IMG/VR virus record: IMGVR_UViG_3300009193_000003 | Span: 1 to 40,812 of that record | From: a virus | Taxonomy: Duplodnaviria > Caudoviricetes | Length of the DNA stretch: 40,812 nt | Direction: 5' to 3' (one strand) | Position numbers and translations under genes: made by a program | Notes under the pieces: model-generated | The model's database searches: none | Told to the model about the DNA's origin: nothing | The model's input: only the letters and a program-made list of their open reading frames with translations | Part shown: positions 1-40,812 of the stretch, in pieces | Layout: every line of letters starts with the position of its first letter | How positions within the stretch are numbered: position 1 is the first letter of the stretch

Positions 1-123
1 AAATTAAACACTGGTTTCCTTAGTCATTTTTTTCTGAGTCGGTTGATGGGGATACCAGTAAACGCTTAACCTCTCGACTTGGGTTTAATATTATACTAAC
101 TGAATTATATTGCAAGTATTAAT
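1..123. repeat. Terminal direct repeat, copy 1 (circularisation overlap)
   Basis: 1-123 is identical to 40690-40812. Confidence 0.97.
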
Positions 124-194
124 TTGCATTCTGTGCCATTTAATTATATATTAATCACATCAACAAATAATTAACTTATATAAGCAGGTACACA

Positions 195-395
195 ATGGAT
201 TTTGCAATAACACTAAAGAAAGCAATGATTGACATGAATATTGACTCAGCAAAGGCGCTAAGCGATAAAACTGGCGTTAGTAGCTACATCACTAGACGTT
301 TACTAAAGAATGACGGCACATGTTGTTTAAACGACCTTAAAACTACCGCTGATTATCTTGGCGTTAAAATTACTTACACTAGTAAAGGGGAATAA
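195..395 (+). CDS. Cro/C1-type HTH transcriptional regulator
   Basis: 66 aa; SAKALSDKTGVSSYITRRLLKND...LKTTADYLGV fits an XRE-like HTH; divergent from the minus-strand recombination operon. Confidence 0.7.
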   Translation: MDFAITLKKAMIDMNIDSAKALSDKTGVSSYITRRLLKNDGTCCLNDLKTTADYLGVKITYTSKGE

Positions 396-396
396 A

Positions 397-648
397 ATGA
401 CAATCAACGATATGCACCCGACTGATTTAATCGAGCACAGACGCAAGCAAGCTATAGATAATCGAAATAAAATAATTAGTGATGCTAAAAATGATACTGA
501 TGAACTTACCTTTGCCGGTTCAATATCAGATAAAGCACAAGGCGAAGCTGCACAAAAAAGACGAGCGCGAATTAATGCTTTAGAAATGAAACGATTATTA
601 TCAGCTGATGATACTAGCGAGTTAAAAGAAATGATGAAGGATTTATGA
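397..648 (+). CDS. Hypothetical protein
   Basis: Likely start is ATG 397, after the AAGGGG SD; ORF track 358..648. Confidence 0.7.
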   Translation: MTINDMHPTDLIEHRRKQAIDNRNKIISDAKNDTDELTFAGSISDKAQGEAAQKRRARINALEMKRLLSADDTSELKEMMKDL

Positions 649-806
649 TGAATAACATACCACCAGGCGCAGAATACTATTATAAGCACACGTATTATAA
701 ATTTGGCGAGATGTATGCGTTATACTTCGCTAATGGCTCATGGAGACAATCAGCAAGTGTTACAAATGAAGAGTTAGCTTTAAGTGCAACTAAGATAAAT
801 AATTAA
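645..806 (+). CDS. Small hypothetical protein (53 aa, not in ORF track)
   Basis: MMNNIPPGAEYYYKHTYYKFGE...KINN*; AAGGA SD; ATGA overlap with the previous gene. Confidence 0.65.
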   Translation: MMNNIPPGAEYYYKHTYYKFGEMYALYFANGSWRQSASVTNEELALSATKINN

Positions 807-819
807 ACCACCACACAAT

Positions 820-881
820 AAAAAGCCCTAGCATTGACTAGGGCTTTTTCGTTCGGGAGATATAAAGAGAGAGGCTTTATT
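820..881 (-). ncRNA. Candidate anti-Shine-Dalgarno small RNA
   Basis: Extended -10 TGCTATGAT (rc of 887-895); CU-rich body CCUCUCUCUUUAUAUCUCCC; ends in the 821-849 terminator. Confidence 0.5.
821..849. terminator. Bidirectional intrinsic terminator
   Basis: AAAAGCCCTAG-cattga-CTAGGGCTTTTT between convergent genes. Confidence 0.85.
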
Positions 882-904
882 TGCTAATCATAGCACAAAC
901 CATT

Positions 905-1255
905 TTAATCTTCTAGCTCTTCGCAAGGTGACGGGTTTTCTTCAAACCTAACCGCTTTAATTGTCTTGTCACCGTTAAGCATAGCTTTCATTATTCTATG
1001 CCTGCCATCCATCAATTCGCCATCTTCATCAAGTATTATCGGATAACCTAAGTCTGCATCATTAACTGTATTCATGTGCATAACCATATCGCGCAAAGTT
1101 AAATTGTTATAAATGTAATAAACGTTTAGGTGCTTAAGCGGTATTTCCATGACTTCAAAATCTTTAACTAGAGTCAATAGTCTTGCTATCGACCAAAGAT
1201 AGTTACCAAGCTGACACTTCTGCCCTTCATCTATTTTAATAAATTTACGTATCAT
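905..1255 (-). CDS. ParB/Srx-like N-terminal domain protein
   Basis: YPIILDEDGELMDGRHRIMKA matches the ParB-like DGxHR motif. Confidence 0.75.
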   Translation of the reverse strand: MIRKFIKIDEGQKCQLGNYLWSIARLLTLVKDFEVMEIPLKHLNVYYIYNNLTLRDMVMHMNTVNDADLGYPIILDEDGELMDGRHRIMKAMLNGDKTIKAVRFEENPSPCEELED

Positions 1256-1452
1256 TTAATCATTCCTTTCTTTCTCATATTGCGCTTAATGCGCCTTGCC
1301 TTTGCTTTTGATGTGCTAGTAAAGTGCCATTGTTCGCACAACGGGCATTGATAAATTATTAACGCTTTTACTTTACCAGCTCCGTATACTTTATCATGAT
1401 GATAACGTTTAGCCTCTTTTTTAGACTCAAACGCTATCTTGTTGCATGTCAT
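1252..1452 (-). CDS. Small Zn-binding phage protein
   Basis: C..K.AF.SKKEA...YQCPLCEQWHFTS. Confidence 0.7.
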   Translation of the reverse strand: MTCNKIAFESKKEAKRYHHDKVYGAGKVKALIIYQCPLCEQWHFTSTSKAKARRIKRNMRKKGMIK

Positions 1453-1670
1453 TAGCTTTCCTTTTCTAGCTCTTCAATTTGACGCTCTAGATACCATTTA
1501 GCTTTCTTTAAATCCTCAAGCCCGTTTTTTCTTTTGTATCTTGATACGTATTTAATTACGTTAGCTATACACCATGTAAAATCACCTTCGTTAGCTATAA
1601 TGTAATCTAAAGGCGAAAGCTGCATATCTGTGTAATGATTCGGTTCTATTGGGTTATCCATTCTATTCAC
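1452..1670 (-). CDS. DUF3310 (SaV-like) protein
   Basis: PNHY...NVIKYVSRYKRKNGLEDLKKAKWYL. Confidence 0.85.
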   Translation of the reverse strand: MNRMDNPIEPNHYTDMQLSPLDYIIANEGDFTWCIANVIKYVSRYKRKNGLEDLKKAKWYLERQIEELEKES

Positions 1671-1713
1671 CGTACTTTTTAACGCACTCTTTAAGATGCA
1701 CTTGTTGGTTTAT

Positions 1714-1956
1714 TTAAACTATAAGCCCAAGAGCCCGCCTAACCTCTAAATCAATATGATATTCCTTAGCGTTAGTGTATGAGTGAGAATAATCACCGCT
1801 GCAATCACTAGCACCGCAACAGCAAACATCAGGATCAACTTTTCTGTATTTAAATTCAAATCTCTTTTTGAGTAACCACCTTTTTACTCCCATAACCTAC
1901 TTCACCAAATAATCAGTTGCTTTAATATTAAACTCACTGTGCAAGCTGTTAATCAT
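1714..1956 (-). pseudogene. Small gene interrupted by an in-frame TAG (or a shorter gene starting at 1893)
   Basis: Strong RBS AGAGAGATATAAC-ATG; MINSLHSEFNIKATDYLVK*VMGVKRW...CCCGASDC...LIV*; TAG at 1897-1899. Confidence 0.5.
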
Positions 1957-1985
1957 GTTATATCTCTCTTTGTTTGTTGGCTGGT

Positions 1986-2201
1986 TTAAATGGCGTCGAT
2001 GCTTTTTAAATGGTCATAATCGAAATGGTCATACTCTCCGATTAACTCTATTTTATTTAAAGTGTAATCTTTTTCTTCCTTTACTCTCTCAGCTTGCGCT
2101 AAAATCAAAGCATCACTTTGATTGGCGGCACTAACGACAACAAATTCAGGCTTGTAATTACAGTTTGAGAACCATACTTGGTAATTGCTATACTCTTTCA
2201 T
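1986..2201 (-). CDS. Hypothetical protein
   Basis: 71 aa ORF; AAGGA/AGAGAG SD. Confidence 0.7.
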   Translation of the reverse strand: MKEYSNYQVWFSNCNYKPEFVVVSAANQSDALILAQAERVKEEKDYTLNKIELIGEYDHFDYDHLKSIDAI

Positions 2202-2222
2202 CTCTCTATTCCTTATGTGTTG

Positions 2223-2441
2223 TTAAAATGCTTCGTGTTCAAAAATAATTTCACTTGGTGCGTTATTGTAAACTTCAGCAGATTCTTTATATAAAAATAA
2301 CATACTTTTAATTACATGTGCGTAGTCAGAATCCTTATCATCAAGAATGTCGTAAGACCTTTGCGCGTCACTAACTTTTTTATTTGCAGCAACTCTCGCT
2401 GACTTAATACTGTTACTGTAGATATTTTTTAAATCATTCAT
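2223..2441 (-). CDS. Hypothetical protein
   Basis: 72 aa ORF; AGAGGG SD. Confidence 0.7.
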   Translation of the reverse strand: MNDLKNIYSNSIKSARVAANKKVSDAQRSYDILDDKDSDYAHVIKSMLFLYKESAEVYNNAPSEIIFEHEAF

Positions 2442-2496
2442 TATATAAACCCTCTCTTGTTGTTTGTTATTGACTTGCTTTATTTTAAATATATAA

Positions 2497-2899
2497 GGTC
2501 ATTAGATACGTATGTCATGGATGGGGTTAGCATCTAACTAAGTATCTTTAACCTTTCAATTATACAAATCAGTATTAACATATCATTTCACATCCGTGTT
2601 GGCTGACCAAACCATATAACCATGACTAAACTGTTATTTATCCGCGTATCTAAACGTTAATTTGTATAAAGATAATTCTTGATTGCTTATTTTTAGGCTT
2701 AGCTAGCACTTAGGTTTTTTACGATAACCGATAGAATTCGGCAGATGGAGGCTTTTTGATAGGCAATAAAAAAGGATACTTGGAACATGTAACCCCGTTT
2801 GGCGGAGGGTGTAATCTGACAGAATGACCCATCGAAATTACATGTTCTAAATACCCTTTGCCAGATTTACTTTTCAAACAGCCGCCAAGCTGCAATTAC
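2497..2899 (-). ncRNA. Large structured non-coding RNA element, copy A (leader plus pseudoknotted core)
   Basis: No long ORF; homologous to 22694-23060 with compensatory base changes; promoter TTGAAA (2923-2928) 16 bp from TAAAAT (2901-2906) on the minus strand. Confidence 0.75.
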
Positions 2900-2908
2900 T
2901 ATTTTACA

Positions 2909-3217
2909 CTACTCTCCTTTATTTTCAAGTTTAAGTTTTAAAGATAATATCGCATTAAGCTTATCTGTATAAAACCCCTCCATAGAGATTAATTGATCAA
3001 GAGCGAATGATTCAGCCTGTGATTTTTTAGTAAAAGCTCTTTGCTGAAAATATATTTTTTCCTCGCTAGTTATCCATCCTGAGAATTGCTTAAGATTAAA
3101 CACAACCTCTTGACGATCCCACTTGCCTGACATTACTCTAAACCCCTTTGGCGTTTTATTTACTAACTTATGGGTTTCAATTTCACCAAACGTTGCTGTG
3201 TATATCAATTCACTCAT
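2909..3217 (-). CDS. Hypothetical protein
   Basis: 102 aa ORF coupled to the upstream gene; GGAG SD. Confidence 0.75.
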   Translation of the reverse strand: MSELIYTATFGEIETHKLVNKTPKGFRVMSGKWDRQEVVFNLKQFSGWITSEEKIYFQQRAFTKKSQAESFALDQLISMEGFYTDKLNAILSLKLKLENKGE

Positions 3218-3624
3218 TACTTACTATCTCCTTGGTTAAGTGCCTCAACAAGCTCTTTAGCATCATTAAGCACATTGTAAGGTATTCTATCGAATGGGCT
3301 AGGATGATTGTCATAATCGTCATGTAGGTGCATATAATCAGAACCTAACACAAGAGTTTTGCGCGAATCTGATTTGTCGTATTTATTACCACCTGTAGCA
3401 CATACTGACTTTAATTTGTCATAAGTACACCCACCATGGAAAGGTAAGTTATTCATAGCACCTTCAGGGTTGTTAAATAAACCGTGAGATTCAAATATAT
3501 TAGCGTAAACATTCCAATTCCATTTACCATCAAACTGCCAAGCCTTTATTGTTACACTAAATGTTTTCTTTACTGCGACCTTAAATTCAACCACTGCTTT
3601 AAATTCTTCTAGTTGTTCGTTCAT
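3217..3624 (-). CDS. Conserved phage hypothetical protein
   Basis: WNVY...FHGGCTY...LGSDYMHLHD, a motif pattern typical of phage HGG-T-Y proteins. Confidence 0.75.
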   Translation of the reverse strand: MNEQLEEFKAVVEFKVAVKKTFSVTIKAWQFDGKWNWNVYANIFESHGLFNNPEGAMNNLPFHGGCTYDKLKSVCATGGNKYDKSDSRKTLVLGSDYMHLHDDYDNHPSPFDRIPYNVLNDAKELVEALNQGDSK

Positions 3625-3744
3625 TTTTCCATCTCTCTATTGGTTACTCGTTGTTGATGAAATTAATATTAACACAATATATTGACAATGCAACAGACTT
3701 CTATCAGAATAGATACACATTCAACACAGAGAGATGATAAGCGC

Positions 3745-4245
3745 ATGAATAAGAAAGGAACTAAGGGTTATTACATTAAGCAGATTAATCAAAAACGCCT
3801 CGAGCAACACGGAGCCGAATTAGATATACCTCATTGCAAACCTAGCGCTAGTTTATACCTAGATATTCTATTAGATGAGCACTTTGCCGCGTTAGAAAAG
3901 AAAGCAGCTAAAAAGAAACCTAAGACCGAATTGGTTGAGCCTGAATTCAATTTCAAGAATGAGCTTTTATTTCATGGCGCAGATAAGCAAAAAGCAGAAG
4001 ATTGGATGTTAGTTAGAAAAAATAAAAAGGCAGTTAATACCGAGACTGCTTTAGCAGGATTTTTAACGGAAGTTAACAAGGCTGGAATTACTGTTGCCGA
4101 AGCAGTAAAGGTTGCAGCAGAAAGTAGCTGGTCTGGATTTAAGGCTAGTTGGTACGCAAACAGTGACCGATCAAAAAACAACACCGACATACTAGCGATA
4201 TCATCTGCTAGTGATTGGCATTTAGAAGAAGATAAAGGGTTTTAA
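3745..4245 (+). CDS. Replication-module protein: RHH-like N-terminus plus lambdoid initiator (O-like) C-terminal domain
   Basis: DWMLVRKNKKAVNTETA...KAGITVAEAV...SWSGFKASW resembles lambdoid initiator C-termini; directly upstream of the P-like gene; TTGACA at 3682-3687. Confidence 0.6.
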   Translation: MNKKGTKGYYIKQINQKRLEQHGAELDIPHCKPSASLYLDILLDEHFAALEKKAAKKKPKTELVEPEFNFKNELLFHGADKQKAEDWMLVRKNKKAVNTETALAGFLTEVNKAGITVAEAVKVAAESSWSGFKASWYANSDRSKNNTDILAISSASDWHLEEDKGF

Positions 4246-4246
4246 C

Positions 4247-4969
4247 ATGAAAGATTTATCAAACCTAGTTAATAACTACAAACCAATTGCCGAACATAAG
4301 CAATCACCAGTTATTGATGATTTCGCTAAAAGCATTATTGATCGAGTATTTGATAACCTAGCCATTATATTTCCTGCATGGAAGCACAATTGGAAAAGTG
4401 ACGATCCGAATCAGCCTGATAAAGTTTTAAAAATGGCTAAGCGCGAATGGACAAAAGCATTTGTTGAAAACGACATTTCTACGTTAGATCAAATTAGCTG
4501 CGGATTCGCTAAAGCTAGGCGCGCTGAAACAGATTTTTTACCTAGTTGCGGAAAGTTTATTTCTTGGTGTGCGCCCGATGCTGAAGATTTAGGATACCCA
4601 AGCGAGCAAAAAGCTATGCGTTCGTGTGTCGCTTATCGCGCCAATGTAAAACTAGGGTTACCAAGCACAGCAAGACCGTTAATAGTTGAGTTGTGCAAGC
4701 GTGTTGATTGGTGGATGATTAATGCTGTTAACTCACAAGCGACACAAGCAAAAGCAGATAAACACTTCAAAGAGGTTTATATTGCGCTGATAGCATCTGA
4801 TTACCGTGAGCCAGAAGAAACCACGCACGAGCGACTAGAGACTAGCGAAGTTACTAAGCAACGAATGAGTCCACAGCAAAAAGAAGATAGCGTACAGCGA
4901 GGATTAGACGCCATGAAAGCGGTTAGAGCTAAGTTAAAAGCTAGTAAGCTAGACAATAAACAACAATAG
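4247..4969 (+). CDS. Lambda P-like replication protein (helicase loader)
   Basis: F..L..IFPAW...AKREWTKAFVENDI..LDQI..G..KAR....FLPSCGKFISWC. Confidence 0.85.
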   Translation: MKDLSNLVNNYKPIAEHKQSPVIDDFAKSIIDRVFDNLAIIFPAWKHNWKSDDPNQPDKVLKMAKREWTKAFVENDISTLDQISCGFAKARRAETDFLPSCGKFISWCAPDAEDLGYPSEQKAMRSCVAYRANVKLGLPSTARPLIVELCKRVDWWMINAVNSQATQAKADKHFKEVYIALIASDYREPEETTHERLETSEVTKQRMSPQQKEDSVQRGLDAMKAVRAKLKASKLDNKQQ

Positions 4970-4985
4970 GAGATATAAGAATGAA
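4957..4985 (+). repeat. 29-bp direct repeat, copy 1 (RBS and start codon)
   Basis: TAAACAACAATAGGAGATATAAGAATGAA, identical at 5898-5926. Confidence 0.95.
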
Positions 4986-5148
4986 AGATTGGGAGCTAAA
5001 AATAATGAATGAAAAGCTAAAAAACAATAGCTATTTAGTTACTTCTGGTCGTGATCTATTTTTATGTAACAAAATAAATGGCGAGTACATTGTTAAAAAT
5101 AAAAATAAAGATGTAATAAAAAACCCTTTAAAGGCTATTAAATTATGA
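4981..5148 (+). CDS. Small hypothetical protein (55 aa, not in ORF track)
   Basis: AGGAG SD; MKDWELKIMNEK...AIKL*; ATGA overlap with the next gene. Confidence 0.65.
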   Translation: MKDWELKIMNEKLKNNSYLVTSGRDLFLCNKINGEYIVKNKNKDVIKNPLKAIKL

Positions 5149-5900
5149 AGCATTATCACGGTGGCCCAATTACGCCAGCATCTTGCGCTATGAAGACTTG
5201 GAAGAACGGTTTTGCTTTTGTTAGTTGGGCGCACACCAGTCAACTACATCTAGCCTTAGATATTAGCCAGGGTGTTGGTATTGATAACGGTGCGTTTACT
5301 TTCTGGAAGTGCAAGCAAGCAACCAATTGGGTTCCATACTATGACTTTGTTAGGGCATTAAAAAACCATCCTAGATTTGATTTTTGTATAATTCCCGATG
5401 TTATTGATGGCGGTGAGATTGAAAATGACAATCTTTTATCAGAATGGCCTGAAGATTTAAAAGGTTTTGGTGTTCCTGTTTGGCACATGAATGAGTCAGA
5501 CGAAAGATTCATAAGGCTATGCAATGACTATGACCGTGTTGCTATCGGATCTTGTGGCGAATATGACGTAACAAAATCTAGAGCTTGCGTATCAAAACTA
5601 AAAGATGTGATAAGGCATGTTGTTGATGAAAGCGGATATCCAATAACTAAGTTGCACATGCTACGGGGTTTAAATAAAAACATATTTAAACACTTGCCTT
5701 TTGCATCAGCTGACAGCACAAACATAGCTAGAAATATTGGTATTGATAAAAATTGGGAAAATGGAAATTACCAACCGAAATCAAAAGAGGTCAGAGCATA
5801 CGTTATGAAAAACAACATTGAATCGGTAAACTCTGCTAGCTCATTAATTTATAATGAATCGACAGATAAAGTAAGTATACAAATGGCTTTTGAAATTTAA
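5145..5900 (+). CDS. Conserved phage protein, possibly a TGT/DpdA-like base-exchange enzyme
   Basis: HYHGGPITP, DNGAF, IPDVI, PVWH, HMLRG and SADSTN motifs; function inferred. Confidence 0.5.
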   Translation: MKHYHGGPITPASCAMKTWKNGFAFVSWAHTSQLHLALDISQGVGIDNGAFTFWKCKQATNWVPYYDFVRALKNHPRFDFCIIPDVIDGGEIENDNLLSEWPEDLKGFGVPVWHMNESDERFIRLCNDYDRVAIGSCGEYDVTKSRACVSKLKDVIRHVVDESGYPITKLHMLRGLNKNIFKHLPFASADSTNIARNIGIDKNWENGNYQPKSKEVRAYVMKNNIESVNSASSLIYNESTDKVSIQMAFEI

Positions 5901-5926
5901 ACAACAATAGGAGATATAAGAATGAA
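5898..5926 (+). repeat. 29-bp direct repeat, copy 2
   Basis: Identical to 4957-4985. Confidence 0.95.
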
Positions 5927-6068
5927 CAGCAAAGAGAGGTACAACAAACGGATAGATGACTACATATTAAAACTTCACGACTGCGGCTGCACAGTTGAGC
6001 AGATACACAAAGAAACGCGCAAAAGTTTTTTACACATAAATAAAATGATAGAGAGATATAGAAAATGA
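5922..6068 (+). CDS. Small HTH-like protein (48 aa, not in ORF track)
   Basis: ILKLHDCGCTVEQIHKETRKSFLHINKMIERY; AGGAG SD. Confidence 0.6.
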   Translation: MNSKERYNKRIDDYILKLHDCGCTVEQIHKETRKSFLHINKMIERYRK

Positions 6069-6235
6069 AAAAAGTAATTATAAGAACTCGAGAGGGTGAG
6101 TTAACAGATGATATGTGGTTGTTTGGCATTAACTGTGCAAAGTCTTTTGTTAGTGATTTAAAGAAAGAAGCTTACGGTAGTGATTTGAGAGACTGCGGTT
6201 ACTCAAATTTTTTTTTAGCGCGTGTGCAAATTTAA
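6065..6235 (+). CDS. Small hypothetical protein with possible -1 frameshift extension to 6285
   Basis: MKKVIIRTREGELTDD...; T9 tract at 6208-6216. Confidence 0.55.
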   Translation: MKKVIIRTREGELTDDMWLFGINCAKSFVSDLKKEAYGSDLRDCGYSNFFLARVQI

Positions 6236-6409
6236 ACAAAAACGGAACTATTAGCGTTTGTGTATTTAATAAAGCCAAGGGTTAATAATGAATAAAGAAA
6301 CACAATCACAATACTATCAGCGCAAATATTAAGAGACGCAAGATAGCGCTTATTTGAAAATGTTAGAGAATTTAAAGGAGAGGGGTTAATTATAAAAGAC
6401 TGGATTAAT

Positions 6410-7549
6410 ATGCCTAAGTTTATTCAGGAAAAACAAGAGCCATTTAAAAAGATAAAGGTAACGTTTATTGATGGTAGTTATATATTTGTCAGATTTAATT
6501 GCAAGGATGATTATGATCGGTATTCTTTCAGGTGTTTTAAGTTTAATTTTTGCAGTGTAACAGCACAGCGCGGTTTATTTTCAAACGTTACAGAGCAAAA
6601 GATAACAGATAAAACTAAGTCAATATGGTATCCATTTAAGTCACACTGGGGCCTAGCAAAAAACAGATGGCGCACAGATGAAAAAGTAAACCCTAAGTAC
6701 CCTGTTTACATTGTATCAAAAGGCAGGTCTGACAATGGATTGACAACTAAATCACTCGATAAAATGGGCGTGAATCACTATATTGTCGTTGAAGCACATG
6801 AGGCGGCAGAATATAAAGAAAAAACAAATGCAGAAATACTTGTACTCCCATCTAGATATTTAAATGATTACGATACGTGCGATGAATTAGGAAACACAAG
6901 AAGCAAAGGCCCAGGGGCTGCTCGTAATTTCTGCCTAGACCATTCCAAAAATAACGGATTTAATCGCCATTGGGTGATGGATGATAACTTAGATGCTTTT
7001 CATAGGCTGAATGATAATGAGAAATACGAGGTTGAAACAGGAGCGACATTAAGGGCAAGTGAGGATTTTGTTGATCGATACAGTAACGTACCAGTAGCAG
7101 GGCTTAACTATTACTCGTTTTGTAAAAAAACAGACAAAGTGCCACCATTTATAAAAAATACTAGAATTTATTCATGTCTGCTAATTGATAATAATGCAGG
7201 CTATAGGTGGAGAGGAAGATACAACGAAGATACTGACCTTTCATTGCGAGTTTTAAAGGATGGCTTATGCACAATTCAATTCAACGCTTTTCTTTGCGGA
7301 AAGGTTACAACCCAAAGAATGAAAGGCGGAAACACAAAGGAATTTTATGCAGAAGAGGGGACTTTGCCAAAATCACAAATGCTTGCAGATCTTCATCCAG
7401 ATGTTGCAAAAGTTAAATGGATGTTTAATAGATGGCATCACAAGGTTGATTATTCTGAATACAAAAAGAATAAACTTAAATTAATCTCACCGCAAAATGA
7501 TAGTGGCCCAAATAATTACGGCATGAAATTGATAAAGGAACGCGGCTAG
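6410..7549 (+). CDS. TAGT/GREB1-like GT-A DNA glycosyltransferase with an N-terminal accessory domain
   Basis: YPVYIVSKGR, GPGAARNF, HWVMDDN, NTRIYSCLLI, RWRGRYNEDTDLSL, MKGGNT, RWHHKVDY. Confidence 0.75.
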   Translation: MPKFIQEKQEPFKKIKVTFIDGSYIFVRFNCKDDYDRYSFRCFKFNFCSVTAQRGLFSNVTEQKITDKTKSIWYPFKSHWGLAKNRWRTDEKVNPKYPVYIVSKGRSDNGLTTKSLDKMGVNHYIVVEAHEAAEYKEKTNAEILVLPSRYLNDYDTCDELGNTRSKGPGAARNFCLDHSKNNGFNRHWVMDDNLDAFHRLNDNEKYEVETGATLRASEDFVDRYSNVPVAGLNYYSFCKKTDKVPPFIKNTRIYSCLLIDNNAGYRWRGRYNEDTDLSLRVLKDGLCTIQFNAFLCGKVTTQRMKGGNTKEFYAEEGTLPKSQMLADLHPDVAKVKWMFNRWHHKVDYSEYKKNKLKLISPQNDSGPNNYGMKLIKERG

Positions 7550-7567
7550 ATAGTTAGCCGCTATGGT

Positions 7568-8134
7568 TTATTTTTTAAATAGCTTACCAATTAAACCAGC
7601 TACCGGGTCAACTTTATGACCCTGCGCTGAGTTTAATTTATCTTTAGCTTCATCACGTAATACGCCGAAATAAGCGTTTAGCCAAACAACTAACGGTGCA
7701 ATTAACACTCCTGCAAACATATAGCTATTTTCTATTTTAGAAATCATTTCAACATCACCAGTAACGACAGCAAACAACCAGCCGAATACGAAAGCTATTG
7801 TTGTTGCACCCACCACTTGCCAAGCTTGATAAGCTATCTTAGGTCGCGTGGTGTGCTTTGATTGTGCGTTAGCTTGTAACATTACCTGAAGCGTATTGTA
7901 AGCCTCCATTTTAACGTCGAATTCTTTTTCTAATAGACTTGCTCGCTGTTCAGGTGGTAATGAGTTTAAAGCGCTATTAGCTTGCTCTACCGTTGCTGTT
8001 TCTGGTAGTTGTTTATCACCCGGTAAGAATTCATTTATCCCGGCCACGATTAGCGAGCCTGTACCTGGTAGTAGCGTTTGAATTAACCCACTACCTACTG
8101 TTTTTAATATATCGCCTAGTTTCATAATCATCAC
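7568..8134 (-). CDS. Membrane protein, putative holin
   Basis: N-terminal amphipathic segment, TRPKIAY followed by two TM helices ending AYFG; own extended -10 at 8151-8159. Confidence 0.55.
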   Translation of the reverse strand: MMIMKLGDILKTVGSGLIQTLLPGTGSLIVAGINEFLPGDKQLPETATVEQANSALNSLPPEQRASLLEKEFDVKMEAYNTLQVMLQANAQSKHTTRPKIAYQAWQVVGATTIAFVFGWLFAVVTGDVEMISKIENSYMFAGVLIAPLVVWLNAYFGVLRDEAKDKLNSAQGHKVDPVAGLIGKLFKK

Positions 8135-8185
8135 CTCATTTGTTTTGAGTATTTTAACATAGTTGAGATTTAATTGAATTAAAGC

Positions 8186-8214
8186 TTGCGTTACATGTAA
8201 CAGTGTATTATAGT
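8186..8214 (+). promoter_or_regulatory. Sigma70 promoter with palindromic operator
   Basis: TTGCGT-17-TATAGT; palindrome GTTACATGTAAC at 8190-8201. Confidence 0.65.
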
Positions 8215-8245
8215 TACTGCATCAACAACGAAACGGCAGAAAAAA

Positions 8246-8422
8246 ATGAAAAAACTTACTGAAATGCAAAAAAACTTTATTATTAACTCAGTATTGAACA
8301 GCGGCGACACTATGGATCAAGCAGAAGCTAAAGTAGCAAAAAAGGAACTGGAAATTAACAAACCTAAAAAGCAAGCATTTAACTGGTCTATTAATGAAGA
8401 AGATGAAAGCGGCATGATGTAA
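8246..8422 (+). CDS. Small hypothetical protein (58 aa, not in ORF track)
   Basis: MKKLTEMQKNFIINSV...ESGMM*; first gene after the promoter. Confidence 0.6.
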   Translation: MKKLTEMQKNFIINSVLNSGDTMDQAEAKVAKKELEINKPKKQAFNWSINEEDESGMM

Positions 8423-8571
8423 TGAGTAACGAAAGAGTTAAGCAATACCGACTTAGGCAAAAAGAACTAGGTCGGTTAAAGCGTGAATACTACGTAACAG
8501 ATAGCGAGCATATCGCTATCAAAGCAAAAATTAAATCAATGAGAGGTAAAAATGAACAAGCTAATAAATGA
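8422..8571 (+). CDS. Small basic, probably DNA-binding protein (49 aa, not in ORF track)
   Basis: MSNERVKQYRLRQKELGRLKREYYVTDSEHIAIKAKI; TAATG coupling. Confidence 0.6.
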   Translation: MSNERVKQYRLRQKELGRLKREYYVTDSEHIAIKAKIKSMRGKNEQANK

Positions 8572-8773
8572 CATTAAGCATATACCTGATTTTTACAAAT
8601 CTATTTTAATGCTAATAGTTATGATTGCATATGTATTCCTACCGCCAGTTTTCAGCGATAAAAGCTATATATATGCAATGAGTGACTGGTTGCCGGTTGC
8701 TTTCGGTGCTTTTTTAAGTGCGTTAGTTTTAGGTTGTTGGATTGGTAAGTGTGCCGAGAGTGAGAGTAAATAA
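8552..8773 (+). CDS. Two-TM membrane protein
   Basis: Two hydrophobic helices; GAGG SD. Confidence 0.7.
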   Translation: MNKLINDIKHIPDFYKSILMLIVMIAYVFLPPVFSDKSYIYAMSDWLPVAFGAFLSALVLGCWIGKCAESESK

Positions 8774-8854
8774 CCTAAAGCACAGACGCAAAATAAAGCG
8801 TTAGTGAAGAATGAACGGTAAACTGTTTTCGTCATTTGATTGCAGTTGTTAGGC
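8768..8854 (-). mobile_element. attC-like site D
   Basis: Minus strand GCCTAAC AACTGCAATCAAATGAC...GCGTCTGTGCTTTAG GTTATTT. Confidence 0.6.
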
Positions 8855-8871
8855 AGATTGACGAGGTTGAT

Positions 8872-9066
8872 ATGGAACTATATTCACATGACAGATACAA
8901 AGGCTATTTGCTTTTTGTTGAATGTTACGACATGCAAGTTGAAGATTATTGGCTATACGAGGGTATAGCCCAGTTGAATGGCACAACAATATTTACAAGC
9001 AAAAGTATTATTAGCGGTGCTAATGCAGAATTACAGTTAAAAGCGCAGATTGATGAATCTGCCTAA
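8872..9066 (+). CDS. Hypothetical protein in a cassette-like unit
   Basis: GAGG SD then ATG 8872; flanked by complementary GTTAGGCAGATT and AATCTGCCTAAC. Confidence 0.7.
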   Translation: MELYSHDRYKGYLLFVECYDMQVEDYWLYEGIAQLNGTTIFTSKSIISGANAELQLKAQIDESA

Positions 9067-9107
9067 CCTTTATGTTAAGCGCGTTGCGCAATAATTAGGA
9101 GTACAAA

Positions 9108-9326
9108 ATGATTAAAGGGCACTATAACGAAGAAGCAATCAGAAAAAAACAACCAACTGTAAGCAATCCGCTTGAACATGTTGTTAGCAGTGAATTGCGT
9201 AACGCTATAAGAGAAATAAGCACGATAGTTAGGAGTAATTCATTATCTGGGAAAATGAGCGTTTGTGATGATGAGCTGTTTAGATTGGTAAGATTGTGCG
9301 GAATAGCTAAAAGGTTAACAAGGTAA
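9108..9326 (+). CDS. Hypothetical protein translated through attC-like site F
   Basis: AGGAG SD; 72 aa. Confidence 0.65.
   Translation: MIKGHYNEEAIRKKQPTVSNPLEHVVSSELRNAIREISTIVRSNSLSGKMSVCDDELFRLVRLCGIAKRLTR
9122..9189 (-). mobile_element. attC-like site F (chimeric arms)
   Basis: Minus strand TGCTAAC AACATGTTCAAGCGGAT...CTGATTGCTTCTTC GTTATAG. Confidence 0.5.
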
Positions 9327-9473
9327 TTCCTGCTAACACTGCTACTAACGTGAATTATTCCGTATTTCACACATTAGACCAGATTAATTAAATTACTGTT
9401 AAATATGGACAATTAAAATATATCACGTTTTTTACGGTGAAATACGGATTTAATTAAATAACGGAGAATAAAA

Positions 9474-9593
9474 ATGAATGATAAAACAGATAGACGAAGA
9501 AATGAGCGAGTGACAGCAGAATCTAGAAAGGTTTATATTGTTGCTACTGTAATTATATGTGCGTGCTTGGCTTGGTTAAGGTGGAGCGTATAA
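9474..9593 (+). CDS. Small single-TM protein (39 aa, not in ORF track)
   Basis: GGAG SD; MNDKTDRRRNERVTAESRKVYIVATVIICACLAWLRWSV*. Confidence 0.55.
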   Translation: MNDKTDRRRNERVTAESRKVYIVATVIICACLAWLRWSV

Positions 9594-9835
9594 TGATTGA
9601 ATCACTAAGAAAAATCGGCATGATTGAAATGCCTAAAGTTAAACTGCCATCAAAATGCACGATAGATGAAGTTGCTAAAAAAGAGGCTATGAGATTGCTG
9701 AGGTTAAATGCTCGCGTTAAAGATATTGTAGAGATTACAGGTATACATAGATCTTCTATACTGCGCTACCAGAGCGATATGAAACAAGCCGCTCGTAGTA
9801 AGCGCACGAATAGCGCTATGGTTTATGTTGAATAG
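9593..9835 (+). CDS. HTH DNA-binding protein
   Basis: AMRLLRLNARVKDIVEITGIHRSSILRY; start 9593 after GGAG. Confidence 0.65.
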   Translation: MIESLRKIGMIEMPKVKLPSKCTIDEVAKKEAMRLLRLNARVKDIVEITGIHRSSILRYQSDMKQAARSKRTNSAMVYVE

Positions 9836-9850
9836 AAAGCAGGGGTAATT

Positions 9851-10294
9851 ATGAAAGTATGGCTAGCTAAAACAGCTAATAATAAATTATGGCCTTGTGA
9901 TGAGCTAGCCGAAACCAAGCTATCTAAAATCCCAGTAGGTGAGGAATTCGAATGGTCAGTAAATACTAAGCAAAACGGTAAACTGCATAGGAAAATATTC
10001 GCGTTTTTCGCTTTTTGCACTAAGCATTATTACGGTGATGAAGAGGCAGCAAAGGACGAGTATAGCGTTGATTTTGTGCGTAAACGCTTAACTGTATTCG
10101 CAGGTTACTATAAGCAAGTTTGGACACGTGACGGTGATAAGTTCGAGCTAGTGCCGCTATCAATTGCATACGATAAAATGACACCAGAGCAACGTGGAGA
10201 GTTTTATAAAAAAATAGTTGATGCAGCTTTGAAGCACGTATTCGATCGCACCAATGACGATCGAATACTTAACGAGTTGGTTAATTGGTTTTAG
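9851..10294 (+). CDS. DUF1367/NinB-like protein
   Basis: NGKLHRKIFAFF...VRKRLTVFAGYY...PLSIAYDKMTPEQRGEFY. Confidence 0.75.
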   Translation: MKVWLAKTANNKLWPCDELAETKLSKIPVGEEFEWSVNTKQNGKLHRKIFAFFAFCTKHYYGDEEAAKDEYSVDFVRKRLTVFAGYYKQVWTRDGDKFELVPLSIAYDKMTPEQRGEFYKKIVDAALKHVFDRTNDDRILNELVNWF

Positions 10295-10304
10295 GGCGCC
10301 TCAA

Positions 10305-12518
10305 TTAAATGTTATTCATACTTATAACTGTATCAACAGTGTTTAACCATGGTGTGATTGACTCCATGCTTACCGCCAATCCTTGTGAGACAGTGAAATG
10401 CTGTGCAATTGCGTTGGTGTTAGTGTATAAGGCACAGCCACGTTCCATTGGAGCTGAAGATCCATATTTACCGACCACCTGCCTTGATGCACTAAGAGCA
10501 TCGCATATAGAGTAAACGCCAACATCAAAACCACCTGAAGCAGGATCTTCTATTATTCTTATAGATATATTTACTGACTGCCCCGATTGTGAAATCTTAC
10601 TTATATTGCCAACAGTATTAAACCTGTTTTTCAACCCTTGCCCTTCTATTAGCTGCAATGGGAATGGGTAGTCATGAAAATCTAAAGCTTCTTTCTTAGA
10701 TGTTACACTTAACCCCATGTCACTAGCTATAGCCTGAGCTGCCCATCTTGCGCCCTCTGCTTTTGGATGTGATGTATCGCTGAATAAGAAAGACGAGTCA
10801 ACTTGATAAAACCCAGGATTATATTCAACTTTAACAAAATCGTCCCTTGTTAAATAATCAGGCAAGCCTATGTAAGTGCCTTGTGCCTCTTGCGCCGCTC
10901 TGCGTAGTGCAACCCTAACCGGATTATCTTGATCTACCCACCAACAAAAATCTGCAACAAATAGCGTTGTGTTGTATTTCAAGCAATACTCAATAATCCA
11001 ATCTATACGCTGATTAAAGTTAGCAGCGTATACTGGATCTAAGGCAGCGTCTCCATAATCATTATGACCAAGAGCTAAAACCAAAGTTGCACCTCTACAA
11101 CAGTAGTCAATCATTTGTTCAGTTGCAGGCTCTAATCTGCGACCTGATTGACTAAAGTTCTGTATATTGTTTTTTGTGCCTGTTTCGTAACCTATACCGG
11201 CAAACGTAACAGTGCCGCTAACAACCTTTACTACTATTTGGCACTTTCCATAGCCGTTATCAAGCATAGATGTTGCTACAGAAGTGCTAACATCTCTTGT
11301 GCCTGACGTGTCAACTTGTACAGCAGCGCCACCGTTGATTGTGTATTCGAAGATACCGCCTGATGGATCTGTTACATACCACAATCTAACAATTTCTTGA
11401 AATGTTGGCACTGTAAACGTTATTGAATCATTAGCGGCACTAGACTGAAAAGCTAGCCCTTGCATGATGTCCTCGCCACCACTTGTTGACTCTAAGCCTA
11501 CCCAAGAGTTACCAGCGCTAAATATAACGTCATGCACCTCAGTAGTGACTATAGGTGTGTTCCACCCTAGCATAGGCGCATACCCGTAACCGCCCACACC
11601 AGATTCAGCTCTAATACAGCGTTTTACGATATTAACCATTCCGTCTTGATATAAATTACCCTGAAATGCACCGTGGCTTATTGAGTCTCCTAGCCAAATT
11701 ACTGAATTTTCTAGTCCTTTCGGCACGTCATCTCTGTACCTTGGATCAAACCAAACTTTTTTTAAGTTAAAGCTAGCTGATCTTGCGCCTTGTGGTTTTG
11801 TTCTTGTATTGTATATTTGCTTATATTCTTTACCTGCAACAATGAAAGACCCATTGTAGTATTTGTTATTACTTGGTTGCGCGGTAACTACAAAATTATT
11901 CCCAAGCAGGTCTATATCATGATCAAATTCAAGCCCATCAAAATATGTCAATAGCACTGTATCATCAGCAACACCGTCACCAATAACGCCAACTTGAAAA
12001 GGATTTAAGTCGTCTTCTACTAACTCAGCATAAAACGCACCAGTCATAACAGGAGATTTTATGCTATCAGGGCTAGTTCCTGCTCGTTTGATGTATTTTG
12101 CGCCACCTTTGTTTGACGATGTATTGTGAACTGTGGTCTTCATGACTTTACCTATGGGTAAGTCACTATCTAGAGACATTGTAGCCACAGTATCAAAAAC
12201 ATAAGGTAGTGATGGGTTACTTATCATTGCGCTAGGCAGTGTGCCCACTGTAACCCCAGCATCAACAGGAACGGTTTGAGACTCATAAACAGCATTGTAT
12301 TGTGCTGCTTCAGCATAAAATGTAAACTGACCGTTACTATCCGCTTTGGCGCCAGTTTGCGTGATTGGAATCAAACCTTCTTGATCTTCGTAAATAGTCG
12401 ATAAACTTCCGCTAGTGCCGTTAGCTAGGCGCTCTCTAATCTCGATAGGAGCATCAGGGATAACGTTGTAAGGGTTATCCTGTTTTGTGTAAATTGTTAC
12501 TGTATATGGAGATAGCAT
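10305..12518 (-). CDS. Tailspike/tail fibre with SGNH (GDSL) hydrolase domain
   Basis: Last tail gene; GDGVADDT, LGDSISHG, LGHND and DTSHP motifs. Confidence 0.8.
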   Translation of the reverse strand: MLSPYTVTIYTKQDNPYNVIPDAPIEIRERLANGTSGSLSTIYEDQEGLIPITQTGAKADSNGQFTFYAEAAQYNAVYESQTVPVDAGVTVGTLPSAMISNPSLPYVFDTVATMSLDSDLPIGKVMKTTVHNTSSNKGGAKYIKRAGTSPDSIKSPVMTGAFYAELVEDDLNPFQVGVIGDGVADDTVLLTYFDGLEFDHDIDLLGNNFVVTAQPSNNKYYNGSFIVAGKEYKQIYNTRTKPQGARSASFNLKKVWFDPRYRDDVPKGLENSVIWLGDSISHGAFQGNLYQDGMVNIVKRCIRAESGVGGYGYAPMLGWNTPIVTTEVHDVIFSAGNSWVGLESTSGGEDIMQGLAFQSSAANDSITFTVPTFQEIVRLWYVTDPSGGIFEYTINGGAAVQVDTSGTRDVSTSVATSMLDNGYGKCQIVVKVVSGTVTFAGIGYETGTKNNIQNFSQSGRRLEPATEQMIDYCCRGATLVLALGHNDYGDAALDPVYAANFNQRIDWIIEYCLKYNTTLFVADFCWWVDQDNPVRVALRRAAQEAQGTYIGLPDYLTRDDFVKVEYNPGFYQVDSSFLFSDTSHPKAEGARWAAQAIASDMGLSVTSKKEALDFHDYPFPLQLIEGQGLKNRFNTVGNISKISQSGQSVNISIRIIEDPASGGFDVGVYSICDALSASRQVVGKYGSSAPMERGCALYTNTNAIAQHFTVSQGLAVSMESITPWLNTVDTVISMNNI

Positions 12519-15070
12519 TATGATCTTCTTCCTTTGATGTTTATGGGGTTATTGCCCGAAGTTATTGTAACATTATTACCGTTTGAAACTATGGCAAAGC
12601 CCGTAAGCCCTCCCAATATTCCATCATTTGATTTTCCGCTTTCGCCAAACTTGCCGCCGTAATTATTACCTAATATTCCGTTTGATCCTACATTACCATT
12701 AGGGCCATTAATTCCTGTATCTATTATACCACTTCCATCTAATTCAACAGTACCTCCATTACTCAACCCTGAGTTAGTATACCCCTGACCGCCCGGACCT
12801 CCATTCCCCGCCTTTGAATATATTGGGTTTACGTTATTTTCCCCTACTGATTTCTCTCCAGATGCGCCACCGCCACCAGCCCATATGGCACCAGAGCCAA
12901 CGTTTATAGTGCAATCAACTGTTGCCTCAAATACATTTCCACCATCAAAACCCGCACTACCAGTTTTTGAAAATATACCTGGATTATCTTCCTTGAGGGG
13001 CATGAACAAGTTGCCACCACCGCCACCCCTGCCGCCTTTTGACAGTATCGAGCCTCTGATTATGAACTCAAAACTAACGCCTGAAGCTTGTGCACCTGTG
13101 GTAAAAGCGAATAATGAAGTTGATGTTGAGCCTATTGTTACACCAGTATTTATAAGTACTATATAATGCCCTGCCGTTGGTGCAAATTCAGCGGATAAGT
13201 CGTAATTCTCTTTGTTTTCGTCAATTGTAAAGTCAACATTAACACCGATTAACGGATCTTGATAAAGCCTAAAATCAACCTTGTATTTCATACTACCTAA
13301 GTCTTTCATACTTAAAACTTGGTAGTTTTTAGATTGTGCTGATCCGTCCTTGTTTACTCTTTTACTACTTGCTATTGTCGCTATTGAACCGTTTTCCAAT
13401 ACGCTACCTTGAGTTTCAAAAACACTTTCTATATCTAGGTTTAAAGATAAGTCGTATGGCAATTCTTGCGCCCTATCTAGCGCCCGTTGAGCTATAGAAG
13501 TCCCGACAACCACATCTTCATTACTTGTCGTTAACCATCGATTGAAAAATATATCTTTTTCGTTTGTCTCGCCTTGAAATTTCGGCAATTCATTAGTTAA
13601 ATTTATAGCCTGAAAAACAATTGAAAAGTTTTCCTCGTCCGTTGTTTTTGTAATATCATTAGGCGCCCAAGCAGTCGAGTATCGAGTATATTGCTCTTTC
13701 GGTAGCCTAGTAAACTTAATGCTGCCACGCTCAATGTGATCTTCTTCATTTAAAAATATAGGCGTTTGTGTAGCATCGCCAACAAGTTTTATTTTTATTT
13801 TTTGGTTTTCTTCGTCGTAATAAACAACCAGATCACCGTTTTTAATTAACTCGTTAATTAATGTTTTTACTGATGTTGATTTAGAGATATAAGCCGTTAA
13901 AGTTATCGTTGATGTTGCTGCGATAACATCAGTGTAATCATCTAAAAATACTGATTTTATTGGTGTATAGTTTTCAATCATATCTACGATAATTTCAACT
14001 ACATTCACGTTGTCGTAAAATAAAACCTTTTGGATTGTGGAATTTATTGAATGGTCTTTTACTTCTGTTCCACCAACTCCACGATTAACAATGGTTAATA
14101 CAAACTCGCTCAACACCGTACACTCGATAACCTCAGAATCTATACGCACGTAAACCGTTCCGCTTGCTGAGTAATCGAATCCAGGTGCGCTAGTGTAAGT
14201 TATTTCTGTACTGGATAATTCAACGATAGCGGATAAAACGCCCTGCGATGCAATAGGGGCCTTTGAAACTTTATCGTCAGCTAATATCAGCGGATCTAAT
14301 GCTGATATACGCAAAGAGCCATTCGATTCGTTTATCGAGTCAATAACATATTCACGCCTAATAAAATTATCAGGATTATAATTTAATGGATCAAAACCTG
14401 TTTCGATTATTAATGGGCGTCCCTCTATATTGGGGTGACGCTCGAAAATCTTTTTCCATAAAGTCCCATCGCTTGTTCTTCTGTCAGCATAGGGGACGTA
14501 AGTGTCGCCCTCAACATGGTCCAAAAGCGTTAAAGATACTTTCGCCCTACTGCCAATTGTTTGCCCAGGGTCAACTTTTGCAGGAGTATGCGACCATGAG
14601 CTAAAGCCGTTAAAATAAATCTTAGACCAATCTAATTGAGCAGATGGAAATACAAAGTCTTTGTATAAATCTGCTTGATATGAGTCACCGCTACTACAAG
14701 TCTGTGCAAAGCCGTAGCATGAACCATCAACTTCTCCAGAGTGCTTTATATCTGCAACTCCTGCATCATGACTAGTATCAGTAGTGCCGAATTTACCTCG
14801 AGAAATTATAGTTAACTCAGTATTTGAAATTACATCTATTTCTATTATCTCATCGTCTATCAATAAAAAAGGATCAGAAATAATGAATGACTCAGCATTG
14901 CCGCCAGTGATAGCAACTGAACCGGTATACCCTGCACTTAAAGCACCAGTTAACGTTACCCGACCATCAATAACTGACTGTGCTGTCGTGTGTCTGCAAG
15001 CATCTAATTTCACGGTAGCAATGACAGCAATGTCTTGACCTGCCAATGATTTTAAACTGTTAATTGTCAT
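12518..15070 (-). CDS. Tail tip/hub protein with Gly-rich C-terminus
   Basis: 850 aa, downstream of tape measure and distal tail genes; GGRGGGGG and WAGGGASG. Confidence 0.75.
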   Translation of the reverse strand: MTINSLKSLAGQDIAVIATVKLDACRHTTAQSVIDGRVTLTGALSAGYTGSVAITGGNAESFIISDPFLLIDDEIIEIDVISNTELTIISRGKFGTTDTSHDAGVADIKHSGEVDGSCYGFAQTCSSGDSYQADLYKDFVFPSAQLDWSKIYFNGFSSWSHTPAKVDPGQTIGSRAKVSLTLLDHVEGDTYVPYADRRTSDGTLWKKIFERHPNIEGRPLIIETGFDPLNYNPDNFIRREYVIDSINESNGSLRISALDPLILADDKVSKAPIASQGVLSAIVELSSTEITYTSAPGFDYSASGTVYVRIDSEVIECTVLSEFVLTIVNRGVGGTEVKDHSINSTIQKVLFYDNVNVVEIIVDMIENYTPIKSVFLDDYTDVIAATSTITLTAYISKSTSVKTLINELIKNGDLVVYYDEENQKIKIKLVGDATQTPIFLNEEDHIERGSIKFTRLPKEQYTRYSTAWAPNDITKTTDEENFSIVFQAINLTNELPKFQGETNEKDIFFNRWLTTSNEDVVVGTSIAQRALDRAQELPYDLSLNLDIESVFETQGSVLENGSIATIASSKRVNKDGSAQSKNYQVLSMKDLGSMKYKVDFRLYQDPLIGVNVDFTIDENKENYDLSAEFAPTAGHYIVLINTGVTIGSTSTSLFAFTTGAQASGVSFEFIIRGSILSKGGRGGGGGNLFMPLKEDNPGIFSKTGSAGFDGGNVFEATVDCTINVGSGAIWAGGGGASGEKSVGENNVNPIYSKAGNGGPGGQGYTNSGLSNGGTVELDGSGIIDTGINGPNGNVGSNGILGNNYGGKFGESGKSNDGILGGLTGFAIVSNGNNVTITSGNNPINIKGRRS

Positions 15071-15873
15071 TAAATATACCCGTTAATTTCTAGTGAAATA
15101 TTAGCATAGAGGCTAGATGAATAAGTCGGCTTTGTTAGGTTTTTCCAATTCTGTAATCCATAGATGGTTTCATCTTTATTTTTTGACCATTTAAAATAAA
15201 TAGGTTTGCTGTCTAAAACATGGTTAGAAAAACCACCCCACCATTTATCAAGATAATCAAACTTTATAAATCTAAAGTTAGCTTTTGCTTGGTTGCCTTT
15301 TTTCTCTCTACGCCCTACCAGAAAATTATTTCCTTCGGTAGTGAATTGCTCAACAGTATCAAGCGAAGCAAACTTAGAAGGCTGAAAGCCTATACTTGGT
15401 GTGCGCGGCATCACAATGGCTTTACCAATATTGATAGAGCCAATGTATAGCTTACTAGTAAAGTTAAGCGTTAAACGCTGTTTAGCACTCTCTAAATCTT
15501 GACCAAAATAACTAATAAACGGCTTGTTGTTTTTCAAACTTGCGAACTCAGAAACAACTTCATAACCTAAACCAGAATCAACCTCTAGCATTCCAGACAA
15601 GCCGGCATCTTGCGAGTTATGAACAGCAAAAGCAAAATAATTAATAGTTTCAACATTTGATTGAGTGAATAAAATTGTCACTGTGCCGCTATCAATAGAT
15701 GGTGAATATTTAGTGTTATCTCGATAATCCAAAGCATTTAAAAATGTGAAGTCGCTATCTTCATTTTGTCCAGTATATGCTGAAGTTGGCAAAATAGAGT
15801 CATAAGCAATTAAACTAAAATCATTCTTTGCCGCGATACTTTGCGCTGTTGTGTCTACTACGATAATAGCCAT
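15070..15873 (-). CDS. Distal tail protein (putative)
   Basis: Immediately after the tape measure gene; beta-rich. Confidence 0.65.
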   Translation of the reverse strand: MAIIVVDTTAQSIAAKNDFSLIAYDSILPTSAYTGQNEDSDFTFLNALDYRDNTKYSPSIDSGTVTILFTQSNVETINYFAFAVHNSQDAGLSGMLEVDSGLGYEVVSEFASLKNNKPFISYFGQDLESAKQRLTLNFTSKLYIGSINIGKAIVMPRTPSIGFQPSKFASLDTVEQFTTEGNNFLVGRREKKGNQAKANFRFIKFDYLDKWWGGFSNHVLDSKPIYFKWSKNKDETIYGLQNWKNLTKPTYSSSLYANISLEINGYI

Positions 15874-18623
15874 TAACTTGCTCCACCTGTTCTAATTAAT
15901 TCATTTTGCGCGTTTGTTATATTCAATACCACGTCGTCATCACCGCCATTAAATAGCACTAAAGCGGCATCCTTTACAGCTTCAGAAAATGCAGAGCCAT
16001 CTGTTCTTATATCGACAGTTCTTGTCTTTACTGGTGCAGCATCAGCTTGCACAGGTTGACTATAACTCCCTGTACCTTGCTCTGTCGCACCTAGAGAGCC
16101 AGAACCACCACTAAAAACACTTGCTGCCTGCCCTAAACCAGTAGCAACAATAAGCCCTGCATTAACAGCGCCTAAAACTTTTACCTTAGCCGCAGCTGCC
16201 GTACCCCTTGCAAATGAAGTTGGATCGCCAGGTACTTGTTGTGCGGCAAATGCAAGCGTAGCCCCTGAAGCTGTTGCAACTGCGTTAGCAGAGAGCGCCA
16301 TTGCTTTAGATATTATTATGCCTGCAATGGCCGCTGCCTTATTTTCTCTTCCTAAAACTTGTAGTAGCCCTATCGCGTTATTAGTAACGTTTGCTCTCAT
16401 TTGATTTTCTGCGTTTGCTGCGTCTTGCTCAATTTGAAGCCTATCATCCGTAGATGTCTGTTTAATACCAGTAAGCGCATCCTCAAACGCTTGTTGTCTC
16501 AATAGTGCTGCTTCATCAAACTGAGTCATTAGCGCAACTCTTGCCTCTTTATCTATTGTTAGTTTTGCTAGTTCATTCTCAAAAGCAGTTGCTCTTCTTA
16601 ACTCGTCAGCTATGTAAGCAGCACTTAAATCAGCATCACGTTGAGACAAATAACCTTGCTCTACTTGCTGCCTTAATGCCAGTTCAATTTGCAATGCCTC
16701 TGTTTCTTGCGCTAGGTTTATTGAGTATTGGCTTTGTTTGGTGCTAGTTGGCGCAGTGGGCTGTTCATTGTTAATATTGCCACGGTTAGTTCCGTTTGAT
16801 AAATCTGGAGCGCCAATAATTATACCTTGCTTTTGTGATAGCAACTCTAACTCATCGTTAATCCCTTTAACCTTAGATCTTGCATCTTCAGCGACCTTTG
16901 CCAATAGCGAAAATCCACTGCCATTAGATGCCGCAAGTATAGCTCTCTCATCAGCCTTATCAGCCGCCTTAGTTGCTATCGTTAATTCATCCCTTAACTC
17001 TTTCATTTGTTTATTGATATTTGCTAATGACGCACCTTTAGCGCCTCGAGACATTTTTTCTATTGATGCGGAGAATGCGTCCATCTCTGGAGTTGCTGTG
17101 CTAACCTTTCCATTTAAGTCGGTGACAGAATCGCCAAAAGTATAAAGCGCTGTTGCGGCTATTAATGCTATACCTAGTGGTCCACCTAAAAAAGCAATCG
17201 ATGTTGCCAATGCTCTTGATGCTGCTGTTGCTATTACCGCTGTCCTTGTTAGTGCTGTATTTGCCGCAGCTAAAACTCCGGTTGCTACTGCTTCTTTTGT
17301 TTTTGCCGCTGCGTGCGCATTTGTAGCTATTGTAGATGCTGCTTTTTGAGCCGTAAGTCTTGCTGATATTGCAGATAACTCTATTTCTGCCGCTATAATT
17401 GCTTTTGATGATGCTACAGATGCTGCATTAGCCACTACTACCCTTTCTTCAGCGGCTAACCTTAAGCCTGAGCTAAAGGCGGCCGATTGCGCCCTAGCTG
17501 CGTTTGACTTTAATTCTTCAAGGTTCGCTAGTGTCACTGCGTTTATAGCCCTTGCCCTTATAACTTCTTGTAGAGCTAAATCTTTTGATACTATTATTGA
17601 CTGTAATAGCACTCTGTTTTTTGTTACGGATTCCGCTGTCAGCGCTCTATCTGCAACAACCTGTTGTAGCGTTTCTTTTGATTGCTTGGCTTTAGCTATA
17701 GCGTCTGCGTTAAATGCCAATGCGCTAGATGCTGCCGCCTTTGTTGATAGCAATATAGAAGGTATTAGTTTAGCTGCAAATACAGATGCTAAAACTGCTG
17801 CACCATTGGCTATGTTTTCGATATTTTTACTTGCTGTTACTATTGCGCCACCTAAGCCGCCCATCACATTTTGAACTGTTGTTGAGCTGCCGATAAACTC
17901 AGTTAAGTTGTTATTGGCAACCTCGATATTTTGCGCCATTGTAGCTGTTGAATCATTAAATTTAGTATCAATAACTTCAGCCGCTTCACCCAATGCGTTA
18001 ACTAATATTTTCGCGGTTATCCCACCAGTGGCAGCAAGATCTCGCAATTCGCCTTGCGTGAGTTTTAAAGAGCGCTGTAATGCTCGCATTATTTCAGGCG
18101 CATTCTCTGCTATGGAATTAAACTCATCACCGCGCAAAACACCTGCCGCGAAAGCCTGCCCTAGTTGGCGTATAGAACCTGCCGACTCAGCAGCGCTCTT
18201 GCCAGAAACTAAAAATGATTTAGTTATGGTTTCGGTTAATCTTAATTGCTCTTCAGTAGATAAATTAAGGTTTTCAGTTGATAAGACTAATTGTGTGTAT
18301 AATTCAGAAGTGCTTGTAATCCCAGCACGCGAACGGTTAGAAATATCTAATAAGTCTTTTGTGCGCTCAGTTAACTCTTCAGTTGACTTGGTAGTTTGTC
18401 TAACTTGGTTCTGTAATGACGTATACGCATCAGCATATTTAGTTATTTGACCAGTTACTATCGCAGTACCAACGGCAGCAGCAACTTTTGACAGTACACC
18501 GAAAGAATTGGATGTTTTATCTACCGTAGTGCCTAGCCCTTTCATTTTTCCATCAAGCTTATCAGCGCTAGTTTCAGCGCTCTTAGTTCGAAGCTTAATA
18601 TCTATGTACTTAGTAGTCGCCAT
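15873..18623 (-). CDS. Tape measure protein
   Basis: 916 aa, Ala-rich; QLGQAFAAGVLRGDEFNSIAENAP tape-measure motif. Confidence 0.95.
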   Translation of the reverse strand: MATTKYIDIKLRTKSAETSADKLDGKMKGLGTTVDKTSNSFGVLSKVAAAVGTAIVTGQITKYADAYTSLQNQVRQTTKSTEELTERTKDLLDISNRSRAGITSTSELYTQLVLSTENLNLSTEEQLRLTETITKSFLVSGKSAAESAGSIRQLGQAFAAGVLRGDEFNSIAENAPEIMRALQRSLKLTQGELRDLAATGGITAKILVNALGEAAEVIDTKFNDSTATMAQNIEVANNNLTEFIGSSTTVQNVMGGLGGAIVTASKNIENIANGAAVLASVFAAKLIPSILLSTKAAASSALAFNADAIAKAKQSKETLQQVVADRALTAESVTKNRVLLQSIIVSKDLALQEVIRARAINAVTLANLEELKSNAARAQSAAFSSGLRLAAEERVVVANAASVASSKAIIAAEIELSAISARLTAQKAASTIATNAHAAAKTKEAVATGVLAAANTALTRTAVIATAASRALATSIAFLGGPLGIALIAATALYTFGDSVTDLNGKVSTATPEMDAFSASIEKMSRGAKGASLANINKQMKELRDELTIATKAADKADERAILAASNGSGFSLLAKVAEDARSKVKGINDELELLSQKQGIIIGAPDLSNGTNRGNINNEQPTAPTSTKQSQYSINLAQETEALQIELALRQQVEQGYLSQRDADLSAAYIADELRRATAFENELAKLTIDKEARVALMTQFDEAALLRQQAFEDALTGIKQTSTDDRLQIEQDAANAENQMRANVTNNAIGLLQVLGRENKAAAIAGIIISKAMALSANAVATASGATLAFAAQQVPGDPTSFARGTAAAAKVKVLGAVNAGLIVATGLGQAASVFSGGSGSLGATEQGTGSYSQPVQADAAPVKTRTVDIRTDGSAFSEAVKDAALVLFNGGDDDVVLNITNAQNELIRTGGAS

Positions 18624-18625
18624 TA

Positions 18626-19413
18626 CTAGCCCTTATGTGTTTTGCGTATCTCAGCGTGTTTCTTTTGTATGTAATCGCTATCTAATGACAATATAGCGCT
18701 AGTAAAAATATCTTCAGCATAACCATGACAGCCGTACTTGTTAATGAAGTAATCAATATCTCGCTCTGATATGCCGAGCGGCGAGCCTTGACTGTATTCT
18801 CTTTCGTTGCTAACGCGAATAAATGAGTTATGCAAGTTACGTTGCTTTTCAGTTAAAATAGGCTTTAACTCGTTAAACTCTTCTATTGTACCGCTTTGCA
18901 GGTAAAGCTGTCTTATCGCCTCTTCATCTGCACCGTAGCCAATTTCATCACGATAGCTTATTTCTTTTTTATTGCTTCTAAATCCTTTTCTAACTCATCA
19001 TGTAAATAGTTATTATAATCTGCTGCATGTTGTAATAATAAAAGATTAAGGCTGTTATAAAACGCAGGATTAAGAAATATAGCTCTTGCATTTTCCTTTG
19101 AATATTCTAATTCTCCGCGTCTGATCTCGATTGTACGAATTAACTCTCCGTTTTTTTTGTATTCAACTCTATCTCCTTCATCTAGCACACCACCCCAACC
19201 AGTTACACCGAATTCAGCAAGCCAATGCGCCATGATTAAATTCATATCAACATCACGCGCTGCAAAGTCATATAATCGAGATTTAATCTCTTGTACTTCC
19301 TTGTTAAACGATGGCGTGCCAGAGCGCCTAACGTCAAAATGCCCATCATATAAGTAGCACGGAGAGCCTTTTTCTTGCTTTTCTAAATCTTCTTCGTATT
19401 GTGATAATTTCAT
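18626..19413 (-). CDS. Tail assembly chaperone gpG/gpGT pair with -1 frameshift (G ends at 18958, GT at 18626)
   Basis: A AAA AAG at 18970-18964 just before the G stop; -1 frame open (EISYRDEIGYGADEE...) into the 18626..18835 ORF; lies between tail tube and tape measure. Confidence 0.85.
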
Positions 19414-19445
19414 TTTAAACCCTGTCAAAGTTAGTCAAAAAATAA

Positions 19446-19495
19446 CCGTAGCAGCGAGGTGACAAGCTCGTTTTCGGTAATGAACCTAGCTACGG
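19446..19495 (-). promoter_or_regulatory. Branched hairpin plus U-tract (terminator/attenuator) upstream of the tail chaperone
   Basis: CCGTAGC/GCTACGG outer stem, inner CGAG/CTCG hairpin, followed by TTATTTTTT on the minus strand. Confidence 0.6.
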
Positions 19496-19502
19496 GTAAC
19501 TG

Positions 19503-20663
19503 TTAAAAGCTAGAGAAAATTTGGAATGTTTTTCCTGTTTCGTCTGCGCCTGATGCTGAGTATTCCATCGAGTTAGCAACGACGATATCACCGTCAGTAA
19601 ATTCATGGTTAGATATTAAAGCGTTGGTTACTTCCATGATCGCCCATTCATCGCCCCATTTGAATTCAATAGCTAATGCTTGCACAGTGCCGTTTCGGTT
19701 TTTATCGCGCCAGATTGATGAGTTGGCTTTTACTGTACGGGCAGTTATTGAACCTGAAACTGTAATCGCACCGCGACCAAACTTTTCATCGATACAGCCT
19801 GCCGCGCCACCATCGCCCTCATAGTTGTTATTAAACTCAATCGACATAGTTTGAATGTTGCATTTAGAGTTAATGCCATTCTCGTAAAACGCACCGATAT
19901 TATTTACAGCACTAACTACTGGAGAGTCATCTTTAGCTAAATCAGTTTGCCCTGCAATAGCAGCAGTACCAGCTAGAGGTGTTGGGATCTTAAACTCCAT
20001 TGAACCCGTTACGATACCAGACTTATCAACAGTCAAAGAGCCTACACTAGCAAAGCAATCAAGGTAAGTTTCAAAATTCACATTGCCAGTTTTTGATAAA
20101 TCAGTAATACGGTTTTGAATTGTGCGCAAAGTTTTAGTTTGATCTGATGAAGCTTTTAAACTTGTTAATACTACAGATGCGCCTGCACTTTCAGTTGTTG
20201 CAGGTGCTTCAGTAGTCGTTAACGTTGTAGATGTTTTAGAAGCTAATTTGTAACGAATATTAAGCGATGAATCAGCGAATCCACTCATGCCAAACCAGTC
20301 ACCAACAGATAATTTTGTCGCTGTTGCAGTCGGCACTGTGAAGCCCGTAACTGTGGCAGCAACTGCAGTCGAAGCAACAGACGAGTTGTCAGATTGAGTG
20401 CCGTGAATTACTTCATTGAATAAAGAAATGGTTTCTTTTGTAACATCGAATTCACGAGTTAATGTTGATTCACGACGATCTTGTACTTGCTGTGCTGCCT
20501 GACCATCTGTAACAATCTCGTTAGAAGTCACATAAGTAGGAGTTGATTGCACGATGCCAGAAGTACCGCGAATAATTTTAAAGGCCGGAGTAGCGTTAAC
20601 CGTACCCTCAACCGCTTGTGCTGCAATATGGACGGATAAGTCCGATCTTTCTAAACTAGCCAT
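19503..20663 (-). CDS. Major tail (tube) protein
   Basis: 386 aa; synteny; SNEI..DGQ...; MSIEFNNN; G.ITVSGSIT. Confidence 0.85.
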   Translation of the reverse strand: MASLERSDLSVHIAAQAVEGTVNATPAFKIIRGTSGIVQSTPTYVTSNEIVTDGQAAQQVQDRRESTLTREFDVTKETISLFNEVIHGTQSDNSSVASTAVAATVTGFTVPTATATKLSVGDWFGMSGFADSSLNIRYKLASKTSTTLTTTEAPATTESAGASVVLTSLKASSDQTKTLRTIQNRITDLSKTGNVNFETYLDCFASVGSLTVDKSGIVTGSMEFKIPTPLAGTAAIAGQTDLAKDDSPVVSAVNNIGAFYENGINSKCNIQTMSIEFNNNYEGDGGAAGCIDEKFGRGAITVSGSITARTVKANSSIWRDKNRNGTVQALAIEFKWGDEWAIMEVTNALISNHEFTDGDIVVANSMEYSASGADETGKTFQIFSSF

Positions 20664-20703
20664 TTTATATACCTTTTAAGTTGTGGTTTATTTTAATGTG
20701 AGG

Positions 20704-21114
20704 CTATTGCCCCTCCATGTAAAATTCTATTGATGATTGTATTTGATACCAATTCCCAGTATCACCAACCGTTAAAGTTGAGACTGTTTGGCACTGTGTA
20801 TTGTTAAAAGTTTGATTTTCGAATAATGTTTTTATAGCTTGGTGATCGACTAATTGCGCATTGTCATAACTGCCTTTAGGATAAAAGCTATCAACAACAA
20901 ATAAGCCGTTAGTTATCTTAAAGCAGCCTGTAGCAGCATCGCTAACAGTGTTAAATGGAATTACTGTAGCTCTTAACCATTTCTTATTACTAGGTGTTGT
21001 AAATGGCGAATTAGGCGTGTTAGCTGTTGCCTTAGTGTAACCACTAGGCAAGTTATCAAGCAATCGCTTAACCAAATCAGCTTGTGTTAATGCTATATTA
21101 TCTGCCACTTGCAT
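20704..21114 (-). CDS. Tail terminator protein
   Basis: PNSPFTTP...WLRATV...GLFVVDSFYPKG; synteny. Confidence 0.75.
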   Translation of the reverse strand: MQVADNIALTQADLVKRLLDNLPSGYTKATANTPNSPFTTPSNKKWLRATVIPFNTVSDAATGCFKITNGLFVVDSFYPKGSYDNAQLVDHQAIKTLFENQTFNNTQCQTVSTLTVGDTGNWYQIQSSIEFYMEGQ

Positions 21115-21472
21115 TCACCACTCTGTCAATCTCATTCTCTACGAATTTCTTAGGCGCTTGCGTGCTGTAACCGTCATTAAGTCGCTCGATGTACGCTAAA
21201 TTTGAACTAATTACAATCTCCGGATATTCGATAGACTTTGCCGAGTTAATGACATTTACACCTTCAATAACCGCGCTTGTTGCCTTGCGATTATTATCAA
21301 TTGCACGAACTGGCCCACTAATCCCAACAAACCAGTTGCCACGCGCTCGACCAGTATCGACAGGAGTTACGCGAGTCAAGCCGTTAAGCAAATTGATACC
21401 TAACGCTCTAGCTTCTTTGTTAATCTCGTCAGCGATATAATCACCGACTTGTAAAGACTTAGCGAATGACAT
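21098..21472 (-). CDS. HK97 gp10-like neck/tail completion protein
   Basis: TPVDTGRARGNW...NLAYIERLNDGYSTQAP. Confidence 0.85.
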   Translation of the reverse strand: MSFAKSLQVGDYIADEINKEARALGINLLNGLTRVTPVDTGRARGNWFVGISGPVRAIDNNRKATSAVIEGVNVINSAKSIEYPEIVISSNLAYIERLNDGYSTQAPKKFVENEIDRVVNASGR

Positions 21473-21825
21473 TATTTATTTCTCGCTTGTATAGTGTAAG
21501 TTGCGCTGGCTGCATCTTCGGTTACTCTAATTATTGATACTGGCACACCGTTAAAGGTCATTACCGTGTTATCTGCTCGAACATCTACAGACAATCCTTG
21601 TTTGACCATTTTGATTTTATAGTCACCAACTTGGATTGAGTCGCCTATATCGCCTTTACTGTATTCAATGCGAATGCCTTTTGTTACATCTGATTTTACC
21701 ACAATATTCGATTGTGTGGCATAGTCTGATTCAACTTGCTGCAACAGAACTTCATCACGAAAATCAGCAAAGGTTTTATTGATTAGTTTATCAGCTAAAG
21801 TTTGAAAGCTTGCACGTGTAGCCAT
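21472..21825 (-). CDS. Head closure protein (putative)
   Basis: 117 aa; IQVGDYK; synteny. Confidence 0.65.
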   Translation of the reverse strand: MATRASFQTLADKLINKTFADFRDEVLLQQVESDYATQSNIVVKSDVTKGIRIEYSKGDIGDSIQVGDYKIKMVKQGLSVDVRADNTVMTFNGVPVSIIRVTEDAASATYTIQARNK

Positions 21826-22622
21826 TACACTCTCACTGTTCTATTATCGTTGCCGTTATACTTCATTAGCGGCTTTAAAAATACGTCAGCGGTATCAGTG
21901 CGAATCATTGCGCTAGAACCGCCGGCAAAGTAATCAACTTGCAGCTCACCTAGTTTTTCACTAGCTATATTTTGAGTTTGACCGCTTACAAATAATTCAG
22001 AGTTTGCAGCCTGGAGAGCAAGTTCCATCTGTGCTTTTTTCACGTTTTTATGAATCTTATCAGTACCAACTAATGAATTGTAAACCGACAATCCTCGCCT
22101 TGGAAATGACAATTCTTGCTCACCCTTAACACGACAGCCTTTATACTTACCTTCTTTAGCTGTGATGTACTTCATTGCGATAATTAAAAGTGCCTCCCTA
22201 TCTGGCTGTGTAGCCGGTACGCTTGAACCCTCGATATTCGCATAAGCTTTAAACTCTTCATCAGTAACAAACGAATTGGCATTCTCGACAATCGAACCAT
22301 CTTCGATAATTAACTGAGTACCAATAGCGACAACGATTTTCCCTAAGTTTCCTAGCTCCATTGATGTAATATCAGTGCCGTTAACGCTCAAGGCATCGAA
22401 GCGCTTAATAGTAACGAATACTTTACCGACTTCGCTTGTGCCTGATAAGTTTAATGATAGCTGCTCATCACTATCAACAATAACGACAGTCGGGTCTAAT
22501 AATTTAGTGTAAACCTCGTCACCGAAGTAAACTTTAATATCTGTAGCGGTAGAAAGAAATGCACCACCGAATGTTAAAACGACTAGATTATCTGAGTTTG
22601 ATATAGCTAGATTTTGCGCCAT
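21825..22622 (-). CDS. Head-tail adaptor (DnaT-like family) with an extra N-terminal domain
   Basis: Internal LIIEDGSIVENANSFVT...QELSFPR...VKKAQMELAL...SEKLGELQVDY. Confidence 0.75.
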   Translation of the reverse strand: MAQNLAISNSDNLVVLTFGGAFLSTATDIKVYFGDEVYTKLLDPTVVIVDSDEQLSLNLSGTSEVGKVFVTIKRFDALSVNGTDITSMELGNLGKIVVAIGTQLIIEDGSIVENANSFVTDEEFKAYANIEGSSVPATQPDREALLIIAMKYITAKEGKYKGCRVKGEQELSFPRRGLSVYNSLVGTDKIHKNVKKAQMELALQAANSELFVSGQTQNIASEKLGELQVDYFAGGSSAMIRTDTADVFLKPLMKYNGNDNRTVRV

Positions 22623-22693
22623 GATTTAGCCCTGCTTGATTAATAGTCTTATTATAGCATGATGATATTTTATTTAATAATTTTGATAATAGT

Positions 22694-23060
22694 GGTCATT
22701 AGAGGCGTTAGTCATGGATGGTAGACTAAGCCAGCTTGTAGATTAAACAATATATATCAGTATCAACTATCAATTCACAATCCCTGTTGGCTGACCAAAC
22801 CATATAACCATGACAAAACGTTGTTTATCCGCGCCTCTAAACGTCGATATATATTGAGTTATTACATATTTGCTACTTTAAAAACTTAGCTAGTTATGCG
22901 GATTTGTTACGAAAGTCCGAATTAAATCGGTTGAATAGATGGGAATGCTGGCAATAAAAAAGGCTTAGAGCGCGAATCTGGTCGAGTAGGCTAAATAAAT
23001 AACCTCAGAAACGCTTTCTAAACCTTCTTTGTTACGTGGACTCGACTCCAAACAACGAGG
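22694..23060 (-). ncRNA. Large structured non-coding RNA element, copy B
   Basis: Homologue of 2497-2899 with a 30-nt identical core; extended -10 TGATAAAAT at 23063-23071. Confidence 0.75.
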
Positions 23061-23108
23061 TTATTTTATCATTAATAACTATTAAAAGTAAATATAGAAA
23101 TTAAATAG

Positions 23109-23163
23109 CAAATAGTTTGAATTAAGTGTTGTATTCCTCAAATAGTTTGATATAATAGTTTCA
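23109..23163 (+). promoter_or_regulatory. Promoter with repeated operator
   Basis: TTGTAT-16-TATAAT; CAAATAGTTTGA at 23109-23120 and 23139-23150, degenerate copy at 23153-23163. Confidence 0.7.
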
Positions 23164-23202
23164 AGAGTTACGAAACAACCAATCAAAACAAGAGAGAATA
23201 TT

Positions 23203-23403
23203 ATGACTACATTAACAGATACTCAAGAAAGCAAAATATACACAATTAACCAAGAAATTATTGATATCGTAGGTGGTAGCGATAAAGAAGCTTTTAATGA
23301 GTTGATGGCATCAAGAAACCCGTTGAGCGCGATAAAACACGCATACAAAATGACATGTAAAATTCGCAATGTAAAAATCAACAATTACTTTCTGGATCTA
23401 TAA
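23203..23403 (+). CDS. Hypothetical protein (moron island 1)
   Basis: AGAGAG SD; 66 aa. Confidence 0.7.
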   Translation: MTTLTDTQESKIYTINQEIIDIVGGSDKEAFNELMASRNPLSAIKHAYKMTCKIRNVKINNYFLDL

Positions 23404-23591
23404 TGACAGCAAGCAAGCAAGCTAAAGAGTTAGGCTTAAAATCCCTGACTCAAGTTAGTGAGCTAACAGGGCAGAGCTTACAGACTTTAACTAATTGGTA
23501 TAACGATAAGTCAGAGCTATTCGAAGTGGTTTTGTTAGGCTGTGTGGTTAAGCATGATTCAATGGAAAAGCAGATTAAGGAGAGTAAGTGA
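23403..23591 (+). CDS. Small HTH regulator
   Basis: GLKSLTQVSELTGQSLQTLTNWY. Confidence 0.75.
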   Translation: MTASKQAKELGLKSLTQVSELTGQSLQTLTNWYNDKSELFEVVLLGCVVKHDSMEKQIKESK

Positions 23592-23833
23592 TGAGTGAGT
23601 TAAAAACAGTTGGCGCAAGATTGGACGTGGAAATATTTGTACATTGCCCTGAGTGTAATTACATGATCGATCTATTAAACGAAAGAGAGACCAATGGTGT
23701 TATGCACAACGATGATGGTGAGCTTCTTCGTCAAGTATGGCCTAGAAATGGCAGTCATGATGATTTCGAGTGCGAAGAAGTTACCTGTACCGAATGCAAA
23801 ACGGAATTTAACGTGAAAACATTAGAGTGGTAA
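23588..23833 (+). CDS. Zn-ribbon protein
   Basis: CPEC...CTEC. Confidence 0.75.
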   Translation: MMSELKTVGARLDVEIFVHCPECNYMIDLLNERETNGVMHNDDGELLRQVWPRNGSHDDFECEEVTCTECKTEFNVKTLEW

Positions 23834-23859
23834 TGAAGTTTAAAATCAAATGGTAACCA

Positions 23860-24033
23860 ATGCGAAAACTAAGAAACTTTAGATGCAGTAAATCAAACAT
23901 AGTATTCGAGCGCTTTGTTAATGACGATACGGGCGAGTTAGAATGCAAGTGCGGTGCAATAGCTAATCGTACACTTAGCGCACCTAAATGCTTTAGTAAC
24001 ACTACGGGTAAAAGCCCTAGTTGTAAGTCATAG
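23860..24033 (+). CDS. FmdB-like Zn-ribbon protein (57 aa, not in ORF track)
   Basis: MRKLRNFRCSKSNIVFERFV...ECKCGAIANRTLSAP. Confidence 0.6.
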   Translation: MRKLRNFRCSKSNIVFERFVNDDTGELECKCGAIANRTLSAPKCFSNTTGKSPSCKS

Positions 24034-24045
24034 CCCATACGCAAT

Positions 24046-24075
24046 AAAAAACCCACGTTTTACTGTGGGCTTTTC
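24046..24075. terminator. Bidirectional intrinsic terminator
   Basis: AAAAAACCCAC-gttttact-GTGGGCTTTT between convergent genes. Confidence 0.75.
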
Positions 24076-24079
24076 TATT

Positions 24080-24226
24080 TTACTTCTTGGCTACTTCGAC
24101 GCCTTCAAACTCTTTCAAAGCTTTGATTTTGTCTTTATCATCTGTACTGTAAATCCCATCTTTATCGAACTTCACAGTAACACGATCAAAAGTAACCATT
24201 CGTAACGGTTTAGACTCAAAAGTCAT
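24080..24226 (-). CDS. Small protein after the capsid gene (48 aa, not in ORF track)
   Basis: AGGTG SD; MTFESKPLRMVTFDRVTVKFDKDGIYSTDD... Confidence 0.65.
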   Translation of the reverse strand: MTFESKPLRMVTFDRVTVKFDKDGIYSTDDKDKIKALKEFEGVEVAKK

Positions 24227-24233
24227 ATTTCAC

Positions 24234-25385
24234 CTATGCAGTTAAGTTGTGCATTAAGCCCATGTGAGACTTAGATTGACGACACTCGAAAGAGAAGTCA
24301 CCTAAAATACGTACTGACTCACCATCTTGACCTTTAGCTGTTGCATCAATTGTACGCCAATCACCACCATCTGAACCGTTAGCAGCTGCCATTGGTACGA
24401 TTGCCATTTTAGTGCTGTCATACATTAAGATCTCAGTATCAGCAAGGTTACTATCAATAACGATGTTGTTAACGTTACCGATTAGCGGCATATCAGAAGG
24501 TAATTGAAACACCGAGCCTTCATCGCTTGACCAGTCAGATAGACGTTGTGAATCATAGTTAGCCTTAATGATTGCGTGAATATCGCGAGCTTTAGCAACT
24601 GAAACCGCTAACGTGTTAGTGGTACCGCCAGCTAAAACGATTTGCTCGTTCAAGTTGTTGATCAACACTTGAGTCATAGCAGCACCGCCACCATCAAGCT
24701 TGATTGCGCCAGCTTGGTCATTGTAGAACTTCATGCCGCCAGCGTAACTGATTAACGAGTCACCAGTACCTTGAGTAAATCGACGACCACGGATAATCAT
24801 GCGATCCATATTGATTGCTAATTGACGTAATCGCTCAGCTAATTGGAATTGCAAGTCGTTAGTATCACCATACTGCAATGTAGCAAGCGCACGACGAGAC
24901 ATATTGATCGTGGTGTCCATTGTCTGGAAGTAGTTCTCTGTCAACTCTGGCTGATAAAGATTATCTTCAGCAGCTAGTGAGTTTTCAGCGCGACCAACAG
25001 AGTCGATAGTTAGCACAGCACCAGAGGCGGTAGTTTCGGCAGTTGTACCACCAACACCACGAACAACAACAACAGTCGTTGCGTTAGTTACAGATGAAAC
25101 GTACATAACTTCGTTGCCGTTTGCTAGTAACATGCCTGGGCGCAAAACTGAGCTATCAACAACTGTTAGAGTTGTAATTGCCGCGGTATGTGTTGCACCA
25201 GTAGTAACAGCATCAGCGCCTTTATACGCATCAGTCCATGATTGTTTATAACCCTCATACGGACGCTTTGCAGCACCCATCGCGATAGTCGCAAGGATAC
25301 CAGTGCGGTTTTTGCGCGCAATTTCGAAAGCTTCGTTAACCATTTTGTTATTTAACGCAGCAGCTAAATCGTTTGAATTAGACAT
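24234..25385 (-). CDS. Major capsid protein (SU10/DUF5309-like) with an inserted beta domain
   Basis: ENYFQTM..., YAGGMKFY, TAKGQDGESVRILGDFSFE; follows the scaffold gene. Confidence 0.85.
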   Translation of the reverse strand: MSNSNDLAAALNNKMVNEAFEIARKNRTGILATIAMGAAKRPYEGYKQSWTDAYKGADAVTTGATHTAAITTLTVVDSSVLRPGMLLANGNEVMYVSSVTNATTVVVVRGVGGTTAETTASGAVLTIDSVGRAENSLAAEDNLYQPELTENYFQTMDTTINMSRRALATLQYGDTNDLQFQLAERLRQLAINMDRMIIRGRRFTQGTGDSLISYAGGMKFYNDQAGAIKLDGGGAAMTQVLINNLNEQIVLAGGTTNTLAVSVAKARDIHAIIKANYDSQRLSDWSSDEGSVFQLPSDMPLIGNVNNIVIDSNLADTEILMYDSTKMAIVPMAAANGSDGGDWRTIDATAKGQDGESVRILGDFSFECRQSKSHMGLMHNLTA

Positions 25386-25401
25386 TTTTATTTACCTTTG
25401 T

Positions 25402-26070
25402 TTAAGTTTTCGGTGTCATTGATGCAGCTAAATAAGCTCCAACATCACCAGATTTTTTAGCAGCTTCAGCAGCTTCATTAACTACTTCGGTATTTGCAGG
25501 AGTTGTATTCCCACCAAGACCATCACCGCCAGAATTTTGTGGTGCTAAACAATAGGCTTTGCCTTCGTCACTCTGCGACCATTCTTGTATGTATTCGCTT
25601 TGCGTTTTGTCACCGATCATGGCTTTGCCATCAATGACTTTTGATTGAGATTCAAAAAAAGCCTTTGTTGTATTTGCAAACAACGGGTTTAGTTTTATCT
25701 CGTTCAATTGTGAGCTAATGCCATCCGTGATCAATCGTTTGGCTTCGCTCTGTTTGTAACTCGTATTTTCTTCTAGTAGCGCTTGTTTTTCTTTTTCCCA
25801 AGCAGATTTTTGTAATTCGCTTGCTTGATTCCAATTCTCAGCAGCTTTAGCCGCTTCAATTTCAGCAGTGCTTTTAAATGCCTCAAGCTCCGCTAGTTTT
25901 GCTTTTTCAGCAGCCGACAAAGTTTCAGTTTTAGAAACCTTGCCGAGTAATTCAGCGTTTTTATTAGCTAAACCCTCTGCTCGCTTGTTTGCTGCTGCAA
26001 GTATCAATTCGGCAGCGTTTTCTGCTGATAAGTCAATGCTTGCTAAGTCTTTATCAAATTCGTTTAACAT
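25402..26070 (-). CDS. Capsid scaffolding protein
   Basis: Coiled coil, GLANKNAELL, C-terminal SGGDGLGG linker; precedes the capsid gene. Confidence 0.8.
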   Translation of the reverse strand: MLNEFDKDLASIDLSAENAAELILAAANKRAEGLANKNAELLGKVSKTETLSAAEKAKLAELEAFKSTAEIEAAKAAENWNQASELQKSAWEKEKQALLEENTSYKQSEAKRLITDGISSQLNEIKLNPLFANTTKAFFESQSKVIDGKAMIGDKTQSEYIQEWSQSDEGKAYCLAPQNSGGDGLGGNTTPANTEVVNEAAEAAKKSGDVGAYLAASMTPKT

Positions 26071-26160
26071 GGTTATACCCTTTGGGCTTGTTAAGTGCTT
26101 TGCACTGTAATAATTCTAGTACATTTTACCACTGTTTTATATTAAATCAAAATTAAGGCC

Positions 26161-26189
26161 TTGACCTGCTAAATTAGCCGTAGTACGAT
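26161..26189 (+). promoter_or_regulatory. Sigma70 promoter of moron island 2
   Basis: TTGACC-17-TACGAT. Confidence 0.7.
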
Positions 26190-26218
26190 AGATTAATAAT
26201 TTAACTACGTGAGGCATT

Positions 26219-26380
26219 ATGAACGAAGCAACAAGGCAATTAAGAAAGAAAGGTTACACTGTGAATGAATTCTTATTAATCATAAACAGAAAGCTTACAT
26301 GGTGGAATACACACAAACACGAAAGCGGCAAGGATAATGACTTCCTAATGCTATCGATTAAAGGTTTAGAGGATAAATAA
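26219..26380 (+). CDS. Small, possibly HTH protein (53 aa, not in ORF track)
   Basis: GAGG SD; MNEATRQLRKKGYTVNEFLLIINRKLTWW... Confidence 0.6.
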   Translation: MNEATRQLRKKGYTVNEFLLIINRKLTWWNTHKHESGKDNDFLMLSIKGLEDK

Positions 26381-26542
26381 ATGAATGTTGAACTAGATAC
26401 AACGTACTTAGTATGGGTCGGAGTTGCCTTTTTAATATTCGCATTGCGCGAGGTTAATTGCTGGTATTGGAAAGTTAATAAGTCGGTTGATATTCAGCAA
26501 AAAATACTTGATGAATTAGTTAAATTAAATAAAGGAGAATAA
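26381..26542 (+). CDS. Small single-TM protein (53 aa, not in ORF track)
   Basis: GAGGA SD; YLVWVGVAFLIFALREVNCWYWKVNK. Confidence 0.65.
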   Translation: MNVELDTTYLVWVGVAFLIFALREVNCWYWKVNKSVDIQQKILDELVKLNKGE

Positions 26543-26546
26543 ATAA

Positions 26547-27374
26547 ATGAGTAAATTAAAAACGGTCTGGGATGCAGTAAATGAGTTACGTGGCGATTTG
26601 AACAACGCTGCTCGCGCAGATACACAAACGTACCTTAAGTTTTCACTGGTTACCCATACTTGGCTATGTAGTGCCTCTTCGATAGCAAATCACTCTTACG
26701 AGGACGTTTGCACTATCGCTGAATTCAACGCACTAGTAGATAGTATGTCTCGTCATGCAGGAGATGAGCTTTACGAAAGATACGTCAGAGTAGCTAAAAC
26801 GCCATTAAAAAAGGAATCTGAAGTGGATTACACGCCAGAAGAGTTCTGGAAAGATGCGCCAGAGGGTGCTACACATCATTGCGGTGCACACAACGAATTT
26901 AGCGAGGTTTGGATAAAAGACCTAAAAGAAGATAGCTACTCATTTCGTGTTGTTGGTAGTCTTTATGCGTCTGACGAGTGGAGGTGTACAAACCCTATAG
27001 TGCGTGATGAATTAAAATATCTAACGCCACGACCACAACCTAAACCAGTAAAGCAAGTATACACACAGGCTATGGCTGATAACGGCGAGTTGCCTAAAGT
27101 TGGTATGAAGTGCTTATTTAAAATGAATGGAGAATATAAGACGATTACTGTTTTATATAACTCGCAAGAAGTCATGGTTTTTAGCTATACCTTTGATGGG
27201 GTGATGGTTGAAGATGCAAGGGTTAAGTCATTTAATAATATCGACATTAAACCAATCGATCAACGCACAAAGAAAGAAAAGGCTATTGATGAAATTGAGA
27301 GCGAGCTTTCTAAAATTGCTTATTCAACTCGGTCAGCACTTGAATTAGCTTATGATGAATGGGTAGGTGAGTAA
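26547..27374 (+). CDS. Mosaic phage hypothetical protein
   Basis: AGGAG SD; WKDAPEGATH and GELPKVGMKC modules. Confidence 0.8.
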   Translation: MSKLKTVWDAVNELRGDLNNAARADTQTYLKFSLVTHTWLCSASSIANHSYEDVCTIAEFNALVDSMSRHAGDELYERYVRVAKTPLKKESEVDYTPEEFWKDAPEGATHHCGAHNEFSEVWIKDLKEDSYSFRVVGSLYASDEWRCTNPIVRDELKYLTPRPQPKPVKQVYTQAMADNGELPKVGMKCLFKMNGEYKTITVLYNSQEVMVFSYTFDGVMVEDARVKSFNNIDIKPIDQRTKKEKAIDEIESELSKIAYSTRSALELAYDEWVGE

Positions 27375-27562
27375 TGATAGTTTCAAACGGAAAATCAAGA
27401 TGCCAAGTAAAAAGGATAGATGGTGTAGACTTTTGTTTAAATGTAATGACAGGAGATGGCAACCCAATGCCACTAACAAGCGTCTATAAGTTAATTAAAA
27501 ACCCAATAACAAAAGGATTGCTTGCTAACGGCTGGATCCATCACTTAACTACCCATCAATAG
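27374..27562 (+). CDS. Hypothetical protein
   Basis: TAATG coupling; 62 aa. Confidence 0.55.
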   Translation: MIVSNGKSRCQVKRIDGVDFCLNVMTGDGNPMPLTSVYKLIKNPITKGLLANGWIHHLTTHQ

Positions 27563-28685
27563 AGTCAAATGCAAGCTGCAACGATTGCTTCTTGCGTAAT
27601 TCACCGAGTGGTATCGGTCTAAACAATTCATCAATAGTTAGTTTTTGAAACTGTTTAGCCGATAATCCACCGTTTACTAATAAGCTGCCGCGCTCTTTTC
27701 CTAGTACGTCTTGCACGAATTCAAGCCCTGCTTTACCCATGCTGCCCTGCTCTTTTAGCCAAGAGTAACCGAATTTATTTGCGCTTACTTGCTGCCCACC
27801 GTTAACACCATTACTAGCTCTTGTTGCTGCGCTGTCATCTATTGCATAGCGCTCATCTAAGATTGCTATAATACTGGTGCGGCAAGACGGATGAAAGGCA
27901 GGCATTGGCTTTGAGGTTGTTTTTACCTTCGTACCGTCAGCCCAGATAATTAAGCCTTTGTTATATACACGCCCGTTATCATGATGCCTACAGATAGTTG
28001 ATGTCCGACCATCTAGTGTAGATATAATTTGATACCCGATTACAATATCATCATTCTCTTTTAGCGTTTCAGCACGTGCATAGTTTGAGATATGATTAGT
28101 TGATGTACGAACCATAGCTTTAATTGATGCGCGGTTTTGATTGGTTAAATAGCCATTCTTTCCTGCGATATCCTGTACTATTTGACCGGTAGTTCTGCCC
28201 GTTAAAAAACCAGTGCGCACGATATTGCCAACGACTTCAATCTGTGCTTTCTCCCAATCTTTAATGAATGACTCAAGAGTTTTTACACCGTTGCTATCTG
28301 GAAATATTAAAGGCTCAGCATTGATAGCAGCCCATACTTGAACTGGTGCAGGTGCCACCAATGCAACTGATGGAGATTTAACAACTGATTTAAGGTTGTC
28401 TAATTCCCATTGTGATTCATTGCTAGAAAAAGGCTCTAACTCAGCAAATAATACATCGTCGTTGTACTCACCATAAATTGTTAACGATACGCTGCGCCAC
28501 TGAGTTACTAGTTGATTGATACGTCGAATGCTTTGTGTTGTCTCGGGTGCGTCCATCATGATTAATTTAAATTCACGAGTAAGGCGCTCTAAATACGGGT
28601 CGAATAGATTAGCTAAACGACCTGCGAAGCGTTGCGTGTAAATACCATGTCGCGTAGATTGATTGATCAACCGCTCTGTTGTCAT
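27549..28685 (-). CDS. Head morphogenesis protein (SPP1 gp7/Mu gpF family)
   Basis: STLDGRTSTICR...PAFHPSCRTSI; follows the portal gene. Confidence 0.9.
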   Translation of the reverse strand: MTTERLINQSTRHGIYTQRFAGRLANLFDPYLERLTREFKLIMMDAPETTQSIRRINQLVTQWRSVSLTIYGEYNDDVLFAELEPFSSNESQWELDNLKSVVKSPSVALVAPAPVQVWAAINAEPLIFPDSNGVKTLESFIKDWEKAQIEVVGNIVRTGFLTGRTTGQIVQDIAGKNGYLTNQNRASIKAMVRTSTNHISNYARAETLKENDDIVIGYQIISTLDGRTSTICRHHDNGRVYNKGLIIWADGTKVKTTSKPMPAFHPSCRTSIIAILDERYAIDDSAATRASNGVNGGQQVSANKFGYSWLKEQGSMGKAGLEFVQDVLGKERGSLLVNGGLSAKQFQKLTIDELFRPIPLGELRKKQSLQLAFDSIDG

Positions 28686-30106
28686 TATTCCATGCCAGTA
28701 TTGTTAGTTTCTATTTGCGCCATATATTCTTCTAGCGTTTTATCAGCGTTGATTAACTCGCCTTTTTGTAAAAACGTAAAGAAATCTTCAGTTGGCATCT
28801 TGCCCGCTAAATGCACAGCAAATACAGCTGATAATGTTTGTGCGTCAACGCCAGTAGGGTTGTAATCAGTATTTAATAGATACTCAGTATCTTCTGTACC
28901 ATTCATCCACTTACTAACGAAATTAATAGCTACTGTTAACGCCTTGCTAACAGTAATAGCAATATTAGCAGTTGATGAGCTTTGCGATACTTTATCAAGC
29001 CCTTTAGCTTCTGCTGATTCAGCGCCACTAGTGCGAGGCTTTAATTGTTCAGCACCTAAAGCAGCCATGCGCACTTCCATGTCCTGCAAAGCTATACGTA
29101 AACCGTCTGCATTACCATCAGCTTGCAAAACGTTGAATTGCGCTTGGTCGTTGGCGTTATTCCACTTAACGCCATTGCCTAGCATCATATTACCGCCTGA
29201 TTTAGCGCCTGTTTCAGTGAATATGGCGAATGAGCTATAGTGAAGCTTCCCGCCGTAATCAGCAAATATATTGTAGTGCTGAAAGTTAGCATCAACTAAA
29301 CCAGTAATCGGTGCAGTCTCTTTGCATGGTTCTTCAACCCAGAAAAACGGAATTGAAGTCGAAAATTCGCCATTAATAATAACGGGACTTGCTTCGTTGA
29401 CGATGTTTCCATCAGTGTCGTACATAGCCTGATGATAAACACCTTCTATTAATTCGAGTACGCGATATTGATCTTCAACCTCAACCTTAAAGCCTGTGCG
29501 CTTAGTTTTAGATTCTTTTAGGACCAGTAACGACAATTGCTCTACGTTATTGATAACTGTGTAATCCCAATTAATAATAGACTCGAATTTATAGTGTAGA
29601 ATTTTAGGTCTAAGATTATTATCCTCTACGAATTTTTCACTTGCACCCGTAGGTGTTTCAGGTCGAGCGACTAAAAAGCCAGACCAATCTGAACTGATAG
29701 CCTCACGACAAGCAGCAATAGACATTTCTCGCAGAGTCGTACCTTTGCCATCGATGTTATCACGAATGAATTCAGCTTGTGCAGGCAACTCAGCTTTTGC
29801 TTCTTTGGAGAATATTAAGCCTATTAAGCCCTCAACTGTAATTTGTGTAGCAGCATAAAAGTAAGCTAACTCTAAATACTTCTCATAATCAGCCATGCCT
29901 TCATAAGTTAATTGAGGGTGCTTGCGTAATGACTCACTGCCATCTTCATTGATAACAGTTGAGCAACACATTGAAGCAAGTGGCTTTAGAAACATCTCAC
30001 GACCTGCTTTAACGGCTCGACCGCCTGAGATAGCAGCACGATTACGAATAACCCCAGGTAGTGCGATTGTATATTCTGCTCTTGGTGTTTTTACGTCAGT
30101 TGACAT
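28685..30106 (-). CDS. Portal protein (DUF4055-like)
   Basis: 473 aa after TerL; ESIINW, QYRVLEL, IPFFW. Confidence 0.88.
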   Translation of the reverse strand: MSTDVKTPRAEYTIALPGVIRNRAAISGGRAVKAGREMFLKPLASMCCSTVINEDGSESLRKHPQLTYEGMADYEKYLELAYFYAATQITVEGLIGLIFSKEAKAELPAQAEFIRDNIDGKGTTLREMSIAACREAISSDWSGFLVARPETPTGASEKFVEDNNLRPKILHYKFESIINWDYTVINNVEQLSLLVLKESKTKRTGFKVEVEDQYRVLELIEGVYHQAMYDTDGNIVNEASPVIINGEFSTSIPFFWVEEPCKETAPITGLVDANFQHYNIFADYGGKLHYSSFAIFTETGAKSGGNMMLGNGVKWNNANDQAQFNVLQADGNADGLRIALQDMEVRMAALGAEQLKPRTSGAESAEAKGLDKVSQSSSTANIAITVSKALTVAINFVSKWMNGTEDTEYLLNTDYNPTGVDAQTLSAVFAVHLAGKMPTEDFFTFLQKGELINADKTLEEYMAQIETNNTGME

Positions 30107-30181
30107 TGTTAAGCCTTTTAAAATTGTTTGTCGTCAGCTTAACCAACGAATAATATGTATTATAGCAATATTGCGCACTAG

Positions 30182-31501
30182 TTACACTATCATGCGTCCT
30201 GAGCTTGTTACGTTGCTAGTGACAGGGTGATCATAAGTAATCATATAACCAATAGCTGTTGTTATATGTTGATATTCTGTCTCTTCTTCCTGAAAGCTTG
30301 AACCCTTCTTTAATTGCACTGTACTTAGTCCTTTGTGTGCGTAATTGCAACGTTTAACGTTTACGAACAAACTGACTTCTCCACTAGCTGTGAGTATCTT
30401 AGCTCTTACCGCGTTCTGCCTATCCTTTATTGCCGGAGCTTTCTTGTGTACTTTTCTTGTAAACCTCCAACCATTAGCGCGAAGATAATCTTCCATCTGA
30501 GTATAGTCAGACATGTGACCGTGCTTTTCTCCGGCCCTTCCGGCAGGATCGCCATAAATTATAACGTGCTTGTTTTTATGGTTTTTGTATCTTTCGCAAA
30601 ACTCAATAGCCGACTGTTCTGTTACTGCGCTACTCAATATTATTTCATCAAGTATATAATATTTACCTTTTCTCTTTACCGCGATAGCTGAGCTCATCGG
30701 TGTGTAGTTGAAGTCATGATGCCAAAGCAGCTGCTCATGCTCTTGTATTAATTCATCAGTATGATTATTTGGTGAATAATCTTCGTATATCTTTCCGTTA
30801 GCTGTTTCAAATGATGCGGCAAACTCTTGATTATATTGCTTAGCAGACATGACCTTTTTAGCCTCTGCCGCCATCTCTGGAAATATCTCTTCCGTTTTCC
30901 AGTGAAACACTTTAAACATACCAGTATCATTAACCTTGGCAATTTCACAGAGATCGTAATAATGATTTAAGCCGTCTGGCACACCTAAACACCAACACCA
31001 AGCCCTATAATCTGGCCTTGTTGGATTAACAGTATTTAGCGCTGGGTATATATTGGCCTCCCATGCTTCGCCTTTTAAATCTGCAAATTCATCTATACCG
31101 CCACCTGTCCAAGGTATGCCTTCGATCCTTTGAGGTTTATCTAAGCCTATAACGTGTATTTCACTACCGTTATTTAAGAATATGATTCTATTTGATTCGC
31201 TCGGCTGCTTACTATGAGTAGTAGATAGTGTCATTGCCTTTAAATCATCCCAGAATATTTTTTTAGCTTGGTCGTGTGTCGGTGCCGCTGCAAAATAAAT
31301 ACCTACAATCTTATTTGCTCGCTTAACTAAAAAACGCTTAAATCTTTCTGTCTTTCCAGAACGCCTACCTGACGGAACTAAAGGAAATCTAACACCCTCA
31401 TCTACTGCCGCTATTAAATCAAGCTGAACATCATGATCTTTTAATTCATACCACCTAGCAAGCTGCCTATCAATAGCAGTGTGACCTGTTGATAAATCCA
31501 T
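30182..31501 (-). CDS. terL: Terminase large subunit
   Basis: Walker A SGRRSGKT, Walker B GGGIDE, QEFAASFE, nuclease motifs DFNYTPMS and YGDPAG. Confidence 0.95.
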   Translation of the reverse strand: MDLSTGHTAIDRQLARWYELKDHDVQLDLIAAVDEGVRFPLVPSGRRSGKTERFKRFLVKRANKIVGIYFAAAPTHDQAKKIFWDDLKAMTLSTTHSKQPSESNRIIFLNNGSEIHVIGLDKPQRIEGIPWTGGGIDEFADLKGEAWEANIYPALNTVNPTRPDYRAWCWCLGVPDGLNHYYDLCEIAKVNDTGMFKVFHWKTEEIFPEMAAEAKKVMSAKQYNQEFAASFETANGKIYEDYSPNNHTDELIQEHEQLLWHHDFNYTPMSSAIAVKRKGKYYILDEIILSSAVTEQSAIEFCERYKNHKNKHVIIYGDPAGRAGEKHGHMSDYTQMEDYLRANGWRFTRKVHKKAPAIKDRQNAVRAKILTASGEVSLFVNVKRCNYAHKGLSTVQLKKGSSFQEEETEYQHITTAIGYMITYDHPVTSNVTSSGRMIV

Positions 31502-31932
31502 TAATTCGGCAACTTATCAATTAGCTTACTAAGCGCATCAATTAGAGTATCATCACTATTTACTTCTTTTTCTGGCTCTCTATGTCCTAGTATGGTTTTT
31601 GTTGCCCATATACCGAAAGTCTTATCTATTGCCCCTGCTAGTCCACATTCATATAAATAAGCCTCTTGATAAAGTTTAGCCTTTTTATATGCTTCGGAAA
31701 AGTCAGGCTTTAATAACTCACCATCTTCACCTTTTTGAGTAGCCCAATCATGCAAAGTTGAAACATGAACTCCGCAATTTAAAGCAAACCTAGCCATCGT
31801 AGGGAACTTTGAAACCGTCTTTCTCCCATCTTCATCTACCACGTATGACTCAACATCAAAATAACTTATAAGATCCACTACAAATTTATCGTCGTACTTT
31901 GTTGGTGCGCCCATCTTTGACGAGTTTGCCAT
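31501..31932 (-). CDS. terS: Terminase small subunit
   Basis: GAPTKY...FPTMARFALNCGVHVSTLHDW...FSEAYKKAK; directly upstream of terL. Confidence 0.88.
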   Translation of the reverse strand: MANSSKMGAPTKYDDKFVVDLISYFDVESYVVDEDGRKTVSKFPTMARFALNCGVHVSTLHDWATQKGEDGELLKPDFSEAYKKAKLYQEAYLYECGLAGAIDKTFGIWATKTILGHREPEKEVNSDDTLIDALSKLIDKLPN

Positions 31933-32031
31933 ATACTGCCCCTTTAGAGCGTTTATTCACTGCTTTATTCATTAACCCCGTAATTAGAGTTAATGAATTG
32001 TATTTTTATCCACTATTTTTGATTATTGATA

Positions 32032-32448
32032 CTAAGTATCTGTTAATAATGTTGCGCCTACATCCACTGTGAATGTTTCAGTATCAAGCAAATCAACCGC
32101 TGAGCCTCTGTCATACCAACTAATCAAAGCACCACCGACAGCAGATGAGTTATATAATACAACATATCTAAACTGAGCCATTGAGCCGCCTGAAGCTGTA
32201 AATACTACATCAGCTGTTGGCACTAATGAATATGTACCGTCCGTTTGTGTTGATGATGTAATTGCCACAGTCTCGCCACCAGCAGTATAACCATTGCCTG
32301 CCGCTATCTGTGTGATATCAGCAATAACCGAGTTTGTTTTTACTGGCAATGTGTTTGTTAGTGCAAATTTTAGAGTATCTGAGTCTAACTTGTGAACTCC
32401 ATTACTTCTATCTGCGACGAATTGATCGAACTTATTAAATGTAGCCAT
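32032..32448 (-). CDS. Virion structural protein
   Basis: DTLKFAL...GNGYTAGG...FRYVVLYN motif of phage fibre/decoration proteins. Confidence 0.7.
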   Translation of the reverse strand: MATFNKFDQFVADRSNGVHKLDSDTLKFALTNTLPVKTNSVIADITQIAAGNGYTAGGETVAITSSTQTDGTYSLVPTADVVFTASGGSMAQFRYVVLYNSSAVGGALISWYDRGSAVDLLDTETFTVDVGATLLTDT

Positions 32449-32449
32449 G

Positions 32450-34054
32450 TTAATCCTTAAAGTTTACCGTAATTGTGGTTGGTTTGTATTCTGCTGAATA
32501 TCTATCTTGTGCGAAACCTGCTGTAACAGTGCCTATTGTTTTGTACGTGTCACCTGAGTATTTCAATATTACACTAGTGCCTGATAGTGTGTAGCTCCCA
32601 TTAACTGCAATTATAACACGATTAGAAAATAGATTTACATTGCTACCGATTAACGCATAACTGCCGCTGTCAATAATTGTTTTAGCATTGTATATTAACG
32701 CTATTGATTGACCTGTTAAGTTATAGCTACCATTATTTAAGCTTATTAATCTAGATGCTTTTAAATTAATACCTGAACCGTTTAAGTTAAACGCACCTGA
32801 TTCTATAACCAAATAATCGCCACCAGGTATTGGTGTATAAACTAAAGTTACATCAGTACCTGTTAAATCGTAGCTTCCATTATCAGCAATTAACTTTCTA
32901 GATGATAATAGGTTAACTTGCGTTCCTGTTAATGAGTAAGTGCCTGAGCCTGCAATTACATTAGAGTTATGTATTAACCCTAATGTACCTCCTGATAATA
33001 AATAACCACCTGAATCTATAGTTAATAATTCACCACCGCTTGTAACTTCTATATACTCGCTAGATGTTCCGAAATTATCAGGATCGCTCTGATTAAGAAA
33101 CAAGTCCAACATATAGTTATTATCTCTATACGTGTCAGAAAGGAAGTTGTCTCCTATCAATCCGTCATAGAAATTACTAGTGCCAGCACCCAAAGCGCCT
33201 ATGAACGTATTGTGCAGAATGTTAGGTGCGCCACTATCAGTTATTGTATTCCCTTGCTGTACCCCATTCTTTAATATACGGACCGTATTGCCTGTACGAG
33301 TAACTGTAAGCATCTGCCAGACTAAAGCGGTAGCAGTACCCCGACCATTACTGGATGTTGCGTACCCATCCCAATTATACGATGTGCCGTTTAACCCTAA
33401 ATAAGATCGACCATCTTCAGGGCTAACCCAATTCCCGATAATACCTTGAAATCCAGATAAATCATCGGGATTTATCCACACGCTTTGGGTAAAATCACCA
33501 ACTGGCAGTATTGAATCACCTAAGTCTATATCTGAACTTGAGCCGTTAAATCTTAAAGCGTTGCCGATATTCCCCGTTTCTGATGTCACAGCGTTAGCAA
33601 TTATTGAATTTTGATTGCCAGACGAATCAATTGGGGTTACTGATTCCATGTGCATGCGATTAATTTCATTTACATAAACCGCATTCCGCCCAAATGGTGC
33701 CGCAACAGCGGGCTGCACTGTTTGAGTATCATCTTTACCTAGTGTTATTTTGTCGCCAGCAGTGTAAGTGTCTTTTAAAAGCCATACTTCTGCACTAGGA
33801 CTTCCACCAGTAACAAATGTAACAATATCTAACGGTAGCCGGCCTGTTGGCTGCTCATCTGGCAACCCTGCACTGGAGAATGCTTGCATATCTCCACCGC
33901 CATTAGCGAAAGCATTAACCCCATTAATCGGAGAGCCTGCAACCCCTAAATCTGATTGAGAGAACCAAGCGGCAGATAATAAAAATACAAACCCACCGCT
34001 ATGAGTAGCAGTTGGTGCAGGCAGGGCTCGAGTGAATTTATGGGTTATAGCCAT
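32450..34054 (-). CDS. LamG/concanavalin-A-like lectin-domain virion protein
   Basis: ALRFNGSSS, DFTQSVWINP, WQMLTVT, NFYDGLIGD; C-terminal GxYxLxG repeats. Confidence 0.75.
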   Translation of the reverse strand: MAITHKFTRALPAPTATHSGGFVFLLSAAWFSQSDLGVAGSPINGVNAFANGGGDMQAFSSAGLPDEQPTGRLPLDIVTFVTGGSPSAEVWLLKDTYTAGDKITLGKDDTQTVQPAVAAPFGRNAVYVNEINRMHMESVTPIDSSGNQNSIIANAVTSETGNIGNALRFNGSSSDIDLGDSILPVGDFTQSVWINPDDLSGFQGIIGNWVSPEDGRSYLGLNGTSYNWDGYATSSNGRGTATALVWQMLTVTRTGNTVRILKNGVQQGNTITDSGAPNILHNTFIGALGAGTSNFYDGLIGDNFLSDTYRDNNYMLDLFLNQSDPDNFGTSSEYIEVTSGGELLTIDSGGYLLSGGTLGLIHNSNVIAGSGTYSLTGTQVNLLSSRKLIADNGSYDLTGTDVTLVYTPIPGGDYLVIESGAFNLNGSGINLKASRLISLNNGSYNLTGQSIALIYNAKTIIDSGSYALIGSNVNLFSNRVIIAVNGSYTLSGTSVILKYSGDTYKTIGTVTAGFAQDRYSAEYKPTTITVNFKD

Positions 34055-34272
34055 TACTTACCTTTACTATCCTTGATGCTCTTTTTTATATCTAGAATAT
34101 GTTTAGTGAGTATTGCGATTATTACGCACAAACCGAATATAGAAGTCAAAGCCTTGATGATTGGCTCGCCATAATCAAGCCATGCGTGAGATGTGAACAG
34201 AGAGGTGACAACTAAGGACGTTTTAGGGTGAGCTACTGCCAGCTCTGTCACTTGCTTTATTGTTTCTTTCAT
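34054..34272 (-). CDS. Small membrane protein (holin-like)
   Basis: TM helix followed by a basic C-terminus; lysis region. Confidence 0.55.
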   Translation of the reverse strand: MKETIKQVTELAVAHPKTSLVVTSLFTSHAWLDYGEPIIKALTSIFGLCVIIAILTKHILDIKKSIKDSKGK

Positions 34273-34274
34273 TT

Positions 34275-34736
34275 TTAGCCTTTATTGCTCGCCTGATTTT
34301 TATACATTGTATCACGCGCTTTGCGGCTATCAAAATCAGTAAGAACATCCATAATATGTTCGAAATAAAATCCACGCCCTCCATAGTCTGCTACCCTTAT
34401 TATTAATAGCGCCACTTGAGCTATAGAGATAATTGCATAGATAATATCATAATAAGTGGGTTGAAATCCATTTTTGTACAAAACAATGCCCAACACATTA
34501 ACCAATATTAAAGAATAACTTAAGTAAGATACTAGGCGGTACCTTTTGTTTAGCATGTAACCAATAAAAGCCTCAATTGTTGCCGCTATCGAATAATACA
34601 ATGTAGCCGATAAATCTATTGTAAATAAAAAATAAAAAGCCCACCCAAACAAAAATAATTCAGATGCAAGCTTTGTCTTTTTGTTAAAATAAAGGCCACA
34701 AAAAGCAGCCAATATAAAATACTGATAAGTATACAT
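34275..34736 (-). CDS. Multi-pass membrane protein
   Basis: About 4-5 hydrophobic helices. Confidence 0.75.
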   Translation of the reverse strand: MYTYQYFILAAFCGLYFNKKTKLASELFLFGWAFYFLFTIDLSATLYYSIAATIEAFIGYMLNKRYRLVSYLSYSLILVNVLGIVLYKNGFQPTYYDIIYAIISIAQVALLIIRVADYGGRGFYFEHIMDVLTDFDSRKARDTMYKNQASNKG

Positions 34737-34775
34737 TTACTCTTTGTCCGGATCTTTACCGTTGCCACCTGGCAT
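34737..34775 (-). CDS. Micropeptide MPGGNGKDPDKE (12 aa)
   Basis: AGGAG 6 nt before ATG; stop abuts the next ATG; extended -10 TGTTATAAT at 34810-34818. Confidence 0.6.
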   Translation of the reverse strand: MPGGNGKDPDKE

Positions 34776-34818
34776 AAATACTCCTAACTCAATCATTTAA
34801 AGGAACCTTATTATAACA

Positions 34819-35205
34819 TTATTTTAACCCAACTTTAACTAGCCATTTTTGAACATCAAAACCAGGGCATGTTTTATCAGATACCTCATTGTGACCGATG
34901 ATTTTTGATTGCGGGTATTTAATTAGTAACTTTCTCACTAGATTTTCTAATATCGACCATTGTTCTATCGTGAATTTATCAGTGCCGATTAAGCAAATAC
35001 CTAAACTGTTTTTATTGTGACCGCTAGCGTGTGCACCTTGCCAATACTCGGGACGACCGTTAACAAGTTTACCTTTTCGCTCTATTACGTAGTGATAACC
35101 GATACCGTCCCACCCTTTTTCTTTGTGCCAGCGGTGTATATCTTCTGCTGTATCTTCGCGACCGTTAGGTGATGCGCTGCAATGAATTACTATTTTATTA
35201 ATCAT
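34819..35205 (-). CDS. N-acetylmuramoyl-L-alanine amidase endolysin (T7 lysozyme-like)
   Basis: IVIHCSAS, GWDGIGYHYVI, GAHASGHN, IGHNE...KTCPGFDV. Confidence 0.95.
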   Translation of the reverse strand: MINKIVIHCSASPNGREDTAEDIHRWHKEKGWDGIGYHYVIERKGKLVNGRPEYWQGAHASGHNKNSLGICLIGTDKFTIEQWSILENLVRKLLIKYPQSKIIGHNEVSDKTCPGFDVQKWLVKVGLK

Positions 35206-35324
35206 ACCGTAAACTCCAAATAATTATAAAGAATCACTAGCCCAATCCCAGAGTAGATTAAGCACCCGATCAGGAATTGGTTTAGCGTTAAGCCTGCCCT
35301 TACTTCTCTATTTCCGTTATCCAT
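35202..35324 (-). CDS. Small TM protein
   Basis: MDNGNREVRAGLTLNQFLIGCLIYSGIGLVILYNYLEFTV. Confidence 0.5.
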   Translation of the reverse strand: MDNGNREVRAGLTLNQFLIGCLIYSGIGLVILYNYLEFTV

Positions 35325-35604
35325 TTTCTTTGATAAACACGCCATCAACCATGGCGCCTTTACGGTCTTTAATGTCATCGTAAGCAACAGATAAGCATTC
35401 TTCTATCGTTAGGTTGTTGCGTGTAGCGATATTAATTAATACAACGATTATATCACCTATATCGTCGCGAATATCTTTACCTCTCGCTAAATTACCTGCT
35501 AACTCTCCTGTTTCCTCGATCAGTTTTAGAAATTGTGCTTGGTCGGTAGAGCCGTCAATTAAGTTTCTGTCATGATGCCATTGTGCTATTTTATTTGTAA
35601 TCAT
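35317..35604 (-). CDS. MazG-like nucleotide pyrophosphohydrolase
   Basis: KLIEETGELA...DDIGDIIVVL...AYDDIKDRKG. Confidence 0.9.
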   Translation of the reverse strand: MITNKIAQWHHDRNLIDGSTDQAQFLKLIEETGELAGNLARGKDIRDDIGDIIVVLINIATRNNLTIEECLSVAYDDIKDRKGAMVDGVFIKENG

Positions 35605-35990
35605 TATTGTTGCTCCATTTGAATTATTTCTGCTTCGACCCTTGGATTTAACCTATCAATACCGCCATAACTTTCTGAGTTTGCAATAATGATATTTACG
35701 TTATCATCTTCGATCAACCTACTCTCGACTAATGCGTCTTGAAAAAACTTTTTTACTGTTCCGATAAAGTTATCTAAGTCAGGACTGTTATTGGCTTTTG
35801 CGAAGTAAGTGTATTTAATTTTAATCTTACCTTCAATCGGATCGAATGAATCCAATTGAGGTTTAATCATCTTTTTAAATTTAATTTTTGCTTGGTTAGA
35901 TATTTGGTAGTGTGCGTTTCTGTACCAGTTTACAGCTATAGCGCCTTTCTTTGTTACTCCGTAAAGTGGTAAGGTGAATTTATAACTCAT
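35604..35990 (-). CDS. rusA: RusA-like Holliday junction resolvase
   Basis: PDLDNF...KFFQDALV...IEDDN...NPRVEAEI; likely start 35990. Confidence 0.8.
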   Translation of the reverse strand: MSYKFTLPLYGVTKKGAIAVNWYRNAHYQISNQAKIKFKKMIKPQLDSFDPIEGKIKIKYTYFAKANNSPDLDNFIGTVKKFFQDALVESRLIEDDNVNIIIANSESYGGIDRLNPRVEAEIIQMEQQ

Positions 35991-36367
35991 TTCCCTGTAT
36001 CCATTATAGCGCGATACACTTCGCCAGATGGTACTTCGTAACCACACTGAGCCATGCAAGAATATAATATTTGAAATATTCCGCATTGCTCACCAAACTT
36101 ATTTACAAAAGCATTTTTGTAATGGGTTACGTTTAAAGGATTGTTACTACTAACATCATGCAATTCAAAAGGCACTGGGATTATAAATTCATGACCTATT
36201 GATATTTTATTATGCTTTGCGCTTCTACCTAATACATGATGCAACTGAAAGTCTGTGCGACCTTCATACTCTGGACCATATAATCCACCTAACCCAACTT
36301 CATTAATAAAGTTGGCAATATCAGCCATCCACTTTCTTTGTTTTGCGTTTGCCGGTTTAGTTGCCAT
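35987..36367 (-). CDS. Ref/DUF968-like His-Me nuclease (putative)
   Basis: QLHHV...IIPVPFELH...AFVNKFGEQ. Confidence 0.55.
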   Translation of the reverse strand: MATKPANAKQRKWMADIANFINEVGLGGLYGPEYEGRTDFQLHHVLGRSAKHNKISIGHEFIIPVPFELHDVSSNNPLNVTHYKNAFVNKFGEQCGIFQILYSCMAQCGYEVPSGEVYRAIMDTGK

Positions 36368-36368
36368 A

Positions 36369-36536
36369 TCACTCACTCAACTTGTTAAATAAAAAACCTA
36401 AAAAGCCCACTCTTTGACGCTTAGCTCTATTGCAATCTGTATGCGCGTAATTAGTTCCGTGATGCTTACGCTTAGTTTGACCGCGCTGAATAGTTTCACG
36501 ACATAAATAACACTGTGTTGGCTTTCTGTTTATCAT
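36369..36536 (-). CDS. Small Zn-binding protein
   Basis: CYLC...HTDC; GGAGATATAAC-ATG. Confidence 0.65.
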   Translation of the reverse strand: MINRKPTQCYLCRETIQRGQTKRKHHGTNYAHTDCNRAKRQRVGFLGFLFNKLSE

Positions 36537-36537
36537 G

Positions 36538-36747
36538 TTATATCTCCGCAAGTTTCGCTATTAACCTTTTGCTTGATTTCTCATTCTCTTTTCTTTTATA
36601 TCTGCTTATCTGGGCACTTAAGCTGTCAATTGTTTTCTTTCGATCCTCTGCTAGTTGCTCTATAGCCTCCAGCTTTAGTGTCATCACGGTAAACTCATTG
36701 TTAAGTTTGTCGTATTTAGCTTTTTCTATATCTAACTCATATCTCAT
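36538..36747 (-). CDS. Coiled-coil hypothetical protein
   Basis: GGAGATATAAC-ATG at 36747; flanked by 16-bp direct repeats. Confidence 0.7.
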   Translation of the reverse strand: MRYELDIEKAKYDKLNNEFTVMTLKLEAIEQLAEDRKKTIDSLSAQISRYKRKENEKSSKRLIAKLAEI

Positions 36748-36765
36748 GTTATATCTCCGTTGGTC

Positions 36766-36822
36766 ATCTAACGCACCGCTATGGAGGACGCAAAACACGC
36801 GCCTCTAAGCTTTATGTTATGC
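36766..36822 (+). mobile_element. attC-like site A (57 bp)
   Basis: ATCTAAC GCACCGCTATGGAGGAC-GCAAAACAC-GCGCCTCTAAGCTTTAT GTTATGC. Confidence 0.7.
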
Positions 36823-36824
36823 GG

Positions 36825-37007
36825 TTAGTAATATTTCTTAGCTTTTTGTATTAAAATTAACGCTCTTTTTAAATCAAAGTCTTTTATGGCTCTTTCAATA
36901 TCATCAAAGTCACCACAAATACCGCTGCCATATTGTTCAGCAGCTTTTTCATTTGTTAAGTCACATTCTTCCATATCAAAAAATAAGTCACTCCAAAATT
37001 CTTTCAT
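36825..37007 (-). CDS. Hypothetical protein in a cassette
   Basis: GAGGGGG SD; between attC-like sites A and B. Confidence 0.7.
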   Translation of the reverse strand: MKEFWSDLFFDMEECDLTNEKAAEQYGSGICGDFDDIERAIKDFDLKRALILIQKAKKYY

Positions 37008-37027
37008 ATATTCCCCCTCTAGTTACC

Positions 37028-37115
37028 GCCTAACAAGGCATTGAATATGACTAACTACAGCAAGCCACTTCGTTCCTCAATACCTTAGATTTAGCCGCGT
37101 TTTGTAAGTTTAGGC
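37028..37115 (+). mobile_element. attC-like site B (degenerate right arm)
   Basis: GCCTAAC AAGGCATTGAATATGAC...GTTTAGGC. Confidence 0.5.
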
Positions 37116-37844
37116 GGCTTTTCTAATTTCTACCAATACAGTGGCTATATTAGTTCCGCTTTCTTTAAACTCACCTGCTTTTATGTCAGTTACTATTGCG
37201 CCAACAGAATCTAACCATTCTCTAAATGCTACTTGCTTTTTCTGTGATCCACTAACCCAGCTTTTACCCATGACAGAAACTAGTAAACCTTCACTACCTA
37301 AAAATTCATACATGTGCAATACATGATCAATATCTTGGTTTTTCGTAAATGGTGGGTTTGCAACTATCCTCTCATACTTTATATGATCACTTGGATTAAC
37401 TGATAAAAAATCAGTAGGAGTTAAATTTATGTCGTATTTTCTATTTAACACTTTTATGTTTTCAGGCATTAATTCAATCATACTAGGGTGAGCACCTATC
37501 TCAATTATTGCATCTACAATAGCGCCTTGCCCTGCGCTCGGCTCCAAAACAGCCATATCACAAGTAATGACCGCCCTTTTAATCATTAAATCAACAACCG
37601 CTTTAGGCGTAGGAAAAAATTGAAACTTTTTCTTGTCGTTTATAGCTTCACCTCCAACCAATCTATCCTTAACAACCTGCGCATCATCAGTAAATAAAAA
37701 GCCACATTTTTTATATTTACCCCCTGCTAATGTTAGCGCCTTTTTTACTGATGGGTAATTGGTAAATTGTTCATCCGTTGGCAGCTCTAATCTATTGCCG
37801 TTTACTATCATTTTATTTATAGAGTTAATTAATTCTGTAGTCAT
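37110..37844 (-). CDS. N6-adenine-type DNA methyltransferase
   Basis: QFFPTP, motif I VLEPSAGQG, motif IV ANPPF. Confidence 0.88.
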   Translation of the reverse strand: MTTELINSINKMIVNGNRLELPTDEQFTNYPSVKKALTLAGGKYKKCGFLFTDDAQVVKDRLVGGEAINDKKKFQFFPTPKAVVDLMIKRAVITCDMAVLEPSAGQGAIVDAIIEIGAHPSMIELMPENIKVLNRKYDINLTPTDFLSVNPSDHIKYERIVANPPFTKNQDIDHVLHMYEFLGSEGLLVSVMGKSWVSGSQKKQVAFREWLDSVGAIVTDIKAGEFKESGTNIATVLVEIRKAA

Positions 37845-37879
37845 CTTATTTTTTCTCTCTCAGTAAGTGTCAAGCAGCC

Positions 37880-37976
37880 GCCTAACAACAATTTCAAACG
37901 GACTACCAAAGTTGGACAGCCTCGCTCCTCGTCTTTGCACCAACCTTATGTCAGCGCGCTTAAATTAAGGTTATCT
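37880..37976 (+). mobile_element. attC-like site C (97 bp)
   Basis: GCCTAAC AACAATTTCAAACGGAC...AAGTTGG/CCAACCTT...GCGCGCTTAAATTAAG GTTATCT. Confidence 0.72.
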
Positions 37977-38002
37977 ATTGCACGTCCTTGTGCTTTGTTT
38001 AG

Positions 38003-38548
38003 TTAAAAAGCCAATGTATCGTCTTGTGGGTAATGTGGCGCTTGCTGTGGCGCTGCTTGCTGTTGGAATCCACCTTGCGCATGAGTAAACCCGTTTGCAT
38101 CTCTCGGTGCTTGCTGTTGATTATTTGCAAAACCGCTTTGCTGCGGTGCCGCCTGCTGTTGAAAGCCAGATTGTTGCTGTGGTGCTGATTGTTGACCTTG
38201 CTGCCTACTATCAAGCATTTCCATTTTTCCGCCAAACCCTTTCACTACAATTTCAGTAGTATATTGATCTTGCCCTTGTTGGTTTTGCCATTTACGTGTT
38301 TGCAAAGCACCTTCAATGTAAACCTTTGAGCCTTTCTTTAAATACTCACCTGTAATTTCAGCGAGTTTGCCAAACATAACAACGCGATGCCACTCAGTTT
38401 TCTCCTTTTGCTCGCCTGTTTGCTTGTCTTTCCATGACTCACTGGTCGCTATTGAAATATTAGCCACCGCTTCACCACTAGGCATGAATTTAACTTCAGG
38501 ATCTTGCCCTAAGTTACCTAGAATTATTACCTTGTTTACTCCTGACAT
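38003..38548 (-). CDS. ssb: Single-stranded DNA-binding protein
   Basis: [17 protein letters not shown]...TEWHRVV...[11 protein letters not shown]; Q-rich linker; acidic tail. Confidence 0.97.
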
Positions 38549-38552
38549 TTCC

Positions 38553-39182
38553 TTATTCCTTACCTTTAGTTAATTTAATTAATAATTCATTCATTTTAGA
38601 GATAAATAAATCTGTTTTTTCTTTCATCTCATTTATGTAATCTTCATCACGGCAAACACGTTGCTGTAAATATCCTGCTGCACAGTCAAGGCGAGGATCA
38701 AAACTTAAAAAGTCACACCATTCACGGCCTGAAACCCACAATTGCATCTGTATTTGTGCTTTATAATCCGCACTGTAATCGTCAGACAATGCGCGTTTTA
38801 ACTGAGTTGTAGTGTTAGGGCACTTTATCTCTAACAAGCCATCATCACCAATTAACCCATCAGGTGAAACGCCTATGAACTCGCTATGCTCAATAAATGC
38901 AACTTCACGCACAGATACAAAATCATTATTAACTTCATACATTGCTCGCGCTTGTGGTTCTGTTTCAGTACCCCATCGCATAGCATCATTTTCAAAAAAC
39001 GGCTTGGAGTTACCTGTTATTATCTCAGCTATTAACTCAATCATATATGACTCTGATGTTTTGCTAGGAGCATTACCGCGACCTTTTGACATTACATCAG
39101 ACATACGTGATGCAGTAATCTTTCCTAGTCGCATTTTCAGCCATGCTTCGCTGCCTTGCTCTACTGTGTCTATTATATTCAT
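38553..39182 (-). CDS. YqaJ/lambda-exonuclease family protein
   Basis: [43 protein letters not shown]. Confidence 0.93.
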
Positions 39183-39751
39183 GATGCTATCTTCACTATT
39201 TTGTCAAAAGTTTTAACTGTCACTGTTTCAATCGTTTCAATTTTTAATGCTCTAATTATGCTCCACCCCTTTTGTGTTGGCTCTCCTTTTTCATCTAAAA
39301 GCAACTCGTTAATTTTAGCTATCTGCTCTTGATTTACCATCGGCTCTATTTTCTTGCTGCCATCACCTTCGTACTCTCCATTAATATCTTCACCAGCCCA
39401 TAAATCAATCCCTAAGCCATGCAATGCTATTGCCTTTGTTAGCGCTCGCATTTGACTTTTATTTATGTCATTAGCTTTTGGCGCCATAGCAGTTTGATTT
39501 TTAAAATCCAATACTGCCATCATTTGAGTTTTAACCAAGCTGTTAATAGTTACTGAGCACTCGACAAAATAACCAACCTCGGTTTTAAGATAGGGTAATC
39601 CGTCAAACTTTGTAAACTCCCATGACATTTCAGGAAATAGTTTTGATGCTTCACGTACAGCATTAGACCATGATAAATAATCAAAATTACCTTTCTTTTT
39701 CGTTAACGCTGAAATATCTACATTGTTCAGCGTTTTAAATACTTCACTCAT
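39179..39751 (-). CDS. Sak (Rad52-like, DUF1071) single-strand annealing protein
   Basis: KKGNFDYLSWSNA...DINKSQMRALTKAIALHGLGIDLWAGED. Confidence 0.9.
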   Translation of the reverse strand: MSEVFKTLNNVDISALTKKKGNFDYLSWSNAVREASKLFPEMSWEFTKFDGLPYLKTEVGYFVECSVTINSLVKTQMMAVLDFKNQTAMAPKANDINKSQMRALTKAIALHGLGIDLWAGEDINGEYEGDGSKKIEPMVNQEQIAKINELLLDEKGEPTQKGWSIIRALKIETIETVTVKTFDKIVKIAS

Positions 39752-40038
39752 AACTCAACTCCTACAGCTTCAGCGTTTAAAAAAGAATCTGCTAATGTCT
39801 CATATTGCTCACGCGGTGATAACGTAGTTGATTTACGCTCTGCTAAATATTCTTCCAATACGCTATCTTTAAAATAATCCAGCAAGACTTCAGCATCTAA
39901 CTGATCAACCATCTGGCGCATTAATCCGCTTGCGTCTGCATCATCAAGTAACAACCTAATTGTAGGTGTAAACGTTCCTGTTACTGGGTTTATATGCTCT
40001 ATATGATCGCAAAGTACTTCTAGTGTTCCTATATTCAT
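39748..40038 (-). CDS. Hypothetical protein
   Basis: GGAGG SD before ATG 40038. Confidence 0.7.
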   Translation of the reverse strand: MNIGTLEVLCDHIEHINPVTGTFTPTIRLLLDDADASGLMRQMVDQLDAEVLLDYFKDSVLEEYLAERKSTTLSPREQYETLADSFLNAEAVGVEL

Positions 40039-40039
40039 T

Positions 40040-40234
40040 TTAATCCTCCTTAATCCATTTGTCCGGCGCTTGTGCGTTATCCCAACCATAACCGTTAAAA
40101 GCTTGCCATCTACCTTTAATCCCTCTATTGAATTGCTGAGAGCCTTCTTTATAGTGTTTATATCTATAATCAACAATAACACCAACCGGCTTACAGTTCT
40201 CTGGTGTCTCTTCTTTAGAATCTACAATATTCAT
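40040..40234 (-). CDS. Hypothetical protein
   Basis: GGGAG SD; 64 aa. Confidence 0.7.
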   Translation of the reverse strand: MNIVDSKEETPENCKPVGVIVDYRYKHYKEGSQQFNRGIKGRWQAFNGYGWDNAQAPDKWIKED

Positions 40235-40259
40235 TTTAGTTCTCCCAAACTATTAATTA

Positions 40260-40526
40260 TCACAATCTTGCTTCGTAAAATTCAGTATTTACTTTTTTCA
40301 ACCAAAACTCTGATACTCTACTTACCCTATAACCATCTCTAGCTGTCCAGCGAGGTCTTTTCACTGGCACCGATGAACTAAAGTTATAAGATGTTTTTCC
40401 GCTATTAGAGTCAGAAAGCCACTTTTCCACTCTTTCGATTTGAATTCCAGACTTGTAAGCTGCTTTGACCTCGTCTATATCATCTGCAACTATCGTTTGA
40501 TCTCCAATATAAACTTCTTTAATCAC
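40260..40526 (-). CDS. Hypothetical protein
   Basis: GGGGG SD; GTG start; 88 aa. Confidence 0.65.
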   Translation of the reverse strand: MIKEVYIGDQTIVADDIDEVKAAYKSGIQIERVEKWLSDSNSGKTSYNFSSSVPVKRPRWTARDGYRVSRVSEFWLKKVNTEFYEARL

Positions 40527-40551
40527 AAGCTACCCCCAAACCATTAAATGT

Positions 40552-40776
40552 TAGTCTGTATAGTGAAATGAGCTATTAATGGCTGTTTGCGCTTAGGGCT
40601 GTTGATTCAGCCTACCTTTACAACTGGCTTCTTCATTTTGCCAGTAACCAAGATTCGAAAACTAACTCACTTCACTTATACAGACTATAAAATTAAACAC
40701 TGGTTTCCTTAGTCATTTTTTTCTGAGTCGGTTGATGGGGATACCAGTAAACGCTTAACCTCTCGACTTGGGTTTA
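40552..40776 (-). ncRNA. Structured leader of the recombination operon (multibranch fold plus hairpin leader)
   Basis: TAGTCTGTATA-GTGAA / TTCAC-T-TATACAGACTA closing stem encloses three hairpins. Confidence 0.5.
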
Positions 40777-40812
40777 ATATTATACTAACTGAATTATATT
40801 GCAAGTATTAAT
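40690..40812. repeat. Terminal direct repeat, copy 2
   Basis: Identical to 1-123. Confidence 0.97.

Follow-up and report, generated by a model that had tools for sequence, protein, structure and literature searches.

The phage genome and the block at 804-897

The window analysed here, that is, the whole stretch of 40,812 nucleotides, represents a complete virus record (40.8 kb) bounded by direct terminal repeats, and its genes are those expected of a siphovirus-like phage. On the minus strand, from 35205 to 10305, lie the genes for terminase, portal, capsid and tail, while other genes encode O/P-like replication proteins, Sak, an exonuclease, SSB, RusA and many small cassette products. HTH proteins are encoded at 195-395 and 23403-23591. 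Since no integrase family turned up among the 43 + 27 ORFs scanned against PHROGs, a lytic life style is likely; no antirepressor family was seen among the ORFs scanned either. A search for a close cultured relative found none, and comparison with the GTDB genomes gave no match. Related DNA comes mostly from marine samples; among 24 runs, no RNA run was listed as carrying it, which has no bearing on expression. The nearest SSB and capsid matches suggest that the host is a marine gammaproteobacterium.

Two convergent ORFs flank the locus of interest. The rightward one (648-806, plus strand) encodes 52 residues of no known family and is the last gene of a Cro/CI-type HTH operon in the window; the leftward one (1255-905, minus strand) encodes a 116-aa protein of PHROG 17560 and is an exchangeable cassette. 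The block 804-897 consists of a bidirectional intrinsic terminator (820-849), a pyrimidine-rich core (850-886) and an extended -10 element (895-887). A preliminary description of this DNA had pointed out the -10 and the terminator, and both can be read directly. The -10, TG-C-TATGAT, is the reverse complement of 887-895 and constitutes a predicted minus-strand promoter of the TG-n-TATGAT type, with no usable -35 (3/6 match). The terminator is a 12-bp hairpin with A5/T5 tails whose minus-strand fold has a z of -4.9; lying between the two ORFs, it can terminate both ways and is common to the rightward 195-806 operon and to the predicted small RNA or leftward operon.

On the plus strand the core carries GGAGATATAA at 856-865 (hereafter the 10-mer) and AAAGAGAGAG at 864-873. 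The preliminary description saw no convincing ORF behind these motifs, and indeed the only plus-strand start is a TTG located 6 nt past GAGAGG; the micro-ORF that it opens was rejected, being 5 to 41 codons long across nine sequences and not conserved. In the window, 850-904 is also the 3' UTR of ORF 1255-905, whose stop codon precedes the -10 by about 10 nt and which lacks a separate terminator there. The element does not belong to this ORF, however, since an sRNA-like tail is absent from 14 distant homologues of it.

Promoter and terminator together predict a small RNA of about 65 nt (816-881, minus strand), which would start some 6-7 nt past the -10, at about 881, and end within the U-run. 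In its predicted fold, a weak 6-bp A-U stem (880-875 with 867-862) closes a CCUCUCU loop (874-868), and AUCUCCCGAACG (861-850) forms a single-stranded tail between this stem-loop and the terminator. Loop and tail are predicted to be mostly unpaired at 15 as well as at 37 C. Both lie in the putative pairing region, 850-881 on the minus strand, which is invariant in all sequences compared; as the 5' stem never varies, covariation lends it no support.

Conservation of the block in related phages

Relatives were collected with a profile of the 52-aa ORF, which gave 14 metagenome loci. Three were set aside: L025, which is the window itself, L036, which is the same DNA as L018, and L038, a spurious match over 16 residues. 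L030 and L032 stop before the junction, and L017/L019 stops before the terminator of its operon. Eight close relatives reach the junction, with a 52-aa protein 81-88% identical to that of the window, and all eight keep the block 804-897 with the genes on both sides swapped. Seven different minus-strand neighbours occur among the nine sequences, just one of the eight relatives sharing ORF 905-1255, and in four of the eight carriers other genes are inserted after the 648-806 ORF. Upstream of the -10, similarity to most relatives stops within a few bases.

The stretch 850-888 is invariant. None of the 37 sites in 850-886 varies, in contrast to 54 of 150 in the shared neighbouring gene (nine sequences, Fisher p = 9e-7), and variation falls in the terminator loop and stem and in the 804-818 spacer. 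The 12 terminator pairs are nonetheless all kept in 9/9 sequences, one G-C having become U-A by a double change in L029 and L034; the corresponding covariation score, reached by 20 of 500 shuffles, is weak on its own. In L033 (405-434) the terminator loop has the reverse-complement sequence of its usual form, which looks like an in-place inversion of the hairpin. Within the -10, the only letters that vary are n (C/T/A), the fourth of the hexamer (G/T) and, in a single sequence, L027, the first T, and variation at these positions is tolerated by sigma-70.

Three relatives (L028, L031 and L033) possess a separate minus-strand hairpin followed by a U-run just upstream of the -10 (z from -2.3 to -3.1), and two alleles from run X6 have a similar hairpin in place of ORF 905-1255. 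Since these hairpins would end the leftward operon before the -10, the core can there be transcribed only from its own promoter or by leak, and the block is therefore not merely a 3' UTR. Contigs from runs X2, X3, X4, X6, X11 and X13 contain the block with few differences between diverged or replaced flanks; two further contigs from run X4 match the terminator only and are then unlike the window. A plus-strand ORF right after 856-875 in relatives, which according to the preliminary description would make the motif the remnant RBS of a deleted gene, was found in none of the eight. The same text looked to relatives for a syntenic sRNA whose seed covaries with the RBS motif; the syntenic block is there in 8/8 carriers, but its seed is invariant in 9/9 sequences.

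The eight carriers are one close clade and not independent origins. They are mosaic phages that share other exact runs of 81-239 nt as well as many conserved joints of 28-60 nt, so that recent recombination explains part of the identity; in each of the eight, the block ranks within the top six exact runs by length. In the more distant L018/G002 (complete) and L037, the junction holds nothing but a terminator. Pattern, DNA and covariance-model searches found no diverged homologue of the core. The exact terminator-plus-motif pattern had 0 matches in IMG/VR, and a relaxed pattern matched 112 loci, four of them with a closing terminator stem; the three of these four that were inspected were rejected as ordinary terminator-RBS-start arrangements on the other strand, and no tblastx link to the window appeared among the matches listed. 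The one match of an exact 20-mer in GTDB genomes, in a Rhodanobacter genome, was discarded as well, there being no terminator in its flanks. Blastn against cultured phages gave terminator-level matches only, a search of 20 virus records at the DNA level gave a single such match, and a covariance model run over 41 sources scored only its nine training sequences above 33 bits. That the block is an independent minus-strand unit made of promoter, core and terminator is supported by its conservation amid changing neighbours, and it is probably an RNA gene.

A row of hairpin, CCUCUCUC stretch and terminator was also observed on the minus strand of L022 at 4565-4660 (record G004; also in L021), where it separates a short upstream gene from the start of a terminase-small-subunit-like gene. 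It complements four RBS zones of G004, which places it in the top 2% only, has no clear promoter and was given no score by the covariance model; it is possibly an analogous 3'-tail RNA.

Complementarity of the core to ribosome-binding sites

The recurrence of the 10-mer, on which the preliminary description was built, is far beyond chance: the window contains five copies of GGAGATATAA for 0.10 expected, and 0/100 shuffles reach five. The four copies outside the block had been taken for RBSs, and they do precede ORFs 4981 and 5922 (4969-4978 and 5910-5919, plus strand) and ORFs 36536 and 36747 (36538-36547 and 36749-36758, minus strand). They amount to three independent copies, since those at 4969 and 5910 lie within one exact 29-nt repeat (4957-4985 and 5898-5926). 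This repeat, which includes RBS and start codon, brackets ORFs 4981-5148 and 5145-5900, the latter belonging to PHROG 887, labelled queuine tRNA-ribosyltransferase, and recombination at an RBS joint seems to have brought in the pair as a cassette. Behind this RBS block relatives carry other genes, as seen in L027, L028 and L034. More generally, the same RBS blocks stand ahead of different genes in different relatives and also serve as cassette joints.

Sites predicted to be targets extend beyond the 10-mer. The core would form an 11-bp helix at ORF 4981, the repeat copy at ORF 5922 being a predicted target as well, and 10-bp helices at ORF 36536, ORF 36747 and ORF 6065 (6053-6062, plus strand). 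Variants of the motif precede, as had been claimed, 1956, 2201, 3624, 6065, 23203 and 37844. Among the corresponding predicted sites, that of the short, 19-codon ORF 1956 (1963-1971, minus strand; 9 bp) heads a 311-aa gene in L034, that of ORF 3624 (3632-3640, minus strand; 9 bp) belongs to the first gene of the leftward accessory operon, and those of ORF 23203 (23190-23197, plus strand) and of the methyltransferase-like ORF 37844 (37854-37861, minus strand) are weaker, with 8 bp each. A predicted site at ORF 3217 (3220-3231, minus strand) scores -11.9 kcal/mol with opening costs. Two further predicted targets, absent from the preliminary description, are kept in L027, L028, L029 and L034 and use opposite ends of the core. 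One precedes ORF 40234, the second gene of the leftward recombination operon (40241-40250, minus strand), and would form a 10-bp helix with the core 3' tail, outside the SD core; the other precedes ORF 2441 (2445-2457, minus strand) and would form a 12-bp interrupted duplex with the 5' stem-loop part. All genes matched by core 7-mers or 8-mers are non-structural, in agreement with what had been said of the motif-bearing genes.

To rate this complementarity, 70 curated starts were used, 48 non-structural and 22 of morphogenesis or lysis genes; ORF 6288 (14 codons) was left out of the gene list, and ORF 5922 was left out, as a duplicate, of the counts given per 47 genes. Among 77,108 windows of 31 nt taken from both strands, the core ranks first for complementarity to the phage's own RBS zones. 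Its lead is narrow: exact 7-mers match 12 genes (next best window, 11) and 8-mers match 7 (next best, 6). In four relatives the core is likewise at the top or within the top 0.7%. Exact matches of at least 8 nt, an asymmetric motif before starts, occur at 7/48 non-structural and 0/22 morphogenesis/lysis starts, shuffled seeds giving 1.5 (p = 0.004). With opening costs at 20 C, 16/48 non-structural starts reach -8 kcal/mol or lower against 0/22 (p = 0.0015); the difference fades as the threshold is made stricter, from 9/48 against 0/22 at -10 (p = 0.049) to 5/48 against 0/22 at -12 (p = 0.17). Helices of at least 9 bp with the core are found at 13/47 non-structural and 0/22 morphogenesis/lysis starts. 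Shuffles that keep both anti-SD cores give 2.7 +/- 1.9 such helices with a maximum of 11 (300 shuffles), and 2 of 168 orders of the 8-nt linker reach 13; for helices of at least 10 bp, 20 of the 168 linker orders equal the core. Coding windows have a helix of at least 9 bp in 11/610 cases, or 7/89 among those with an SD core, to be compared with 11/27 for non-structural starts that have an SD core.

Other tests are less favourable. Energy-based nulls in which the core is held fixed are not significant (p = 0.12 and 0.21), and the early/late gap in plain duplex energy does not exceed that of shuffled seeds (p = 0.108). Moreover, a generic anti-SD 8-mer splits the gene classes equally well (p = 0.003), late genes simply having weaker SDs. 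Counted by gene class, GGAGA, GAGAG or GAGAT occurs at 2/22 morphogenesis against 17/48 non-structural starts (p = 0.023). Morphogenesis starts (10305-35205, minus strand) have AAGG/AAAGG-type RBSs in 9/22 cases, versus 9/48 for the others. The assignment of non-structural genes as the target class is thus supported by several tests, not by all.

Core-matching starts are not confined to this phage family. Two unrelated annotated marine phages have 5/51 and 6/69 (about 10%), and a Vibrio megaplasmid segment has 1/47. When one automatic pipeline was applied throughout, carriers gave 13-21% and other records 2-13%, some MCP-related ones standing at 10-12%; the complete relative G002, which is without the RNA, gave 0/47. 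The RBS address is thus enriched roughly twofold, and since unrelated marine phages and MCP-related records match at about 10%, it is only partly private. By the same token, 0/22 for the morphogenesis/lysis class is not far from a 10% baseline.

A proposed trans-acting RNA and its alternatives

The reading that I favour, with a probability of roughly 0.55, is that the block encodes a trans-acting sRNA of about 65 nt that prevents ribosomes from binding a class of non-structural mRNAs. Transcribed from its own predicted extended -10 within 816-895, with a start at about 881, this RNA would pair in trans with the G/A-rich RBSs of about a dozen non-structural genes of the phage. Pairing would begin at the exposed CCUCUCU loop for AGAGAG-type sites and at the single-stranded AUCUCCC tail for GGAGAUAU-type sites; the ribosome would be kept off the paired RBS, perhaps with the help of Hfq bound to the U-tail, and translation would be blocked. 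Virion genes would be spared, morphogenesis genes having mostly AAAGG-type sites that pair poorly, and a new cassette gene arriving downstream of a conserved RBS block would immediately be subject to this control. The anti-SD RNA of the preliminary description thus gains an independent, conserved unit whose core is the best complement to the non-structural RBSs, but not the covariation between seed and targets. Its further proposal, that the RNA explains why these RBSs are so stereotyped, is weakened, since L037, with no sRNA block within 20 kb of sequence, has two RBSs that match the core over 10-11 nt, and since the RBS blocks double as cassette joints.

The purpose of such an RNA can be proposed only tentatively. 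Damping accessory and early genes as infection proceeds seems the most likely one, and steady dosage control is a possible alternative. The promoter bears on the matter. Extended -10 sites are found within 150 nt upstream of 6/22 morphogenesis/lysis starts versus 2/48 others, and one of these six has a good -35. Minus-strand sites of this kind, mostly without -35, were noted upstream of 34736, 34272, 30106, 26070, 22622, 12518 and 8125; they precede morphogenesis and lysis units, relatives retain several of them, and they are candidates for a late promoter class with no known activator. That the RNA has a promoter of the same type suggests late expression. This timing is weakly supported, since promoters of this type stand before non-structural operons too, in L027, L028 and L037, and, an extended -10 being independent of activators, the RNA could just as well be expressed from early on. 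Going by promoter type alone, the early-to-late switch suggested in the preliminary description is plausible. In its fullest form, which I consider speculative, a single sRNA of about 65 nt with a late-type promoter would run the gene-class switch of a lytic phage, silencing exchangeable early and accessory genes along with part of the host's G/A-rich messages, so that ribosomes go to virion genes with a non-matching RBS type.

Four other explanations have to be set against the trans-acting sRNA. In one, which is unlikely although it is compatible with a phage-directed RNA, in that both can hold, the RNA is made and is mainly a broad anti-Shine-Dalgarno brake on the mRNAs of the host and of rival phages, in the manner of the Burkholderia 'toxic' double-hairpin sRNAs; virion genes would escape through their AAAGG-type sites and the effect on early genes would be incidental. 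In its favour, the two exposed stretches are nothing more than anti-SD words, some 10% of starts in unrelated marine phages pair with the core over 9 bp, the canonical SDs of late genes are weaker overall, and the architecture is like that of the RF02278 sRNAs, described as growth-slowing when overexpressed (PMC5688073). However, the core flanks suit the RBS contexts of the phage itself better than permuted flanks do, and the sole cellular-type baseline, the Vibrio megaplasmid segment, stands at 1/47. The possibility of action in cis, in which the core would form the 3' end of the leftward operon mRNA and fold onto RBSs of that same message (3624, 3217, 2441, 2201 and 1956), takes strength from the five predicted targets within that operon and from the lack of a terminator between operon and core in the window and in L026. 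It is very improbable, given that the operon stops before an unchanged core in L028, L031 and L033 and that the strongest predicted targets (4981, 5922, 36747 and 40234) are on other transcripts.

Two explanations remain. According to one, there is no regulatory RNA, and the block combines a terminator with a joint for recombination where the leftward cassette array ends, holding the leftover RBS of a lost plus-strand gene and kept uniform by frequent exchange. The wealth of 28-60-nt conserved joints and long exact runs in this family is in keeping with this, the motif resembles the family RBS up to the missing ATG (L037 RBSs match over 10-11 nt), and the relaxed IMG/VR pattern, with 4/112 loci having a closing stem, led to terminator-RBS-start arrangements in the three inspected. 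Against it, a plus-strand ORF is absent in 8/8 carriers, variation affects the terminator loop and stem and the 804-818 spacer but not the core, the block is bounded by a -10 that faces the opposite way, it persists past a second terminator in three relatives, and its rank among the six longest exact runs holds in all eight carriers; I judge this explanation to be distinctly unlikely. The other, which is very improbable, is a protein site, whether an operator in the DNA that recurs where genes start or a site in RNA bound by a factor of RegA/RegB type, of which the present copy would be a decoy on plus-strand read-through RNA or a control of the adjacent promoter. The phage does encode the two HTH proteins mentioned above, T4 RegB is reported to cut GGAG in early RBSs and to spare late mRNAs (PMC3014915), and for the start-associated sequences (SAS) of cluster K mycobacteriophages the account of PMC3203893 left RNA and protein partners open. 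Yet the motif lies behind a terminator on the plus strand and is not palindromic, and no RegA/RegB-like family was found among the 70 ORFs scanned against PHROGs. The targets, moreover, match different portions of the core, some of which do not overlap, and include G-U pairs; base pairing accounts for this better than one protein site would.

In design, the proposed trans-acting sRNA is closest to RF02278 and to Neisseria NmsR as described in PMC5688073: these are about 60-70 nt long, with a small 5' hairpin and a terminator hairpin, and have two unpaired CU-rich stretches complementary to RBSs and many predicted targets in start regions. They are chromosomal and act on host metabolism genes (PMC5688073), unlike the putative RNA of the window, which would be encoded by a phage and suits the non-structural RBSs of that phage. 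The likeness is one of design and not of kinship, since the RF02278 covariance model gives the window element 19.3 bits, below the gathering score of 50, and these rest on UCUCC and the terminator. An Rfam scan of the window gave no family at gathering score, SorY, AgrB and RF02278 being far below, and the c4 model is absent from the E-value lists for 700-1000 and 805-900.

As in the c4 (P1/P7) and sar (P22) systems, a phage RNA would pair around the RBS of phage mRNA, c4 doing so through loop-exposed sequences; according to the same source, c4 and sar each act on one antirepressor message in immunity or lysogeny, unlike the roughly 13 genes on several transcripts predicted here (PMC12197685). 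No c4-type operon with an antirepressor target is seen either: the neighbours of the block are ORFs without assigned function, and the targets are scattered. VpdS of VP882 and PreS of lambda resemble the proposed RNA in being phage-encoded, trans-acting sRNAs that favour lytic growth; unlike it, they belong to temperate phages and are described as host-directed, with no shared phage RBS motif given in those accounts, and VpdS is reported to act on both host and phage mRNAs (PMC12197685; bioRxiv 10.1101/2024.10.31.621285). The phage antisense RNAs treated in the review each act on one phage message or on the host, and none of c4, sar, OOP, aQ, 24B_1, VpdS and PreS is described in its sections on them as addressing many phage genes through one RBS motif (PMC12197685). 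In the literature searched, which covered few subscription journals, no phage sRNA was found that acts on a whole class of the phage's genes through a common RBS motif.

T4 RegB, as presented in PMC3014915, offers a parallel in which an SD-embedded motif serves as the address by which many early mRNAs are inactivated while late ones escape. It is an S1-activated protein nuclease, unlike the RNA pairing proposed here, and the consensus of the window motif differs from the RegB site quoted there (PMC3014915); if the sRNA switch is real, it would be an RNA counterpart of RegB. The cluster K SAS resembles the window motif in being asymmetric, overlapping the RBS and restricted to non-structural genes (PMC3203893), and the restriction to non-structural starts recurs here (7/48 against 0/22, above). 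Three cluster K genomes have a lone reverse copy of the SAS, whose RNA or protein partner was left open in 2011 (PMC3203893). Differences are that the SAS consists of a 13-mer with 17-bp inverted repeats in phages of an actinobacterial host, the window motif being looser and of different sequence by inspection, and that the reverse copy comes without a described RNA in that account (PMC3203893), in contrast to the odd copy of the window, which stands between a promoter-like site and a terminator. Should the proposal be correct, it would answer, in favour of an RNA reader, the question that the SAS has posed since 2011 (PMC3203893), and would offer a general answer as to the purpose of phage start-associated sequences and of their lone reverse copies. 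It would also mean that a mosaic phage controls newly acquired cassette genes through an inherited RBS block, with no need for new regulators. The predicted unit is smaller than 100 bp, and ordinary reporters would suffice to test it, without phage culture.

Some features elsewhere in the window were noted in passing. Queuine-tRNA-ribosyltransferase-like (5145-5900), glucosyltransferase-like (6410-7549) and methyltransferase-like (37110-37844) genes suggest DNA modification cassettes. An imperfect direct repeat of about 150 nt, with an exact core of about 30 nt, occupies two intergenic regions (2555-2706 and 22743-22893); its fold is weak, only its last 38 nt are seen in one relative, L034, and it is possibly a small mobile or regulatory module. 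Lastly, the divergent promoter region before the HTH gene (40662-40770 and 1-170) is identical over 81-109 nt in L027 and L028, and the HTH gene behind it is itself exchanged.

What the first reader, a model, noticed from the sequence alone, without database searches (positions are those of the whole stretch)
2497..2775. Unassigned large pseudoknotted RNA present in two diverged, covarying copies (core, copy A)
Seen: 2497-2775 aligns with 22694-22963, including a 30-nt identical block TGTTGGCTGACCAAACCATATAACCATGAC (2597-2626 and 22785-22814). Pairings persist while sequence changes. P1 is TTAGATACG/CGTATCTAA (2502-2510/2645-2653) versus TTAGAGGCG/CGCCTCTAA (22699-22707/22832-22840), two compensatory changes. 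A helix crossing P1 is TTATACAAAT/ATTTGTATAA (2560-2569/2660-2669) versus CAATATATATC/GATATATATTG (22748-22758/22846-22856). GTCATGG/CCATGAC and the pseudoknot GGTCA/TGACC are invariant. A long-range CTAAG/CTTAG helix extends only through G-U pairs on the minus strand, which fixes polarity. CCGA..TCGG and TTACGA-loop hairpins are also kept. Neither copy has a long ORF. It does not resemble tRNA, tmRNA, a CRISPR array or a group I/II intron by eye. Inference: a compact tertiary-structured ncRNA (ribozyme, protein scaffold/sponge or replication primer). This is the best candidate for an undescribed system here.
Basis: partly seen in the sequence, partly recalled or inferred. Interest (0 to 1): 0.92.

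Follow-up and report, generated by a model that had tools for sequence, protein, structure and literature searches.

The report
Swappable knotted RNA cassette of phages
This marine phage carries two copies of an uncatalogued, predicted knotted RNA whose base pairs are kept by matching changes in dozens of related phages; it sits in a promoter-and-tRNA cassette whose RNA cargo differs between sister phages, and it likely works as a protein-free RNA tool aimed at the host, which is untested.

Summary
The two copies are real and belong to an RNA family with no Rfam match. Its 49 distinct cores come from marine phage contigs and from Vibrio and Pseudoalteromonas phage isolates. On the minus strand the ~175-nt core folds into four crossing helices plus an inner pseudoknot: 95.6% of cells are paired and 24 of 41 pairs show compensatory change.

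The unit is larger than reported (A 2893-2497, B 23056-22694). It runs: promoter-like site, kissing-loop leader with U-run, a slot that often holds tRNAs, a small pseudoknot, then the core. The first bases pair with those before the pseudoknot in 28 of 28 loci.

Sister Vibrio breoganii phages share leader and flanks at 86-95% identity but swap the core for a divergent version with the same four helices, or for another RNA. There is no partner protein and no fixed downstream gene.

Best reading (0.4): a stable, trans-acting RNA that binds a host factor. Ribozyme, cis-element and RNA-cage readings remain open. Transcription is not shown.

The parts
2901..2928 (-). Copy A sigma70-like promoter (-35 2928-2923, -10 2906-2901)
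   Evidence: 10 of 12; the scan alone is not above chance; -10-like hexamer before the leader in 31 of 36 loci by pattern
2762..2893 (-). Copy A leader: 5' hairpin whose loop is complementary to the bulge at 2805-2799 of a long stem ending in a U-run (2775-2762)
   Evidence: own complement of 7 nt or more in 22 of 31 leaders, against 6.8% of cross pairs
2741..2744 (-). 3' strand of closing helix P0, pairs with the first bases of the leader (2893-2890); encloses the leader and the tRNA slot (empty in this copy)
   Evidence: 28 of 28 loci, against 7.9% of 406 cross-family pairs
2713..2740 (-). Small H-type pseudoknot module (2739:2723 pair varies G-C/A-U), with an alternative CCGA/UCGG hairpin
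   Evidence: E 0.13, not significant alone; present in 28 of 35 loci with a leader
2497..2670 (-). Copy A core. Helices d (2669-2660:2569-2560), f0/f (2655-2645:2498-2510), g (2636-2633:2579-2576), h (2626-2620:2520-2514). Inner pseudoknot S1 (2614-2612:2602-2600), S2 (2607-2604:2585-2582). GGA-loop hairpin (2599-2590), variable hairpin (2553-2525). Conserved linkers GAUAAA (2642-2637) and AUAC (2575-2572)
23063..23092 (-). Copy B sigma70-like promoter with extended -10
22950..23056 (-). Copy B leader (second leader family); its 5' loop is complementary to 22987-22981; U-run 22963-22950
22898..22933 (-). Copy B P0 3' strand (22933-22930) and pseudoknot module
22694..22857 (-). Copy B core, same helices as A, from a different clade of the family

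Best explanation
The element is the conserved 3' domain of a predicted 370-700-nt phage RNA cassette, folded by covariation into a four-helix double pseudoknot, that is likely cut out as a stable RNA and likely acts in trans by binding and tying up a host factor, probably in defence or translation. Shown: the helices; the promoter-like site, leader and closing helix; tRNAs in the linker of some members; the absence of a shared neighbouring protein; and different cargo RNAs at the same site in sister phages. Inferred: transcription from the sigma70-like promoter, read-through of the U-run, release by host RNases at the A/U-rich stretches on either side of the core, and the protein target. The swapping of cargo among phages of one host species is read as a sign of host-phage conflict.
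For: Structure is conserved while sequence changes: 41 pairs, 95.6% of cells paired, 24 with two-sided change, slid controls 29-40%; 5 pairs at E<0.05 in a tree-null G-test. A divergent subtype keeps d, f, g, h and the linker motifs with new sequences. A descriptor parses 12 of the 13 type I/II regions tested, 0 of 680 shuffles, and only the two copies in the whole window. Five V. breoganii phages match 1.131.O at 89-95% over leader plus pseudoknot; three resume at the same 3' edge and one (other cargo) about 50 nt further on (86-90%), with the core replaced. The cassette has its own promoter-like site and a leader in 35 of 50 loci, most of the rest being cut short. tRNAs sit in the linker: Trp/Arg/Gly in phage Seahorse, Arg in L232, a degenerate one in L256, and tRNA-sized stems in 15 of 35. 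No neighbouring protein family occurs in more than 6 of 49 loci, and no window ORF in more than 6 of 10 other carrier genomes. Downstream genes are unrelated; L260 is followed by a terminator-like hairpin and a convergent gene, L261 by a convergent gene. A relative with the same adaptor gene (66%) lacks the RNA, so it is accessory.
Against: No direct evidence of transcription, processing or a binding partner; the RNA-seq contigs were uninformative. Most loci do have a co-directional gene, 23 of 49 within 45 nt, and no terminator follows either copy; both fit a cis role. Conserved junction bases in a double pseudoknot fit a ribozyme equally well. The type I/type II swap may be plain recombination between diverged alleles. 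The one recognisable protein-binding look-alike, a GGA-loop hairpin, occurs once and is not kept at that place in type II.
Confidence: 0.4

Rival explanations
1. The core is a new ribozyme class that cuts itself, or the cassette transcript, to release tRNAs and leader or to give the downstream mRNA a protected 5' end.
For: The strand order d5 f5 g5 h5 ... g3 d3 ... h3 f3 is a nested double pseudoknot, as in HDV-like ribozymes (topology recalled). Short invariant linkers survive across two subtypes while the periphery changes. It lies next to tRNAs, as theta ribozymes do (PMC10879173, passages).
Against: No conserved C in the linker before the last helix. The core is not within 5 nt of a tRNA end; the pseudoknot module and spacer intervene. 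No Rfam ribozyme hit. No joint in four RNA assemblies (weak).
Confidence: 0.2
2. It acts in cis on the genes behind it, as a ribosome-recruiting or stabilising 5' structure or a put-like antiterminator (put recalled).
For: It always lies behind a promoter-like site. A co-directional start codon lies within 45 nt in 23 of 49 loci. No terminator follows it.
Against: Downstream genes are unrelated. The distance to the start runs from 24 to 143 nt, and many structural genes have their own -10 box in the gap. L260 and L261 have convergent genes. Nine other carrier genomes hold a single copy at varied sites.
Confidence: 0.17
3. It self-assembles into an RNA-only oligomer or cage like GOLLD and ROOL, some covarying contacts being between molecules.
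For: The layout resembles GOLLD as described in PMC12286853 (section 7 and passages): conserved 3' domain, variable 5' domain, tRNAs in the linker, kissing loops. Leader families are mixed across the core tree.
Against: It is about half the size, with no match to the GOLLD or ROOL models at E<=10 in 5 carrier genomes (nothing rang in the ROOL control either). L261 lacks the leader altogether.
Confidence: 0.13
4. The cassette is a C4/P4-CI-type antisense immunity switch and the core is a passenger.
For: The leader has variable loops complementary to its own 5' segment, as described for C4 and CI (PMC5320573, PMC4825925, passages).
Against: No C4 model match. The complementary word recurs downstream in 4 of 32 loci against 16% for cross pairs, so there is no second target within 1.5 kb. 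The core is more conserved than the leader.
Confidence: 0.05
5. A DNA-level element (single-stranded DNA fold or protein site) that is not used as RNA.
For: Transcription is not shown.
Against: G.U outnumbers A.C 132 to 20 on one strand; promoter-like site, U-run and intact tRNAs all lie on that strand.
Confidence: 0.03

Closest known systems
GOLLD RNA (RF02032) and ROOL RNA (RF03087)
   Same: Large, multi-pseudoknot phage RNAs of unknown function near tRNAs. GOLLD has a conserved 3' and variable 5' domain and sometimes tRNAs in its linker (PMC12286853, section 7 and passages seen).
   Different: No model match; 370-700 nt with a ~175-250-nt core; a fixed promoter/kissing-loop leader; cargo swapped for unrelated RNAs; found in marine gammaproteobacterial phages.
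C4 antisense RNA of P1/P7 (RF01695), P4 CI RNA, IsrK
   Same: The leader has a long stem with variable loops complementary to its own upstream segment and ends at a U-run.
   Different: No model match, no downstream target copy, and it precedes ncRNAs rather than an antirepressor or replication operon.
HDV-like and theta ribozymes
   Same: Nested double-pseudoknot strand order (recalled); phage tRNA context (PMC10879173, passages seen).
   Different: Two to three times larger; h is 7-9 bp; no conserved C in the last linker; not abutting the tRNA 3' end.
tmRNA (RF00023) pseudoknot 1
   Same: The small upstream pseudoknot has the same H-type layout and some shared letters; 12 of 14 weak hits fell on pk1.
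   Different: Not significant (best E 0.02 one way, 2.2 the other); no tRNA-like domain, no conserved tag frame, no core match at E<=100.
T4 species 1/2 and T5 stable RNAs of phage tRNA clusters (recalled; also named in earlier scan notes)
   Same: Function-unknown structured RNAs co-transcribed with phage tRNAs.
   Different: Not compared by sequence here; this one has a defined, covarying double-pseudoknot fold and its own cassette.

Membership tests
GOLLD | Match to RF02032 (gathering 150 bits) | tested here: not met
   0 of 5 carrier genomes at E<=10
GOLLD | Conserved 3' domain, variable 5' domain, tRNAs in the linker | tested here: met
   this is a 'works like' feature only
GOLLD/ROOL | Homo-oligomeric RNA cage | not testable with these tools
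   needs biophysics or cryo-EM
ROOL | Match to RF03087 | tested here: not met
   0 of 5 (no control genome rang, so sensitivity is unproven); no hit
C4 / P4 CI antisense systems | Match to RF01695 | tested here: not met
   0 of 5 at E<=10
C4 / P4 CI antisense systems | Loops complementary to an upstream site of the same transcript | tested here: met
   22 of 31 with 7 nt or more, against 6.8% of cross pairs
C4 / P4 CI antisense systems | Second target site downstream | tested here: not met
   4 of 32 against 16% background within up to 1.5 kb
tmRNA | tRNA-like domain with acceptor stem and T arm | tested here: not met
   ARAGORN 0 genes; 0 tmRNA in 49 loci
tmRNA | pk1 followed by a tag reading frame | tested here: inconclusive
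   pk1-like module present but the likeness is not significant; frames behind it differ in length between members (read by eye)
HDV-like / theta ribozymes | Nested double pseudoknot | tested here: met
   order of d, f, g, h; HDV order recalled
HDV-like / theta ribozymes | Catalytic C first in J4/2 | tested here: not met
   the equivalent linker varies (AUA, UAA, AAA, AGA, GGA and 4-5-nt forms) without a conserved C; feature from PMC10879173
theta ribozymes | Cleavage site within 5 nt of a tRNA 3' end | tested here: not met
   pseudoknot module and spacer lie between tRNA and core
any self-cleaving ribozyme | Self-scission in vitro | not testable with these tools
   bench assay needed
RNase P RNA; group I/II introns | Rfam model match; for introns, interruption of a gene | tested here: not met
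   no match; the element lies between genes behind its own promoter-like site
Csr/Rsm sponge RNAs | Many GGA-loop hairpins (recalled) | tested here: not met
   one such hairpin in type I (GGA in 50 of 50, required by some of my patterns), not kept at that place in type II

The most novel reading that the evidence does not exclude
Marine vibrio- and pseudoalteromonas-phages carry a protein-free plug-in cassette: a fixed promoter, kissing-loop leader and pseudoknot that express interchangeable cargo RNAs (tRNAs and at least three unrelated large folds). The double-pseudoknot RNA is either an RNA counter-defence effector or a new ribozyme class.
Probability: 0.35. Interest if true: 0.9.

Novelty: new variant of a known kind. 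Interest (0 to 1): 0.72.

Why it matters
Large structured phage RNAs near tRNAs (GOLLD, ROOL) still have no known function. This family is smaller, has a fold fixed by covariation across two very divergent subtypes, and occurs in cultured phages of environmental hosts (HS1, HS2, BS5, the V. breoganii phages). Sister phages carry different RNA cargo at the same site, which is a natural swap experiment. If the cargo counters host defence, it would show phages exchanging RNA effectors the way they exchange anti-defence proteins. If it cuts RNA, it is a new ribozyme class.

Tried and rejected
Rfam: no credible match for the window at gathering, for either copy by E-value, for 20 plus 8 type I loci or for 14 divergent loci; only tRNAs scored above gathering.

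tmRNA descent: tested against 31 tmRNAs both ways, not significant. GOLLD, ROOL and C4 models: 0 of 5 genomes each.

Distribution: plasmids gave no match. In bacterial genomes 1 of 18 pattern hits was real, a 39-kb contig in a MAG. A third copy in the window: none above 13 bits. A partner protein: none.

Expression: 19 of 24 listed runs were RNA libraries holding a stretch identical to phage HS2. Four were laid; each holds the stretch inside one long contig with flat depth and no joint. This neither shows transcription nor excludes rare splicing or circles.

My pattern for the inner pseudoknot of type II fitted only 4 of 10 loci and in the wrong register, so that pseudoknot is seen by eye only. 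In four V. breoganii type II loci, L3 and HS1 the descriptor chose an alternative register for f, and in most of them for h too; the register there is unsettled. An alternative GGAU/AUCC pairing in type I is possible but invariant and clashes with h.

Dropped rows: L268 and L275 lacked my anchor, and four cut-off cores were left out of alignment A2; L360 came later and is not in A2.

Literature: 10 searches found no description. The alignment and model supplements of the 10,006-candidate phage RNA survey (PMC10690425; outline, appendix and part of the supplements seen) could not be searched, so a fragment may be listed there.

Full report
Setting. The window is a complete 40.8-kb phage record with direct terminal repeats. 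It encodes a siphovirus-type head and tail and lambdoid replication and recombination genes. Copy A lies among small unknown genes; copy B lies before the head-tail adaptor gene (21825-22622). Neither Rfam nor ARAGORN finds anything in the window.

Observation. The two copies, the 30-nt block and the three long helices are exactly as reported. Their homology is far beyond chance (E 1.6e-29).

Homologues. BLAST of the phage collection found the core between genes in five V. breoganii phage records, Pseudoalteromonas phages BS5 and HS2, and a large series of Vibrio K phages. Pattern scans of viral, metagenome and genome contigs, filtered with a profile, gave 49 distinct cores including the window's two, 45 of them full length; one more came later. 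These patterns required parts of helix h and sometimes the GGA, so invariance there is partly built in. Only 1 of 18 hits in bacterial genomes was real, on a 39-kb contig, and plasmids gave none. The family is thus seen almost only in phages. Copies A and B fall in different clades, with nearest relatives at 96.8% and 98.9% in other phages, so they are separate acquisitions rather than a local duplication. Nine other carriers hold one copy each.

Fold of the core. On the minus strand the order is d5, f5, GAUAAA, g5, h5, inner pseudoknot, g3, AUAC, d3, variable hairpin, h3, f3, UGAC. Over 45 sequences, 95.6% of 1832 cells in 41 pairs are standard pairs and 24 pairs change on both sides; slid controls give 29-40%. 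The structure was drawn from these same sequences, which favours it over the controls. My own G-test with a tree-based null (40 replicates; not R-scape) found 5 pairs at E<0.05: two in d, two in S2 and the pair closing the GGA hairpin. On the 34-sequence extended set, f and g each had a top pair near E 0.1. G.U cells outnumber A.C cells 132 to 20, fixing polarity. CTAAG/CTTAG shows no compensation.

The unit is a cassette. Upstream of both copies is a sigma70-like promoter (such sites alone are no more frequent than in shuffles). Then comes a leader of about 105-145 nt whose 5' hairpin loop is complementary to a bulge of a long stem ending in a U-run (22 of 31 with 7 nt or more, against 6.8% of cross pairs). 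A leader was found in 35 of 50 loci; most of the others are cut short, but L261 lacks it and K30 has another. Behind the U-run is a slot. It is empty in both window copies, holds a tRNA-sized stem in 15 of 35, an intact tRNA-Arg in L232, and three tRNAs in phage Seahorse. A small pseudoknot follows in 28 of 35. The leader's first bases pair with the bases just before that pseudoknot in 28 of 28, against 7.9% across leader families; these are few independent events. In 11 type I genomes the leaders occurred only before a core, and leader families are mixed over the core tree.

Cargo is swapped. Following leader-only BLAST hits showed V. breoganii phages 1.147.O, 1.148.O, 1.233.A and 1.239.O with the same leader and pseudoknot as 1.131.O (89-95%) but a different core. 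Three of them also align again at the same 3' edge; the fourth shows the same tail by eye. This type II core recurs in 35 records (22 over 80% of the query), among them NF, phiV208, 1.003.O, HS1 and HS5, and in Seahorse. It keeps d, f, g and h with new sequences, the A-rich linkers, a short hairpin after d and the tail, and has a longer inner domain. A descriptor written after seeing these sequences parsed 12 of 13 type I/II regions, none of 4 other cargos, 0 of 680 shuffles, and only the two copies in the window. The register of f and h in some type II members is unsettled. Phages 1.167.O and 1.276.O share yet another cargo by eye, 199E37-1 a further one, and 1.061.O a form with large insertions. 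None matches Rfam.

No fixed partner. No neighbouring protein family occurs in more than 6 of 49 loci, and no window ORF in more than 6 of 10 other carriers. A co-directional start lies within 45 nt in 23 of 49 loci; others have their own -10 box in a gap of 65-143 nt, and L260 and L261 face convergent genes. A phage with a 66% identical adaptor gene has no RNA before it.

Expression. Not shown. RNA-library contigs cover the HS2-identical stretch in one piece with no joint, which says nothing about level, ends or strand. A paper on HS2 infection has no occurrence of noncoding, intergenic or sRNA in its main text (PMC7082346, passages).

Mechanism. The steps are: the promoter fires (inferred); some transcripts pass the U-run (inferred); host RNases free tRNAs and the core at A/U-rich flanks (inferred from sequence and from the analogy with C4 processing in PMC5320573); and the knotted core persists and binds a host factor (inferred). 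Own promoter, lack of a partner or fixed target gene, company of tRNAs, accessory status and exchange among phages of one host make a trans-acting effector the best single reading, at 0.4. A ribozyme (0.2), a cis-acting 5' element (0.17) and a GOLLD-like oligomer (0.13) are real rivals.

Relation to known families. It works like GOLLD in layout, its leader like C4/CI in loop complementarity, and its core like HDV-type ribozymes in strand order. It fails a defining test for each and is filed under none. The tmRNA pk1 likeness is not significant.

What was seen of each paper: PMC12286853, section 7 and passages; PMC10690425, outline, appendix and part of the supplements; PMC2864571, PMC5320573, PMC4825925, PMC7082346, PMC13501541 and PMC10879173, passages only. 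put, the Csr site, HDV strand order and T4/T5 stable RNAs are recalled. Ten literature searches found no description, but the alignments of PMC10690425 could not be read. Earlier scan notes hold no look-alike sequence, only analogous RNAs in other phage tRNA clusters.

Verdict. A real, uncatalogued RNA family inside a modular RNA cassette, with function open but directly testable in cultured phages. Interest 0.72.

Noticed in passing
L504:940-1230 (Vibrio phage 1.276.O) and L506:860-1140 (1.167.O): A different, shared structured-RNA candidate fills the cargo slot behind the same leader and pseudoknot; no Rfam match.
   Followed up: partly
L505:950-1280 (Vibrio phage 199E37-1): A further unrelated cargo behind the same leader; no Rfam match.
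   Followed up: partly
L496:1280-1640 (Vibrio phage 1.061.O; also 1.039.O, 1.067.O): Variant with recognisable d, f and g arms by eye and large insertions; not parsed by the descriptor.
   Followed up: partly
window 2713-2741 and 22898-22930 (-): The small pseudoknot module keeps two mutually exclusive pairings (hairpin and pseudoknot) through the same base changes, suggesting a two-state switch.
   Followed up: partly
L071, L082, L092, L224, L236, L257, L284, between U-run and pseudoknot: A long hairpin with fixed arms and a freely variable insert, some with T-loop motifs; pattern found in 9 of 35 loci.
   Followed up: no
window 5145-5900 and 6410-7549 (+): Queuine tRNA-ribosyltransferase-like gene and a TET-associated glycosyltransferase (PF20691) gene, suggesting a DNA-modification module.
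   Followed up: no
window 4957-4985 and 5898-5926: Exact 29-nt direct repeat with a ribosome-binding site and start codon flanking the ribosyltransferase-like gene, a possible insertion scar.
   Followed up: no
window 23200-24056 and 26547-27374: Small genes of unknown function inserted against the direction of the structural operon, one block next to copy B.
   Followed up: no
window 1-123 and 40690-40812: Identical 123-nt terminal repeat; the record is a circularly complete assembly.
   Followed up: yes
L067:1379-1397: A 19-nt stretch in the cassette's promoter region recurs at up to two other places in the laid contigs.
   Followed up: no
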